Source: Obrimoposthia wandeli
Lineage: Eukaryota
Direction of reading: 5' to 3'
DNA: 64,000 bases
NCBI GenBank assembly: GCA_977020255.1
Contig: CDROCS010001674.1
Location: 124,001 to 188,000, forward strand
Position 1 is the stretch's first letter. Each line of letters starts with the position of its first letter. Both the position numbers and the translations under genes were made by a program. The notes below the pieces were generated by a model. The model saw only the letters and a list, made by a program, of their open reading frames with translations, was not told the DNA's origin and searched no databases. Shown here piece after piece: positions 1 through 64,000 of the stretch.

Positions 1-195
1 GAACGCGCTCGTGGTCGTGGCGAGCTAGATCGTATTGAAAAAATGAATGTTGATTTCTTCCATAGAGCACGTGCACGTTTCCTTGAACTATCAGAAAATA
101 ATCCTAAAGTGATCATTATTGATGCTAGTCAGTCGTTAGATAATGTAACGAGCGATCTGAAACAAGCATTAAATCAATGGTTGGAGAAGCAATAG
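1..195 (+). CDS. tmk: Thymidylate kinase, C-terminal fragment (runs off window start)
   Basis: Frame 1 reads ERARGRGELDRIEKMNVDFFHRARARF...WLEKQ*, stop TAG 193-195 abutting holB ATG; conserved tmk-holB-tatD-ptsG order. Confidence 0.9.
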   Translation, partial: ERARGRGELDRIEKMNVDFFHRARARFLELSENNPKVIIIDASQSLDNVTSDLKQALNQWLEKQ

Positions 196-1173
196 ATGCT
201 CTATCCCTGGCATGAAACGCTATGGCAAAGTTGGCAGCAGCTGCTAATTCAGGGGCGCTTGCACCATGCAATTTTATTGCTTGCAGCAAAAGGTACTGGA
301 CGAGAGGTTTTAGGGCGGCAATTAGCGAAAACGGTGCTTTGTCGTAACTGTGACTCTGAACCTTGTGGTGTTTGCCACAGTTGTAAATTGTTTGCTGCAG
401 GAACGCATCCTGATTTTCACCTTATTCAACCTGAGCAAGAAGGGAAACAGATTGGTGTCGACGCTGTTAGGCAGTGTAACCGCTGGGCAATGGAAACATC
501 TCAGCTGGCAGGGCAACGCGTTATCATGATTGATTGTGCCGATTCAATGGGTGAAGCGGGTTCTAACGCCATCTTGAAAACATTGGAAGAGCCGCCATCA
601 GGGTGTCAGTTTATTTTAACGGCACAATCGTTGGATAGTTTATTACCGACGATTGTCAGTCGTTGTAATAAATGGCGTATGGAAACCCCCGATGAGCAAT
701 TTGTGAAGCAGTGGGTTGAAAAGCAGTTAATGCAAACGATCAAGATTGAATCTATTCGGTTAAATGCGTGCGCACCGTTAGCGACACAGCAGTTTATTGA
801 GCAAGGGATGGACATTCGCCATAATAATTTGAATGAAGCATTTGTTGCTTTTTTACAGCCTCCGCATACTGGCATTTATGATGTCGTATCATTGTGTACC
901 AGTGAAGGCATCGTCAGTATGAAGTGGTTAAGCTACTTTCTTGTTGACTGTATTAAGTTTCAACAAGGTGTTACTGGTTATTTAACGCATAGTGAATCTA
1001 TCGACAAGATTCAATCAGTAGCACAAGCTGTCCCTTCTACTATTCTGATACAACAGGTTCGGAAAATTAACGAACTACATCGAAAGTTAGAGAAGCACAG
1101 CGGCTTGAATATTGAATTACTCATTGTTGAGTGGTTAACTGGATTTATTGGAGGAAATAATCGTGTTAGTTGA
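196..1173 (+). CDS. holB: DNA polymerase III delta' subunit
   Basis: MLYPW start, Zn motif CxxC...CGVCHSC, HPDFH, NAILKTLEEPP, LLPTIVSRC. Confidence 0.95.
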   Translation: MLYPWHETLWQSWQQLLIQGRLHHAILLLAAKGTGREVLGRQLAKTVLCRNCDSEPCGVCHSCKLFAAGTHPDFHLIQPEQEGKQIGVDAVRQCNRWAMETSQLAGQRVIMIDCADSMGEAGSNAILKTLEEPPSGCQFILTAQSLDSLLPTIVSRCNKWRMETPDEQFVKQWVEKQLMQTIKIESIRLNACAPLATQQFIEQGMDIRHNNLNEAFVAFLQPPHTGIYDVVSLCTSEGIVSMKWLSYFLVDCIKFQQGVTGYLTHSESIDKIQSVAQAVPSTILIQQVRKINELHRKLEKHSGLNIELLIVEWLTGFIGGNNRVS

Positions 1174-1939
1174 TTCACATTGTCACCTGGACAAATTAGA
1201 CTACGAACAACTTCATACAGGCATTGATGATGTGTTAGCTAAAGCTAAAGATCGTGGTGTAGAGTACTTTTTATCGGTTGGCGTTACGCTGAAAAGTTTT
1301 CCAGCAATGATGGAAATGATTGAACCTCATAGTAATGTTTTTGCGTCATGTGGTGTTCACCCCCTCGATATTGAAGAAGGGTTTAATTTCGAACAATTGA
1401 AAGCATTTGCTCAGCACGAACGCGTCGTTGCAATTGGTGAAACGGGGCTAGATTACCATTATCAACCTGAATTGGCAGAGCAGCAGCAAGACATATTTCG
1501 TGAGCATGTGCGTTTAGCGGTTGAATTGAATAAACCACTTATCATTCATACCCGCATGGCACGTGAAGATACAATGCGAATTTTACGAGAAGAAGGCGCA
1601 GAAAAGTGCGGTGGTGTTTTGCATTGTTTCACTGAAAGCCTTGAAATGGCACAAGAAGCGATTGAGCTTGGCTTTTATATCTCGATATCGGGCATTGTAA
1701 CGTTCAATAAAGCGAGTGAGCTTAAAAATGTAGTCAGTAGTTTGCCATTAGAACGTTTATTGGTTGAAACGGACTCACCTTACCTTGCTCCAAGCCCTTA
1801 TCGTGGAAAGCAGAACCAGCCTGCTTATGTTCGTGAAGTTGCACAATATATCGCGTTATTAAAAGGAGTATCTGTCGAAGAAGTTGAAAAAGTCACGACG
1901 AATAACTTCTTTAATCTTTTTTCGCGAGCCGAACGCTAA
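1163..1939 (+). CDS. ycfH: TatD-family metal-dependent DNase (YcfH)
   Basis: VDSHCHLD, AIGETGLDY, IIHTR, LHCFT, ETDSPYLAP; GTG 1163 follows GGAGG (ORF track starts 1148). Confidence 0.9.
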   Translation: MLVDSHCHLDKLDYEQLHTGIDDVLAKAKDRGVEYFLSVGVTLKSFPAMMEMIEPHSNVFASCGVHPLDIEEGFNFEQLKAFAQHERVVAIGETGLDYHYQPELAEQQQDIFREHVRLAVELNKPLIIHTRMAREDTMRILREEGAEKCGGVLHCFTESLEMAQEAIELGFYISISGIVTFNKASELKNVVSSLPLERLLVETDSPYLAPSPYRGKQNQPAYVREVAQYIALLKGVSVEEVEKVTTNNFFNLFSRAER

Positions 1940-1946
1940 ATTTTAT

Positions 1947-1974
1947 AAAAATGGAGCTTTAAGCTCCATTTTTT
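1947..1974 (+). terminator. Intrinsic terminator after ycfH
   Basis: AAAAATGGAGCT-TTA-AGCTCCATTTTTT. Confidence 0.8.
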
Positions 1975-2398
1975 AATGATTGTAGTGCGTTGCTTTGAGA
2001 GTTAATTGATTAATTCAGCATTTAGACTACAAACAGTCCTTTTTCGGACTTAATAGTCAAAAAGTATCTTCGTTACATAAAATAACATGAATTACAAAAC
2101 TGAAAATATATTACATCTTTTGAGTTGTCTTTTTTTTGTTATATTTCCCTTGTTATTCATTAAGTTACAATCTTTGTTGTTTGTTTTTTGTATTAACTCT
2201 TATTGTGATCGGTACTTGATTTTGAAATTAAATTTCATGCTGCATTGGTATTCCTAATTGCCATCAAGTTATATTTAGCACTGCATTTTTTACTAAGTGC
2301 CGAAAGAAAAAGAAAGTGGTGCTAGCATTATGGCTACGGGGGTATGTCGCTTGCACCCATTTGAAATCTAATTAAAACATCCCACTCAGGAGCACAAT

Positions 2399-3832
2399 AT
2401 GTTTAAGAATCTTTTTGCTAGCCTGCAAAAAGTCGGTAAGGCGCTAATGCTGCCTGTATCGGTTTTGCCGGTAGCAGGTATTCTATTAGGAGTTGGCGCA
2501 GCAAACTTTAGCTGGTTACCCGACGTAGTTTCACAAATTATGGAACAAGCGGGTGGTTCTGTATTTGGTCAAATGCCACTACTATTCGCAGTAGGTGTTG
2601 CACTTGGTTTTACAAACAACGATGGTGTTGCTGGTCTAGCGGCTATTGTTGGTTACGGTATCATGGCTGCTACTCTGAAGGTTATGGCTAACCTGATGGG
2701 TCTTGAAAACATCGAAACAGGCGTACTTGGCGGTATTCTTGTTGGTGGTGTTGCGGCGTGGGCATTTAACCGCTTCTTCCGTATTCAACTTCCTGAGTAC
2801 CTAGGCTTCTTTGCTGGTAAGCGTTTTGTTCCGATCATGACAGGTTTCTGCTCTATCGGTCTTGCGATTATTCTTTCTGTTATTTGGCCTCCAATTGGCG
2901 GCGCAATTGGCGCATTCTCTGATTGGGCTGCACACCAGAATCCAACATTAGCATTCGGCATTTACGGTGTTGTTGAGCGTTCTCTAATCCCATTTGGTTT
3001 ACACCATGTTTGGAACGTCCCATTCTTCTTCGAAGCGGGTAGCTGTGTAAACGCAGCGGGTGAAGCACGTACAGGTGTTCTAACTTGTTACTTAGAAGCA
3101 AATGAAGCAACTCGTCTTGCTGGTAACGGTTTCGGTCAGCTAGCTGGCGGTTACATGTTCAAGATGTTTGGTCTTCCTGCTGCAGCAATCGCAATCTGGC
3201 ATTCAGCTAAGCCTGAAAACCGTGCGAAAGTTGGTGGTATCATGATTTCAGCTGCGCTGACTTCATTCTTAACAGGTATTACTGAACCAATCGAATTCTC
3301 ATTCATGTTTGTTGCTCCTGTACTTTACGTAATCCACGCTTTCCTTGCGGGTTCTGCGTTCGTAATGACAAATATGCTGGGTATGGTACACGGTACCTCT
3401 TTCTCTCACGGTTTCATTGATTTCGTTGTTCTTTCTGCTAACGCTCAAAAGCTATGGTTATTCCCTGTCATGGGTCTAATTTATGCTGCAATCTACTACG
3501 TAGTATTCCGCGTAGTTATTGCTAAGCTAGACTTGAAAACGCCTGGTCGTGAAGACGAAGAAGAAGGTGAAGCTGTCGTTGTTGGCGCTGGTTCAGAGAT
3601 GGCTAAAGAATTAGTTCTCGCATTTGGTGGTAAAGATAACATCACTAACCTTGATGCATGTATTACACGTCTACGTGTATCTGTAGCAAGCATTGAGAAT
3701 GTTGACCAAGATCGTCTTAAGAAGCTTGGTGCAGCAGGTGTTGTTATCGCAGGTAGTGGTGTTCAAGCTATCTTCGGTACTAAGTCTGACAACCTAAAAT
3801 CTGATATGGATGAGTGGATTCGTAATAACTAA
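2399..3832 (+). CDS. ptsG: PTS glucose-specific EIICB
   Basis: [40 protein letters not shown] linker, [12 protein letters not shown]. Confidence 0.97.
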
Positions 3833-3855
3833 TACGGATCACTAAATCTATAAAT

Positions 3856-3883
3856 AAAAGGGAAGCTTCGGCTTCCCTTTTTT
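3856..3883 (+). terminator. Intrinsic terminator after ptsG
   Basis: AAAAGGGAAGC-TTCG-GCTTCCCTTTTTT (UUCG loop). Confidence 0.9.
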
Positions 3884-3915
3884 GATCCTGCTATATCGTG
3901 CTAATTTTGTACGCT

Positions 3916-4064
3916 TACACCCAAGTCGCCTCAAGATACTCGTTTCAGCGAGAATTTATTGGGCTTTAGGCTGCGCGAATTTATAGGCATGGCGCGGCTC
4001 TACGTTGAAAATTATCAACGTCGTATAGAACCCAATAAAACTCGCTCTAGAAGGGATCAACGTG
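3916..4064. repeat. Family-2 MITE-like repeat, left end plus internal hairpins, right end missing
   Basis: TACACCCAAGTCGCCTCAAGAT matches ends of copies at 35938 and 58363; internal inverted repeats 3947-3963/4031-4046 and 4002-4008/4015-4021. Confidence 0.65.
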
Positions 4065-4077
4065 TCTTTTTTTGTGT

Positions 4078-4128
4078 TATACCATTCTGTATAAGTAAAT
4101 GGTCAGATACTTGTCTAGATTGGTATTA
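4078..4128 (-). repeat. Family-1 MITE-like repeat, 51-bp ends-only derivative
   Basis: Reverse complement TAATACCAATCTAGACAAGTATCTGACCATTTACTTATACAGAATGGTATA = left and right ends of the 15817-15981 copy joined. Confidence 0.8.
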
Positions 4129-4201
4129 AATGTGTTTGAAAGGGAGTGCGATAAGGTTGATATGCTGATTAGGTTATTCTTCTTGATGGTATCAGAGAAA
4201 T

Positions 4202-4227
4202 AAAAAAGGCCATTGAGGTGGCCTTTC
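4202..4227 (-). terminator. Intrinsic terminator after lysO
   Basis: Minus strand GAAAGGCCAC-CTCAA-TGGCCTTTTTT. Confidence 0.7.
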
Positions 4228-4319
4228 TAGTCATGCGAATGAGGCAATATTATGGAATGTATAGCAATTTCATCGTCAAAGTAACACATGCACACATGTG
4301 CTACAGAGTCTGTGTAAGG

Positions 4320-5219
4320 CTACAGCGAGATAAAGAACAGCATAAGCACTGGAACGAGCAAGCTAAGAATAAAGCCGCTTACGATTGCAATAGGGACACA
4401 TTTTATGCCGCCACAGTTTTGTATTACGGGTAGCGTGAAATCCATCGCGGTCGCACCTGCGTAGCCAATAGCTGTACTAGGGTAACGTTGAATGATTAAT
4501 GGAATTAAGCTCAGCGCAATGAGTTCACGCATTAATTCATTTAAGAAAGCCGCGCCACCATAGATAGGACCAAGCCCATCCCCCATCAATATGCCTGCTA
4601 ATGAATACCACCCAAACCCCGAGGCCATAGCCAAGCCATGTGTTATAGGGATATCCAATATTAAGGCTGCAATAATACCGCCAGGAAGGGATGTGCCAAT
4701 AACAACAAGAGCAATGATAATCCCTTTCTTATTCAGCAGAATCTGGCGTAATGTCATGCCACTATTTCGTAATTGAATGCCAATCAAAAAGAGCAATAAA
4801 AGCAGAATAATTTCACTTGCTTGATCAACCCAAGAAAGATCAAAGCCAAGCGCAACCCCTACAACTAAGCCGCCAGCCACTACAAGTACAAGTTTAACCG
4901 ATTCCATGATCATTTTACCTAATGGAAGCTGACGATGGTCATGGGCTGTGTTGGTGGGCCATAATTTATCGAGCAATGGCAATGCGGCAAGATTACAGAC
5001 GCTGATGGAGGTGAAAAAAGTGGCGGTGTAGAGAAGAATTTGGCTTAAATTCTGCCCAAGGTTATCTAGCCCGGCAAGGCTTAAGCCCATCAATGCCAGA
5101 ATAACTAATACAAGTCTGCTAGTTTGGGTATTTATAAATTCAAGTACAGATGTTTTATGTACTGGTATTAAATAACCGATTATTAGCGGCAGGAAGATGA
5201 AAAGCATCCCAGAGAACAT
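4320..5219 (-). CDS. lysO: Lysine exporter LysO (YbjE) family
   Basis: Hydrophobic ~300 aa, SGFGWYSLAGI, GGATAMD-like AGATAMDFTLP motif; ORF track start 5225. Confidence 0.85.
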   Translation of the reverse strand: MFSGMLFIFLPLIIGYLIPVHKTSVLEFINTQTSRLVLVILALMGLSLAGLDNLGQNLSQILLYTATFFTSISVCNLAALPLLDKLWPTNTAHDHRQLPLGKMIMESVKLVLVVAGGLVVGVALGFDLSWVDQASEIILLLLLFLIGIQLRNSGMTLRQILLNKKGIIIALVVIGTSLPGGIIAALILDIPITHGLAMASGFGWYSLAGILMGDGLGPIYGGAAFLNELMRELIALSLIPLIIQRYPSTAIGYAGATAMDFTLPVIQNCGGIKCVPIAIVSGFILSLLVPVLMLFFISL

Positions 5220-5343
5220 GAGCATCCTTACTTTATGATAAACAGAGATTATTCAATCGTTTTTTAGAACTTAGAAGCTTATCAATTGCTATGTAGGATG
5301 GTCAATCAAAAACAATACGGCGCATACCGTATTATTATAAATA

Positions 5344-6291
5344 TCAATATGTTGTATTGCTATCTAATGATAAGCCACATGCTTTCATGACACTTTGAAG
5401 TTCGGAATTAAAATCCCTGTCTGAAAGATTAGTCAATTCATACATGACTTCTGCACCAGTAAGATCCATCTCGACATGATGTTCTTCAATGGCATCATCA
5501 TTATTTTTAAATAGTAAAAGATGATTAGCCATACGAGCAATGTCCAAATAACTGGTGTTGTCATTATTACAAAAAGGCATTTTTTTATTTGATGAGACTT
5601 CGATATAGTCTTTATCAAACCCCCAATGTTTTAACACAATAGGGCTCGCTTCATTACAACAATGTTGAAAAATATATGTTGCGATATCAAGATCCAAATA
5701 ATTACCGTTGTTTAAGTAATTTTGGTATTCATTAATTAAACCAAATAAACCGATATCTGCTAATAAGCCTACCAATAATGCTTTCTCTGGCTCAAGTTTA
5801 AACGGCTTGGTAGACGTCTTTATAAAGCCTTGGCATATTAAAGCCATGGTACCAGCCAGTTGGCGCGAACGTAAGGCGCTACTTGATAATACGACATTAC
5901 ATTCGTGCTCAAAGCAATGTGTATTATTTTTTAATTCATCAATGGCTTGCGCAGTTGCAATGTCGCGCACTCGCATTATCCCTAAGCGAGATACAGCTGT
6001 CAGTAAATCATGACAAATAACATTGCGTCGGTTGAACATAATCGTGTTTGACGTGCGAATAATAGAAGCGGCTAAGCTTGGATCATCGAGCAAAATATCG
6101 GCAACATCACGAACTGTCGTCTCTTCGTCGTTACAGCGTGTATGAAGTTTTGCTAAAACCTCTGGAATAGGGGGAAGTAAAAGAGTGTTATGCTTTACTG
6201 TCTCTTTTACCAGCGCACAGAATTCAGATTCTAAACCTTTAACTATTTTTTCATTTTCAGCTTTTAGCCAAAAAAAAGATAAATGTGACAT
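5344..6291 (-). CDS. Stand-alone HDOD-domain protein
   Basis: LPPIPEV, DPSLAASII, AVSRLG, GLLADIG, LKHWGF typical of HDOD; start MSHLSFFW at 6291 (track 6303). Confidence 0.8.
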   Translation of the reverse strand: MSHLSFFWLKAENEKIVKGLESEFCALVKETVKHNTLLLPPIPEVLAKLHTRCNDEETTVRDVADILLDDPSLAASIIRTSNTIMFNRRNVICHDLLTAVSRLGIMRVRDIATAQAIDELKNNTHCFEHECNVVLSSSALRSRQLAGTMALICQGFIKTSTKPFKLEPEKALLVGLLADIGLFGLINEYQNYLNNGNYLDLDIATYIFQHCCNEASPIVLKHWGFDKDYIEVSSNKKMPFCNNDNTSYLDIARMANHLLLFKNNDDAIEEHHVEMDLTGAEVMYELTNLSDRDFNSELQSVMKACGLSLDSNTTY

Positions 6292-6417
6292 TATTACAAA
6301 CAAGTAAATATTGATTCTAGTATTTTATCTTGAGTTCTAACGCTTATACAATAAACTTTATTAAAAAAAGAGATGTGAATGTAAGTTTTATTTCTATTTA
6401 TTGTATAATCCATTGTT

Positions 6418-7002
6418 TTACTCATAATACTCATAGTCGAGTAATTTTTTCAAAAAACGAATAGTTAATTTTGTTGTGTCTTGCGTTATTAATAATTGTT
6501 TGTATTTCACATCTATAGGTAGCACCTCTATCCATCGCTGGCATATCCAACTGATATCATTGTATTTAGGGTTGTTATATAAAGCGCCTATCTCTGGCAT
6601 AGACGAGTAAAAAAGTTTCAGTTTTTCTCTTAGACTCGCGTTTGTATCATCTACAGGTACGTATATCCATTCTAGATAAGGTTTAAATTCGCCAATTAAT
6701 AAACCGTCAGGCGCAATCTCAATACTGAGTAATCGGATCTTTTTTATACCTTCAATAGTAATAACGAGCAGACCACCTTCTAGCGCGTTAAAGTCGATTA
6801 TTTTTACGTGAGTAGCAATAGCGGGAATTTTTTTGACGTCTTCAGACTCTTCATTTTCATTAAGCATGCATATAGCAAACCCTTCACCGGAAGAGAGAGA
6901 TTCTTTTACCATGCGGGTATAGCGTTTTTCGGCGACGATAATTTCAAGTCGTCCGCCCGGCAAAACGTGGTTTGATGAAGGTAAAAGTGCAATGCTTGTC
7001 AT
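6418..7002 (-). CDS. Stand-alone Lon protease N-terminal substrate-binding domain protein
   Basis: VLPGGRLEIIVAEKRYTRMV, F(A/G)ICM, WICQRWIEVLP; no AAA+ or protease domain. Confidence 0.75.
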   Translation of the reverse strand: MTSIALLPSSNHVLPGGRLEIIVAEKRYTRMVKESLSSGEGFAICMLNENEESEDVKKIPAIATHVKIIDFNALEGGLLVITIEGIKKIRLLSIEIAPDGLLIGEFKPYLEWIYVPVDDTNASLREKLKLFYSSMPEIGALYNNPKYNDISWICQRWIEVLPIDVKYKQLLITQDTTKLTIRFLKKLLDYEYYE

Positions 7003-7174
7003 CTTATTTCCCTAATTATAATACTATAAACATAGACCTCACTGATAGAAATAACGATAAGAAATAGGTAAAAAAATGAATTTTTTGTGAGGTTATACGC
7101 AAATTTTATGGTCAATTTTTGTCCCTTTTTTCTTATTTTGCGACAAATAATATGCCTCAAATCTCAAAAGCGAG

Positions 7175-7190
7175 TGTTACTTGTTTCATA
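7175..7190. promoter_or_regulatory. Candidate CRP site upstream of tfoX
   Basis: TGTTA-N6-TCATA; weaker second site TGTGA-N6-ACGCA at 7086-7101. Confidence 0.45.
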
Positions 7191-7293
7191 TGTGGAATTT
7201 ATAAATTGGATATGAGAAAGTCAATTTGTTGACGTCGTGATGTGTGGCGTTACTGGAAAATTTAACCATTAGCGCTTAGCCGGAGGACGTACC

Positions 7294-7881
7294 GTGTCAG
7301 CTTTCAAGGAAGGTTATTTAACGTATTTGAACAATTTTGGGTGTCATGAAAAGCGGTCAATGTTTGGCGGTACCGGGGTTTTTATTCATGGCGCTATGTA
7401 TGCAATTTTGACAGACACCACAATGTTTATACGTGGTGGTGGCAAGTTAGATGATAAATTACTTAAGTTAGGTTGTTTGAAGTTTAAACATATTAAAAAA
7501 AGTACCACTGCAACTGTAAATTACTATGATATAACGGAATTGTTTTTACGCGACAAAAATAAATGCCACTCAATTGTTACTGAATCGATTGATTTTTCAC
7601 AAAAAGAGAAGGCGTTCAAAAGCTCTGAAGAGAGTCGACGTCTACGTGATTTACCCAATATGCGTTTAACGCTTGAAAGAATGGTAAAAAAAGCCGGTAT
7701 TCCAGATGTGAACAGCTTTCTTGTGTTAGGTGCTGCTGAAGTCTTCTGTAAAGTACGTAAAACACACGGGGCTGATATTGATATGAAGTTACTTTGGATG
7801 TTTGCTGGTGCTATCAACGGTTGTCATTGGACATTATTGAATGAAGAACATAAAGAAAAGCTTCTGAACGCAATTGAGTGA
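7294..7881 (+). CDS. tfoX: Competence regulator TfoX/Sxy
   Basis: KRSMFGG, TTATVNYYDITEL, SRRLRDLPNM, KLLW.FAGAI match Vibrio TfoX rather than TfoY; lysO-HDOD-tfoX synteny as recalled. Confidence 0.85.
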   Translation: MSAFKEGYLTYLNNFGCHEKRSMFGGTGVFIHGAMYAILTDTTMFIRGGGKLDDKLLKLGCLKFKHIKKSTTATVNYYDITELFLRDKNKCHSIVTESIDFSQKEKAFKSSEESRRLRDLPNMRLTLERMVKKAGIPDVNSFLVLGAAEVFCKVRKTHGADIDMKLLWMFAGAINGCHWTLLNEEHKEKLLNAIE

Positions 7882-7909
7882 TAAGTGAACAGATAAGATG
7901 TGAAATTAC

Positions 7910-7937
7910 AGAGCTACTGATTATCGGTGGCTTTTTT
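7910..7937 (+). terminator. Intrinsic terminator after tfoX
   Basis: AGAGCTACTGAT-T-ATCGGTGGCTTTTTT hairpin with G-U pairs. Confidence 0.6.
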
Positions 7938-7981
7938 ATTTGTTATTATACAGCCTCTTTATTGTGTCATTTTGAGTCATT

Positions 7982-8896
7982 ATGCAACTACCTAAATTAA
8001 CGGGTTCTGTACTTTCTGGGCTTCATTGTTTCCTTATCGCAGCAGATCAAATGAGTTTTACTCGAGCAGCAGAAGTTTTGTGTCTGACACAAAGTGCAGT
8101 TAGCCATAAAATTAAGAACCTTGAAGATAGCCTTGGGGTGAAACTATTTATTCGACAGTCCAGAAAAGTGATACTAACTGATGAAGGTAAACGCCTCAAA
8201 GCCGTTGTTGCCCAAAATTTTGGTGATATAGCACATGAAATTCGTGACCTGAAAACGTTAGAGTTAAGCGGTGATTTTAATGTTTCTGCGCCACCAACAT
8301 TCGCACAAACATGGTTAATGCCACGAATTAAAGGGTTTATTGATAAATACCCTGCATTACGGTTTCATCTTCGTACCCGTAACGATTTGATAGACTTTCA
8401 AACGGAAACATTTGATTGTGCAATTTATTTTGGACATGGTAAATATGCAGGGCTGCATTCAGAAAAGCTAATGGATGAAAGTATGCTTCCGGTATGTACG
8501 CACGAATACGCGCTTAGGTACAATTTGTATGATCGTCCTGATAACTTAGTCACATGTATGTTACTTCATGATGCGGCACCATGGGCAAGGGCGGGACGCA
8601 ATGATGAATGGCAATATTGGGCGCAACGACAAGGGGTAAGGTTGCCAGAAGTTGGCTGTACTTTTGATCGTTCTGATTTAGCGCTGCAAGCGGCTGAAAG
8701 AGGGATTGGTGTTGCGATGGGTAGAATGTCATTTGTCGCAGAGCAATTAGCAAATGAACGTTTAGTGATGCCTTTTAATATGCAGGTGAAATCACCGTTA
8801 AGTTATTACGTAGTCTGCCGGCAAGATATGAAGTCTTCTCCACGAATGAAAGCTTTCCAAGAATGGCTGGCGGATGAAATTACTGGCAATGAATAA
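7982..8896 (+). CDS. LysR regulator, DsdC/GcvA-like
   Basis: SFTRAAEVLCLTQSAVSHKIKNLE HTH, WLMPR, GRMSFV. Confidence 0.9.
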   Translation: MQLPKLTGSVLSGLHCFLIAADQMSFTRAAEVLCLTQSAVSHKIKNLEDSLGVKLFIRQSRKVILTDEGKRLKAVVAQNFGDIAHEIRDLKTLELSGDFNVSAPPTFAQTWLMPRIKGFIDKYPALRFHLRTRNDLIDFQTETFDCAIYFGHGKYAGLHSEKLMDESMLPVCTHEYALRYNLYDRPDNLVTCMLLHDAAPWARAGRNDEWQYWAQRQGVRLPEVGCTFDRSDLALQAAERGIGVAMGRMSFVAEQLANERLVMPFNMQVKSPLSYYVVCRQDMKSSPRMKAFQEWLADEITGNE

Positions 8897-8946
8897 ACGC
8901 GTGTTACCTAAATAGCAATAATTGTTAAGACGGATACGTGCTTAAT

Positions 8947-8971
8947 AAAAAAGTCCTAATATAGGACTTTT
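8947..8971. terminator. Bidirectional terminator
   Basis: AAAAAAGTCCTA-ATA-TAGGACTTTT between convergent genes. Confidence 0.75.
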
Positions 8972-9029
8972 CCAATGGTTATAGCGAGCTCACATATGCG
9001 CTAGCAATGTAATGCGACAAGCATAAACC

Positions 9030-9572
9030 TTAGAACTTAAAGCGTGTTGTCAGCATAACATAGTCACCGTAAGTGTCGTTAAAACGACCTTCAGCACCAA
9101 GTGAAAACAGTTCAGTGGCATGGAAACGACCGTAAACGGATCCGATAACATTATTTTCATCATCGATGCTTGTATGTCCGATTAGACCACCGACTTCAAG
9201 CTGTGGACCAAGCCATTGGCGAACACCAATATTGACTTCCATCCCTGTTTTACCGGCCGAGCTATTGTACTTTTCGTTTTTTACATTACGAAGTTTCAGT
9301 TCACCCGTTACATCAGCCCAGTTATTAATTGGCGCATGAAAACCAACACCAGCTGCAAGGTTCCAATCGTTATCAAATTCAGTATCAATGCTACCAATGA
9401 TGTGTGCATTTGGGTGAATAGAAAGACTGAAACCAGCACCATAAGTTAGTGGGCTGATACCAATACGCGCTTCAGCGTAATCGTAGCTAAAGTTACTCAT
9501 TGTTGATGAATTTGCATGAGCACCTGAAACAGATGCTAACAAGATGCCAGTGGCACAAAGAATTTTACGCAT
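9030..9572 (-). CDS. Small outer-membrane beta-barrel protein
   Basis: Signal peptide MRKILCATGILLASVSGAHA, FSYDY, alternating beta pattern, C-terminal RFKF; track start 9623. Confidence 0.7.
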   Translation of the reverse strand: MRKILCATGILLASVSGAHANSSTMSNFSYDYAEARIGISPLTYGAGFSLSIHPNAHIIGSIDTEFDNDWNLAAGVGFHAPINNWADVTGELKLRNVKNEKYNSSAGKTGMEVNIGVRQWLGPQLEVGGLIGHTSIDDENNVIGSVYGRFHATELFSLGAEGRFNDTYGDYVMLTTRFKF

Positions 9573-9846
9573 GAAAAGAGGTCCATGGAGCCATAAATAT
9601 AATGGCCTTATTTTAATGGACAAAGATTATCAATAATAGATTATTAATGCATTTAGTTGAAAAAATGACAGGCACAGGGTTAAAAATGCAGCAAAAGTCA
9701 CAAATAAATGTGGCCTATGGCATAATTCACTTTATATACAAATATTCTTGTAGAAATATTTACGACTAGAATGAATAAGATATTGTTATCCGATAATGAA
9801 AGGCTGTGATTTAAATAGCTTGGGTATCAATTGGCATATAAAACGT

Positions 9847-9877
9847 AAAACAGGAAGTAATATCACTTCCTGTTTTT
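9847..9877. terminator. Terminator after ldhA
   Basis: AAAACAGGAAGT-AATATC-ACTTCCTGTTTT, 12-bp stem. Confidence 0.75.
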
Positions 9878-9964
9878 ATGTGCCCAAGTGAGTTCAGGTA
9901 CTTGCTGAGGTTACGCTGAATTCTAGATTTTGAGTTCGTAGATTAATCGTACCAATGTATATGT

Positions 9965-10960
9965 CTATTTGTTAATAAGCTCATTGCCTGACAGCGTATT
10001 ACGACCAAATAATAAAATATTGTTGAGGGTCGTATCAGCAATATTGCCCAGTGCTTCTTCTGTTAGAAATGCTTGGTGTCCAGTGAATAAGACGTTGTGA
10101 CATGAAGATAAACGTCTAAATACATCATCTTTAATCACATCATTTGATTTATCTTGAAAGAATAAATCCTGTTCATTTTCATAAACATCAATACCCAAAG
10201 AACCAATTCTACTGGCTTTCAATGCTTCAATGGCATCGATAGAATTGAGTAGACCACCACGACTTGTGTTGATAATCATCACGCCATCACGCATTTGGTC
10301 AAAGGCATCGGCATTGAGCATATGATAATTTTCTTGGGTCATCGGGCAGTGCAAAGTAATCACATTGGCTTGGCGGTAGATATCTTCTAACGTGGTGTAA
10401 GTGACCCCTAATTCGATTGCAATAGGGTTTTCATACGGGTCGTAAGCAAGAATATTCATACCAAAGCCTTTGAGTATTCGAATTGTTGCAATACCTATTT
10501 TACCCGTTCCAATAACACCCACCGTTTTGCCATGAAAATTGAAGCCTGTTAACCCTTCTAAGGAAAAGTTAGCGTCACGAGTGCGTTGGTACGCACGGTG
10601 AATACGACGGTTTAAACTCAGCATAAGCCCAAGGGTATGCTCTGCAATGGCTTCTGGTGAATAGGCTGGAACACGAACAACTTGAATATTCAGTTTTTCA
10701 GCAGCATCAAGATCAACTTTATCAAAACCAGCACAGCGCATCGCAATGAGTCGAACACCGTGGTTGGCGAGTTCTTGAAGTACAGGTTGGCTTAAATCAT
10801 CGTTTACAAAAGCACAAACAGCATCGAACCCGTGCGCCATAACTGCCGTTTGTTGGGTTAAACGGAAATCAAAATATGTTAACTCATGCTGATAATGGCT
10901 ATTTATCAATTCAAAGGATTTTTGGTCATATTTTTTAGTGCTAAAGACTGCAACTTTCAT
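9965..10960 (-). CDS. ldhA: D-lactate dehydrogenase, NAD-dependent
   Basis: MKVAVFSTKKYD, RVPAYSP, GTGKIG, LHCP, INTSRG, TGHQAF; track start 10990. Confidence 0.93.
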   Translation of the reverse strand: MKVAVFSTKKYDQKSFELINSHYQHELTYFDFRLTQQTAVMAHGFDAVCAFVNDDLSQPVLQELANHGVRLIAMRCAGFDKVDLDAAEKLNIQVVRVPAYSPEAIAEHTLGLMLSLNRRIHRAYQRTRDANFSLEGLTGFNFHGKTVGVIGTGKIGIATIRILKGFGMNILAYDPYENPIAIELGVTYTTLEDIYRQANVITLHCPMTQENYHMLNADAFDQMRDGVMIINTSRGGLLNSIDAIEALKASRIGSLGIDVYENEQDLFFQDKSNDVIKDDVFRRLSSCHNVLFTGHQAFLTEEALGNIADTTLNNILLFGRNTLSGNELINK

Positions 10961-11035
10961 AAGGCTACCTTTTGGATAACTGTTATTCAATCGGATTAGT
11001 AAGCAAATACTTGACTAACCCGACAGGTTATTCTT

Positions 11036-11051
11036 TGTGATCAAGATAACA
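11036..11051. promoter_or_regulatory. Candidate CRP site upstream of ldhA
   Basis: TGTGA-TCAAGA-TAACA, 9/10 match to TGTGA-N6-TCACA. Confidence 0.55.
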
Positions 11052-11084
11052 CTTTATAACGGTTTCTAAAAGTTTGTATGACAA

Positions 11085-11585
11085 TTAAATATCAGATAAA
11101 GATAAACGATTGTCGCTTAGCGCCTGCATGATACGTTCAGTATTAAGCACTCTGATCCATGGCATTAAGTCTTTCTCATTCTCAATGATGTAAGTGGTTA
11201 ATTGATCAATTACAATTTCTTTTAATTTGTCGCCATTCCAAGGTTTTGAGACATAAAAATCGAGGCTAGCATTATTGACGGCTTGTATTGTTTCTTCTAA
11301 TCCAGCTTGGCCTGTTAATAATACTTTACGGGCTTTTTTCGTTTCAGGTTGTTGCTTTAACTCAATTAAAAAATCGATACCTTTTTCGCCGGGCATTATG
11401 TGATCGCATAAGATCAACGCCAGCGGGATATGATCTGTAATAGCGTCAGCAAGTACTTCTTTGGCTTCATCGACAGATTCTGCCGCTTCGATCATGAAGT
11501 GCTCTTCAAGTATGGCGAGATCATGAAATACGCTGTCTAATACTTCTCGTTCATCATCGACGCATAGGATGAGGTATTTGTTCAT
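11085..11585 (-). CDS. Single-domain response regulator (REC) with short C-terminal tail
   Basis: ILCVDD, ILCDHIMPG (phospho-Asp), VLLTG, SKPW; no HTH. Confidence 0.9.
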   Translation of the reverse strand: MNKYLILCVDDEREVLDSVFHDLAILEEHFMIEAAESVDEAKEVLADAITDHIPLALILCDHIMPGEKGIDFLIELKQQPETKKARKVLLTGQAGLEETIQAVNNASLDFYVSKPWNGDKLKEIVIDQLTTYIIENEKDLMPWIRVLNTERIMQALSDNRLSLSDI

Positions 11586-11595
11586 ATGCTCTCCG

Positions 11596-13530
11596 TTAGC
11601 TGCTGTGGTTAATCGGCAGCGTTACAATCATTCGAGTGTATTTATCGGGTTCAGACTCAACCCGAATTTCTCCATTATGTTGGTTGATTATTTGTTGGCA
11701 AACCGACAAGCCAATACCCAGTCCGAAATTTCCTTCTCGCTTAGTGGTGTAATTTAATTCAAATATTTTTTTCTGTTGCTCTGGAAGAATGCCTTTGCCA
11801 TTGTCTTCGACAATAATGTCCATCAACTGCTTGTGACTACCGGGTGAAAATTGGGTTTTGATTCGAATTTCACCGGGTTCAGTAACTGCATCTAACGCGT
11901 TTGCAATTAGGTTGGTCCATACTTGCTGTAGTGCAATGGGTTGGCAAGTAAAAAGGGGAAATTGAGTATATTCTTTAATCACCTGATGGCGCTTTAAACG
12001 GTTATCAAAAATAACTAACGTATCTTCTATCCCTTCATGAACATCTACGGTGTGCGTACTTTCATCATCTTGTCTGGCATAACTTTTTAGGCTTTTGACT
12101 AAATCAGCAATACGTTGTGCGCAAACATTAATCGAGCGTAGAAAGTTGCCCATTTGATAATAGTTTTCCCATTCGCCCATCACTTCTTTTAATTGATTTT
12201 TTTGCGGTAATAGCCAGAGTGAAAGGTGCTCATGATCATCAATACCCATCTGAACCACTTTGCGTGCAAGTTGGCGATCACCCAGCTGGTTTTCTAATTG
12301 CCGTGCACGTTGGCGTGTTTCTGATGTGGATAACGGTCTCGATTGCATCGCTTGTTGCAGAATATGATTACCGCGTCTTTGGTTTTCTAAACTGAGCGTA
12401 GATTCAGTAAGCTTTCCGATAGTTTCTTGAAGTGTTTCACTGCCTCTTAAAATCGCAGATACCGGATTATTAAGCTCATGTGCAACACCTGCGACCAATT
12501 GACCGAGAATCGCCATTTTTTCTTGTTCAACAAGTTGTAAGTGAGCGTTATCGAGTGATTTTAACGTTTGCTGTAATCGTAGTTCCGTTTTAATACTGCC
12601 TTGTAAGCGACGATTAAAATTACGTAATAGAAGGTTGGTAAAAAGGGGTAATAGTTCATTACGTGAATTCATGACCTTGGTAAATAACTGACGATCAAGC
12701 TTGATTACGTCTGTCTTTCCTAGGGTGATAACGGTCGAAAATGAGGCTTCACCAGTTACAAAAGACATGCCTCCTACTAAATGCCCGGCACCAACGCGAA
12801 CAACCTCGTGTTTGCATCCTTCTTCATCTGCTTTATATAAAGCGACTTCCCCTTGAGTAATTAACCAGAGAAAATTATTCGATGTACCTTCTTTTGTTAA
12901 TAAGTGTCCTTCGCTATATGTGCGGCACGCTCGGCTTTCATCGTTACCATTAAAAAAGTCATGTAAAGCATCGGCTACTTGTTTTGCCAGTGCTGTGTCG
13001 TCAAGGCTGTTGGTCTTTTGAATAAAGCCGGATCGAAAATTAGACATCTGACTGTCAATATGGGCCTTAAGAATGCGGCGATGATCGAGAATGCGACTGT
13101 ACTGCAACCAATCTTCTTGCGGGTTTTTAAGAAGGTATGTCGTTAATTCTTTAATCAATACACGATTAAGCTCTTCTTTATTCCAAGGCTTGGTGAGGCA
13201 GTAATTGAGCCGACCTTCATTAACTGCCTGCATGATGGTATCAAGCTGAGGTTTATCATTAAGGAGAATAGTTCGGGCTTTTTTTGTTACAGGGTGTTGA
13301 TCTAGCTGAATAATAAAATCAACGCCATTTTCACTGCCTAGCTCGTTATCACAGATAACCATTGCCGCTCGTTGGTCATTTTGCGCGATAAACTCAAGTG
13401 TTTCATGCGCTTCCTCTATGCTTTCTGCACTAATAATATCGAACAGGTTAGCAAAAGGGACCAGCTCTCTGCTTAACTGTTCAATGATCCTTGGATCATC
13501 ATCAAGGCATAAAATGACAAAACTATTCAC
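11596..13530 (-). CDS. Cytoplasmic hybrid kinase: REC - cNMP-binding - HisKA - HATPase
   Basis: N-terminal ILCLDD/ICD/TKPW; GEVAL..VGGMSFV cNMP barrel; AGVAHELNNP H-box; QVWTNLIANA, DNGKGI, GLGIGLS; no TM segment. Confidence 0.85.
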   Translation of the reverse strand: MNSFVILCLDDDPRIIEQLSRELVPFANLFDIISAESIEEAHETLEFIAQNDQRAAMVICDNELGSENGVDFIIQLDQHPVTKKARTILLNDKPQLDTIMQAVNEGRLNYCLTKPWNKEELNRVLIKELTTYLLKNPQEDWLQYSRILDHRRILKAHIDSQMSNFRSGFIQKTNSLDDTALAKQVADALHDFFNGNDESRACRTYSEGHLLTKEGTSNNFLWLITQGEVALYKADEEGCKHEVVRVGAGHLVGGMSFVTGEASFSTVITLGKTDVIKLDRQLFTKVMNSRNELLPLFTNLLLRNFNRRLQGSIKTELRLQQTLKSLDNAHLQLVEQEKMAILGQLVAGVAHELNNPVSAILRGSETLQETIGKLTESTLSLENQRRGNHILQQAMQSRPLSTSETRQRARQLENQLGDRQLARKVVQMGIDDHEHLSLWLLPQKNQLKEVMGEWENYYQMGNFLRSINVCAQRIADLVKSLKSYARQDDESTHTVDVHEGIEDTLVIFDNRLKRHQVIKEYTQFPLFTCQPIALQQVWTNLIANALDAVTEPGEIRIKTQFSPGSHKQLMDIIVEDNGKGILPEQQKKIFELNYTTKREGNFGLGIGLSVCQQIINQHNGEIRVESEPDKYTRMIVTLPINHSS

Positions 13531-13716
13531 CCTTGTATCCTTATAAACTTCATTGGCTTTAAAAGTGTAGAATAATTCGCCATATTGGACTGAGAGCCAT
13601 CTAGCAAACCTGCAACTATTACCTCTTTACTGTTTGATTCATAGAGGATATCGATACCTCATTATCGTTGTTTGTAATAAACTAGCTGTGTTTATAAAAT
13701 TATTTTAGGAAGTGAT

Positions 13717-15027
13717 ATGTTGAAGAAAGCGGCTGCCGGTGCGGGTGCAGTATTAATTGTGCTGTGTTGGCCTTTTGCAACTGGCCAGATTGGAGAACGA
13801 ATTTATCTGGATACAGTCGGAAAATATGATAGCCCTTATGTAAGTATCACCAGTGAAAACTACGATCGTGGTTACTTGTCTTCTGATGTCGTTTCTCGTA
13901 TTGAAATCAAAGATGCATTTAAGCCTTTATTTGAAGAAGAAGGTTTGCCAACTGTTTGGCACATTGATAGCAAAGTGACGCATGGCGTATTTGGTATTTC
14001 ATCTAAAAGTCAGCTAGTACTTGATGATGATTTAAAACCGATTAGCGCTGAAATCTGGGGAGAAGGTGTCACACCTGTCACCTTTACGGCGTCAACAGCG
14101 CTTACACGTAAAACAGATTTTACGATCACGGTTAATCCTGTTTCTTATGTTGAAGAACTAGGGGCTAAAGCGGATATCAGTGCGCTAGTACTAAAAGGCA
14201 TGGTGGATGCGAAAGGTTATGGTGAATTTGAATACGCCTTACCAGAAGCGAAGCTTACTACGACTGCGAATGAAGCGATGGTGCTTAATGGTTTATCAGG
14301 CAGTGCGAAAGGCATGCTTGATGGTCAGTTCTGGATTGGTAATCAGGATTTTGCATTAAAAAGTGTTAGCTTTGTTGATCAGATAAATGAGATGCAAGTG
14401 TCTCTTGAAGACATGAGTGTTGGTATGAGCAACGTATTAACGCAAGCTGATGCGAAATCATCTGACACCAACGATCAGATAATGACCAATACCAATACTG
14501 CAACAATTGGTAAAATTGTGTCTTTAAATGGTGACGAATATACCAATCTGAACTTCAAATTAGCGTTCTCTGACTTGAATTATTCTGCGCTAAGCCGCTT
14601 GGGTGATATGGCTGATAATTTGAACGAAAATATGACCCCAGAGCAGGCGCAAGAAGCGGCATTAGCGCTTGATTTATTGGTTGCCAAAGGCTTAAAAATT
14701 AATCTTGAAGATTTAAGCGTTACAACCCCACAAGGTGATGTGAGTAGTCATATTACTTTAGGCGTTGCGCCTGGTCTTGCTCGTGCTTCTGAAAACATGG
14801 CTAACATTTCTGAAAAACTATCGGGTCAAATTAATTTAATTTTGCCTCAGGCAATTGTAGATCAAGATCCAATGCTTTTGGAAAGAGCCAAAATGATGGA
14901 GCAGGGTGGCGTGGTTGTACTTGAAGACGGAAACTATAAACTTCAAATGCAAATTAAAGGCGATCAAATTGTTCTAGCATCGGGTGATCAGTTACCGATT
15001 GCGATGTTATTGATGTTATTTATGTAA
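13717..15027 (+). CDS. YdgA / DUF945 family protein
   Basis: N-terminal anchor AGAVLIVLCWPFATG, YDRGYLSS, length ~440 aa. Confidence 0.75.
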   Translation: MLKKAAAGAGAVLIVLCWPFATGQIGERIYLDTVGKYDSPYVSITSENYDRGYLSSDVVSRIEIKDAFKPLFEEEGLPTVWHIDSKVTHGVFGISSKSQLVLDDDLKPISAEIWGEGVTPVTFTASTALTRKTDFTITVNPVSYVEELGAKADISALVLKGMVDAKGYGEFEYALPEAKLTTTANEAMVLNGLSGSAKGMLDGQFWIGNQDFALKSVSFVDQINEMQVSLEDMSVGMSNVLTQADAKSSDTNDQIMTNTNTATIGKIVSLNGDEYTNLNFKLAFSDLNYSALSRLGDMADNLNENMTPEQAQEAALALDLLVAKGLKINLEDLSVTTPQGDVSSHITLGVAPGLARASENMANISEKLSGQINLILPQAIVDQDPMLLERAKMMEQGGVVVLEDGNYKLQMQIKGDQIVLASGDQLPIAMLLMLFM

Positions 15028-15082
15028 GCACTTTGATGCAGCCAAGTCTCGCTGCTGAATAATGGCATGGTACATGCTGTAT

Positions 15083-15124
15083 CCCTTCTGTTTACTAATC
15101 ATTAGTGAGCAGAAGGGCTTTTTT
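15083..15124 (+). terminator. Terminator after ydgA-like gene
   Basis: CCCTTCTGTTTACTAAT-C-ATTAGTGAGCAGAAGGG then CTTTTTT. Confidence 0.7.
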
Positions 15125-15304
15125 ATACGTGAAAAACAGCTATTTCGTTGATTGATAGTTTTTAGCTATCAATAAAATTAGTAATTTCGATTTAGTGTTT
15201 TCAAGGAAATAGACGACACTTAGGTTATCGGAGCAGGTGTCCGGCAATAATAAAAAGGCTCGTAACTTGTTTATCTTGTTATAACAATAGGTTTTGGGGG
15301 ATGT

Positions 15305-15721
15305 ATGGAATCATTAAAAGTTAAAGATTATATGAATCGTCGACCAGTCACATTTGATAAGCATATGTCGCTATCGGTCGCGCTTGATAAGCTGCTCACT
15401 GCTAAGCAGATTGGTGGGCCAGTAATCGATGATCAAAAACGTGTTGTTGGCTTTTTGTCTGAACAAGATATGATTCATAAGCTATTGAAGGTGGGTTATC
15501 ACTGTCAAGATACGCACAATGTCAATGACTGCATGCGACCGGATGTACTGACTGTTTCACCTGAAGATTCAATTATTGAACTCGCAGAGGTAATGTCTGG
15601 TCAAAAACCAAAAATCTATCCAGTCGTTAATAATGGACAATTGGTTGGGGTGATCACTCGTCGTGATGTATTAACGGCAATTAGTACCCAGATTGGAGCA
15701 TGCTTTAAGCACCCAGTTTGA
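15305..15721 (+). CDS. Stand-alone CBS-pair protein
   Basis: GGPVID...VVGFLSEQD and YPVV..GQLVGVITRRD. Confidence 0.9.
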   Translation: MESLKVKDYMNRRPVTFDKHMSLSVALDKLLTAKQIGGPVIDDQKRVVGFLSEQDMIHKLLKVGYHCQDTHNVNDCMRPDVLTVSPEDSIIELAEVMSGQKPKIYPVVNNGQLVGVITRRDVLTAISTQIGACFKHPV

Positions 15722-15751
15722 TTTTAAGTCTATGACGATTAAGACAGTTAT

Positions 15752-15776
15752 AAAAAGGCGCTTTGTGCGCCTTTTT
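15752..15776 (+). terminator. Terminator after CBS gene
   Basis: AAAAAGGCGC-TTTGT-GCGCCTTTTT. Confidence 0.8.
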
Positions 15777-15816
15777 AGGATCGGGCAATAACGACAGAGA
15801 TGAATGTATCAAGTGG

Positions 15817-15981
15817 TAATACCAATCTAGATAAGTTTCTGATCATCCTTGCTGGTTAAAATCACTTATAACTACGTTAGAAATTTTATAATTAGAGCCA
15901 CTATTCACTGCAATTTCTGTCTTGTTATTATCAATTTTTTCTGCGCAATTTTCTGACCATTTACTTACCTAGAATGGTATA
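15817..15981 (+). mobile_element. Family-1 MITE-like element, 165 bp, apparently full length
   Basis: Imperfect TIRs TAATACCAATCTAGATAAGT ... ACTTACCTAGAATGGTATA; body matches 28070-28235; no ORF. Confidence 0.8.
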
Positions 15982-16014
15982 AAAGCTGTTAACTATAAAA
16001 AGAATGGAGTGCAT

Positions 16015-17508
16015 GTGGCACAAACGTCAGAAGCGAAAGATCCCTCACATAACACGCACGCGAAGTTTGTAACTGGCTCGCCCATGCGCCACATTGTCGT
16101 CATGTCAGGCACTGGGGCTATTGGTTTAATGGCACTGTTCTTGGTCGATCTACTCGACATGCTGTTTATTAGTATGTTGGGTGAGGTTGAACTTGCGGCA
16201 GCTATTGGTTTCGCGGGCACATTAGTTTTCTTTTCGATATCAGCTTCTATTGGTACCTCTATTGCGGCTGGTGCACTTGTTTCAAGGGCGTTAGGCGCAC
16301 AAAAGCGCGATGAAGCTAGAATACTAACTGTTAATGTGATGATATTTGCCTTTATCATCAGCGCAATTCTAGTAACGGTTATGCTTTGGCAGCTGCCAGT
16401 ATTATTAAGCATGATTGGTGCGAAAGGGCGCGTAGCTGAAGTTGCTACCCAATATTTGGTTATCTTACTGCCGAGCGCCCCTTTAATAGCTATTTCAATG
16501 TCAGCGGGGGCTGCACTTCGTGGAGTCGGGGATGCCCGACGCTCTATGGTCGCTACATTAATTGGTGGCGGTGTAAACGCAATATTGGACCCAATACTCA
16601 TATTTGGGTTATCAATGGGGGTGCAAGGGGCGGCAATTGCATCAGTCTTTGCGCGTTTAGCGGTAATGATCTTTTCGCTCTATGCGGTTATTTACAAGCA
16701 TAACCTAGTGGCAAAACCAGACTTTAGTGTCTTTAAATCATACATTCCAACCATATATAAAATTGCTATTCCTGCCATATTAACCAATACCGCAACACCA
16801 ATAGGTAATGCCATTGTTACCAGTAATATTGCTCAATTTGGTGAGAATTATGTCGCGGGCTACGCTGTGATTGGTCGAATCATGCCAGTATGTTTCGCGT
16901 TGGTTTTCTCATTATCTGGTGCGGTTGGCCCTATTATTGGACAAAACTTCGGGGCAGGTCATTGGGATCGTATTAATCGCACGTTACGCGACGCGATGTT
17001 ATTTACCTCTCTCTATTGTGTCTTGGTCTCAATTCTATTGTGGCTAGGGCAAGATTTGCTTATTGGTATGTTTAGTCTACAAGGTGATTCCGCCGAAATT
17101 GTGATGATCTTTTGTTCTTTTGTGGCGATTACCTTCATTTTTAATGGTGCGCTGTTTGTGGCAAATGCTGCTTTCAATAACTTAAATCGTCCTACATGGT
17201 CAACGGCATTGAATATGGGTAAAGCAACTATAGGTACGATTCCATTTGTTATTCTTGGTGGTCAACTTGCAGGCGCTGGTGGAGTATTAATGGGTCAGGC
17301 GGTAGGCTCTATTGTGTTCGGTGTCTTGGGCTATTTTTTAGTGATTCGCCAAGTAAAAAAAATGGGGCAAGATCATGAACATAAACAGCAAGAATTGGAA
17401 GTGCTAGAGCCAAGTATACCAATGACACCATTTTGTTCTTCTCGTACTTATATGGCATCAGAAGATGTACTGGAAGAGACCTTAAACAAGGAAACTAAAT
17501 CGCAATAA
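16015..17508 (+). CDS. MATE-family efflux transporter
   Basis: ~12 TM, VDLLDMLFIS, LRGVGDARR, NAILDPILIFG; GTG 16015 is better spaced from GGAG than track start 16009. Confidence 0.9.
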   Translation: MAQTSEAKDPSHNTHAKFVTGSPMRHIVVMSGTGAIGLMALFLVDLLDMLFISMLGEVELAAAIGFAGTLVFFSISASIGTSIAAGALVSRALGAQKRDEARILTVNVMIFAFIISAILVTVMLWQLPVLLSMIGAKGRVAEVATQYLVILLPSAPLIAISMSAGAALRGVGDARRSMVATLIGGGVNAILDPILIFGLSMGVQGAAIASVFARLAVMIFSLYAVIYKHNLVAKPDFSVFKSYIPTIYKIAIPAILTNTATPIGNAIVTSNIAQFGENYVAGYAVIGRIMPVCFALVFSLSGAVGPIIGQNFGAGHWDRINRTLRDAMLFTSLYCVLVSILLWLGQDLLIGMFSLQGDSAEIVMIFCSFVAITFIFNGALFVANAAFNNLNRPTWSTALNMGKATIGTIPFVILGGQLAGAGGVLMGQAVGSIVFGVLGYFLVIRQVKKMGQDHEHKQQELEVLEPSIPMTPFCSSRTYMASEDVLEETLNKETKSQ

Positions 17509-17690
17509 TGTCTTTAGTGATTAAATAAGTTCGTATTGAAACTCAGATGTAATAGTAACTGATATGCACTTCTAACGAACATCACAGCACCAATGCCATG
17601 AATAGAATCTACCCGAGCGCTTTTAACAATATTTGTTGAAGGCGCTTTTTGTTGAAAGTACTTTTGTTTATATAGCGATTTTCAGTTAAA

Positions 17691-17735
17691 GGTGACATAA
17701 GTCACGGTTTGAGCCTGTTTGTGATTTAGATCTCT
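17691..17735. promoter_or_regulatory. Two candidate CRP sites upstream of the SLC13 operon
   Basis: GGTGA-N6-TCACG (17691-17706) and TGTGA-N6-TCTCT (17720-17735). Confidence 0.45.
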
Positions 17736-18083
17736 ATTTTTACCACTTTCCTGATTTAATTCCTTGTATATGAACAATCGGAATTATAAGTAATTCATTA
17801 AAACTTACTTACATTTTACAAAATCATTGATCTATAACGGAGACAAATACCCCTTTTACACTCAAAATGAATACTACTAAAATATTTGATTAGTTGTTGA
17901 TTATGGTTAGGTTATCAAATCAGCAATGAAATACAGCTTTCGATGTCATTTCAACAACAAAAACGACTATTTATATGTTCAATACCAACGTTGTATTGCG
18001 TGAGAATAATAAATGGCCATAAAGGAATAGACCGAAGCTGTACACAACAGATTCATTTTTTGTTTTAAGGGAATAACACCATT

Positions 18084-19499
18084 ATGCGTCAGTACATGAA
18101 GTACATAATACCAATTTTAATTCCACTCATTATCTTATTACTACCAGCGTCAGCATTTCCTGTTGAAGGGCTTACTATTATTCAACAACGTGTTATCGCT
18201 ATTTTCTTACTGGCTGCATTATGTTGGGTACTTGAACCAATCCCTATCTATGCAACGTCAGTGGTTATTATTGTACTTGAGCTGTTATTGCTTTCTGATA
18301 AAGGGTTATACCTGTTCCGTCAGGATGAGGGGCAAGCACATTTCGGTGAATTATTAGTGTCTAGCGACATTATGGCAACGTTCTCTAGCCCTATTATTAT
18401 GTTGTTTTTAGGGGGCTTTTTCCTTGCAATGGCGGCAACCAAATACCGCCTTGACGTTAACCTTGCGCGTGTACTGTTAAAGCCGTTTGGTACCCAGCCT
18501 AAATATGTCATGTTCGGACTGATGTTGATCACCGCTATTTTTTCGATGTTTATGTCGAATACCGCCACCACGGCGATGATGCTGTCTATTCTTGCGCCAG
18601 TCATTGCGTTATTTGGCGTGAAAGATCCGGGTAAAATAGCCTTTGCACTTTGTGTACCTGTTGCTGCGAATATTGGTGGTATTGGTACGCCGATTGGCAC
18701 CCCACCGAATGCGATCGCATTGAAGTATATATCAGAAGATAACATGATCTCGTTTGGAGAATGGATGTTCTTTGGTGTGCCTTTTGTCGCTATCTTACTC
18801 GTATTTGCATGGTTTCTTATCAACTACCTTTACCCAGCTAAGCAAGAGAAAATTGAACTGACCATTAAGGGTAAGTTTCTTAAAACACCGAAAGCAATCA
18901 CGGTATACATTACTTTTGGTTTAACCATTTTATTGTGGTTAATGGGTTCATCACACGGTATGAATTCTTACACTGTTGCACTTATCCCTGTCGCGATATT
19001 TTCATTAACAGGCATCATCAATAAAGAAGATCTGAAGAAGATTTCTTGGGATGTGCTTTGGTTAGTTTCTGGTGGTATCGCGCTTGGTTTAGCACTTGAT
19101 CAAACGGGGTTAGCTCGCCTTATGGTGAATAGCATCCCATTTGATAACTACTCGCCATATGTTGTGTTAGCGGGGGCTGCGGTATTGTGTTTATTGATGG
19201 CCAACTTCATGTCTCATACGGCAACGGCTAACTTGTTAATGCCAATAATGGCGGCGTTAGGCACATCCATGACCTCACTCACGCCATTGGGTGGTGAAAT
19301 CACACTTATTCTAGTAGTTACTTTTGCGGCTTCTCTTGGTATGTCTTTACCTATTAGTACGCCACCGAATGCGTTAGCGCATGCGACAGGTCATGTTCAA
19401 AGTAATCAGATGGCACGTGTAGGTGTCATTATTGGTATTGTTGGTGTGCTAATGAGTTTCGTGATGATTTGGTTATTACACCTTATTGATCATATTTAA
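18084..19499 (+). CDS. SLC13/DASS (divalent anion:Na+ symporter) family permease
   Basis: MFMSNTATT, PIGTPPN, FMSHTAT, LPISTPPNA hairpin motifs. Confidence 0.9.
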   Translation: MRQYMKYIIPILIPLIILLLPASAFPVEGLTIIQQRVIAIFLLAALCWVLEPIPIYATSVVIIVLELLLLSDKGLYLFRQDEGQAHFGELLVSSDIMATFSSPIIMLFLGGFFLAMAATKYRLDVNLARVLLKPFGTQPKYVMFGLMLITAIFSMFMSNTATTAMMLSILAPVIALFGVKDPGKIAFALCVPVAANIGGIGTPIGTPPNAIALKYISEDNMISFGEWMFFGVPFVAILLVFAWFLINYLYPAKQEKIELTIKGKFLKTPKAITVYITFGLTILLWLMGSSHGMNSYTVALIPVAIFSLTGIINKEDLKKISWDVLWLVSGGIALGLALDQTGLARLMVNSIPFDNYSPYVVLAGAAVLCLLMANFMSHTATANLLMPIMAALGTSMTSLTPLGGEITLILVVTFAASLGMSLPISTPPNALAHATGHVQSNQMARVGVIIGIVGVLMSFVMIWLLHLIDHI

Positions 19500-19519
19500 T
19501 AAGTGCTTAAAGGGGTGTA

Positions 19520-20848
19520 TTGATGCATCAACCGAAGGCTTTACAGCGTATTGTCGATGTTTATTTTAGTCACAGCGCACGAACGGTTTCTGTTCGCGCA
19601 GGTACGCAGGTCTTAAAGCAAGATGGCTTTAACGACAAATTGTACTGGGTTAAAAGAGGAGAGCTATCGGGCTCTCTTCAAAATGAAACCAGTGGTCTTA
19701 CGGCAAAAGTATTTCGCGTTGAACAAGGTATGTTTTTTGGTGTGCATAGTTATTTTGCGCAAACATTAATGGCATCAACCACGGTAATTGCAGAGAAAGA
19801 CAGTGAAATTGCGTGGATTGATTTAAACACTAAAGCCGTCGAGCCTGAAATCTACGGCTCATTGGTTGAGCAGTTTATGCCAGTGATGGTCCATGAATTA
19901 GCGCAGCGCCAAATGTTGACTGGGTTAGAGGCAATAGAAAAAGAACAAGCATTACAAAAACTGTATGCCGCTGAACAAATGACCACTCTAGGTCAACTTG
20001 CCGCAGGTATTGCTCATGAATTGAATAATGCCGTGGGAGTATTAAGCAGTAAAACAGAAGGTGTTCAGAATTCTATTTGTCGTTTTATTGACGAAAATAA
20101 GCCAGAAGTATCGCCATTTTTAGACTCCGGTATTTGTGATGGACAATCTGCTACATCTGCTGAAGTTCGCAAACGAGCGAAGATCCTGCAAGAGATGTAT
20201 CGGTTGGATCGTGACCAAGCTCGACAATTAGCGCGAGCGGTACCACAGGGGGATATACCTGACTTATGGCTTACCAATTTGGATGAAGCCTTACAATATT
20301 GGGATATAGGGCGTGATCTTCATGACATGCGTTTAGCCGGTAAACATGCCGCAAGTATTGTTCGTTCCGTTAAACAGCTAGGAGGGAGCGATCAAGCGCG
20401 TCAGCCAAATGTCGATGTGAATGACACCATCCATAAGTCTTTGGCTTTACTGCAAAGTAATTTACGCCGTGTAAATGTTGTATTGCGACCAGCTGTATTG
20501 CCAACCATTAATGCGAGTGTGACAGAGTTAGTACAGGTGTGGGTTAACATCATTAAAAACGCCTGTGATGCCATGGAATATACGGATGATCCGCATATAG
20601 AAATTATTACCCGTTGTTCGAAAAATCGATTATTAATCACGATTAGTAATAACGGGCCTGTTATAGAAGAAGTGACTCGACGAAAAATTTTCCAACCAAA
20701 CTTCACCACCAAAAAAGGGGGGTTGTCGTTTGGCTTAGGGCTGGGATTATCTATTGTGCAACGTATCGTACAGAGTTATGGCGGTACGATTGCACTTAAA
20801 AGTGATTCAGAAAAAACAAAATTTCGAATTAAGCTGCCTATTGCGTAG
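19520..20848 (+). CDS. Cytoplasmic kinase: cNMP-binding - HisKA - HATPase
   Basis: LYWVKRGEL..FFGVHSYF cNMP barrel; AGIAHELNN; QVWVNIIKNA, NNGP, GLGLGLS; no TM. Confidence 0.85.
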   Translation: MMHQPKALQRIVDVYFSHSARTVSVRAGTQVLKQDGFNDKLYWVKRGELSGSLQNETSGLTAKVFRVEQGMFFGVHSYFAQTLMASTTVIAEKDSEIAWIDLNTKAVEPEIYGSLVEQFMPVMVHELAQRQMLTGLEAIEKEQALQKLYAAEQMTTLGQLAAGIAHELNNAVGVLSSKTEGVQNSICRFIDENKPEVSPFLDSGICDGQSATSAEVRKRAKILQEMYRLDRDQARQLARAVPQGDIPDLWLTNLDEALQYWDIGRDLHDMRLAGKHAASIVRSVKQLGGSDQARQPNVDVNDTIHKSLALLQSNLRRVNVVLRPAVLPTINASVTELVQVWVNIIKNACDAMEYTDDPHIEIITRCSKNRLLITISNNGPVIEEVTRRKIFQPNFTTKKGGLSFGLGLGLSIVQRIVQSYGGTIALKSDSEKTKFRIKLPIA

Positions 20849-20858
20849 AAGGACGGTT

Positions 20859-21332
20859 ATGGAAAAGTTAAATATCATCTGTGTAGATGACCAGAGGGAA
20901 GTGCTTAGCGCTGTGCTTAAAGATTTAGCACCGTTAAATGATTATTTTCATGTTGAAGACTGTGAATCGGCTGATGAAGCATTAGAGCTTATGGACGAGC
21001 TAGATGCAGAAGGCGAGTATATCGCGTTAGTTATTTCAGACCATGTTATGCCAGGGAAAACGGGTGTCGAGTTACTAACAGAGATATCGCAAGATTCACG
21101 TTTTCTTCGTACGAAGAAAGTATTGCTAACAGGGCAAGCAACCCATCAAGATACGATTGCAGCAATAAACCGCGCCCGTATTGAGAGCTATTTTGAAAAA
21201 CCGTGGAAAGCAGAAGTTTTACTGACATCTGCACGCAGTCTAATCACCGAGTATATATTTGATATGGGTTTAGACTACCAACCTTGGACTGACATACTGG
21301 ATAACGGTGTTATCTTTAGGCGCTTACGCTAG
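20859..21332 (+). CDS. Single-domain response regulator (REC) with short C-terminal tail
   Basis: IICVDD, VISDHVMPG, VLLTGQA, EKPW; ATG 20859 after GAAGGA (track start 20754 overlaps the kinase). Confidence 0.9.
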   Translation: MEKLNIICVDDQREVLSAVLKDLAPLNDYFHVEDCESADEALELMDELDAEGEYIALVISDHVMPGKTGVELLTEISQDSRFLRTKKVLLTGQATHQDTIAAINRARIESYFEKPWKAEVLLTSARSLITEYIFDMGLDYQPWTDILDNGVIFRRLR

Positions 21333-21370
21333 TTATACTTTTTTATCATATTCAAATGCTTATAAACAAC

Positions 21371-21402
21371 AAAAAGCCAAAATAATTTATTTTGGCTTTT
21401 TT
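21371..21402 (+). terminator. Terminator of SLC13-kinase-REC operon
   Basis: AAAAAGCCAAAATAA-TT-TATTTTGGCTTTTTT. Confidence 0.75.
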
Positions 21403-21403
21403 A

Positions 21404-21435
21404 TTGACCTTAGATTCAACTCCAAGGTTTATAGT
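21404..21435 (+). promoter_or_regulatory. MerR-type (ZntR) promoter/operator of zntA
   Basis: -35 TTGACC, 20-bp spacer with dyad ACCTTAGA..TCCAAGGT, -10 TATAGT; same layout as E. coli zntA promoter. Confidence 0.85.
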
Positions 21436-21495
21436 TATTCCAGGTGGAAAAGTCCATCAAGCAAGAATAAGAATAGTGATTAAGGAGAGTGACCT

Positions 21496-23982
21496 ATGTG
21501 TGCTCAATGCAATAATAAAAAACCTCATATCCATAGTATTAAACCAACAGCGGTGCAGAGTAACTCTGTTCAAGTAGAAGCGTGTGCATCAACAGATTGT
21601 TGTAGTGCAACAAATACCGCGACTGTTGTATCAACTGAAACAGAAAATAATGGCGATGGTGATTCAAATACTGAAGGCCCTGCCTCCAGTTTACCTTATC
21701 GTCATGATGTTTCGCCTACTCGTCAGCATTCGCATTCAAAGAGTGAACAGCATGATCATCAACGTGACCCTGTAAGTGAAAGTAGCTGTTCAACATCTTG
21801 CTGTAGTACATCTAACGTTTCGTTAGAGCAGCAGAAAGAAGAAGAAAAAAAGTGTGAAGAACAGCTAACGCAATCAAATTTAGGCCATAGCCAAAGCTGG
21901 AAAGTACTGGGTATGGATTGTCCAAGCTGTGCGAGCAAACTTGAAAAGTCACTCATGACCCTTGATGGCGTCGAACGTGCCAAGGTGATGTTTGCAACAG
22001 AAAAGTTGGTGGTAAATTGTCAGTCAGCCGATATGGTAGAAGCGATTGAAGCCAAAGCGAAAAAAACAGGGTTCCAATTAGTTACTGGGCGTAAAGCGCA
22101 ACAAAAACAAGAAAAACCTCACTTTATAAAGCAAAATTTAGCGGTTATTACCATTGCAAGCATGATGGCGGTGTCATTTCTGATAAGCCAAGCATCTGAG
22201 CAAATGGGCTTAATCGCGTTCACTCTGACCAGCATTTTAGGTTTATTCCCAATAGCTAAAAAAGCGGTTGTATTAGCTAAATCTGGCACACCATTTTCGA
22301 TTGAAACCTTGATGAGCATTGCAGCCATTGGTGCATTGTACTTAGGTGAAACCGCTGAAGCGGCAATGGTGTTGTTATTATTTCTTATCGGGGAACAACT
22401 GGAAGGATACGCCTCGGCACGTGCACGGAGTGGTGTAAAAGCCTTGATGGATCTTGTACCAGAAGAAGCAACGGTTATTCGTGCTGATGGCACAAGGGTG
22501 AAGGTTGCTGCCGAAGATCTACAGAAAGGCGATGTAATTGAAGTAGCTCCGGGCTCACGTTTGCCTGCTGATGCACAGTTGCTTGATATTATTGCTAGCT
22601 TTGATGAAAGTGCGCTCACGGGTGAATCGGTTCCGGTTGAACATATTCCCGGCGAGAAAGTCATGGCTGGCTCGCTAGTGGCAGATAAAGTGGTGCGCTT
22701 AACCATCATTTCAGAGCAAGGTGAGAACGCCATTGATCGGATTCTACATCTGATTGAAGATGCAGAATCACGTAAAGCGCCACTTGAGCGCTTTTTAGAC
22801 CGCTTTAGTCGCTGGTACACTCCGGCAATGATCGTATTTTCTGCTTTGGTTATTGTGATTCCACCTTTGTTATTCGCACAATCTTGGGATGAGTGGATCT
22901 ACCGAGGCTTAACATTGCTATTGATTGCGTGTCCATGTGCATTAGTGATTTCAACACCAGCTGCCATTACGTCTGGATTAGCGGCCGCTGCACGACGAGG
23001 CGCTTTAATTAAAGGTGGTGCAGCGTTAGAGCAATTAGGTCACATTGAAACTATTGCCTTTGATAAAACAGGAACATTAACGCAGGGTAAACCTGTAATG
23101 ACAGACCTTGTAAGCTGGGATGGCGACGACGATAAACTGTTGGCGCAATCTGCTGCGGTTGAAATGGGTTCATTACACCCTTTGGCAATGGCGGTTGTAA
23201 AAGCCGCACAAGATCGTGGCTTAACGGTTATTGAAGCGGCAGAGCGTGAAGCATTACCTGGGCGCGGTATACAGGGGATCATAAATGGTGAGATTGTATT
23301 GCTCTGTGCAGCAGACCGGTTAACAGAATCCGTTACATTAACTGACGAGCATAACAAGCAAATCTTAGCGTTAGAAGCGCAAGGTAAAACATTGGTTGTA
23401 GTGGTGCGGGATGGCATTGCTGTTGGCATGATCGCATGGCGTGACAACTTACGTGATGATGCCGTTCAAGCGGTATCTGCGCTGAAGAAAATGGGTATAA
23501 AGGCCATAATGTTAACGGGGGATAACCCACGAGCTGCTGCTGCCATTGCGGGCGAAATTGGTATTGATTACCGTGCAGGCTTGCTGCCTGCTGATAAAGT
23601 GACAGAAGTACAACTCGCGAATGAAAAATCGCATGTTGCTATGGTGGGTGATGGTATTAATGATGCACCAGCAATGAAAACGGCTTCGATTGGTATCGCC
23701 ATGGGCGGCGGAACAGATGTGGCCCTAGAAACTGCAGATGCAGCGCTTACCCATAACCGTTTATCAGAGTTGCCGGTGATGATTGAGCTATCTAAAGCGA
23801 CTTTAAATAATATTCGCCAAAATATTGGGCTGGCATTAGGTCTGAAAGCGATTTTCTTAGTGACAACGTTATTGGGTTTAACCGGATTGTGGGTGGCTGT
23901 ATTAGCTGACAGTGGTGCGACCGCGTTAGTGACATTGAATGCACTAAGATTGCTTCGTTTTGAACCAAAGAATAAAGTTTAA
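21496..23982 (+). CDS. zntA: Zn/Cd/Pb-exporting P1B-ATPase
   Basis: GMDCPSC, TGES, CPC, DKTGT, GDGINDAP, LADSG. Confidence 0.93.
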   Translation: MCAQCNNKKPHIHSIKPTAVQSNSVQVEACASTDCCSATNTATVVSTETENNGDGDSNTEGPASSLPYRHDVSPTRQHSHSKSEQHDHQRDPVSESSCSTSCCSTSNVSLEQQKEEEKKCEEQLTQSNLGHSQSWKVLGMDCPSCASKLEKSLMTLDGVERAKVMFATEKLVVNCQSADMVEAIEAKAKKTGFQLVTGRKAQQKQEKPHFIKQNLAVITIASMMAVSFLISQASEQMGLIAFTLTSILGLFPIAKKAVVLAKSGTPFSIETLMSIAAIGALYLGETAEAAMVLLLFLIGEQLEGYASARARSGVKALMDLVPEEATVIRADGTRVKVAAEDLQKGDVIEVAPGSRLPADAQLLDIIASFDESALTGESVPVEHIPGEKVMAGSLVADKVVRLTIISEQGENAIDRILHLIEDAESRKAPLERFLDRFSRWYTPAMIVFSALVIVIPPLLFAQSWDEWIYRGLTLLLIACPCALVISTPAAITSGLAAAARRGALIKGGAALEQLGHIETIAFDKTGTLTQGKPVMTDLVSWDGDDDKLLAQSAAVEMGSLHPLAMAVVKAAQDRGLTVIEAAEREALPGRGIQGIINGEIVLLCAADRLTESVTLTDEHNKQILALEAQGKTLVVVVRDGIAVGMIAWRDNLRDDAVQAVSALKKMGIKAIMLTGDNPRAAAAIAGEIGIDYRAGLLPADKVTEVQLANEKSHVAMVGDGINDAPAMKTASIGIAMGGGTDVALETADAALTHNRLSELPVMIELSKATLNNIRQNIGLALGLKAIFLVTTLLGLTGLWVAVLADSGATALVTLNALRLLRFEPKNKV

Positions 23983-24034
23983 GTAAGCAGAGTGAAAATT
24001 AAGTAACCGCCAAGAAGTCATCATCAATATAATT

Positions 24035-24067
24035 AAACCCTCTACCTTGAAAAAGGGGAGGGTTTTT
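24035..24067 (+). terminator. Terminator after zntA
   Basis: AAACCCTCTACCTT-GAAA-AAGGGGAGGGTTTTT. Confidence 0.7.
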
Positions 24068-24091
24068 CTTCTTTCGTTGCGTGTGTTTTTT

Positions 24092-24190
24092 TGTGATATT
24101 TAGCACGTGCAATCGATTCTCCGTGACGGTGGTCACTTATTGGCAGTAAATGTAATTGAGTGTCTTTTGTTAGTTGTGACTTTGGTCACT
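24092..24190 (+). promoter_or_regulatory. udp promoter: tandem CRP sites with CytR-type 53-bp spacing plus a third site
   Basis: CGTGA-N6-TCACT 24122-24137 and TGTGA-N6-TCACT 24175-24190 (starts 53 bp apart); TGTGA-N6-GCACG 24092-24107. Confidence 0.8.
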
Positions 24191-24342
24191 CAAAAGTGCA
24201 GTTCTATAGGCTATCGTTACTTTGTGTTTTGAGAGTGTTCAATTTGTTGTAACAGATTTGAATACTGCCCAAACATTATAATATTATTAATAAACCTCTG
24301 ATTCCCCTATGCAGAGCCATAAACAATAACAAGGATATGATT

Positions 24343-25110
24343 ATGTCTGATATTACAGTTTTCCATTTAGGTGTGACAAAAGCAGATCTCAATGGCGCAG
24401 AATTAGCAATTATTCCTGGTGATCCAGCGCGTGTAGAAAAAATCGCAAATCTAATGGATAACCCTGAATTTTTAGCAAGTTCACGTGAGTACACATTGTT
24501 CCGTGGTGTACTTGACGGTAAAACTGTAATTGTGTGTTCTACCGGTATTGGTGGTCCATCTACTTCTATTGCAGTAGAAGAGCTAGCACAGCTTGGTATT
24601 CGTACATTCCTACGTGTTGGTACAACAGGTGCGATTCAGCCACATATCAATGTTGGCGATATGATTGTAACAACAGGTTCAGTACGTTTAGATGGCGCAA
24701 GTCTACACTTTGCACCAATGGAATTCCCTGCAGTAGCTGACTTTGATGTGGCAACTGCAATGAAGCAAGCTGTTGTAGAAGAAGGCGCAACAGTACACAC
24801 GGGCGTAACGGCTTCAAGTGATACGTTCTACCCAGGTCAAGAGCGTTACGATACATTTAGTGGTCGTGTTGTTAAGCGTTTCCAAGGTTCAATGCAAGAA
24901 TGGCAAGACATGGGCGTGTTGAACTTCGAAATGGAATCAGCAACGCTATTAACTATGTGTGCAAGTTCAGGTCTACGTGCGGGCTGTGTTGCGGGTGTTA
25001 TTGTAAACCGTACTCAGAAAGAAATTCCTGATCACGCGCTATTAAAAGCAACTGAAACGCGTTCAATTAAAGTCGTTGTTGATGCTGCTCGTCGCATGCT
25101 TGCTGAGTAA
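24343..25110 (+). CDS. udp: Uridine phosphorylase
   Basis: [39 protein letters not shown]; track start 24337. Confidence 0.97.
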
Positions 25111-25111
25111 A

Positions 25112-25217
25112 TGATTACTTAAGTACCTGATGCTGGTTAAAATCGATAATAACTACGTTAGGAACCACTAGTTATTTCAATTTCGTCTTGTTCGTAAAAT
25201 CCATTTAGATTGGTATT
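25112..25217 (+). repeat. Family-1 MITE-like repeat, degenerate internally deleted copy
   Basis: TGCTGGTTAAAATCGATAATAACTACGTTAGGAACCACTAGTTATTTCAATTTC shared with 15817 and 28070 copies; ends TTAGATTGGTATTA. Confidence 0.7.
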
Positions 25218-25260
25218 ACTTAACTCGTAATTTAATAGTTAACGAGTACGACATGATTTT

Positions 25261-25290
25261 AAAAACCGATGCCAGCGCATCGGTTTTTTT
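25261..25290 (+). terminator. Terminator after udp
   Basis: AAAAACCGATGC-CAGC-GCATCGGTTTTTTT. Confidence 0.85.
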
Positions 25291-25335
25291 ATGCTTATTT
25301 TTCCGAGAAAAAAGAAAAAGCTGTTTGCGGGGTAT

Positions 25336-25361
25336 AAAAAAAGCCACTGTCAGTGGCTTTT
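25336..25361 (-). terminator. Terminator after CARF-nuclease gene
   Basis: AAAAAAAGCCACTG-T-CAGTGGCTTTT dyad (loop very short). Confidence 0.55.
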
Positions 25362-25410
25362 CATTGAGCATTTAGCTGTTAGTGAAATCAAGTGATCATG
25401 AAATAAAAGG

Positions 25411-26583
25411 TTAGGCAATATTGTGATCGTGCGGCTGACCGCCAGCACCTTTTAACCAGTTGTGCAGGTGAGCCTGTAATTCACCCAACTGATCAGGACC
25501 AATAATCGCTAAACCTAAATCTTGTGCACGAACTAAATCGTGATGACGTAATGGACGGAAACTTACGAGCATTGCTCGTGCTTGTAAGCCGCCAAGTAGG
25601 TCACGTAATGATTCCAGTTTATAGAGCGTATCGTCACCGTCGTCACGCATGCCTTTCGTTTTACATTCAATAATATGCAGCTTGTTATTAACCAGTGTTG
25701 CCACATCGAGTTCGTTACGTACTTCACGATCCCCAATTTTACGGTAAACTTGCACGTTTAACGAATGGTCTTGAATGGTTGGTAATTCATTTTGTATCGC
25801 ACGAACCGTACTATGAACCAGATTTTCTAACCATTCACCATTCGCAAAGCGACGGGCTTCTTCGTGTTTAAAAGTAAGAATACCATTTCCATAAGTCGCT
25901 AAACCGGTTTCATGCAAATCATTAATTAGCATGCCTAATTCTTTATAGCCTTGTTGTTTTTCGCTTAAACCGACATCTAATTTTTGTTCTTTACGGCACG
26001 TTGTCGCGAGGTAATTCAATGTGGCTAGCCCAGGACCTAACTCTAACGCCGAACCCGCCCAACGCTGCCCTAAATCCCATAGTTGGTCATTGAGTTCATC
26101 GGTTACGGTTGTTTCTGGTAGCTCACAACGCGCACCAAATATCGTTAAGTAATCGCTTAATTGAATGCGATCTTCAACCTGCTGCTGTTTGCGATCAGAC
26201 GGATACAACCAGCACATCTCATCGCTATAAGGTTCGATAACATAGATAGGCCAATGAAACGTACGAAATACTTCATAAGCAGACAGTAAACGGTGACGTA
26301 ATCCACAGCTCGCATTAAACCACACTTCTTGATGATTCTTTTTTAGATCATCCGCTAAAGCATTGAGTCGTTCGCGAAGACAAGTAATATTAATTGAATC
26401 CGGTATTTCAAAGAATTCAGCAATAATATTACGTGGAGTCAGTATGGACGCGAGGCGTTCATATTGTGGTTTTTGGCTTGGAGTGCCAATAAAGATCATT
26501 CTATCGGCAGGAATGCCGTGATCAAGCAAAGGGGTGATCAATCTAACGGGATCTTGATCGATAATGCCAACGTGAGTATTCAT
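25411..26583 (-). CDS. DUF1887 / Card1(Can2)-like CARF + PD-(D/E)xK nuclease protein (VC1899-like)
   Basis: N-terminal HVGIIDQDPVRLITP, FNASCGLR; C-terminal GEWLE, NELDV, IIECKT. Confidence 0.8.
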   Translation of the reverse strand: MNTHVGIIDQDPVRLITPLLDHGIPADRMIFIGTPSQKPQYERLASILTPRNIIAEFFEIPDSINITCLRERLNALADDLKKNHQEVWFNASCGLRHRLLSAYEVFRTFHWPIYVIEPYSDEMCWLYPSDRKQQQVEDRIQLSDYLTIFGARCELPETTVTDELNDQLWDLGQRWAGSALELGPGLATLNYLATTCRKEQKLDVGLSEKQQGYKELGMLINDLHETGLATYGNGILTFKHEEARRFANGEWLENLVHSTVRAIQNELPTIQDHSLNVQVYRKIGDREVRNELDVATLVNNKLHIIECKTKGMRDDGDDTLYKLESLRDLLGGLQARAMLVSFRPLRHHDLVRAQDLGLAIIGPDQLGELQAHLHNWLKGAGGQPHDHNIA

Positions 26584-27086
26584 AATAATCCTTGTTTTTG
26601 TACCCTGTGAGCATTAAGAGAAAAATGGGGGAGAAAAATGCTAGCACAAAGTTGTTTTTATTCATTATTAATAAAAGATATGGGTATAGCACTAAAGCTT
26701 TTCAAGCTATAGCAGATCTTAAGCCTAATTTATCGTACAAAATACAACTTATCTGATATTGCTTCCTTTTTTGTTTGGATATTGTCAGTTTTTTCAAAGC
26801 CAAACAAAAAAGGTGACATACATTGATAACGTCCACTTAAACGCTTTTAGTCATATTTAGCTCAACGACTTACTATCAAAGTCATTCTGTTATCTTATGG
26901 TACTTTTTATAAGACTATACCTTTTTGCAATAGTTGCGTTACCGCAGGCGTGAGTGTTGATAAAAAAAGCATTTTTAATAAAAAAAGTGGATGAATGAAG
27001 CGTTTTTCTTTGTTAAGAGCAAAAATGATTGAATTATTGATGCTGACGGTGACAATGAAACTGTTCTTATAAGCCAGAATGAATTT

Positions 27087-28037
27087 ATGACTAGAAAACT
27101 CACCATTTTAGATATTGCAAAGTTAGCAGGGGTTGGGAAATCCACCGTTTCGCGTGTGTTAACCAATGATCCAAAAGTAAAGATTGAAACCCGAGAAAGA
27201 GTTGAACAAGTCATTCAAGAATCAGGTTTTGTGCCGTCTAAATCAGCCCAAGCGATGCGAGGTGGCAGTGCTAAAGTGGTGGGCGTTATTATCTCGCGGC
27301 TTGATTCTCCCTCAGAGAACAAAGCGGTGAGTGGCATTTTGGATGTGATTTATGCGGCAGGTTATGATGCCGTCATTATGGAAAGCCAATTTAGTGCTGA
27401 AAAAACCAATGAGCATTTGTCTGTACTGCAAAAGCGCAATGTAGATGGGGTGATTTTATTTGGCTTTAGCGGTTGTGACTTGTCGATTGTGGAAAGTTTG
27501 AATCACAAAGCCGTTGTTATTGCGGTGGACACCGGACGGATCTCATCTGTGGGTTACGACAACTATGGCATTATTGAGCTGGCAATGGCGAACCTTCAAC
27601 AGCAGGGTAAGCAGCACATTAGTTTTATCGGTGTTGATCCTAGCGATAAAACGACAGGTTTAATGCGCCTAAATGCGTATATTGAATATTGTGAATCTGC
27701 CAACATTGAACCGAGTTATCAGACTGGTCAACTTAGTCATGAAAGCGCTTATGAACTGACAGATCATGTGCTTAAGCCTGAAACCGAAGCGATTGTGTGT
27801 GCAAGTGACACGTTAGCGATGGGAGTGGCGAAGCGTTTACAAGAATTAGACCGCAGTGATGTATTGGTTTCTGGTGTGGGCGCAACGGATTTATTGTCTT
27901 TTATATTTCCCAATACCTTCAGTATTGATCCTGGTTATTATGCAGCGGGTAAAGCGTCTGCCACCTTACTTATCAAGCAACTAGCTGGTTGTCATGAAGT
28001 TACACATCTCACTCAAAAAGCCATGATTGCTCAATAG
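27087..28037 (+). CDS. treR: Trehalose operon repressor (LacI family)
   Basis: LTILDIAKLAGVGKSTVSRVL, RLDSPSEN, adjacent treBC. Confidence 0.92.
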   Translation: MTRKLTILDIAKLAGVGKSTVSRVLTNDPKVKIETRERVEQVIQESGFVPSKSAQAMRGGSAKVVGVIISRLDSPSENKAVSGILDVIYAAGYDAVIMESQFSAEKTNEHLSVLQKRNVDGVILFGFSGCDLSIVESLNHKAVVIAVDTGRISSVGYDNYGIIELAMANLQQQGKQHISFIGVDPSDKTTGLMRLNAYIEYCESANIEPSYQTGQLSHESAYELTDHVLKPETEAIVCASDTLAMGVAKRLQELDRSDVLVSGVGATDLLSFIFPNTFSIDPGYYAAGKASATLLIKQLAGCHEVTHLTQKAMIAQ

Positions 28038-28069
28038 ATTTTGTATTGAGCATCTTCCTAATGCCGCAT

Positions 28070-28235
28070 TAATACCAACCTAAATAAGTATCTGTTCATT
28101 CTTGCTGGTTAAAATCGACAATGACTGCGTTAGGAATTTTATAATTAGAACCACTAGTTACTTCAATTTCTATTCTTGCCCTTATCGATTTTTTCTGCGC
28201 AAATTTATAACCATTTACTTATCCAGATAGGTATA
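28070..28235 (+). mobile_element. Family-1 MITE-like element, 166 bp, apparently full length
   Basis: TAATACCAACCTAAATAAGT ... ACTTATCCAGATAGGTATA; colinear with 15817-15981. Confidence 0.8.
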
Positions 28236-28281
28236 AGTAAATGGTTATATAAATACTAAGGGTGAAAAAGTGCTCTCTATT

Positions 28282-28372
28282 TGTGAACTCTTTCACGTTG
28301 TGGGAATGTTCCCATTTCATGTTTGTGAATGTTTTGTCATTATAATTACCAATTGATGGGAATGTTCCCATC
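28282..28372 (+). promoter_or_regulatory. treBC promoter: CRP site, two TreR operators, -10
   Basis: TGTGA-N6-TCACG 28282-28297; TGGGAATGTTCCCA 28301-28314; TATAAT 28341-28346; GATGGGAATGTTCCCATC 28355-28372. Confidence 0.85.
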
Positions 28373-28432
28373 AGGTTAAAGCCAAAGATAAAAATAAGCT
28401 AAGCGTACCCTCACAACATAATGGACATTGGC

Positions 28433-29875
28433 ATGAGTAAAATAAATCGACAGCATATTGAGCGTTTGGTTGAACTGATTGGCGGCGCAGGCAATATTGC
28501 CAGCGTTAGCCACTGTTTAACCAGATTGCGTTTTGTTCTTAACGATACAGAACGAGCAAACGTTAAAGAGATTGAAAAAATTCCTGCTGTGAAAGGGTGT
28601 TTCACCAATGCGGGACAGTTCCAAGTGGTTATTGGCATTGAAGTTGATGAAGCCTATAAGGTGTTATCTGACATTACGGGAAATGCGGGAGCATCAAAAG
28701 AAGAAGCCAAGGTTGCTGCTCGTCAGAACATGAGCCTGCTTGAAAGAAGTATTTCTCACCTTGCTGAAATTTTTGTTCCTCTATTACCGGCAATCATTAC
28801 TGGTGGTTTGATTCTTGGTTTCCGTAACGTCATCGGCGATATTCGCATGTTCGATGGCAAAACCTTAGTCGAAATCAGTCAATTTTGGTCAACCGTTCAT
28901 TCGTTCTTGTGGTTGATTGGTGAAGCAATTTTCTTCTTCCTACCCGTTGGTGTGTGTTGGGCGACGGTGAAGAAACTCGGTGGTACGCCTATTTTGGGTA
29001 TTGTACTGGGTATCACTCTGGTTTCGCCTCAGTTAATGAATGCTTATTTGATTGGTAAAGAAGTACCAGAAGTATGGGATTTCGGCTGGTTTGTGATAGA
29101 GAAAGTGGGCTACCAAGCACAGGTTATTCCTGCAATATTTGCTGGTGTGGCATTAGCGTTTATCGAAACCAACCTTAAACGTATTATTCCTTCTTATTTG
29201 TATCTAGTGATTGTGCCATTTATCTCGTTGATTCTTGCCGTTATTTTAGCGCACGCATTTATTGGTCCATTCGGTCGGGCTATTGGTGATGCTGTAGGTT
29301 ATGCCGCAAAAGTAGCAATGACCGGTGACTTTGCCGTTCTTGGTTCAATGGTTTTTGCCTTTTTCTATGCACCATTGGTTATTACGGGTATTCACCATAC
29401 AACCAACGCTGTGGATTTACAGTTAATGCAAGATATGGGCGGCACACCGATTTGGCCACTCATTGCATTATCAAACATTGCTCAAGCCTCTGCGGTTGTC
29501 GGCATTATTTGGATAAGCAAGAAACACAACGAACGTGAAATTTCAGTGCCTGCCGCTATTTCTGCTTTCTTAGGGGTGACTGAACCAGCGATGTACGGCA
29601 TCAATTTGAAATACAAATTTCCAATGTTAAGCGCAATGATAGGTGCAGCTTTAGCGGCGGGTATTTGTGGCAGCGCGGGCGTGATGGCAAATGGCATCGG
29701 TGTGGGCGGATTACCGGGTATTTTATCCATTCAGCCACAATATTGGACGGTTTATCTTATTGCTATGTTAGTGGCTATGGCTGTGCCAATGACCTTAACG
29801 TTAATACTTTATAAGCGTGCCCAAGCCAAGGGCGATATAGAGCCAGATGATAAATTACAAGCAGTGACTAATTGA
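28433..29875 (+). CDS. treB: PTS trehalose-specific EIIBC
   Basis: SHCLTRLRFVL, QFQVVIG, GIHHT, GVTEPAMYG; track start 28421. Confidence 0.95.
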   Translation: MSKINRQHIERLVELIGGAGNIASVSHCLTRLRFVLNDTERANVKEIEKIPAVKGCFTNAGQFQVVIGIEVDEAYKVLSDITGNAGASKEEAKVAARQNMSLLERSISHLAEIFVPLLPAIITGGLILGFRNVIGDIRMFDGKTLVEISQFWSTVHSFLWLIGEAIFFFLPVGVCWATVKKLGGTPILGIVLGITLVSPQLMNAYLIGKEVPEVWDFGWFVIEKVGYQAQVIPAIFAGVALAFIETNLKRIIPSYLYLVIVPFISLILAVILAHAFIGPFGRAIGDAVGYAAKVAMTGDFAVLGSMVFAFFYAPLVITGIHHTTNAVDLQLMQDMGGTPIWPLIALSNIAQASAVVGIIWISKKHNEREISVPAAISAFLGVTEPAMYGINLKYKFPMLSAMIGAALAAGICGSAGVMANGIGVGGLPGILSIQPQYWTVYLIAMLVAMAVPMTLTLILYKRAQAKGDIEPDDKLQAVTN

Positions 29876-29959
29876 TTGTATTAATACAACGTACTTTTCT
29901 ATAACTATGTAAATTGTTGAGCAACGTTTTGTTGCTCAACATTCTCCGAGTAAATAAGC

Positions 29960-31642
29960 ATGATGACAGAGCATAATGAATGGTGGCGTACTGCGACTAT
30001 TTACCAGATTTATCCTAAAAGTTTTTGTGATAGTGGATGTCAGGGTACGGGTGATATTCAAGGGATTATTTCAAAGCTCGATTATCTTCAAAAGCTAGGT
30101 ATTGATGCGATTTGGTTAACCCCCATTTATTGTTCACCGATGATCGACAATGGCTACGATATATCTGATTACTATAATGTGAATCCAGATTTTGGCACCA
30201 TGAGCGATTTCGATCAGTTATTAAATGAAGCGCATCAAAAAGGTATCCGTATTGTTATGGATATTGTGGTCAATCATACCTCGACTGAGCATGCATGGTT
30301 TCAATCGGCACTAGGCAATAAGCAAAGTCCATATCGCGATTACTATATTTGGCAAGATCCGGTTAATGGTGCAGAGCCAACGAATTGGGCATCTAAGTTT
30401 GGTGGTAATGCATGGGCATTAGATGAAGCAACAAATCAATACTACTTGCATCTTTTTGCAAAAGAACAAGCCGATTTGAATTGGGAGAACCCAAAAGTTC
30501 GAGAAGAAGTGAAAGAGGTCATTAGTTTCTGGGCTGAAAAAGGGGTCGATGGTTTTCGTTTAGATGTGATTAATTTAATTTCTAAACAACAAGATTTCCC
30601 CAGTGATCACATCGGAGATGGGCGTTGTTTCTATACTGATGGTCCGCGTGTACATGAATATCTCAGAGAAATCAGCGAAAGTGTTTTTCAAAAATACGGT
30701 TCAGTAACCGTAGGTGAAATGTCATCGACAACCTTGGAACACTGTCAGCAGTATTCAGCGAATGACGGTAAAGAGCTGTCAATGGTGTTTAATTTTCACC
30801 ATCTAAAAGCGGATTACGAAAAGGGCGAAAAGTGGACTAAAGCACCGTTTGATTTCTTGCAACTTAAGCAGATTTTTAACCATTGGCAACAAGGCTTAAA
30901 TGGCAAAGGGTGGGGCGCTTTATTTTGGTGTAACCATGACCAACCTCGTGTAGTGAGCCGTTTAGGGGATGACCAGCAATACCGTGTAGAGTCAGCCAAA
31001 ATGCTCGCGGCTTCTATTCATATGATGCAGGGCACACCGTATATTTATCAAGGTGAAGAAATTGGCATGACCAACCCAGCTTATACCTCGATTGAACAAT
31101 ATCGCGATGTAGAAAGTACCAATATGTACGACATCATGGTAAATCAACAAGGTGTAAGTGAAGCCGATATGCTCGCTATTTTGGCGCAAAAATCCCGTGA
31201 TAACGCCCGTACCCCAATGCAATGGGATGCTAGCGAGCAAGCTGGATTTACCCAAGGTAAGTCTTGGCTAGCTGTTGCAGAAAACTATAATGAGATAAAC
31301 GCGCAGCAAGCCGTTGAAGATCCTAATTCTGTTTTCTATTTCTACCGTAGGTTGATTGAATTACGTAAAGAGATTGCAGTGATCACAACGGGAGATTACA
31401 GCGATTTAATGCCAGGTAACATGCAGCTGTTTTGTTATCGTAGAGAGTCAGAACAACAACTGCTTGTCTGTATTAACAATTATTATGGTACTGATATTGA
31501 GTGCGATCTACCGTCTGATATTAATGCTACTCAGGGGCGTTATATCTTAGGTAACTATGAAGGGTATCAAGATCGAACAGCAAGCCAAACGATACAGTTA
31601 AAGCCGTATGAATGTTTGGTGCTATTGATTGATAAAGTGTAA
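29960..31642 (+). CDS. treC: Trehalose-6-phosphate hydrolase (GH13)
   Basis: YQIYPKSF, DNGYD, GFRLDVIN, VGEM, NHDQPR, SRDNARTPMQW. Confidence 0.95.
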   Translation: MMTEHNEWWRTATIYQIYPKSFCDSGCQGTGDIQGIISKLDYLQKLGIDAIWLTPIYCSPMIDNGYDISDYYNVNPDFGTMSDFDQLLNEAHQKGIRIVMDIVVNHTSTEHAWFQSALGNKQSPYRDYYIWQDPVNGAEPTNWASKFGGNAWALDEATNQYYLHLFAKEQADLNWENPKVREEVKEVISFWAEKGVDGFRLDVINLISKQQDFPSDHIGDGRCFYTDGPRVHEYLREISESVFQKYGSVTVGEMSSTTLEHCQQYSANDGKELSMVFNFHHLKADYEKGEKWTKAPFDFLQLKQIFNHWQQGLNGKGWGALFWCNHDQPRVVSRLGDDQQYRVESAKMLAASIHMMQGTPYIYQGEEIGMTNPAYTSIEQYRDVESTNMYDIMVNQQGVSEADMLAILAQKSRDNARTPMQWDASEQAGFTQGKSWLAVAENYNEINAQQAVEDPNSVFYFYRRLIELRKEIAVITTGDYSDLMPGNMQLFCYRRESEQQLLVCINNYYGTDIECDLPSDINATQGRYILGNYEGYQDRTASQTIQLKPYECLVLLIDKV

Positions 31643-31682
31643 TGGCTAATAAAGTGTAAATATTCACTTATCCCGATGATAT

Positions 31683-31731
31683 AAAAAAGGCTTTAACTAG
31701 CTCTATACAGAGTGCAGTTAAAGCCTTTTTT
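31683..31731. terminator. Bidirectional terminator between treC and LysE gene
   Basis: AAAAAAGGCTTTAACT...AGTTAAAGCCTTTTTT long stem. Confidence 0.8.
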
Positions 31732-31768
31732 GTAACGATTCAAATCGTAAATACTGCTTTCAATACAT

Positions 31769-32416
31769 TTAGTTTATTACGGGTGTTGGCACCTGTGATG
31801 CTAATAGCCATATCGCCAATATGAAAAAGACCAAGCCCATCACTTTATGCTGATTAGTACGGAATTTTTCATTTTTCAATAATGACTTACCAAGACTGCC
31901 AACCATAGACACTAAGAATAAATTGAAGATTAAGCCCAGTACATTCAATAGCAGGCCAAGAACCAGCATTTGCTCGCCAGATGTTGCTGTTGATTGAGTC
32001 GATACAAATTGCGGTAGAAATAATACAAAGAAGATCAATGCCTTGGGATTAAGCAAATTACTGATAACCGCTCGGCGATACAGTGTTTTCGCTAAACCCG
32101 TTTGTTGTTCTATCTCTGGCGCATCGACTGGGTTAGTACGCATGCAGTCCCAGCCCATTTTTAATAAATAAGCGCCGCCTAATAAACGCAATACTTGTAA
32201 TGCGATTGGGTTCATGGCGATTAATGCAGATACACCCATTGCAGCCAGTAAAGTCAGAATTAAACCTGATGTTGCATTCCCAAGGCTTGCAAAGATTCCG
32301 ACTTTTTTACCGTAGCTTAAGCTAGAGCTGGCGATAAGTAACATGTCGGGTCCGGGGATCAGTAATAGAGCAACAACAGCAGTTAAATACACTGGAAGAA
32401 TAGATAAATCAATCAT
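31769..32416 (-). CDS. LysE/RhtB-family amino-acid exporter
   Basis: IPGPDM, NLLNPKALIFF, ~6 TM. Confidence 0.9.
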   Translation of the reverse strand: MIDLSILPVYLTAVVALLLIPGPDMLLIASSSLSYGKKVGIFASLGNATSGLILTLLAAMGVSALIAMNPIALQVLRLLGGAYLLKMGWDCMRTNPVDAPEIEQQTGLAKTLYRRAVISNLLNPKALIFFVLFLPQFVSTQSTATSGEQMLVLGLLLNVLGLIFNLFLVSMVGSLGKSLLKNEKFRTNQHKVMGLVFFILAIWLLASQVPTPVIN

Positions 32417-32749
32417 AGTTCGCGAGTCAGTTTCAGAGTGAAGAGCTGGATTTTACAGCTGTAGAGATATTTTTAAAGCTATTGTTTAATTTTACTGGCG
32501 TTAATTGCTGTGTATCTCTGCGTTATTGGTTTTTGTTGCTGATACGGGATGGATGATGTAAGTGTTTTGATCTAATTGTTGTATTCCTGTAAGCAAGAAG
32601 GATGTGTGGGTCATCATTGTTTTTATCGTGAACCTTATCGGTATTAAGGCAATTTTTGAATATCGTACATACTTAACAGATCTCCAAAAACAAGATCGTT
32701 TGAGTTTGTGACTTATGAATAGAATTGAACTAGGTCACCCCGCGTTAGT

Positions 32750-33226
32750 TTAGAGCATAGTAGCTGCTTTTGAAAAGTTGGCTAAGGCTGTTTCTATTTT
32801 AGTAATCACGTCATTGCAGCCTTTAATATTGTGCCTTTTAACTAAATAGGCAGGGCTATTATAGGTTAACCAAACTTGCCCTTTTTCGTCTTGGCTGATC
32901 AAGGCTTTTTGAGGTAAATCTATTGCAGCACTTTGGCTACACTGCATTAAAGGTGTTCCGACTTTAGGGTTGCCAAAAATAATGAGCTCTGTGGGGCGTA
33001 ATATCTCCCCAACATGTTTTGCCCCTGCTGCATGATCAATTCTCACGAAAACCGTCATACCTTTATCATTCAATATTTGTTCGAGCTTATCGGCTGTTAC
33101 TTTTACAGTATGTGCGCTTTTTACACGGATTAATCCATTGCTAGCAAAAGCCATAGGAATCACGAGAGTGAATAGTGCGGCGCTCAATAGTGTTTGTTTT
33201 ATTATTTTTTCCATTATGCTTTTCAT
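32750..33226 (-). CDS. DUF302-domain exported protein
   Basis: RIDHAAGA, FGNPKVGTPLMQ, DLPQKAL; signal peptide ..PMAFA; track start 33280 lies in a repeat remnant. Confidence 0.85.
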   Translation of the reverse strand: MKSIMEKIIKQTLLSAALFTLVIPMAFASNGLIRVKSAHTVKVTADKLEQILNDKGMTVFVRIDHAAGAKHVGEILRPTELIIFGNPKVGTPLMQCSQSAAIDLPQKALISQDEKGQVWLTYNSPAYLVKRHNIKGCNDVITKIETALANFSKAATML

Positions 33227-33267
33227 CGTCAAACCATCCTGTTCAATGTAATTAATTTTCCAGCGTA

Positions 33268-33302
33268 AATACCTGCTCATTTACTGAACCAGAATGGTAT
33301 TA
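33268..33302 (+). repeat. Family-1 repeat remnant (~35 bp)
   Basis: AATACC...CATTTACTGAACCAGAATGGTATTA resembles family-1 right end. Confidence 0.45.
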
Positions 33303-33332
33303 CTGTAGTCAATATTTCAGTAGAACGAAAAA

Positions 33333-33397
33333 AATACCTATCTAGACAAGTATCGGATCATCCTTTCTGGTTAAATTTGCTTATCCAGAATGGTATA
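33333..33397 (+). repeat. Family-1 MITE-like repeat, 65-bp deletion derivative
   Basis: AATACCTATCTAGACAAGTATCGGATCATCCTTTCTGGTTAAA + TTTGCTTATCCAGAATGGTATA. Confidence 0.8.
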
Positions 33398-33469
33398 AAC
33401 AATTTTTTCTTCAATAAGCTGAGAAGAGAAGCGGAAGAATAGAGGGGGAGTAGGGAATGACAAAAATGA

Positions 33470-33501
33470 TTATGCCCTCTGATCGCATCCAGAGGGCATA
33501 A
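33470..33501 (-). terminator. Hairpin after yccS
   Basis: TTATGCCCTCTG-N8-CAGAGGGCATAA, 12-bp stem. Confidence 0.65.
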
Positions 33502-33513
33502 GTTCAATCTGGA

Positions 33514-35694
33514 TTACGTCGCTTTAATTGCTTTTTTATTGGTTCTTGCCGCTAACTTATTCGCTAATGAGTGCAATTCAGGCAGCATACGATGAATCAA
33601 GTGAAGCTGCTGCAACACCATGCGAACTGATGTACTGTCTTCATCTCGCCATTGAGCAAGGCGTTGCTCTATTTCAGTATCAATCACAGGCGTTGGTATC
33701 ACTTGGTTACTTGATAACTGTTCAGCTAAACAATCGAGGTGAGCGTGAATCAAGCGATGTGATTGTGACACTAATTGGTGAGTATGCTCATCGTCCAATC
33801 GTGTTCGGTGTGCCCCGAGTGCTGAAATATAACTCAGCATGGCATGATTAAGTGTTAAAAAGCGGAAACTCTCGTCTGTGCACATACGATAGCGGCCTGG
33901 TTCAGCAAGCATATTGCTAATCGCGGTACTGAGTTGAGCATCGGTATTATGCGCATTACGACGTGCAATACGATAGTTTAAGCTGTCTTTTTTACCAATA
34001 CGGTACTGACCAATGATTTGAGCAAGGTAATCACAATTGGTTTTAATCGCCGATGACATGACCGTATGTAAACGGTTTGCTTGCCAATCTGGCAGAATAA
34101 AAGTGACAGCAAGCACTGCCAATAAACACCCAAGTAGGGTATCGCCGAGTCGCGGTAAAATAACCGCAAACCCTTCACCTAATTGATTGAAACAGAATAA
34201 AACTAATAGCGTGATAAAGGCGGTTGCTAAACCATATTGCACTGTTCTAAACGCGAAGAACAATACACCAGCCAATACCATGAGTACCAGTTGGCCTTCT
34301 TGACCAGGAAATAGGTATAACAATGGAATACCAACTAATAACCCACCTAGAGTACCAATGACTCTCTGAACTAATTTTTGGCGTGTTGCACTATAGTTTG
34401 GCTGGCAAACAAAGAGTGTTGTCAGCAGAATCCAATATCCTCTTTCAAGCTCTAAAAATTGAATACAGCCGTAGCCAACGGTTAGCGCAATTGCCATGCG
34501 CAGCGCATGACGGAATAACATCGAATCTGGCTTAAACTGACCAATAACCCGCTTCCACATTTCTTTAGCACTACGTGCTTCAGTATCCGCTAATTCAATA
34601 TCAGGATCGGTAGGTGCAGCATCTGGGTTACTGACATTAGACAGCTGACGCTCAACCGTTGCGAGGTTATTGAACAGATAATCTAGCTGAATGAGATAGG
34701 AACGCCACTCAGGGTTATTCTGATTTTTTAAGTGGATTAACGATTCTTTTAATTCATCTAACGCACGAATACTTTCAACACTGTGATGATAAGGCTTCCC
34801 CATCGCAAGAGCATGTGACACCGCACGGCATTCATTGGCTTGCGAGGTCAGTAAGCGTTGAAAGCGAAATAACACATCACTACGTTGGAAAGTTACCGCT
34901 AAATCTTGGTAGCGATAATGCGACGAACTGGCACGTTCATGAATATCTTGAGCGAGGAAATAGATTTTTAAGAAGCGATCACCCGTCGCATTAGGGTGCC
35001 CGCGACGCGCACGGTGCAGTAATGTTGCTTTGGCTGAATTGAGTGCAGCAACCACTTGGGCATTTTTTTGCGCAGCTTCAATGCGTAAGGGCTGCGGAAC
35101 AAGGTTAGAAACCGGCTCAAACAGTTTCCTTTTACTGTCTAAATAATGTGAGAATTCAGTAAAAACACGGGCTAAGCTTTGTTGCACGGGTTGGTTTGGC
35201 CAAAAGATATGCCAAAGTAATGATAAAGAGCCATACCATGCCGCGCCAGCTAATAGAATAACGGGCTGATACCATAGGTTAGGGCTCGTATCTGCCCCCA
35301 GCATGGTATAGACCGCCAGTAAGAGCGAGGCAAATGCAATACTGGCGTAACGAGCCCCAATTGCCCCCAGCATTATAAAGCCGAACGAAGAGACAAATAA
35401 ACCAATCGCAAAAAAGAGAGGGGTATCAAATAAAATTTCGATAGAAAAAGACGCGATAAGAAAACACGTAAGTGTCATCGCTAGTCCTTTAATTCGCCCT
35501 GTTAGGTTATCATCAGTTTCTGCTAGCGCAGCAGCGATAATGCCCAGTACAAGTGGTGTGATTTCGGTGGTTAAGCCTAAGTGCCAACAAGGCAATGCAA
35601 CACCGACTAGCGCAATTAGTACCCTTATACTGTAGTTAATACGGTCATTGGCCCAATAGCGGCGTAAATTGAATCTAAAGCGGTTTTTTTGCAT
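33514..35694 (-). CDS. yccS: YccS-family FUSC-like inner membrane protein
   Basis: LGIIAAALAETDD, QDIHERASSSHY, FRHALR, VCQPNYSAT; divergent from helD as in enterics. Confidence 0.88.
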   Translation of the reverse strand: MQKNRFRFNLRRYWANDRINYSIRVLIALVGVALPCWHLGLTTEITPLVLGIIAAALAETDDNLTGRIKGLAMTLTCFLIASFSIEILFDTPLFFAIGLFVSSFGFIMLGAIGARYASIAFASLLLAVYTMLGADTSPNLWYQPVILLAGAAWYGSLSLLWHIFWPNQPVQQSLARVFTEFSHYLDSKRKLFEPVSNLVPQPLRIEAAQKNAQVVAALNSAKATLLHRARRGHPNATGDRFLKIYFLAQDIHERASSSHYRYQDLAVTFQRSDVLFRFQRLLTSQANECRAVSHALAMGKPYHHSVESIRALDELKESLIHLKNQNNPEWRSYLIQLDYLFNNLATVERQLSNVSNPDAAPTDPDIELADTEARSAKEMWKRVIGQFKPDSMLFRHALRMAIALTVGYGCIQFLELERGYWILLTTLFVCQPNYSATRQKLVQRVIGTLGGLLVGIPLLYLFPGQEGQLVLMVLAGVLFFAFRTVQYGLATAFITLLVLFCFNQLGEGFAVILPRLGDTLLGCLLAVLAVTFILPDWQANRLHTVMSSAIKTNCDYLAQIIGQYRIGKKDSLNYRIARRNAHNTDAQLSTAISNMLAEPGRYRMCTDESFRFLTLNHAMLSYISALGAHRTRLDDEHTHQLVSQSHRLIHAHLDCLAEQLSSNQVIPTPVIDTEIEQRLAQWRDEDSTSVRMVLQQLHLIHRMLPELHSLANKLAARTNKKAIKAT

Positions 35695-35914
35695 GTATGA
35701 TTAACAATCTTCTGATAAAAGGCGGCAAATGAACCGTTACAATCGTATGTGAGTAACGAAAAAAATGACAAGGTATATAAGATAACAAAGTTGAGATTAA
35801 ACCACATAAAAAATAATGGCTAATCAAGCTGTAAGACGAAATTATAATCAACTCTGTATTGTGGTGCTATGGTGAAATACGGGTTGTTGGTAATCTATCG
35901 CCTCGTAGGGCAAG

Positions 35915-35993
35915 GCATCTTGAAGTATTATGGGTATTATAGCCAAGCTACCTCAAAGTATTGAAATGAGTATCTTGAGGTAACTTAGGTATA
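35915..35993. repeat. Family-2 repeats: orphan right end (35915-35937) plus 56-bp mini element (35938-35993)
   Basis: TATAGCCAAGCTACCTCAAAG ... TATCTTGAGGTAACTTAGGTATA; preceding GCATCTTGAAGTATTATGGGTAT. Confidence 0.7.
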
Positions 35994-36032
35994 AGAAACC
36001 TAAATGAAAATTAGGCAGATTTTGGTGAAAGA

Positions 36033-38117
36033 ATGCGTTTAAGTGCCAGTGTAGTCGCACAGTGGTTAGTGCAAGGTGACTATTTCAGTATTGAACTGAA
36101 TGAACATAGTTTAATTCTTGATAGCCAGACAGAAACAAGCACGATTTCTTTTAATGATTGGGATGGTGCCATCGAAGTACATCGTGGAGTGGTGTGGGGT
36201 TCATTAGAGCTCACCTCTGCTGATCAACAATATTGTTGGACAATTCATGGTTTGCCTTGGCTGCAATGTAAGCCGTTTGCTGCACGTCTTCTTGAATCAT
36301 ATCGCGATTGGGCGCATGGTCGAGTTGATAGGCTTGATAAAACCCTGCCAGATGTTCTTAACCGTATTGATAGCTTTGTGACACAGCAAGGTTATTTACG
36401 TGAATCAGAACACGACAGCTTGTGTCAATTTCTTGATGATTCATTGAAAATAACAGGCTTAACGCATGAGCTTGCCGCATCTTTTCGCCCTATGGCATTC
36501 GAGAGAATAGAACCTTGGCTAGAAGGCAATGGCGATTGGATCGAAGAAAATAACCGTGAGTGGTTAACGTCAGAAGCTGAAAAATGGTCATCATGGTTTG
36601 ATAAATTTGAAGCGTCACCCCTTAATGCCTCTCAGCGTGAAGCCGTTTTAATCAATCAAGATCATAATTTGGTCTTAGCCGGAGCGGGTACAGGCAAAAC
36701 GAGTGTGCTGGTGGCACGTGCAGGTTACCTTGTTGCCAATCAAGCCGCGCAGCCTGAAGAAATCCTGATGTTGGCTTTTGGTCGCAAAGCGGCAGAAGAA
36801 ATGCGTGAACGTTTAGCAGTGAAGGTAAACGATAGAATTAAAGTGGCGACATTTCATGCATTGGGTACGCAAATCATTCAATCGGTTGAAGGTGAGCGCC
36901 CGAATATTTCCCCGTTAACATTGGATGACAAAGCAAAAGCACAGTGGATAGCGTCTACTTTAAAAGAGCAATGGGAAACCGCAGCATCAGCCAAACGCTG
37001 GCAGAAACATTTAACGCAATGGCGTATTCCTGGTTTTAAAGCTGATAACTCTATGGAACAACAAGCGAAGAATGAACAGCTAGCGAATTGGATTTGGCGT
37101 CATATTGAATTAATTGGGCAGAGCGGTTTAAGCAAAAGCGATCTTTTAGCTATCATAGATAAAAGTAATAACCCTGCAACTAAGCAACGCATGAAGAGTG
37201 AACTAGGGCTATTGTGGCCTTGTTTTCGTGCTTATGAACAGCATTTGAAATTGAACAAGCAAATCGATTTTAATACCATGATCCAAAAAGCAGTTGAATA
37301 CGTTAATGATGGTAAATTTGTACCTGAATGGCGCTTTATTATGGTTGATGAATACCAAGATATTTCGCCACAGCGTTTGTCATTAATTGAAGCTTTATGT
37401 CATAGCGAAGACGAAACAAAACCGCGACCAACCTTGTTTGCGGTAGGCGATGATTGGCAAGCTATTTACCGTTTTGCGGGTGCAGATGTTAATTTAACAA
37501 CAGGTTTTGCTGACCGGTTTGGCTCAAGCCATATCACAGAATTAGATACCACTTATCGCTTTAACAGTATGATCGGTGAAGTGGCGAATACCTTTATTCA
37601 GCAGAATCCACAGCAGCTCAGGAAAGATCTGACAAGTCATAAAAAACAAAAACGCAAAGCAGTAACGTTATTATGTCAGGATTTACTTGAACAAGAACTG
37701 GTACAGCTTGCTTCTCAGAATGAAAAGCCTGTCACGGTGTTGTTGTTAGGTCGGAACAATAAACAACGTCCAGAAAAACTAAAAGCTTGGCAAGCCCAAT
37801 GGCCACAATTAAACATGAATTTTATGACGTGCCACGGCAGTAAAGGACGTGAAGCCGATTTTGTGTTTGTTTTGGATGTGAACCGTGGTGTTTTTCCCGC
37901 TCCAGATCGTGAAACGGGGTTAGCGGCATGTTTACAATCAAAAAATGAAGGGTATGCCGACGCAGAAGAACGTAGATTGTTTTATGTTGCGCTAACACGC
38001 GCGAAAAAGCATGTTTGGGTTTGTGCTGATCCTGAAAAAACATCATCGTTTGTCAATGAACTTATTGATGACAAATATGCGGTCATGAACAAGATTAAGC
38101 GTATGAAAGTAAAATAA
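36033..38117 (+). CDS. helD: DNA helicase IV (UvrD-like)
   Basis: LAGAGTGKT, MVDEYQD, VGDDWQAIYRF, HGSKGREAD, EERRLFYVALTRAK. Confidence 0.92.
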   Translation: MRLSASVVAQWLVQGDYFSIELNEHSLILDSQTETSTISFNDWDGAIEVHRGVVWGSLELTSADQQYCWTIHGLPWLQCKPFAARLLESYRDWAHGRVDRLDKTLPDVLNRIDSFVTQQGYLRESEHDSLCQFLDDSLKITGLTHELAASFRPMAFERIEPWLEGNGDWIEENNREWLTSEAEKWSSWFDKFEASPLNASQREAVLINQDHNLVLAGAGTGKTSVLVARAGYLVANQAAQPEEILMLAFGRKAAEEMRERLAVKVNDRIKVATFHALGTQIIQSVEGERPNISPLTLDDKAKAQWIASTLKEQWETAASAKRWQKHLTQWRIPGFKADNSMEQQAKNEQLANWIWRHIELIGQSGLSKSDLLAIIDKSNNPATKQRMKSELGLLWPCFRAYEQHLKLNKQIDFNTMIQKAVEYVNDGKFVPEWRFIMVDEYQDISPQRLSLIEALCHSEDETKPRPTLFAVGDDWQAIYRFAGADVNLTTGFADRFGSSHITELDTTYRFNSMIGEVANTFIQQNPQQLRKDLTSHKKQKRKAVTLLCQDLLEQELVQLASQNEKPVTVLLLGRNNKQRPEKLKAWQAQWPQLNMNFMTCHGSKGREADFVFVLDVNRGVFPAPDRETGLAACLQSKNEGYADAEERRLFYVALTRAKKHVWVCADPEKTSSFVNELIDDKYAVMNKIKRMKVK

Positions 38118-38144
38118 CGGTCAAGGTGTTTAATGCAAAATGAG

Positions 38145-38177
38145 AAGCCTCAACCGAGATCTGGTTGGGGCTTTTTT
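38145..38177 (+). terminator. Terminator after helD
   Basis: AAGCCTCAACC-GAGATCT-GGTTGGGGCTTTTTT. Confidence 0.75.
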
Positions 38178-38418
38178 ATTCATAATACTCAGCTTTTAGT
38201 TGTATGGAAACGATTGCTTTTGACTTTTTAAGTAATTTATTCAAGTTGAATAGCATTAAATTTCAATTGCTTATGTTATGTGACCATAAGTAAAAACTAT
38301 CTTTGCAGATTTATGCCTGTTATTGGTAATGTACAGTGTTTTATAGTTGTGATCCACGAAGGATGCCCATTAGAGGCATGATCAATCGGATACTTCCCTC
38401 TGCAAATTTGCAGACAGC

Positions 38419-38961
38419 TTGGAGAAACACAACATGAAAAAAATCACATTAAGCCTCGTTGCAATAGCGGTTATATCGGTATCAAGTGCTGCCAGTGCTG
38501 GTGCATTTGTTGGTGGTGGTACACAAGTTTATCGATTGAGCACACCTGCTGGAGATGCAGAAACATACGGTGTGTATGCGCAAGGTGGATATGACTTTGG
38601 CATGATTGCTGTTGATGGAAAATTGAGTGCCACTGCGGGAGATGAATATATAACTGTTAATCAGAATGGTGGGATAACGAGTAAAACAATAAGCGCTAGT
38701 GAAGCTAGTGTAGGGGTAAGCCACCGTTTTGATATGGGTAAATTTTCATTAACGCCTCGTGTTGCCTTAGTTGCGATGACTGTTGATGGCATAGATAAAG
38801 AAGATACTGATACGGGGTATGCGTATGGCCTTAATGCGGGCTACAACTTTAATAAAAATTGGGGCATGAATGTTGGCTACACAAAGATTGCTGATGTGAA
38901 AATCAATGGCAATGATGTGAAACCTGATAGTTTCAATTTGGGTGTACAGTATAACTTCTAG
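38419..38961 (+). CDS. OmpA-like 8-stranded outer-membrane beta-barrel
   Basis: Signal peptide MKKITLSLVAIAVISVSSAASA, GLNAGYNF, C-terminal LGVQYNF. Confidence 0.8.
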   Translation: MEKHNMKKITLSLVAIAVISVSSAASAGAFVGGGTQVYRLSTPAGDAETYGVYAQGGYDFGMIAVDGKLSATAGDEYITVNQNGGITSKTISASEASVGVSHRFDMGKFSLTPRVALVAMTVDGIDKEDTDTGYAYGLNAGYNFNKNWGMNVGYTKIADVKINGNDVKPDSFNLGVQYNF

Positions 38962-39065
38962 CGTCGCTATCACTGGATAGTGAACCAACGCTATACTCAG
39001 CCTTCTTATTTGAGTTTATGAGAAGGCGAGATATGCGATTTAAAAGAGACGGCAGCTGAAACTGC

Positions 39066-40052
39066 TTATACTGAATCAGTGGTGACAACTATTTTTCCAC
39101 TATGGCTCATCGCTTTTAATTTTTCTAAGCCTTCAACCAATTGTTCAAAAGGTAAAATTTCAGTCACCATCGCGTCGAGTTTTCCTTCTGCGACAAGGTT
39201 ACTTAGGTTATTGCCGATATCGGCAAGGTGGTAAATATGTTCAGGTGTTCCGTGTGCAAATGTGCCGTGTAACGCAACTTCGTGCAGGCTAAGCGCTTTC
39301 GTTGTCGCAAGCAAAGGCACTTGATTAAATTGATCGGCCACCATCACAATATGCCCGTTATAACGGATTAAGGCACTCATCATGCTGCCTGATTTTGCAG
39401 ATACGCAGTCAATCACCGAATGAAGAAGATGATCTTCGGTAAGCTCTATAATCCGCATAGCGACGTTATCTTTATTGGGGTCAATAACCGCATCGGCACC
39501 ATACTGTAATAAACGCTTATGATGCTGCTGGTCGGCAATGGCATAAACATGTGCGCCAGCAAGTTTTGCTAATTGAACGGCAAATCCACCGACACCACCG
39601 CCTGCACCCGTAATTGCAATATGCTGATCGGCTTTGGCTTGAAGTTTATCGTATACGGCTATCCATGCGCTGTATCCTGCGCAGGGTAGTGCTGCTGCTT
39701 GTTGAAAGTCTAACGCGTCTGGAATGCGGCTAACGGCATTTGCTTTACAGGTTGCGTATTCGGCAAAACCACCGGCAGTACGTGGATCGGCGAAAAAAAG
39801 TACTCTGTCACCTGCTTTAAACTGTACAATATTTTTACCTACTTCAGTGATGGTACCTGATACATCAAGGCCGATCACTTGAGGGTAATTCCATGTAGCA
39901 TATCCCCAGTTTGCAAGTTTGTAGTCCATTGGGTTTAGGCTAACGGCTGCGACTTGAATACAAATCTCATCAGAGTTGGGTGTTGGCTTTTCTGCTTCCT
40001 CTAATTTTAGGTATGTTAATCCTTCCGGTTTAGTGAGTCTCCATACATTCAT
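39066..40052 (-). CDS. MDR-family NADPH:quinone reductase / zinc-independent ADH-like
   Basis: SLNPMDYK, GLDVSG, ALPCAG, GAGGGVG, SGKIVV. Confidence 0.85.
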   Translation of the reverse strand: MNVWRLTKPEGLTYLKLEEAEKPTPNSDEICIQVAAVSLNPMDYKLANWGYATWNYPQVIGLDVSGTITEVGKNIVQFKAGDRVLFFADPRTAGGFAEYATCKANAVSRIPDALDFQQAAALPCAGYSAWIAVYDKLQAKADQHIAITGAGGGVGGFAVQLAKLAGAHVYAIADQQHHKRLLQYGADAVIDPNKDNVAMRIIELTEDHLLHSVIDCVSAKSGSMMSALIRYNGHIVMVADQFNQVPLLATTKALSLHEVALHGTFAHGTPEHIYHLADIGNNLSNLVAEGKLDAMVTEILPFEQLVEGLEKLKAMSHSGKIVVTTDSV

Positions 40053-40283
40053 ACACCCCTGCCTTTTTTATAATAATTGTTACTACTATTCTGTTTTATA
40101 ACCTTATATCTAATCGCACGATCTTGCTTAATCTGAATAAAAAAATGTCTGCAATGGGATATAAAAAGGAGCGTAAGTAGCATTTCAAGGTGACGTCGCG
40201 AGAACAAAAGGTTTTTAATAAATCAAAAAAGCCTTCTGATAAACAAAAGGCTCAATGAGTCAGTAACTAATTAATGGGAGGCT

Positions 40284-40742
40284 TTAGCCAATACGTTCAG
40301 CAAGGTAAGCTTCATAATCTGGAATTTCGATAGACACTTCTTCTGCTAATAATGGCGATGTAATCATAAATTTTGCAGTTGCACGATTGGTAGCAACAGG
40401 TACATTCCAGACAGCAGAAATACGCAGTAGTGCTTTAACATCAGGATCATGAGGCACTGCATTTAGCGGATCCCAGAAGAAAATCATCATATCAATTTTA
40501 CTTTCTGAAATTAAAGCGCCTAGTTGTTGATCTCCTCCCATTGGGCCACTAATCATGCAGTTGATTTTAAGACCTGTTTCTTTGGAAAGAAGATGACCTG
40601 TAGTGCCCGTTGCATACAGAGTGTGGCCTTTAAGTTTGTCTTCAAACTCTCTCACCCAGCGTAAAAGGTCTTGTTTACAGTTGTCATGTGCAACTAAGGC
40701 AATATGCTTGCTCTTGTTCATTGTACGTGTTGTGACTTGCAT
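40284..40742 (-). CDS. mgsA: Methylglyoxal synthase
   Basis: [37 protein letters not shown]; track start 40823. Confidence 0.95.
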
Positions 40743-40884
40743 GTAGAACTCCAATTTATTCGTACAAAATACGAGAGACTGCTTGGGTATAATTATAATG
40801 ATATCTGCGCTCATTAATAACAAAGCTATCTATTGATGTACAACGACATAGGCCGAAAGTATAAGCTAGCGCAAAGACTTATTT

Positions 40885-41967
40885 TTAGTGGGCAACATCA
40901 TGGTTTTCAACATTAAATACAGGTCTATATTCTGCTGGTGATAAAGAATCTGTAATGACCTCTCTTGGAAGGTAATCTGGCGTTAATGGCTGAATTTTTG
41001 GTGCTAAATCGAATTCCATCGGCTTATTTTCAAGATAACGTACAGCCTGATCGATAGACAATTGTGCTTGCTGAGCCATTTTATCTGTAGGAGAAAATAA
41101 AATTTTTCCTCGGCGTAATCCACGATAGACACCATGGCTCAAGTAGGTTGATATAATTTTCACATCGTCTGTTTTGTGGTTGGTACGAAGTTCACTGATC
41201 GCAACTTCAGCAGCAACGGCTCCACCGACAATATAATCAATATCGGGGTGTTCAGTAAAAAGCTGTTGTATAAGATTACGTTGCAGCTCTTTACTGTTAT
41301 CAGCCCACAGTGTGCTTACCACCTCGATATCGCTATCTTGTAAGGCATCATAAAATCCAGAGGTTACAGCCTTTGTACCACCACGCTGTTTCGGTCCTGG
41401 TAACCACGCCACTTTTATTTTTCCACTACCTTTGGGATGACGCTGCGCGAGAAAAACACCTGCTTGTTTTCCCATGTAATACCAATCAACCCCCACTTTG
41501 GCTTTAATGTGCATTTTAATATCAGGGTCAGTCATATCGATATCATTGGTCATTGAAAAGACAGGTATGTCGCCAGTAAATTGCGATAATATTCCGTTAT
41601 AAGCGGTTCTATCCACAGTGCCTAAGATAATGGCATCAGCCCCCCATTGTTTACAGTGTTGTAATTGATGTTTTTGTTTTTCAAGCTGAGGGTAGCCACC
41701 GGCCTCTAATACTTTTAGTGTAATACCCAAAATTTTAGCTTGTTCAACCATGCCATAGTTGATTGAAAGCCAATAGGAGTCTTTAAGATGTGGATAGACG
41801 GCACAAATTTTCCATGGCTTCGATACAGATAGAAGCGGTGTAAATGGAATACTCTGTGGTTGCTTTTCATATTTAAAAGGCGGCTTGTACGTGTTGATCT
41901 CACGCGCAAAAGCAGAATTAAGGGTAAAAAAGAGTAACAAGAAAGAAATAATAGATTTTTTGAGCAT
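40885..41967 (-). CDS. torT: Periplasmic TMAO-binding protein
   Basis: KPWKICAVYPHLKDSYW, LEAGGY, YRGLRRG, DSLSP; track start 42000. Confidence 0.9.
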   Translation of the reverse strand: MLKKSIISFLLLFFTLNSAFAREINTYKPPFKYEKQPQSIPFTPLLSVSKPWKICAVYPHLKDSYWLSINYGMVEQAKILGITLKVLEAGGYPQLEKQKHQLQHCKQWGADAIILGTVDRTAYNGILSQFTGDIPVFSMTNDIDMTDPDIKMHIKAKVGVDWYYMGKQAGVFLAQRHPKGSGKIKVAWLPGPKQRGGTKAVTSGFYDALQDSDIEVVSTLWADNSKELQRNLIQQLFTEHPDIDYIVGGAVAAEVAISELRTNHKTDDVKIISTYLSHGVYRGLRRGKILFSPTDKMAQQAQLSIDQAVRYLENKPMEFDLAPKIQPLTPDYLPREVITDSLSPAEYRPVFNVENHDVAH

Positions 41968-42060
41968 GATTATTAGCATCTGTACTGATATCGCTGGCAA
42001 AATAGTAATGTTTTATTTGGTAGGGTTAAACCCCATTTTTCATTTATATGGTTCTAGTCT

Positions 42061-45015
42061 ATGACATTTAACCGAAATGGTATTGGTGGCAAGCTACTTT
42101 TAGCGTTCTCAGCGATGGCTGCGCTAATGATTTTAGCTGTCGTTATTGGTGTTGCTGGCTTTTCGTTAGTTGCAAAAACAGAAAAAACAGTCATTAACTC
42201 GGCAGTTCCCGCTTTGGTAGAAGCTCGTCATCTGTCTGATTTGAGCTCCAGAATTATTTTTACCGCTCAGGTTCTAGCAACCTCAACAACAGAACATGAG
42301 CGTCAACGACAAGGTCGTGCGTTATCCATTTATATTGAAGGGTTGAAAGGAAGCTTAACGGCACTAAAAAGCTACCCATTTAATGAAGACTTAATGTCTC
42401 AATTAGATGGTGATGTTAAGAGTATTATCGATAACCTCGCTTTAATGGGGCTATTGGTCGGGCGGCAGATACGCCTACAAGCTCAATCCGATGAACTTAC
42501 CAGTGAGATGCTAGTGGCAACACAGCAGGTTGATTCGTTATCACAATCTCAAGTCTCGAATGCAAGCACGATTGCGGTTGCGAATGTTTCACGTATTTAT
42601 GATTTAGTTGAGTCTGGTGATAATAAGGCGGTATATAACGCGTTAGATAGCTTAGTTGAAGTCGATATGGACTTGTCTGAGCGTCTTTTTGAACTGAGGT
42701 TTTTAGCTCTTCAAGTCATTAACATGCTCGATGATTCTAAACGGTTAAGTGATATAGGCAATTTAACACACTTAAAAGAACGGTTTATTCATGCCGTTAA
42801 CGTAATGAGCTACCGTGTTAAGTCGGTAGAAGACCCTAGTCGCTCAGCACAACTGACAGAATTAACATCTAATTTAAATCGTGGCGGAATATTATTTGGC
42901 GTCTTAGAGCAATTATTGTATGCAAAAAAAGATGTTGAGCGCCTCGATCAGCAAAATCTTGTTTTATTTCAGCAGTTAAATAGTACCGTCGATGGCATTA
43001 TAACGGCGGCAAATGAGGGCACCCAACAAGCGGTTACAAAAGTCGATGAAACCCTTACTGTTGCCAGAACGACGCTGATCAGTATTTCTGTTATTGGGTT
43101 AGCTGCCTTGGTATTAATCATGTGGCGCTTTGTATATGCGAGTGTTATCTGCCGTTTTAATGATTATAGCCAAGCGTTATTGTCGTTAGCACGGGGTGAT
43201 TTTGGTATTCAATTGGATATTAAAGGTGATGATGAATTAGCCCATATGGGTCGTGCCATCATGGTAGCCCGTGATACGGCATCTGAGCGGTTTCGTTTAA
43301 CGCAAGTTGAGCGAAAAATTCGTCAAGAACTGCAACTGCATAAAGAAAGCCTAGAACGATTAGTGGCACAAAGAACGTCTGAATTAGAAAAGACCAATAG
43401 GCGCTTAAACGAAGAAGTGGTGAATCACGATAAAGCACGTAATGAGGCAGAAAAGGCTAACCGTGCTAAATCAGCTTTCCTGGCCACAATGAGCCATGAA
43501 ATACGTACGCCAATGAATGGTGTGCTTGGCACAGCTTCACTGTTAGCTGACACTGGGCTTAACGATCAGCAAGCTCGCTATCTACGTGTGATTAACCGCA
43601 GCGGGGAAACCTTGTTAGATATCCTCAATGACATTTTGGATTACTCAAAAATTGAAGCAGGTCATTTGGATATTCGATTGGTTGATTTCTCACTGTCAGA
43701 GTTAGTGTTGGATGTACACAATATGTTGGAAAGTCGCGCGCTAGCTAAACACATTCAATTAGTGAACCACATCGATGACACCATGAACAATGTTTGGTTG
43801 GGGGATGTGACTCGTATTCGTCAGGTATTAATTAATTTGGTGGGTAATGCGATTAAATTCACCGACCAAGGTCAAGTGACGATTGCGGTCAGTATGAATC
43901 CAGATATGCCTGATGAGTTACTGTTTGAAGTCACAGACAGTGGCATTGGTATCGATGAAGCTGAACAAGACATTCTGTTTAACGCCTTCAAGCAAGCGGA
44001 AGAAGGACGAAATACGATTGGTGGTACAGGCTTAGGTTTAGCAATAAGCCGGCATATTGTCGCGGCAATGGACGGAGAAATTGGTGTTGAATCAACGATT
44101 AATGTTGGTAGCTGTTTCTGGTTCTCCATTCCATTGGAACGAGGCAAGTTGTCGAAAGTGATTGAGGGTACAGCGGTAACAATACCGCCAGCTCATATTT
44201 TATTGGTAGAAGATAACCCAGTAAATAGCATGGTTGCAGAGGGGTTTCTACGACGGTTAGGGCATAGTGTGATTACGGCAGAAGACGGCGAAAGTGCCGA
44301 GCGTGAATTTCATCAGCATGTATTTGATATGGCGTTACTTGATATCAATTTACCGGATACCGACGGTGTAACCTTATTGCATCGTTTACGTCGTATCGAA
44401 GAGGTTAACCGTGAATCGTGGGAAGAGCCGACGCCGATGGTGGCATTTTCTGCTCATGTATTTAGAGAAGAAGTCGAGCAATACTTAACCGCTGGTTTTG
44501 CTGGTTTCTTACCTAAACCCGTTACTGAAAAGCAGTTGATAGAAACAATCGGCAGTATTTTAAAAGGAGATAAGCGGGTGATTGTAGAGAATATTCCATT
44601 CGACAATGTATCTATTATTGAGATCGATAAGCAAGACGCTAACAATAGCGAAAAGAGTGAGTCTGACTCAGTTTTTCCTGTATTGAAAGAATCAGTACTA
44701 GGTGATGATTTACAAGTTTTAGGTGCAGAGCAAGTTCATAAACTGATTGCGTTGTTTGCAAGCTCATCAAGCGAAACCCTAGAGAAGTTACAACAAGCCG
44801 TTGAAGCTTTAGACATGGTAGAGGTCTCTAATCACGCACATACTTTAAAGGGTGCAGCAGGAACGATGGGCTTAATACGATTACATCAAGAGTGCTTACT
44901 TTTTGAGAAAGCAGGTAAAGCAGGTTCGCTTGATGGATTAGATGTTAAAACGGTTTCTCAAGCTTTTGAAGCATCAAAACAAGCATTAGAAAGCACGTTT
45001 ATACACCCAAGTTAG
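42061..45015 (+). CDS. torS: TMAO sensor hybrid histidine kinase
   Basis: Two TMs, HAMP, MSHEIRTP, REC (LLDINLP), C-terminal Hpt (AHTLKGAA); divergent from torT. Confidence 0.92.
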   Translation: MTFNRNGIGGKLLLAFSAMAALMILAVVIGVAGFSLVAKTEKTVINSAVPALVEARHLSDLSSRIIFTAQVLATSTTEHERQRQGRALSIYIEGLKGSLTALKSYPFNEDLMSQLDGDVKSIIDNLALMGLLVGRQIRLQAQSDELTSEMLVATQQVDSLSQSQVSNASTIAVANVSRIYDLVESGDNKAVYNALDSLVEVDMDLSERLFELRFLALQVINMLDDSKRLSDIGNLTHLKERFIHAVNVMSYRVKSVEDPSRSAQLTELTSNLNRGGILFGVLEQLLYAKKDVERLDQQNLVLFQQLNSTVDGIITAANEGTQQAVTKVDETLTVARTTLISISVIGLAALVLIMWRFVYASVICRFNDYSQALLSLARGDFGIQLDIKGDDELAHMGRAIMVARDTASERFRLTQVERKIRQELQLHKESLERLVAQRTSELEKTNRRLNEEVVNHDKARNEAEKANRAKSAFLATMSHEIRTPMNGVLGTASLLADTGLNDQQARYLRVINRSGETLLDILNDILDYSKIEAGHLDIRLVDFSLSELVLDVHNMLESRALAKHIQLVNHIDDTMNNVWLGDVTRIRQVLINLVGNAIKFTDQGQVTIAVSMNPDMPDELLFEVTDSGIGIDEAEQDILFNAFKQAEEGRNTIGGTGLGLAISRHIVAAMDGEIGVESTINVGSCFWFSIPLERGKLSKVIEGTAVTIPPAHILLVEDNPVNSMVAEGFLRRLGHSVITAEDGESAEREFHQHVFDMALLDINLPDTDGVTLLHRLRRIEEVNRESWEEPTPMVAFSAHVFREEVEQYLTAGFAGFLPKPVTEKQLIETIGSILKGDKRVIVENIPFDNVSIIEIDKQDANNSEKSESDSVFPVLKESVLGDDLQVLGAEQVHKLIALFASSSSETLEKLQQAVEALDMVEVSNHAHTLKGAAGTMGLIRLHQECLLFEKAGKAGSLDGLDVKTVSQAFEASKQALESTFIHPS

Positions 45016-45063
45016 CTTTGATATATCGTATTAATTCTAACGTTTAAGTAAACCATAATTTTA

Positions 45064-45099
45064 AAGGCATGATGTTTAGTTATATAAACATCATGCCTT
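45064..45099. terminator. Perfect 15-bp hairpin after torS
   Basis: AAGGCATGATGTTTA-GTTATA-TAAACATCATGCCTT. Confidence 0.65.
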
Positions 45100-45271
45100 A
45101 TTTGTATTTAATCCTAGTCAATTTGCTCTAGCGTGATCATCTGTACAAAACGCATCTTTATAGTGATATAGGCTATCAAATCACTCAATGTGAGTTTTAT
45201 ATTTAGTAATTTCAAAATATTACAAAATTAATGAGTGCAATTTAATTATAAAAAAAATATAGAGAGATACG

Positions 45272-46744
45272 ATGAAGAAGATGACTATAACTTTACTGTC
45301 TGCTGCGATTTTATCGGCAATCAGTCTAAGTGCTAATGCGTGTACAGGTCTTATTGTTGGTAAAAATGCCTCTTCAGATGGCAGTATTATGATTGCGAGA
45401 AATGAAGATTTCGGCATAAATAATTGGAATAAATACTTGGCATACCGCCCAGCTCAGTTAAATAAAGAAGGGGAGTGGGCATTAGGTAATGGGCTTGTTG
45501 TACCGATGCCTAAGCAGTTTTATGCGTATTCTGCTATTCCTGATTGGGATGCGAATACGGTAAACAGTGACGGAAAATACTACGAAGAACGTGGTATTAA
45601 TGAATTTAATGTCGCCGTTTCAGCGACAACCAGTGCTGAAGTGAATGAGAAAGCGGCTGCTGCTGATCCTCTGATTGAAAATGGCATCATTGAAGCCGTT
45701 ATTCCTACGTTGATATTGCCGCAAGTTAAAACCGCTAAGCAGGGTGTTGAATTACTCGGTCAATATATCGAAAAATATGGCGCAGGTGAGGGAAATAGCC
45801 TGTATATCGCCGATGTAAATGAAGCGTGGTTAGTTGAAATCGGTTCTGGCCATCATTGGATTGCAGTAAAAGTACCTGATGATAGCTATGCCATGATAGC
45901 CAATGGATTAAGAGTGCACGGAGTTAATCTTAATGATAACGATGTACTGCACTCTACAGGACTCTTGGATTTCGTTAAGTCTAATGAACTGCTAGATAAG
46001 CCCGATGCCAAGTCATTTAACTTTGCCAAAGCATTTGGTGTTATTGGTGATGTCTATAATGTTGACCGCGAATGGTTAGGGCAACATATGCTATCGGCAT
46101 CTAATAAGCAAGATACACGATTGCAGCAGTATCCTTTGTTTATGAAGCCTGATGATAAGCTGTCGGTAAAAGATGTTGCAGATGTACTCAGTGCAACATA
46201 TGAAGGCACCAGCTTAGCCGATAAAGGTGAGCGGCCAATACGTGTAGAACGTCAGTTAGAGTCCCATATTATCCAGCTACGTAAAGACATGCCTAAAGAG
46301 CTGCAAGGTTTGATTTGGCAAAGTTACGGGGTATTGGCGGAATCAGTATTAGTGCCGTTGTACAGCAGCTTACAAGATTACCCAACGCCTTATACTGTAG
46401 GAAACGATATCTATTCTGATGACTCTGCTTATTGGCAATTCCGTAGCTTAACGGCTTTAGCGACCGCGAACCCTGACAAGTACTTACCTATGTTAAATGA
46501 GGTATGGAATAAAGAAGAAACCAAGCTATATAAACAAGTTAGTAGCATGGATAAGACACTGAAAACACTTTATAAAACAGATAAGCAAGCAGCGTTAGAC
46601 ATGGCGTCAGACTATTCTTACGGTCAACTTCAACGCACATTAAGCATGGCGACTGAAACGCGCTATAAGATGATGACGGATCTAACCAAAAGTACCGAGA
46701 AGAAGTATTCGGAAGAAGAGTTTAAGAAAATAATGAGCTTGTAA
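45272..46744 (+). CDS. Exported peptidase C69 (dipeptidase A-like, Ntn hydrolase)
   Basis: Signal peptide then CTGLIVG nucleophile, ARNED, GINE, ANG. Confidence 0.85.
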   Translation: MKKMTITLLSAAILSAISLSANACTGLIVGKNASSDGSIMIARNEDFGINNWNKYLAYRPAQLNKEGEWALGNGLVVPMPKQFYAYSAIPDWDANTVNSDGKYYEERGINEFNVAVSATTSAEVNEKAAAADPLIENGIIEAVIPTLILPQVKTAKQGVELLGQYIEKYGAGEGNSLYIADVNEAWLVEIGSGHHWIAVKVPDDSYAMIANGLRVHGVNLNDNDVLHSTGLLDFVKSNELLDKPDAKSFNFAKAFGVIGDVYNVDREWLGQHMLSASNKQDTRLQQYPLFMKPDDKLSVKDVADVLSATYEGTSLADKGERPIRVERQLESHIIQLRKDMPKELQGLIWQSYGVLAESVLVPLYSSLQDYPTPYTVGNDIYSDDSAYWQFRSLTALATANPDKYLPMLNEVWNKEETKLYKQVSSMDKTLKTLYKTDKQAALDMASDYSYGQLQRTLSMATETRYKMMTDLTKSTEKKYSEEEFKKIMSL

Positions 46745-46752
46745 TAAATAAT

Positions 46753-46787
46753 AAAAAGCCCCGATAGTTTTCACTATCGGGGCTCTT
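46753..46787. terminator. Bidirectional terminator
   Basis: AAAAAGCCCCGATAGT-TTTC-ACTATCGGGGCTCTT. Confidence 0.85.
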
Positions 46788-46812
46788 ATCAGTTACCGCT
46801 TAAACGGAAGAA

Positions 46813-48900
46813 TTACTTCTTCGCGTTAAGTGCTTTAACTTCTTCGATTACTGTCGCTGCAACGTTTGCAGGACATGGTGCGTAGTGTGCGAACTCCATA
46901 GAGAACTGACCACGACCAGAAGTCATTGTACGTAGTTGGCCGATGTAACCAAACATTTCTGAAAGAGGAACGTCTGCTTTAATACGAGAACCAGTTAGAC
47001 CAGCCATCTGATCTTTGATCATGCCACGACGACGGTTAAGGTCACCGATAACATCACCAACGTGATCTTCAGGAGTGAACACGTCAACAGCCATGATAGG
47101 CTCAAGAAGTTGAGCACCAGCTTTAGGCATAGACTGACGGAATGCGCCTTTCGCTGCGATTTCAAATGCTACTGCAGATGAATCGACTGCGTGGAAGCCA
47201 CCGTCTAGAAGTTCAATTTCAACGTCAAGAACAGGGAAACCAGCTAGAACACCAGTATCCATCATGCCCTTGAAGCCTTTTTCGATTGCAGGCCAGAATT
47301 CTTTAGGAACGTTACCACCAACAACAGATGATGTGAACGTAAAGCCTGAACCTACTTCGCCTGGCTTCATGATGTAGTCGATCTTACCAAACTGACCAGA
47401 ACCACCAGATTGTTTCTTGTGCGTGTAGCTATCTTCAACTGGCTTCGTGATAGTTTCACGGTAAGCAACTTGAGGAGCACCAACAATAAGGTCAACGCCG
47501 TAAGTACGCTTAAGGATATCAACTTTGATATCTAGGTGAAGTTCACCCATACCTTTAAGGATGGTTTCGCCAGTTTCGTCGTCAGTGTGAACTAGGAAAG
47601 ATGGATCTTCTGCAACCATTTTACCGATCGCAACACCCATTTTCTCAGAACCGCCTTTATCTTTAGGCGTTACAGCAATCGAGATTACTGGAGTTGGGAA
47701 GATCATCGCTTCAAGCGTACATTCGTGCTTAGGATCACAAAGAGTGTGACCTGTTTGAACGTTCTTCATACCAACAACGGCGATGATATCACCAGCTTGC
47801 GCGGTTGAAAGCTCGTTACGCTCATCTGCTTGCATTTCAACCATACGGCCGATACGTTCAGTCTTACCAGTAGCACTGTTAAGAATAGTATCGCCTTTAT
47901 TCAGCTTACCAGCGTAAATACGAACGAAAGTAAGAGCACCGAAACGGTCGTCCATAATTTTGAACGCAAGTGCTTTTAGAGGTGCGTCAATAGATACAGT
48001 TGCTACTTCGCCAGTTGCTTCACCAGTTTCTGGATCAGTTAGCGGCTGTGGATCAACTTCTGTTGGAGACGGAAGGTAATCGATAACAGCATCAAGAATA
48101 AGTTGCATACCTTTGTTCTTGAACGCAGAACCACAGTACGTAGGGAAGAAAGAACAGTCACGAGTACCACGACGGATACACATTTTAACTTGTTCAGTCG
48201 TAGGCATTTCGCCTTCCATGTACGCTTCTAGAAGGTCATCGTCTTGCTCTAGGGCAGTTTCGATTAGTTCTTCACGGTAAGCTTCTACATCGTCAACCAT
48301 GTCCGCAGGAACATCAGTGATTTTGTAGTTTTCAGGAAGACCAGTGTCATCCCAAACGTATGCTTGACGGCTTAATACGTCTACAACACCAACGAAGTCA
48401 TCTTCACGACCGATTGGTAGAGTCATAACTAGTGGTACAGCACCAAGAACTTTCTTGATCTGGTCAACAACGTTAATGAAATCTGCACCCATACGGTCCA
48501 GTTTGTTAACGAAGATGATACGTGCAACTTCTGAGTCGTTCGCGTAGCGCCAGTTAGTTTCTGACTGAGGCTCAACACCACCAGAACCACAGAATACACC
48601 GATACCGCCGTCAAGTACTTTAAGTGAACGGTATACTTCAACTGTAAAGTCAACGTGTCCAGGAGTATCGATAACGTTAAAACGGTGGTCTTTCCAGAAA
48701 CAGCTAACTGCTGCAGACTGGATAGTTATCCCGCGCTCAGCTTCCTGTTCCATGAAGTCAGTTGTTGATTCGCCATCGTGAACTTCACCAGTTTTGTGGA
48801 TCTGACCAGTAAGTTTCAGGATACGTTCAGTCGTCGTGGTTTTACCCGCATCAACGTGCGCGAAAATACCAATGTTTCTGTATTTCGATAAATCTGACAT
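46813..48900 (-). CDS. fusA: Elongation factor G, paralog outside the str operon
   Basis: [42 protein letters not shown]; no rpsL/rpsG/tuf neighbours. Confidence 0.93.
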
Positions 48901-49372
48901 TGTCTTTCTCTATAGATAATGATGTTCTTAATTCGGCGGGAGTATACCACTTATTACCGCAAACAGAACATAGGTTCAGGGTTATTAAGTGACCATTTGT
49001 ACCGCTTTTTTCATTAAACGATGAAATGTCGGCATCTAGCTAGCAATTATAGAGTGTAATTGCTTTGCTGTTTGCCCATTTGACGATGAAATCGACTCGT
49101 TCAGAATGACTAGCTTGTACAGATAACGTCACAAAAGAATATGTTTACATGAAGTCACACAACTATTGTTGGCAACTCAACATCGTTTTCGATGATCTCC
49201 TAACCTAATAATTAAATAAATTAGGACGAGAATAGTGCGTGATTATGAAGAATTTAGTGCCAAAGTTAAACCTACCATTTCGATCTTTGGTATAACTTTT
49301 TATATTTTTTTGAGAGTACGCTACAAATTTTATTAACTTGTAGCGCTCAATGTTGATTTAAACAGTCAGAAA

Positions 49373-50230
49373 TTAACTATTTTCTTCTGCTTCTTGAATG
49401 CGCTCTTTGCGCATCTGCTCTTCAAGCATAACGGCATTGATTTCTTCTAATACAGCATCAACATCTGCAAGTTCGGTGCTTTCTTCAAAATACCCGGTTA
49501 ATTCTACATCAGATTGTAGATTACCTTCTTCATAAAGTGCCCAGATTTCTTTAGCAAACTGAGTATCAAGCAATTCAGGTGCGTATTGTCCGTAATAGGC
49601 CGTCATGTTATTAACATCGCGCTCTAGCATCCACTTGGCATTGTTATTAGCTGATGCATCAACCGCTTGAGGAAGATCGATGATTACCGGTCCGTGTTGA
49701 TCTACCAACACGTTAAACTCAGATAAATCACCATGCACAATGCCCGCACATAACATGCGGACAACACTTCGCATTACAGAAGCATGATCGGTAAGTGCTT
49801 GTTCTTTAGAAATAGATACGTCATTTAAACGTGGGGCAACTAGACCTTCGTCATCAGTAACAAGCTCCATTAACAGTACGCCATCAAAGCATCCGTAAGG
49901 TTGAGGCACGCGAACACCCGCATTTGCTAGTGTGTATAACGCGTCAACTTCAGCACTTTGCCAGACTTGCTCTTGTTGGTCTCGACCGAATTTAGAGCCT
50001 TTTTCCATTGCGCGAGCGCGTCGGCTATTTTTTACTTTACGGCCTTCACGGTATTGAGCTGCTTGTTTAAAGCTGCGTTTGTCTGCTTCTTTGTATACTT
50101 TCGCGCAGCGAATGTCGTCACCACAACGTACAACGTAGACAGAGGCTTCTTTGCCACTCATTAATTGGTGTAGAACGTCGTCTACTAACCCATCATCAAC
50201 CAGAGGTTGGATTCGTTTTGGTATCTTCAT
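49373..50230 (-). CDS. RIO1-like atypical protein kinase
   Basis: SGKEASVY, AKVYK, LLMELV, VHGDLSEFNVL, IIDLPQ; track start 50245. Confidence 0.88.
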   Translation of the reverse strand: MKIPKRIQPLVDDGLVDDVLHQLMSGKEASVYVVRCGDDIRCAKVYKEADKRSFKQAAQYREGRKVKNSRRARAMEKGSKFGRDQQEQVWQSAEVDALYTLANAGVRVPQPYGCFDGVLLMELVTDDEGLVAPRLNDVSISKEQALTDHASVMRSVVRMLCAGIVHGDLSEFNVLVDQHGPVIIDLPQAVDASANNNAKWMLERDVNNMTAYYGQYAPELLDTQFAKEIWALYEEGNLQSDVELTGYFEESTELADVDAVLEEINAVMLEEQMRKERIQEAEENS

Positions 50231-50356
50231 AGCGTCGTTATACATGAGTTATGTGTCGGATGGAATACAGAGAAATAGATCTTTTTGCTTTGTTTACCCT
50301 AAATATCGATTGTGCGGTACAATTTAAGACGTAAGTTATCAAATGAGCGACATACA

Positions 50357-50806
50357 ATGTCTCAAGAAGAAATTGAAGTAGAAGCGATTGGTATTGAAGT
50401 ATCCTCTCAACCAATTGAGCTTTATAAAGTATTAAAAATTGCCAACGCGGTAAGTGGCGGTGGTGAAGCAAAAATGGCCATATTTGACGGATATGTTGCT
50501 GTTAACGGTGAATTGGAACAACGTAAGCGCCGTAAAATGTATGACGGTGATTTAGTTGAATTTAACGAAGAGTATTATGTTGTACTGTGTGACCAGCCAG
50601 TACAAGAGCCTTCCGACGAGCCAGTAAAAAAGAAGGCAGAAAAACCTGCCGCTAAAAAGCCTCAGCCCCAAAAGGCGAATAAAGCCAATAAATCTAAAAA
50701 AAGTGCATCTAAAAAGGCAAATAAAGGTGATCAGAACAAGCCTGCAGAACCCAAAGCCGTTAATAGTGCTGATCAGTCAACAGGTCGAAAGCTGATGAGT
50801 TTTTAA
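50357..50806 (+). CDS. S4 RNA-binding protein (YbcJ-like) with basic low-complexity tail
   Basis: IELYKVLK..SGGGEAK..VAVNGELEQRKRRKM; track start 50312. Confidence 0.8.
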   Translation: MSQEEIEVEAIGIEVSSQPIELYKVLKIANAVSGGGEAKMAIFDGYVAVNGELEQRKRRKMYDGDLVEFNEEYYVVLCDQPVQEPSDEPVKKKAEKPAAKKPQPQKANKANKSKKSASKKANKGDQNKPAEPKAVNSADQSTGRKLMSF

Positions 50807-50891
50807 TTGTACGGTTTGTACGGTTTGTACTTTTAACTAAAGACTAAAGACTAAAGACTAAAGACTAAAGACTAAGGTATAAGGTATATAG
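50807..50891. repeat. Tandem repeats: TTGTACGGT x2.7 and ACTAAAG x5 plus three drifted 7-mers
   Basis: 9-mer 50807-50830; 7-mers 50836-50870 then ACTAAGG, TATAAGG, TATATAG. Confidence 0.95.
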
Positions 50892-51800
50892 ATAAAAATA
50901 GGTGGCTTCATTGCGAATATCCTTCTTTGCATATCATGGCAAGCATCGTCTGCAACGGTGTCACCTATTTCAGATGCGTTATGTCGAAATATGACGCAAG
51001 CGGGGGTAATGGATAACACTGCTCCCGTTCAATGCCAACGCTTGAGGCAAGTGACGTTTAGCTATGTCGATTTTACGGGTAAACAACATAACAATGGGCA
51101 TCTTGTTGTGTTAGATGCCGTTGCCCCTTATGTCGGTAATATTTTTGATTCCCTTTTCGTGGCTAAATTCCCGATCAACAAAGCGGTCACCATTGAACAT
51201 TATCAAGGTGATGATGATCGCTCGATGACAGATAATAATACCTCTGCTTTTAATTACCGGTCTATCACTGGGCAGCGTTCGTTGTCTTTACATGCGTATG
51301 GTCTAGCAATTGATATCAACCCTGTACAGAACCCATTTGTTGAATTTAATACAACAAATACCGCTACATTTAAGCCGCAAGCCGGTATTAAATATGCGAA
51401 TCGGATGAAATATCGATTTGGTAAAACAGAAAGGGGGGGGATGGCAGAAGAGGTTATCGCGCTATTTGCTAAAAACGGCTTTCAATATTGGGGAGGGTTT
51501 TGGGATACGCCAATCGACTATCAACATTTTCAGGTGAGCCGAGATATGGCAAATTTGATGGTGGTAATGGATAGCCAGCAAGCGAGTCTGTTCTTTAAGC
51601 GTTATGTTGATTGGTATCAATCATGTAGTCGCTTTTATCCTCAAGCGCATTCACAGCATAAATTTAATGATTATGTCGAATACCTGAACGATAAATTAGG
51701 GGTATCATCATTGAGTCAGGCATATGTCCGTTCACCTTCACGAATTATCCAAGCCATACAGGTTGATTCTGTACGATCTGCTATCTGCGTTAAGCGATAA
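50892..51800 (+). CDS. M15-family Zn peptidase (D-Ala-D-Ala carboxypeptidase-like); start uncertain
   Basis: SAFNYR, SLHAYGLAIDINP, DYQHF; frame open back to ATA 50892 and encodes a signal-peptide-like segment; track start GTG 50958. Confidence 0.75.
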   Translation: MKIGGFIANILLCISWQASSATVSPISDALCRNMTQAGVMDNTAPVQCQRLRQVTFSYVDFTGKQHNNGHLVVLDAVAPYVGNIFDSLFVAKFPINKAVTIEHYQGDDDRSMTDNNTSAFNYRSITGQRSLSLHAYGLAIDINPVQNPFVEFNTTNTATFKPQAGIKYANRMKYRFGKTERGGMAEEVIALFAKNGFQYWGGFWDTPIDYQHFQVSRDMANLMVVMDSQQASLFFKRYVDWYQSCSRFYPQAHSQHKFNDYVEYLNDKLGVSSLSQAYVRSPSRIIQAIQVDSVRSAICVKR

Positions 51801-51845
51801 TGATTATTTTAATTAACGGGTACTTAGTGCTTAGCATTGATTTAA

Positions 51846-52073
51846 TTATACCGTTATATTAATTCGACTTCCTGTACTTGTTTGGTTTTTTGGCGGGGCA
51901 TCGCCTATCTTTGAATACCCGATGAAGTTTGGAATACTTGAAACACTTTTAGGTTGAGCGGCCACTGGTTGTGTCGCGATCCCTTTGGTGGAATTATTCG
52001 CGTTGAACGCATTTTGAGCTTGCCAGTATTGATGCTGAGCACCATATACATTTGCAAGAGCAATATTCGACAT
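51846..52073 (-). CDS. Small hypothetical protein, low complexity
   Basis: ATG with AAGGTGG RBS, candidate TTGACA-N16-TATACA promoter; no family recognised. Confidence 0.5.
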   Translation of the reverse strand: MSNIALANVYGAQHQYWQAQNAFNANNSTKGIATQPVAAQPKSVSSIPNFIGYSKIGDAPPKNQTSTGSRINITV

Positions 52074-52267
52074 ATAACCACCTTAATCCAAAGATTACGT
52101 AATTAACCTTGTTTTTATCTTAACAAGGTGTTGCTACATCGATCAATAGAACACTGTATAATTAATGTCATTTTTTTGTCAATTTACTGTCAATATGATG
52201 TCGGAGACATGAGTTCCAGTATTTTTATCTAGGCTTACATTGATAATTAATTACTATTAAACAAATC

Positions 52268-52672
52268 TTACTTTCTCTCCATTTTGACGATAGACAAGAA
52301 TGTTTTCATTGCTTCAATATCAAGATAGCCATCTGTTTTTTTGTGTTTTCGTAAAAATTGATAGCCAGAAACCATCTTTACTAATTCGATGGCTTGCTCA
52401 TTGGTGGGTGTTTGACCTGTAACTGTAGTGTATGCCGCGATTAAAGCATCTTGATCAACTACTTCAGCATGGCGATATAGATAACCACAGCCTGTTGCCA
52501 GCCATTCTAAAGAACAATTTGCCCGTATTGCGATTTGGTTTGCTTTGGTGAAACTTGGCTCGCTGCCTTTTAAATATTTACGGATAAGCGCTTCGCTGAT
52601 ATCTACGCGGCGTGCAAAACCACTCACACTCTCTTCTCCGATTAAGGTTTTTAGGCGGTCGGCAAATGTCAT
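52268..52672 (-). CDS. Cro/CI-type (XRE) HTH regulator without S24 peptidase domain
   Basis: TFADRLKTL..FARRVDISEALIRKYLKGSEP..SLEWLATG. Confidence 0.8.
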   Translation of the reverse strand: MTFADRLKTLIGEESVSGFARRVDISEALIRKYLKGSEPSFTKANQIAIRANCSLEWLATGCGYLYRHAEVVDQDALIAAYTTVTGQTPTNEQAIELVKMVSGYQFLRKHKKTDGYLDIEAMKTFLSIVKMERK

Positions 52673-52766
52673 GATTTCGTACTCTAGTTCGAGGTTTCAT
52701 TGTTATAGCATTGCCGCTATTGAGAAACCAGCATAGGATGAAGGTGGTTTTTTATGGAGAGTGATG

Positions 52767-53675
52767 ATGGTTAACAAGGTTGAATTAGTAGCACAAGGTC
52801 CACAGTTTTCTGAACTTGTTCAAGGTTATTGGCGCTTAGGTGATTGGGGTATGAGCGCTCAAGAGCGTCTTTCATTCTTAAAGCAGCATATTGAATTGGG
52901 TATTACCACGGTCGATCACGCTGATATTTATGGTGGATATAGCTGCGAACAACTTTTCGGTGAAGCCATTGCATTGGAACCAAGCATTCGTGATCAAATG
53001 GAAATAGTGACTAAGTGCGATATCAATTTATGCACCGATTCGTTCCCTGATCGTAAAATCAATCATTACGATACAAGCAAAGAACACATTCTAAACTCTG
53101 TGAATAATTCATTGTCTCGTTTAAATGTCGAGAATATTGATGTGCTTCTTATCCACCGTCCTGATGCACTCATGGATGCTGATGAAGTAGCAGATGCATT
53201 TGCCCAATTGAAACAGCAAGGCAAAGTGAATTATTTTGGTGTTTCTAATTTCTCACCAGCACAATTTGATTTGTTGCAATCGCGTCTTGATGCACCATTG
53301 GTTACCAATCAAGTAGAGATAAATCCGCTCAATTTTGATGTTGTTCATGACGGCACACTCGATCATTTACAAATGAAACGCACTAAGCCTATGGCGTGGT
53401 CTTGCCTTGCTGGTGGCGATATTTTTTCTGGTCAATCTGAACAGCAAATTCGTGTGCGTGAAGAATTAGAGCTGATTCGCCAAGAAGTTGGAGCAGCAAG
53501 TATTGATCAAGTGATTTATGCTTGGGTGAAACGCTTACCATCTAATCCAATACCAATTATTGGTTCAGGTAAAATTGAACGTGTCCAAGCCGCCATTAAA
53601 TCATTAAACATAGAGTTAACACGTGAACAATGGTTCCGCGTATGGACTGCTTCTAAAGGGCATGGTGTGGCATAG
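52767..53675 (+). CDS. ydhF: Aldo/keto reductase, YdhF-like
   Basis: QGYWRL, TTVDHADIYG, LIHRPD, GVSNF, NQVE, PIIGS; track start 52761. Confidence 0.85.
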   Translation: MVNKVELVAQGPQFSELVQGYWRLGDWGMSAQERLSFLKQHIELGITTVDHADIYGGYSCEQLFGEAIALEPSIRDQMEIVTKCDINLCTDSFPDRKINHYDTSKEHILNSVNNSLSRLNVENIDVLLIHRPDALMDADEVADAFAQLKQQGKVNYFGVSNFSPAQFDLLQSRLDAPLVTNQVEINPLNFDVVHDGTLDHLQMKRTKPMAWSCLAGGDIFSGQSEQQIRVREELELIRQEVGAASIDQVIYAWVKRLPSNPIPIIGSGKIERVQAAIKSLNIELTREQWFRVWTASKGHGVA

Positions 53676-53852
53676 TCATTACTGTACCTAAGCGTAAAAC
53701 AAAAATTAGCTAAAACACGCTAAATGTTTAATGTGTTATTCAATAAAAACGGTAGCGATGAATTGAACAGCCTCTCGGCTTATCTTTTCTCGCTACCGTT
53801 TTTGTATCAGCCGAGTACGGGCTGTCTGTTAATTCATAACTCAGTTACCAGT

Positions 53853-53894
53853 TAACCAAGTTTTCATTAACTAACCAAGTCTTCATTAACTAAC
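53853..53894. repeat. 19-bp tandem duplication
   Basis: TAACCAAGTTTTCATTAAC / TAACCAAGTCTTCATTAAC / TAAC. Confidence 0.85.
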
Positions 53895-53917
53895 TATGTT
53901 GCCTGTTAACTAACAAG

Positions 53918-55231
53918 TTAGAAGGTTACCGTATGAGGTGGTTTTATATCGCCAGTGTTAGTCGGATTCGATTCATCGCCACTCCATTCATACCAGCCGC
54001 CGTCAAAAACGCTGATATTTTCCCAGCCCATTACATAAGCGTAGAAAAACGTTGAAGAGGCACGCCAACCTGTACCGCAATAGAAAGAGACATCTTGCGC
54101 GGGGGTAATGTTCCATTCCTGCCAAATACGAGTGATATCTGTAGCACTCTTCATGGTTAGGTCGGGGTTACGAAAATCTTCAAGGTGGTTTGCATCACTA
54201 CCTGCATGTCCCCATTTTGATCCTTCAATGCGTCCTTTTGGCTTGATGTATCGGTAACCACTTGTCACACCTATATATTCATCCCAAGTACGAATGCTCA
54301 CTAAAGATTGTTCATCTTCTGGTTTGGTTAGCATTGCTTTTGCTTCAGGAATATCGATGATTAATTCAGGGTTAGCAGGAATGGCTTTACCAAAATCGAT
54401 GTTATCTTTGTTGGTATTGAGTAACGGTTCAGTCGTGAACCCTGCGTTCACCCACGAGGTCCAACCGCCATTGAGTAGACGAACATCATCGACACCCGCA
54501 TACATCATCATACTTGCTGCACGCGCTGCTGCTGTGTTGTCGCGTCCATAAAAAATCACTGTGGTGTCATAACGAATACCAAGATCACGAATGATCTCAG
54601 TCAGTTTTTCGTCACTCACACGGTTCCACCATGGCTCAGATTCAATTCTATTGGTATTGAGGTACAGAGCCGTTGGGATATGTGATGCAAGATATTTACT
54701 TGGGGGGCCCCAAGCAACTTCGACTAATTTATACCCTTTTTTAGGTGCGAATTCTGGCTGCTTGCCTTCTACAACGTCTTTTACCCATTGAGGTGAAACA
54801 AGATATTGGAATTTAGGTAAAGCCTCTAGTTCCCCGGTGTAATTCTTAAGGGGTTCTTCGATGATACTGACATCTTTTATGCCCTGCGTTTTAAGTACAG
54901 AACTGAGTAGTTGGCTGCCTGCCTCAGCACAATATAAATACGTCGGCTTGCTCGCATCGATCTGCTTTTCTGTGAGTAAAGCTTGTAACGATTCAGGTGA
55001 AAGGTCGTTGATCCAATTGGCATCAATATTGATTGCACCTGGAATATGCCCTCCTTGAGTGGCCCCGTCTTCTGGCCAACCGTTGTAATGATTACTTGAA
55101 CGACAATCAATTATTTGAAAATCAGAGGTAGGTTTAGCTAAAAGATCATTAAAACTAATTGTCGTAGCCTGTGCCGAAAAGCTGGCAAAAACAATGGCAG
55201 GGAAAACCGCCTTGGGAATGAAAGACATCAT
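53918..55231 (-). CDS. Three-domain rhodanese sulfurtransferase, YnjE-like, with signal peptide
   Basis: GHIPGA, SHIPTA, active site YCGTGWR, DGGWYEWS. Confidence 0.85.
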   Translation of the reverse strand: MMSFIPKAVFPAIVFASFSAQATTISFNDLLAKPTSDFQIIDCRSSNHYNGWPEDGATQGGHIPGAINIDANWINDLSPESLQALLTEKQIDASKPTYLYCAEAGSQLLSSVLKTQGIKDVSIIEEPLKNYTGELEALPKFQYLVSPQWVKDVVEGKQPEFAPKKGYKLVEVAWGPPSKYLASHIPTALYLNTNRIESEPWWNRVSDEKLTEIIRDLGIRYDTTVIFYGRDNTAAARAASMMMYAGVDDVRLLNGGWTSWVNAGFTTEPLLNTNKDNIDFGKAIPANPELIIDIPEAKAMLTKPEDEQSLVSIRTWDEYIGVTSGYRYIKPKGRIEGSKWGHAGSDANHLEDFRNPDLTMKSATDITRIWQEWNITPAQDVSFYCGTGWRASSTFFYAYVMGWENISVFDGGWYEWSGDESNPTNTGDIKPPHTVTF

Positions 55232-55544
55232 AAAACCCTAAAAATAAAGAAGAAAAATATTATACAAAAATCATTTACAGCATAAGAAGCGCTGGATCAT
55301 GACATTCTAAATCAATCATAAATATTTTGTCTAAATAGATCTCTGCTAATCCCACTTAAACTGTGAGTATTTGCCGTGTGCTTCCTCGGCTATAATCCAT
55401 CCGATCAATATAAAATATAATTAAAAGCTGAAACCAACGACTTTTTATTTGGCGTGGTATTTGGTTTGGAATTTAGAAAATTATAGTAATAATCAGTCTG
55501 CAACCTGCTCTGGATTTACGATCCAGTCCGCAAAAGGAAAGAAA

Positions 55545-56528
55545 ATGGCTCAATATGTAGTATGTGCATTGTATAAGTTCGTTGCACTTGAAGATTTCGA
55601 AGCGATCCGTCAGCCACTGACCGACGTGATGGAAAAAAATAAAATCCGCGGTACATTATTACTGGCAAGTGAAGGTATTAACGGTACGGTTGCATCAACA
55701 CGCCAAGGCATCGATGCATTGTTGGCATGGTTTAAACAAGATCAGCGTTTTACTGATGTGGTCTATAAAGAATCATTTGATGAAAACCAACCGTTTAATC
55801 GCACCAAAGTGAAATTGAAAAAAGAAATCGTGACAATGGGCGTTGAAGGTATCGATCCTCGTCATGTTGTGGGTACGTATGTAAAGCCTAAAGACTGGAA
55901 TGCATTAATTGCCGATCCTGATGTATTTGTTGTCGATACGCGTAATGACTATGAAATTGAAATTGGCACATTTAAGCATGCTGTTAATCCTGAAACAGCG
56001 TCGTTCCGTGAATTTCCTGAATACGTTGAAAAGAATCTAGATCCAGAGAAACACAAGAAAGTGGCCATGTTTTGTACGGGTGGTATTCGCTGTGAAAAAT
56101 CGACGGCGTATTTGAAAGAGCAAGGTTTTGACGAAGTGTATCACTTAGAAGGCGGCATTCTTAAATACCTAGAAGAAGTGCCAGAAAAAGAAAGTCTTTG
56201 GGAAGGTGAATGTTATGTATTCGACGGTCGTGTCGCGGTCGATCATCAGTTAGAAAAAGGGCAGTATTCAGTTTGTAATGCCTGCCGTTTACCGATTACT
56301 GATGCCGACATGCAACATGAACATTTTGAAAAAGGTGTGAGCTGCCCTCGTTGTGTTGATAAACACACTGAAGAGCAAAAAGGGCGCTTCCGCGAACGTG
56401 AAAAGCAAGTTCAACTCGCGAATCTACGCGGTGAGCAGCATGTTGGTGGTGAAGCCGACAACGTTATTGAAGCTCGACGTAAAGAAAAACTACAGCGTAA
56501 AGAGCAACAACGCGCGACAAAGAAATAA
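55545..56528 (+). CDS. trhO: Oxygen-dependent tRNA U34 hydroxylase (YceA)
   Basis: [44 protein letters not shown]; track start 55449. Confidence 0.9.
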
Positions 56529-56564
56529 CTTATATAATAGTTACCTGTAACGAGGTTACAAAAA

Positions 56565-57458
56565 TCATGATTGCTGTTGAAGGGCTTCTTCAATGGCATC
56601 TGAACATAGCTTAACCAAGAGTGGCGGGGTTTGATTAAACGCATGCATCGCATAAACCGTCACTTGCGGTAGCTGATATCCAACCATTGCAGACTTTAAT
56701 GTTCCTTTCTTTGCCGCTTCCCTAAATATAAATTCAGGCACAATACCGACACCCGCCCCCGATTCAATTAATGCTAATGCAGTATGAATCGAATCCGTAA
56801 AGCGTGTTGCTGTAAATGTGGTTGAAACAGATTCAAGTATTGCTGTGTTTTGGCTAATACGTTCAAAATGATGAACAACTTTTTGTTTTTGCCAGCCATT
56901 TGCCACGTATAAGCATTTTTCGAACGCCGTATTTTTTTCTATTTTGAAATGTGGTGCACAGCAGAGTACATCTCGAAACTGCCCGATACGACGTTGCTTT
57001 AAATTACTCGCAGGTGATTCGCCTACCCGTATAGCAAGGTCGATTCCTGTTTGAAGTAAATCTACCCGTTGGTCATTGGCAGATAGTGTTGGCTGTATTT
57101 CTGAGTATTGAGCGACGAGCTTGCCAACCGCTGGCGCGATGATCGTGCCCATTAATGCATGAGGTGCAGTTATATGAATATGCCCTTTGGGAGTAATTTG
57201 ACTTTCTCTCGCATTCTCCCATGCTTGTGTTGCCAGTTGATTCATTTGTTGGCATTTTTCAAAAAAATCTTGACCAGCAGGTGTTAATGTTTGTCGGCGG
57301 GTTGTACGTTTTAATAACCCCACGCCTAACTCATCTTCAAGCACTTTAAGGTGCTGGCTAACAACAGACTTTGATAGGTTAAGCGATTCAGCCGCCGCGC
57401 TGATCGAGCCTGATTCAACAATTTTCGCAAAAACTGACATATGCCGAAGATAATTCAT
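56565..57458 (-). CDS. LysR-family regulator (CrgA-like)
   Basis: SISAAAESLNLSKSVVSQHLKVLE, RTTR, DLAIRVG. Confidence 0.9.
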   Translation of the reverse strand: MNYLRHMSVFAKIVESGSISAAAESLNLSKSVVSQHLKVLEDELGVGLLKRTTRRQTLTPAGQDFFEKCQQMNQLATQAWENARESQITPKGHIHITAPHALMGTIIAPAVGKLVAQYSEIQPTLSANDQRVDLLQTGIDLAIRVGESPASNLKQRRIGQFRDVLCCAPHFKIEKNTAFEKCLYVANGWQKQKVVHHFERISQNTAILESVSTTFTATRFTDSIHTALALIESGAGVGIVPEFIFREAAKKGTLKSAMVGYQLPQVTVYAMHAFNQTPPLLVKLCSDAIEEALQQQS

Positions 57459-57500
57459 TTTAATTACCCGTATTTATTAATTACGCTTACCTGAATCTAT

Positions 57501-57519
57501 TGTTCGTAAAAATAGAACA
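57501..57519. promoter_or_regulatory. Candidate LysR box between divergent genes
   Basis: TGTTC-N9-GAACA dyad. Confidence 0.6.
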
Positions 57520-57596
57520 GTGATTCCTTATTACTTGGTTTTTAAGTGTTAATTATTTCACTATATTTGTCATTAGAAATATTACTAACGGTGGAA

Positions 57597-57989
57597 ATGA
57601 TGATGACAATGAACGCACAGCAAATTCTTGTTTTAGACGCATGTAAGCAAGGCATTGAACGTTGGAAAGTAGCTTTTAATTCTCAAAATGCTGCAGGGTG
57701 CGCTGCTGAGTATGAAGCTGATTGTGTTATGCATGCGCGACCGTTTGGTGTATTCGCGGGACGTGAAGACATTCAGGCTTTTTGGCAGAAGATCATGAGT
57801 GATGGCTTTTTCAACGTTGATTATCAAGACACGAAGTGGGAAGCCGAGGGCGATAATGGTTATATTCTAACGTCATCTTGGACAATGAATAAAGCGTTTG
57901 GTGTTGTGCATCGTGAACATTGGTTATTACAAGCAGACGGTACTGCGAAGTTACATTCAGATGACTTTGAGGTGCAAGGTGAGCGTTAA
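57597..57989 (+). CDS. NTF2/SnoaL-like small protein
   Basis: WKVAFNSQNAAGCAAEY, FAGREDIQAFW; track start 57546. Confidence 0.7.
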   Translation: MMMTMNAQQILVLDACKQGIERWKVAFNSQNAAGCAAEYEADCVMHARPFGVFAGREDIQAFWQKIMSDGFFNVDYQDTKWEAEGDNGYILTSSWTMNKAFGVVHREHWLLQADGTAKLHSDDFEVQGER

Positions 57990-58121
57990 TTTGCTCTCAT
58001 AATCGATCATCTAAAAGCCTTCATGTTTTCACTCGCTTTAGTGAATAATTGTGAAGGCTTTTTTGTTGCTGTTTTTTTTACATTCTTTTCATACATTGCT
58101 TTTTAACATCGTTTTCTTCGT

Positions 58122-58346
58122 CTACGAATCCTCAGAATTATCCCCATCATGCTTTACTGCATACCGAATTGCAGCCCAGCAAATCATAATTAATAGGAAA
58201 GGAATGGAAGCTGCTGTGTATTCTACCCATGCTTGATGTGCAATGCTTTTTGCCAGAATTAAATGCCCTAAAATTAATAATGCAGCACAAAGTAATGCCA
58301 CCATCATCAATCTGCCTTCACTGCCAATAGACGATATTTTCATCAT
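58122..58346 (-). CDS. Small two-TM hypothetical membrane protein
   Basis: AAGGAG RBS, two hydrophobic segments. Confidence 0.6.
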   Translation of the reverse strand: MMKISSIGSEGRLMMVALLCAALLILGHLILAKSIAHQAWVEYTAASIPFLLIMICWAAIRYAVKHDGDNSEDS

Positions 58347-58362
58347 TTTTATCTCCTTGTTA

Positions 58363-58433
58363 TATACCGAAGCGACCTAAAGATAAACGCTGAAGTCATT
58401 CTGAATCCTGCATATTGAGGTAGCTTGGGTATA
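58363..58433. mobile_element. Family-2 MITE-like element, 71-bp derivative with both TIRs
   Basis: TATACCGAAGCGACCTAAAGAT ... ATATTGAGGTAGCTTGGGTATA. Confidence 0.75.
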
Positions 58434-58676
58434 ACAGCCATCATTAAACGGCATAAGTGACAAAACAAGGTAACACAATCAGTGAATTAGAAGGGTGTAA
58501 CAGTTAGGTGTTGGTATTGGTTTTGGTTTTGTCTGTAGCGTGACGAGACTTATAGTTGAATCATGAATATTACCTTCATACCCTGAACTATGATTATAAA
58601 TTGAACCAATGGTGCTATTTACTGTATCTAACTAATAAGACCTTTTATGTAACACGCATATTTTCAGGATAAGCTG

Positions 58677-60200
58677 ATGCAATTGAATTTAACAATATTG
58701 GCAACTGTCTTAAGTATTTTTAGCCCGTCTTTATGGGCAAACTCTCCTAGCTTTGATTGTGATAAAGCGAGTGGTCAGGTTGAAGCTCGTATTTGTAAAG
58801 ATACAGCCCTTGCTGCATTAGATACGAACATGGCAACGGTTTATGCCCAAGCAATCCAGAATATTCCGGATTCAGAACGTTCAATAATGAAAGCAATGCA
58901 AAGAGGCTGGGTTAAAGGCCGTAATGAATGCTGGAAAGGGCAAGATGAACGCGCTTGTGTGGAATATGCTTATAAAAGTCGAATAGTAGCGTTACAAGTT
59001 GCTGGTGGGTTAATCGAAGTGCCTTCGCCTGTCGGTTTTAACTGCTCAAATATGGCTGATAAACCCGTTACCGTGGTCTTTTATAATCAAACTGACCCTG
59101 CCAGTGCAATGATTACCGTCGGTGATGATCAAGCGTTAGCCTTATCGACGCAAACTGCGAGTGGTGCGCGATATGACGGTCAAAATGTCAGATTTTGGGA
59201 GCACCAAGGTGAAGCTTCACTCGAATGGTTTGGTACAAAAATGCAGTGCCAAGTAATAAAGCGAACTGAGGGTAGCTTGCAATCGAAAAGTGTTGATAAA
59301 GAACCCATCAATCAAGCCGCTGTGAATGCGAATAATGATGTGTTTTCATTTGACGCATTGAAAAATACGGCATATCAGGGGTTTGAAAGTGGCGTTTCTC
59401 GTCGAGTTATTTTAAAAAATGGTTTATGGCTGGGTGAACCCTATCAACCAGGAGGCGCAGTTTCACCGCAAGTTATGCTTATTGGTGGCATTAAAGCAAC
59501 GGGTGATTTAAATGGTGATGGTGAAGATGAAGCCGTTGTACTGTTAAATTATGCGCCAGGTGGAACAGGGCAGTTTTTGAATTTAGCGGTCATGTCGAAG
59601 TCGGGATCTAAAGCATCCGGTAAAGCTGACAATATTGCGACAATATTTGTCGGTGATCGGGTACGTGTTCGCGATCTTAATATTAAAAATGGCAAGATTG
59701 TTTTAGGTGTTGTGCAAGTCGGCCCCAAAGATTCCATTTGTTGCCCAGGAGAAGTGGCTGAACGAGTATGGCAATTAAACGGCACGACGTTACAAGAAGT
59801 CAAATCGAATAAGTCGACGTCACGATTAAGCCCTAAAACGTTAACAGGGTATTCTTGGGTACTCGAGAGTTGGCGTTACGGTGAATCGGCTTATCAATCG
59901 AAACCTATTACGTTGTCTTTCCAAGATAATAAATTTGTTGGTCAATCGGGCTGTAACCGTTATTTTGCGACAGTGAAAGCGGGGGGAATGCCGGGTGATA
60001 TTTTAGTATCGCCACCGGGTTCAACGCGTAAAGCTTGCCAAGATCCAAAGCTATCAAAAAACGAAAATCGCTTCTTAAAGCAGCTTGCAGACGTTCATCA
60101 GTTCTCATATTTTGCGGGTAAATTAGCGTTAAGTTATGGGCAGGGTAATCACTATGGCGTGATGATTTTCTCGCTTGATTCATCGCTAAAGTCTGAGTAA
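58677..60200 (+). CDS. Exported multidomain protein: LprI(DUF1311) - MliC - unknown repeat domain - META/HslJ
   Basis: PSFDC..ICKD..QRGWVKGRNEC; TASGARY..FWEHQGEA; GDLNGDGEDEA; SGCNRY..STRKAC. Confidence 0.7.
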   Translation: MQLNLTILATVLSIFSPSLWANSPSFDCDKASGQVEARICKDTALAALDTNMATVYAQAIQNIPDSERSIMKAMQRGWVKGRNECWKGQDERACVEYAYKSRIVALQVAGGLIEVPSPVGFNCSNMADKPVTVVFYNQTDPASAMITVGDDQALALSTQTASGARYDGQNVRFWEHQGEASLEWFGTKMQCQVIKRTEGSLQSKSVDKEPINQAAVNANNDVFSFDALKNTAYQGFESGVSRRVILKNGLWLGEPYQPGGAVSPQVMLIGGIKATGDLNGDGEDEAVVLLNYAPGGTGQFLNLAVMSKSGSKASGKADNIATIFVGDRVRVRDLNIKNGKIVLGVVQVGPKDSICCPGEVAERVWQLNGTTLQEVKSNKSTSRLSPKTLTGYSWVLESWRYGESAYQSKPITLSFQDNKFVGQSGCNRYFATVKAGGMPGDILVSPPGSTRKACQDPKLSKNENRFLKQLADVHQFSYFAGKLALSYGQGNHYGVMIFSLDSSLKSE

Positions 60201-60641
60201 AGAAAATCAAAACGCAGCCAATATTCGGTTTACCATAGTAATAGTTTTCATGAATATGGACTGCGTTTCATTGGCTGCTTTAACATCAAAGTTGAGTCGT
60301 AATACGCTATTCTTGAAGTTGAATGCCACCCTTTGTTTGCGCATTTTTAAGTAAAGCAAGGCGCTTACTGTCTGATTCTAAATATGCATCGTTAGATAAA
60401 ACAGGCACTGAGATGTTGTCTGTTGTATCTAAATGCTGAGTAAAAATATAATTTTTATTAAAAGTTAACATGTGTAATGGCTCTATACTGTGTGTGCTTA
60501 TTCGTAATATGTTGTCGTCTACTGGTTAATAAAGCATCATCCCTATTGTTTTTTTTAGTAGATGAGGTAGTAGGCGTAGATTGAATCAAAGACGGTGTAG
60601 TTATCACTTTTTGATTAAATATACTTGCGACCTTCAACACA

Positions 60642-61673
60642 TTACGTGCTTGCTTGGTCTTTTAGTCGTTGAATAGCTTGTTTTGCAGAATTAAATGCAA
60701 AGTTATTGAGTTCAATATCTTGTAGTCTGATCCATTCGACTTTTTCCACATCATCCCTCGCTTTTAGTGCTGGCTTTTCGTCTAACGTAACAACGAAAAA
60801 AGTATCGCAGGTTTTATATTCAATATCTTTGTAATGGTAGGTATTTGGGTATGATGCGATATATTTTGCATCATGCACGATAAAATCAAGTTCTTCTTCT
60901 AACTCTCTTGTTAAGGCTTGCTCAAGCGATTCATCAGGGTCAACAAACCCTCCAGGAAGATCTAACATCCCTTTCCCTGGCTCTCTTGCTCGGGTTGCTA
61001 CCAATATTTCGTCTTTATAGCAGATACCTGCTAATACAGCAGCTGCCGCATTGTGAAAATATGTGAAATCACATGCATCGCAACGGAACACTTTCGGTGG
61101 TTGGAAGGCTAAACGGGCTTCACCACAAGATGGACAATAATGTTGTTTTGTTTTAGAGCTACCTAGCCAAGACAGAATAAAATCGGCAATGTCTTGTGGC
61201 TGGTTAAGATCGAGTATCGGTAGTTTGCAGTGCTGTTTTGCTTGTACGATTTCGTCGGTTGTGAATGCAATGATATGCTCATCATTCGAGTACAAAAAAG
61301 GTTTCCCATAAGCAGGGCGATGAATTTCGATTTTTGGGAATGTCTCATCCCGAAAGCCTTCCACTAACACAAGATCCAATTGGTCGTGATCTAGCTGAGT
61401 CAAACATTCTGCTAATGCAGGCTCGTCGCGTTCGGGGTCTGTATATTCGAAATACAACATGTGGCGTGATTTGGTGGCTAAAAGAGTTTGGTTGCAACCT
61501 GCATGACGAAGGCGATAACTATCTTTCCCTGGTTTATCGGGGTCGATGTTATGGTGGCTGTGTTTGACTAAACCAATACGTAACCCTTGCTGTTTTAACA
61601 AAGGAATCAGCTTCTCAAGTAAAGTTGTTTTACCTGAACCACTGTAGCCAGCAAAACCAATGATTGGGGTCAT
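60642..61673 (-). CDS. mobB: MobB fused to Zn-ribbon NUDIX hydrolase
   Basis: GYSGSGKTT, KHSHH, DSYRLR, VEGF (MobB); CPSC/CDAC; GGFVDPDESLEQALTRELEEEL NUDIX box; one open frame. Confidence 0.8.
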   Translation of the reverse strand: MTPIIGFAGYSGSGKTTLLEKLIPLLKQQGLRIGLVKHSHHNIDPDKPGKDSYRLRHAGCNQTLLATKSRHMLYFEYTDPERDEPALAECLTQLDHDQLDLVLVEGFRDETFPKIEIHRPAYGKPFLYSNDEHIIAFTTDEIVQAKQHCKLPILDLNQPQDIADFILSWLGSSKTKQHYCPSCGEARLAFQPPKVFRCDACDFTYFHNAAAAVLAGICYKDEILVATRAREPGKGMLDLPGGFVDPDESLEQALTRELEEELDFIVHDAKYIASYPNTYHYKDIEYKTCDTFFVVTLDEKPALKARDDVEKVEWIRLQDIELNNFAFNSAKQAIQRLKDQAST

Positions 61674-61981
61674 ATGCGTCTCAATACGTCATCGTAAAAA
61701 TAGAGGGGCATTTTAGAGGAAATAAGACGTTACGTCATTGTCAGTTAACAGCATGTTTTTTTCCACATAAACGGCATAGTTATTTAATTATTGTATTGAA
61801 GTTGAGTAATTGATGAATTTTTACTCTTGCAATGCATATTCGGTCTAAAGTTATTTTGTGGCTAAGTTATTCAATTGTGTGACGGCTTGAGCGATAAAGT
61901 AACAACGAGCAAAATGAAAGACAAACAGGATGGTGTCTTTCACATCGAGTAATTAATAATAATGGCATCAGGGAGAGTGCA

Positions 61982-62467
61982 ATGTGGGCGACGTTGGATT
62001 TTGAAGCTTCTGGATTATCAGATCAATCTTACCCAATTGAAGTAGGTTATTCTTTACCAGACGGCAATGGCGAAAGTTTACTCATCAACCCTTTAACAGC
62101 AAGCGATGTATGGCAGCATTGGGACGATTATGCTGAAAATGAAATACATCGAATCTCACGAAAAGAGCTTGAAATTAAAGGCAATCAAGTGGTTGAAGTG
62201 TGCCAACATTTAAATGCTGTTCTTGGTAAATTTGAACATGTTTTTTGTGATAGCCAATGGGATCTTTTTTGGTTGGGCCGGCTTTATCATGCGGCGCACA
62301 TGCGACCCTCATTTATGTTGACAGAAATTGGGCACTGGTTAATGCAAGAAAATGGTATTGAGCGATCACGCTTTCAATTGGCATTGGAAGAGCAAGGTCC
62401 GATAAAGCACCGAGCAATGGAAGATGCCAAACAAATTCGACTCGCAATAACACGTTTAGTGGAATGA
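61982..62467 (+). CDS. Small stand-alone DEDDh 3'-5' exonuclease-like protein
   Basis: LDFEASG (ExoI), CDSQWD (ExoII), HRAMEDA (ExoIII). Confidence 0.75.
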   Translation: MWATLDFEASGLSDQSYPIEVGYSLPDGNGESLLINPLTASDVWQHWDDYAENEIHRISRKELEIKGNQVVEVCQHLNAVLGKFEHVFCDSQWDLFWLGRLYHAAHMRPSFMLTEIGHWLMQENGIERSRFQLALEEQGPIKHRAMEDAKQIRLAITRLVE

Positions 62468-62592
62468 AATATACGTTCATTTGTCTAGTGAAGTCAGATT
62501 AAATTATAACACTGTAGCTACTGGTAAAGTGGTTACAGTCGTTTGTTAAATCGCTACAATTACACCATTATCCCTTTCTTCTTGAGTGGCTC

Positions 62593-63708
62593 TTGCTAAC
62601 CCAAACTCTACGCGTTGCCATGTTTAATGTATCGATGTCTGAACCTGTATCAGGTCAAATCCTTAAACAAACCGCCAACGCTGAAAATAAGCGTTTTTCT
62701 AAACTTGCCGCTATTATCCAATCTGTTCGTTCTGATGTGTTGTTACTGTGCGAATTTGATCACCCGGGTGACGGCGGTGATGACGGGGCACTAGCCAATT
62801 TTTGTCATCATTATTTGGCTGTACCTCAGCATGGACAAGACGAAATTGAATACCCTTATCAATACTGCCCGCCGAGTAATACAGGGTTATTAAGTCCATT
62901 TGATTTAAATGGTGATGGCGTAATTAGTCTGCCGGAAGATGGGTTGGGTTTTGGTGAACATCATGGTCATTTTAGCTTTGTGATTTTGTCTCGTTATCCA
63001 ATTCAAGTCGATCAAATTCGCAGTTGGCAGCATCTATTATGGCGAGACATGCCTGAACATTGTATGCCTGACGGTTTCTACAGTGAACAAGCACAAAGTG
63101 TATTGCGTTTGTCGTCAAAGAATCATGTTGTTGTACCTGTTGAAGTAAATAATCAAGTTATTCATTTGTTGTGTTGCCACCCAACCCCGCCTGTTTTTGA
63201 TGGTGAAGAAAAGCGTAATGCACGTCGTAATCATGATGAATTACGTTTAGTCACCGATATTATCAATAACGCTGATTATTTAGTGGATGACAAGGGTAAA
63301 AAAGGTGGGTTATCCAAAGCTGATTCGTTTGTTGTACTGGGTGACTTAAATGCAGACTCAGTTGATGGTGATGGAATGAAGAGTGCTATCCAAGGCTTGA
63401 TTTACCATAACAGAATTAATCGCTCCATTAGCGGGGGAATACTGACACCGAAGAGTCTCGGTGGCCGTTTCCATCGACCTTGGCAACCTCGTTCTGGTCG
63501 TTCAAATGAGTGGACGCATTTAAGCGGTTTACGATTAGATTATGTATTACCTTCAATGGATCTTAGCGTTAAACAAACAGGGGTATTCTGGCCGGATAAA
63601 AAAGACCCTTTGCGCCATTTAATTACCAATGAAAAAGGGAAAGAGCGAGCACAAGATGGCTCTGATCACCGTTTAGTATGGGCCGATTTACAGTTGTGTT
63701 CTCAATAA
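62593..63708 (+). CDS. Endonuclease/exonuclease/phosphatase (EEP) family protein
   Basis: MFNV, LLLCEFD, HPTPP, LGDLNAD, RLDYVLP, SDHRLV. Confidence 0.85.
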   Translation: MLTQTLRVAMFNVSMSEPVSGQILKQTANAENKRFSKLAAIIQSVRSDVLLLCEFDHPGDGGDDGALANFCHHYLAVPQHGQDEIEYPYQYCPPSNTGLLSPFDLNGDGVISLPEDGLGFGEHHGHFSFVILSRYPIQVDQIRSWQHLLWRDMPEHCMPDGFYSEQAQSVLRLSSKNHVVVPVEVNNQVIHLLCCHPTPPVFDGEEKRNARRNHDELRLVTDIINNADYLVDDKGKKGGLSKADSFVVLGDLNADSVDGDGMKSAIQGLIYHNRINRSISGGILTPKSLGGRFHRPWQPRSGRSNEWTHLSGLRLDYVLPSMDLSVKQTGVFWPDKKDPLRHLITNEKGKERAQDGSDHRLVWADLQLCSQ

Positions 63709-63802
63709 AAAACAAAGTGCTAACCCTCAATATTTCAATGTGACCTATCTTTAATGAGAGCCATTAATGTAAGAGATGCGTTTTAATGACAAGGAGTGGG
63801 TT

Positions 63803-64000
63803 ATGCCAGATAAAGTATTAAGCGGTGAAGGGCTTAGGGGGCAAAGCGCAGGCTCAACTGCGATTTGTACCGTGGGTAAAACGGGAACAGGGCTCACTTA
63901 TCGTGGGTATGATATTTCCGATTTGGCAGAGAGTGCTGATTTCGAAGAAGTGGCTTATTTACTGTTAAAAGGAAAGCTGCCCACTCAGGCACAATTGGAC
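63803..64000 (+). CDS. prpC: 2-methylcitrate synthase, 5' fragment (runs off window end)
   Basis: [50 protein letters not shown]; AAGGAG RBS. Confidence 0.8.

Follow-up and report, generated by a model that had tools for sequence, protein, structure and literature searches.

A soluble cNMP-fold kinase and a tailed receiver encoded with a DASS carrier in Photobacterium: candidate two-component control of a transporter

C4-dicarboxylate two-component systems (DcuS-DcuR with DctA or DcuB, and DctB-DctD with DctA) are functionally tied to an anion carrier that serves as co-sensor; the kinases DcuS and DctB sit in the membrane and sense through periplasmic domains, and DcuR and DctD are transcription factors. 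Stand-alone receivers such as CheY (on FliM), DivK and CpdR act through protein contact, and to our knowledge neither these nor the receiver that activates a phosphoglycosyl transferase targets a secondary transporter. The last of these examples dates from 2025 (PMC12802240). In GlnK-AmtB and SbtB-SbtA, a small cytoplasmic PII-fold signal protein, controlled by uridylylation or nucleotides and encoded beside the transporter, plugs it (PMC10710835). No two-component case, response regulator or receiver appears in a 2023 review of how transporters are controlled after translation. The locus described here shares with the first group the tie between a two-component system and an anion carrier, with the second (as we propose) a single-domain regulator with protein-protein output, and with the third a small cytoplasmic signal protein that is conserved beside a transporter gene and whose state of modification would determine binding. 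At the same time, its kinases K1 and K2 are soluble, its receivers REC1 and REC2 lack a DNA-binding domain, and its signal protein is a CheY-fold receiver, presumably under a histidine kinase. A conserved receiver tail and a matching insert in the His-bearing helical hairpin (DHp) of the kinases set this family apart from CheY, DivK and CpdR.

The window, that is, the whole stretch of 64,000 nt that we analysed, comes from a Photobacterium of the profundum/frigidiphilum group. On its minus strand, K1 (11596-13530, 644 aa) and, 10 nt after it, REC1 (11085-11585, 166 aa) lie upstream of ldhA (9965-10990; D-lactate dehydrogenase family, Pfam 2-Hacid_dh_C/2-Hacid_dh), with 94 nt between REC1 and ldhA. 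Separately, on the plus strand, the gene for a DASS (SLC13-type) carrier (18084-19499, 471 aa), K2 (19523-20848) and REC2 (20859-21332, 157 aa) form a terminator-bounded operon with gaps of 20 nt and 10 nt. Its boundaries come from a consensus scan only: a terminator-like hairpin after a MATE gene upstream (17615-17647, plus strand) and, downstream of REC2, a palindromic hairpin of terminator type with A-run, stem and T-run (21371-21401); the same kind of scan places a promoter-like site at 17855-17883. All the features listed by an initial annotation of this DNA are present where it had placed them. When the ORFs between 9965 and 23982 were searched with Pfam and NCBIfam, none contained an HTH, GGDEF, EAL or Hpt domain, which bears out the annotated receiver without DNA-binding or enzymatic output and, given the missing Hpt domain, disallows the term 'phosphorelay' in its strict sense. 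Despite there being no predicted terminator between REC1 and ldhA in the consensus scan, ldhA is probably context outside the kinase/receiver system, since the P. phosphoreum group has it beside DUF945 with no K1/REC1 there, and Aliivibrio has it convergent to REC2.

Both kinases are soluble and carry a cNMP-fold sensor, as had been proposed: neither contains a transmembrane-like segment, and Pfam cNMP_binding matches both (E of 6e-14 for K1 and 1.5e-5 for K2). K1 begins with a REC-like domain (13126-13530; Response_reg E 3e-9), the third receiver implied by the initial annotation, followed on the same minus strand by a tail (13006-13125), the cNMP-fold (12661-12999), His351 (12478-12480), the DHp insert (12235-12405) and the catalytic domain (11611-12054). 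K2 probably starts with the ATG at 19523, not at 19520, which gives 441 aa and matches its orthologues; with residues counted from 19520, it has a cNMP-fold domain (1-118), His166 on a long helix (20015-20017), a helical insert at about 194-253 (20099-20278), a second DHp helix (254-288) and a catalytic domain (295-440). The annotated trio of cNMP, HisKA and HATPase is complete in K1; in K2, Pfam calls HATPase_c and cNMP_binding and makes no HisKA call, the H-box IAHELNN with His166 nonetheless being present. The catalytic residues are intact. In the kinases (AlphaFold2 models of mean pLDDT 80.5 for K1 and 91 for K2) the folded insert caps the tip of the DHp, and the top fold match of K2, the ZraS cytoplasmic core (9jfj), has no equivalent of it. 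K1 and K2 are indeed paralogues with a common insert, being 29% identical (E 8e-35) across the cNMP-fold, DHp and catalytic regions, with the motifs STSETRQRAR (K1) and TSAEVRKRAK (K2) inside the alignment.

The two free-standing receivers are related as well, with 40% identity end to end (E 2e-40) and Response_reg matches at E 1.2e-12 (REC1) and 2.7e-14 (REC2). Their phosphorylation sites are intact (D10, D11, D61, T91 and K114 in REC2; D61 codons at 11403-11405 in REC1 and 21039-21041 in REC2), and a tail of ~35 residues, at 21216-21329 on the plus strand in REC2, is common to REC1, REC2 and the K1 N-terminal receiver. Asp61 of the latter is kept in this Photobacterium and retained in only 38 of 121 K1 orthologues, most Vibrio having Ser, Ala or Gly instead.

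The carrier matches Na_sulph_symp (E 7.5e-50) and TIGR00785 dass (269 bits, cutoff 198.6), and its hairpin-tip motifs, SNT (158) and SHT (377), align with SNT/SNT in VcINDY and SNV/SHT in Pho90. It is 80-98% identical across Vibrionaceae, a conservation above that of K2. As to its substrate, neighbours hint at phosphate (pst/phoU, PHO4) and also at metabolism of C4 compounds (pyruvate carboxylase, PEPCK, co-expression with frd).

Similar modules do occur in other Vibrionaceae, as anticipated: K1/REC1 and DASS-K2-REC2 are both conserved there, a pattern far beyond chance. In all 79 Vibrionaceae-type loci with upstream sequence, Shewanella and Aliagarivorans copies included, K2 is directly preceded by DASS and followed by REC2. 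Ten P. phosphoreum-group species that retain DASS-K2-REC2 have no K1/REC1 between ldhA and DUF945, which there adjoin directly. Kinase homologues at 27-44% identity also adjoin the same DASS subfamily (in those compared, L085, L087, L092 and L094, it shares 52-63% identity with the DASS of the window), in the orders DASS-HK-REC, HK-REC-DASS and DASS-REC-HK; L116 adds a fourth order, REC-DASS-HK. The reverse search started from metagenomic DASS sharing 55% identity or more with that of the window and found a kinase and/or receiver adjacent at 40 of 44 informative loci (28 with both, five with a kinase at a contig end, seven with a receiver and no kinase) and four carriers alone; among more distant DASS (<55% identity), 14 of 17 informative loci were alone. 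The window's DASS belongs to a subfamily genomically tied to the kinase/receiver pair, and the link to the carrier that the initial annotation drew is genuine and far stronger than it could have shown. The receiver is its closest genomic partner; in the commonest gene order it is the kinase, not the receiver, that adjoins DASS.

We give a probability of roughly one half to the reading that K1/REC1 and DASS-K2-REC2 are two independent, ancient paralogous modules of a widespread signalling family whose constant partner in genomes is one DASS subfamily, and in which the tailed receiver directly tunes its partner DASS and the kinases sense a metabolite other than a cyclic nucleotide. A soluble dimeric kinase would use its cNMP-fold to sense an intracellular small molecule, probably an anionic metabolite related to the carrier's substrate, autophosphorylate on His166 (K2) or His351 (K1), and pass the phosphate to Asp61 of the small tailed receiver; the receiver, having no output domain, would then bind the co-encoded DASS and tune transport post-translationally, for which the plugging seen in GlnK-AmtB and SbtB-SbtA may serve as a working model. 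DASS-K2-REC2 forms the complete unit in this genome, and K1/REC1 is a second pair of the same family with no transporter of its own here, which may feed the same carrier or another target. Adjacency gives no direction: the DASS might itself signal to the kinase, or do no more than provide its ligand. The four informative close DASS loci without either partner count against this reading, as does the commonest gene order.

For the V. cholerae orthologues, names and phenotypes have been published but no mechanism, so that the initial annotation's 'no characterised function' stands for the mechanism only (PMC10848872, PMC10237652, PMC4441509). VC1314-VC1315-VC1316 correspond to DASS-K2-REC2 in order, sizes and domains (80/55/68% identity); they rise jointly (8.8-11.4-fold), and frdABCD with them, in a ravA-viaA mutant, and deletion of VC1315-16 in that background alters aminoglycoside tolerance and envelope permeability (PMC10848872). 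VC1156(-7)/VC1155, which share the divergent DUF945 neighbour, correspond to K1/REC1. Aminoglycoside tolerance, outer-membrane permeability, vpsL and colonisation do not obviously point to transport. It is possible, though unlikely, that phosphorylated REC2 and REC1 target other proteins (such as c-di-GMP enzymes, biofilm or motility machinery) and that DASS, as co-sensor or ligand supplier, only imports or reports the signal read by the kinase. Consistent with these other targets, deletion of VC1156-7 raises vpsL transcription (PMC10237652), VC1155 insertions reduce rabbit colonisation (as cited in PMC4441509), the receivers are closest to HD-GYP-type receiver domains (the top NCBIfam match of REC2 is the receiver part of NosR/RpfG-type regulators), a related KPW-type receiver beside a tandem cNMP-fold kinase is fused to a pyridine-nucleotide-disulfide oxidoreductase (L093), and in Vibrionaceae no DASS lies near K1/REC1. 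On the other hand, such targets leave unexplained why receivers stay beside DASS where no kinase adjoins. Receivers with an intact DDDTK site do so at L108 (no kinase match in flanks of about 4 kb each side), L171 (absence confirmed by Pfam on all neighbours, about 4 kb each side), L114 (~0.75 kb upstream) and L126 (~0.2 kb upstream, ~2 kb downstream); at L126, L128 and L129 the flanks are short, and a kinase may lie just beyond the contig. Equally unexplained are the phosphorylation-dead receivers of L137 and L145, in which acidic pocket, Asp, Thr and Lys are gone and the tail motif and the position beside DASS persist (L137, a distant locus, combines its dead receiver and this DASS with a kinase of PAS type and a regulator of NtrC type).

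It is rather doubtful that the five proteins form one network, with K1 and K2 cross-phosphorylating three receivers and both branches converging on the same carrier. Kinases and receivers are each paralogous, no more than 6 kb separates the modules in Photobacterium and Parasalinivibrio, K1-type kinases are DASS-linked elsewhere (L094, L116) with K1 here lacking its own DASS, tandem cNMP-kinase-cNMP-kinase fusions occur, and the K1 N-terminal domain, a tailed receiver like those that stand alone beside DASS, could dock K1 on the carrier. However, in V. cholerae ~160 locus tags lie between the modules (VC1155-56 versus VC1314-16), the P. phosphoreum group has no K1/REC1 at the syntenic site and contributes no K1 to the best 120 K1 homologues, the two kinase types form old separate clades (SH-aLRT 100, quick tree), and the residues following His in DHp helix 1 differ. 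The five-protein system first proposed is not upheld as an obligate unit, and ancient paralogous modules are the best reading.

That K1 and K2 truly sense cAMP or cGMP, as the name of the Pfam family would imply, is improbable. By sequence, their top matches in the PDB are PKA/PKG regulatory domains and CAP, and a CRP ChIP peak upstream of VC1314 (PMC6050953) makes the DASS-K2-REC2 locus part of cAMP-linked physiology. At the same time, both cNMP-folds lack the Glu and Arg that contact the cyclic-nucleotide phosphate: the positions of CAP Glu72 and Arg82 (Glu/Arg in PKA) hold Gly and Ser in K1, and Val and Met/Ser in the K2 phosphate-binding cassette, FGVHSYFAQTLMASTT. Other, strongly conserved family motifs stand in their place: the K1 cassette GGMSFVTGExSFST is invariant among orthologues (n = 121), with several positions conserved in 121/121, and G73, S76, N37 and R129 are invariant over 33 diverse family members. 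The label 'cNMP kinase' is therefore doubtful.

VC1314-1316 were named zraP2-zraS2-zraR2 from phenotypes by Krin et al. 2023, who made no mention of the cNMP fold, of the first gene encoding a DASS or of the missing output domain (PMC10848872). The implied second ZraPSR-like envelope/zinc stress system is scarcely credible and Zra family membership is refuted, in spite of the VC1315-16 deletion phenotypes and a kinase core structurally closest to ZraS, because all three defining architectures are absent ('ZraP2' is a 12-plus-helix DASS carrier instead of a periplasmic chaperone, nothing in the kinase is membrane-embedded or periplasmic, and neither a sigma-54 ATPase nor a DNA-binding domain occurs in the regulator), NCBIfam ZraS scores 86-109 bits, far under the cutoff of 479, and zra2 mRNA is not induced by zinc (PMC10848872).

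Direct tuning of DASS by its tailed receiver remains our preferred reading, and the partnership of receiver and DASS across many bacteria suggests that, if this is true, a transporter is controlled through a two-component receiver, a form of switching so far undescribed.

One subfamily of DASS (SLC13-type) anion carriers is tightly associated in genomes with a kinase-receiver pair, most of all with the receiver. In the window, the carrier gene (18084-19499, plus strand; 471 aa) is the first of a trio, with the kinase K2 (19520/19523-20848, plus strand; cNMP_binding and HATPase_c, H-box present) starting 20 nt after it and the small receiver REC2 (20859-21332, plus strand; 157 aa, Response_reg only) 10 nt after K2. 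Terminator-like hairpins at 17615-17647 and 21371-21401 flank the trio on both sides, and metatranscriptome contigs from marine sediment span the operon and both gene junctions; such contigs are not proof of a single transcript, and DNA carry-over is possible. The paralogous pair lies on the minus strand: K1 (11596-13530; 644 aa; Response_reg, cNMP_binding, HisKA and HATPase_c in the domain scan) is followed 10 nt downstream by REC1 (11085-11585; 166 aa, Response_reg only), and 94 nt beyond REC1 lies ldhA (9965-10990, minus strand).

This ORF list and the domain scans agree with the gene and domain description in the initial annotation. K1 and K2 are 29% identical (E 8e-35) in an alignment that runs from the cNMP fold to the C-terminus and covers the insert motifs said to be common to both kinases, and REC1 and REC2, proposed to be related, are 40% identical (E 2e-40). 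Domain scans of the ORFs between 9965 and 23982 found no HTH, GGDEF or EAL domain, as had been claimed, and neither kinase has a membrane segment. On the other hand, the system had been called a phosphorelay, and in the sense of a multi-step His-Asp-His-Asp chain this does not hold, as none of the ORFs between 9965 and 23982 has an Hpt domain in the scans.

Three neighbours deserve mention. A DUF945 (YdgA-like) gene (13717-15027, plus strand) is divergent from K1, as it is in V. cholerae too, and it stays in place where K1/REC1 are absent. A stand-alone CBS-pair protein (15305-15721, plus strand; 138 aa) is encoded just upstream of the DASS operon; such a gene adjoins the operon, or is one MATE gene away, in Photobacterium, Thaumasiovibrio, Parasalinivibrio and several Vibrio loci, and is not found there in V. 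cholerae. Since CBS pairs are frequent regulators of transporters, this proximity could go beyond mere synteny. Directly after REC2 comes a ZntA-type Zn/Cd/Pb P-type ATPase (21496-23982, plus strand; NF008262, 1189 bits), also seen at this place in many Photobacterium and some Vibrio loci, which is of note as the V. cholerae orthologues of the module bear a zinc-system name (see below).

When 80 genome loci were retrieved with a K2-family profile, DASS lay immediately upstream and REC2 downstream of K2 in 79/79 loci having upstream sequence (including one DASS gene frameshifted in a MAG; one further contig was truncated), so that the link to the transporter put forward in the initial annotation stands in a neighbourhood survey. 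Proteins of Photobacterium frigidiphilum, indicum and profundum match K2 at 97-98% identity, and within the Vibrionaceae-type trio the carrier is the most conserved member, at 80-98% identity versus 55-97% for K2. We also found the trio outside Vibrionaceae, in Shewanella canadensis/atlantica and Aliagarivorans marinus, where DASS is 83-84% identical to that of the window, which suggests horizontal transfer of the entire unit. A Vibrio-like CBS-DASS-K2-REC2-ZntA arrangement on a contig binned as a Marinifilaceae MAG (L054), with the DASS gene in three frames, is likely due to mis-binning and long-read frameshifts.

The association was also visible from the transporter side, in 80 metagenomic loci collected with a profile of linked carriers and scanned with purpose-built HMMs. 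Among carriers sharing 55% or more identity with the window's DASS, 28 loci had kinase and receiver, 5 had a kinase at the contig end, 7 had a receiver without a kinase, 4 had the carrier alone despite adequate flanks and 8 were uninformative; below 55% identity, the carrier stood alone in 14/17 informative loci. A kinase without a receiver was seen in none of the informative transporter-side loci. Considering that close carriers are mostly linked and the others mostly alone, the kinase/receiver association is subfamily-specific, and both directions of search show it.

In several loci the receiver directly adjoins the carrier with no kinase. At L171 (pepN, DASS, REC, cysZ, zipA, ligA) a gene-by-gene check of about 4 kb per side found no kinase, and at L114 (DASS-REC-DASS) none was found in about 4 kb downstream and in the only ~0.75 kb of sequence upstream. 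The receivers of these loci retain the DDDTK phosphorylation site (D10 D11 D61 T91 K114 in REC1 and REC2). Two further loci, L137 and L145, have a DASS-adjacent receiver in which the pocket, Asp, Thr and Lys are gone while the conserved C-terminal tail persists; the one at L137 comes after a PAS kinase and an NtrC-type regulator.

The kinase architecture is widespread. Full-length K2-like proteins formed about 100 half-identity clusters in an exhaustive search, with Atlas hints at the phylum level to Pseudomonadota, Bacteroidota, Balneolota and Verrucomicrobiota. Distant homologues occur as DASS-HK-REC at 44%, 36% and 32% identity, HK-REC-DASS at 30% and DASS-REC-HK at 27%, and at 34% as HK-REC without DASS (HK, kinase). 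K1-type kinases elsewhere can have REC and then DASS behind them, or follow in the order REC-DASS-kinase (L116). Four linked carriers that we compared belong to one subfamily, with 52-63% identity to the window's DASS. A quick, midpoint-rooted tree separated K1-type and K2-type clades (SH-aLRT 100 each), and each clade includes DASS-linked kinases. Tandem fusions of two cNMP-fold kinases, of about 970 aa, were also seen (P0336 at L093, P0346 and P0351); at L093 a KPW-type receiver fused to a pyridine-nucleotide-disulfide oxidoreductase precedes the fusion kinase, and contractile-sheath genes (Pvc16_N, phage sheath) come after it.

REC1 and REC2 both carry the full D10 D11 D61 T91 K114 site and, behind the receiver fold, a C-terminal tail with the approximate pattern L-T-x-Y/F-I/V ... 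Y/W ... L-D ... L. The 29 metagenomic kinase-linked receivers had DDDTK, or in three cases EDDTK, and one was truncated by the contig end. Judged by these residues, the receivers are phosphorylatable proteins with a family-specific tail and no output domain.

The carrier itself is a clear DASS/SLC13 member (TIGR00785 269 bits, cutoff 198.6; E 3.5e-41 against VcINDY). Hints at its substrate conflict: hairpin-tip motif 1 is SNT, as in VcINDY, versus a motif 2 that in Vibrionaceae is SHT, as in Pho90, and in some kinase-linked relatives SNT, and neighbours of distant homologues include pst/phoU, PHO4, pyruvate carboxylase, PEPCK and cysZ. FNR and CRP sites (up to 2 mismatches) occurred upstream of DASS in 42/77 and 40/77 loci versus 28 and 20 in shuffles, at no conserved position, and were given no weight.

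Both kinases have the DHp histidine and the N, G1, F and G2 boxes of HisKA-type kinases, and are soluble enzymes that look catalytically competent. The H-box histidines (His166 in K2, His351 in K1) are invariant, and so are N343/N347 of the N box and the F and G2 boxes. The K2 G1 box in Vibrionaceae is NNGP(E/M/V)I, with Asn instead of Asp in 121/121; we do not read this as inactivation, because T. maritima ThkA has the same Asn and its catalytic domain was solved with ADP (3a0t). An AlphaFold2 model of K2 (49-sequence alignment, pLDDT 91) has a beta-barrel cNMP fold at 1-118 (strands 22-100), a long helix at 120-193 bearing His166, four short helices at 195-252, the second helix of the DHp hairpin at 254-288 and the catalytic domain behind. 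Since the four short helices lie between the DHp helices, the 'unusual insert' of the kinases is predicted to be a folded helical element capping the hairpin. Its R217 occurs in 90% or more of the 49 diverse K2-type sequences, and in the K1-type insert P399, S401 and T402 are conserved family-wide and R406 is invariant. Foldseek, queried with the whole kinase, gave no structural precedent for the insert, only ordinary kinase cores, with the ZraS cytoplasmic domain best. K1 follows the K2 plan with a receiver and tail in front (AlphaFold2, pLDDT 80.5), though a pTM of 0.40 is too uncertain for the packing of this receiver on the kinase.

Taken jointly, these observations are consistent with a soluble kinase that would read an intracellular anionic metabolite and a receiver-with-tail that would bind the DASS carrier and modulate transport, the tail and the DHp insert perhaps being the recognition surfaces of the family. 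We put the probability of this reading at roughly 0.5. A little short of an even chance is what we would give to tailed receivers being dedicated subunits of the DASS subfamily, where phosphorylation by the kinase would switch binding and gate anion uptake within seconds, and where kinase-less lineages would retain the receiver, even a dead one, as a constitutive partner. The main rival keeps the same input and sends the receiver to other targets, for example c-di-GMP enzymes; the carrier would then supply the ligand or serve as co-sensor. The closest curated match of the receivers is the receiver part of HD-GYP-type regulators; at the same time, receivers adjoin the carrier where the kinase is missing, and we consider the rival rather unlikely.

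Less probable still is a joint network of both modules. The initial annotation had proposed a five-protein system, and as an obligate unit this fails: ten P. phosphoreum-group species have ldhA right beside DUF945, with K1/REC1 missing from this syntenic site and DASS-K2-REC2 intact, and no K1 of the group is among the best 120 K1 homologues. Both modules are core genes of Vibrionaceae, and K1/REC1 lie within 6-7 kb of the K2 module only in Photobacterium and Parasalinivibrio. A non-obligate network is kept as a doubtful possibility because the N-terminal domain of K1, a receiver-plus-tail unit like REC1 and REC2, could dock K1 on the same carrier. Its Asp61 is present here and in 38/121 orthologues, whereas most Vibrio have Ser, Ala or Gly in its place; the acidic pair has decayed too, and the domain is thus a pseudo-receiver in much of the K1 family. 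ldhA, downstream of REC1 in Photobacterium, is convergent and right after REC2 in ten Aliivibrio loci; its linkage to the modules may come from rearranged gene order or point to a functional connection with fermentation.

The kinases had also been described as cNMP-binding. The fold is there (Pfam PF00027; PDB sequence matches to PKA/PKG/CAP; the K2 model), but the canonical Gly-Glu...Arg-(Ser/Thr/Ala) phosphate-binding cassette was not found in K1 or K2: where PKA and CAP have Glu, K1 has Gly and K2 has Val, and at their Arg position K1 has Ser and K2 has Met/Ser. These substitutes are kept, near-invariant, throughout the kinase family (K1 GGMSFVTGExSFST, K2 GVHSFFSxTxxASST), and N37, G46, G73 and S76, together with R129 on the long helix, are invariant in 33 diverse cNMP-fold domains. 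Because cassette contacts have given way to conserved family motifs, the sensor likely has a specific ligand other than a cyclic nucleotide, and true cAMP/cGMP sensing seems very unlikely. The FGV.S motif had raised the idea that 2-oxoglutarate is bound as in NtcA; this was rejected, the NtcA profile match being weak (E 9e-4) and equalled by other CRP/FNR proteins.

The genes themselves are not new, since the loci carry annotation wherever they occur and some have been named. V. cholerae has the K2 module as VC1314-VC1316, beside MCP, VirK/MipA and an OmpR-type pair, and the K1 module as VC1156(-7)/VC1155, beside DUF945 and near tfoX. VC1314-16 are up 8.8-11.4-fold together with frdABCD in a ravA-viaA mutant, and deletion of VC1315-16 in that background altered both the permeability of the envelope and the tolerance of aminoglycosides (Krin et al. 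2023, PMC10848872). Between VC1313 and VC1314 there is a CRP ChIP peak (PMC6050953); its reported sequence (locus L073), ATTGATGTCACTCAAA, includes TTGATGTCACTCAA, one mismatch from the FNR-type TTGAT-N4-ATCAA, which fits the co-induction with frdABCD. vpsL transcription is up on VC1156-7 deletion (PMC10237652), and VC1155 insertions reportedly lowered rabbit colonisation, as cited in PMC4441509. The statement that no function had been characterised is thus right only in part, as names and phenotypes are published and a mechanism is not.

The name zraP2S2R2 was given because the kinase is 35% identical to ZraS (PMC10848872). ZraS, however, is a membrane kinase with a periplasmic sensor, whereas K2 lacks a hydrophobic segment, begins with the cNMP-fold barrel and scores 85.8 bits with the NCBIfam ZraS model against a cutoff of 479. 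ZraR combines a receiver with a sigma-54 AAA+ ATPase and a DNA-binding domain, unlike the single-domain, 157-aa REC2, and ZraP is a small periplasmic zinc-binding chaperone, whereas the first gene here encodes the 471-aa carrier. With all three comparisons failing, a Zra-type reading is ruled out as to family membership, and the published name of this module is misleading.

What is new is the recognition of the conserved triad and of the receiver-carrier pair at its core, with variants that lack the kinase or are phosphorylation-dead, together with the degenerate nucleotide cassette and the clash with the Zra name. Two-component systems are nearly always taken as transcription switches, and post-translational control of bacterial transporters is rarely known: a 2023 review of the subject covers PII proteins, EIIA-Glc and others and mentions no response regulators, receivers or two-component systems. 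Here, a three-gene unit found in several bacterial phyla joins a putatively kinase-controlled receiver to a relative of the human SLC13 citrate, dicarboxylate and sulfate transporters. If our reading is true, the transporter would be controlled in a new way, and this would be the first case of a two-component response regulator with direct control over a secondary transporter. Vibrio cholerae and other vibrios have the orthologues among their core genes, and mutants are affected in their tolerance of aminoglycosides, the permeability of the envelope, the expression of biofilm genes and colonisation of the gut, all of which lack a mechanism; the antibiotic-tolerance phenotypes of V. cholerae 'Zra2' would then be re-explained as a transport or metabolic effect.
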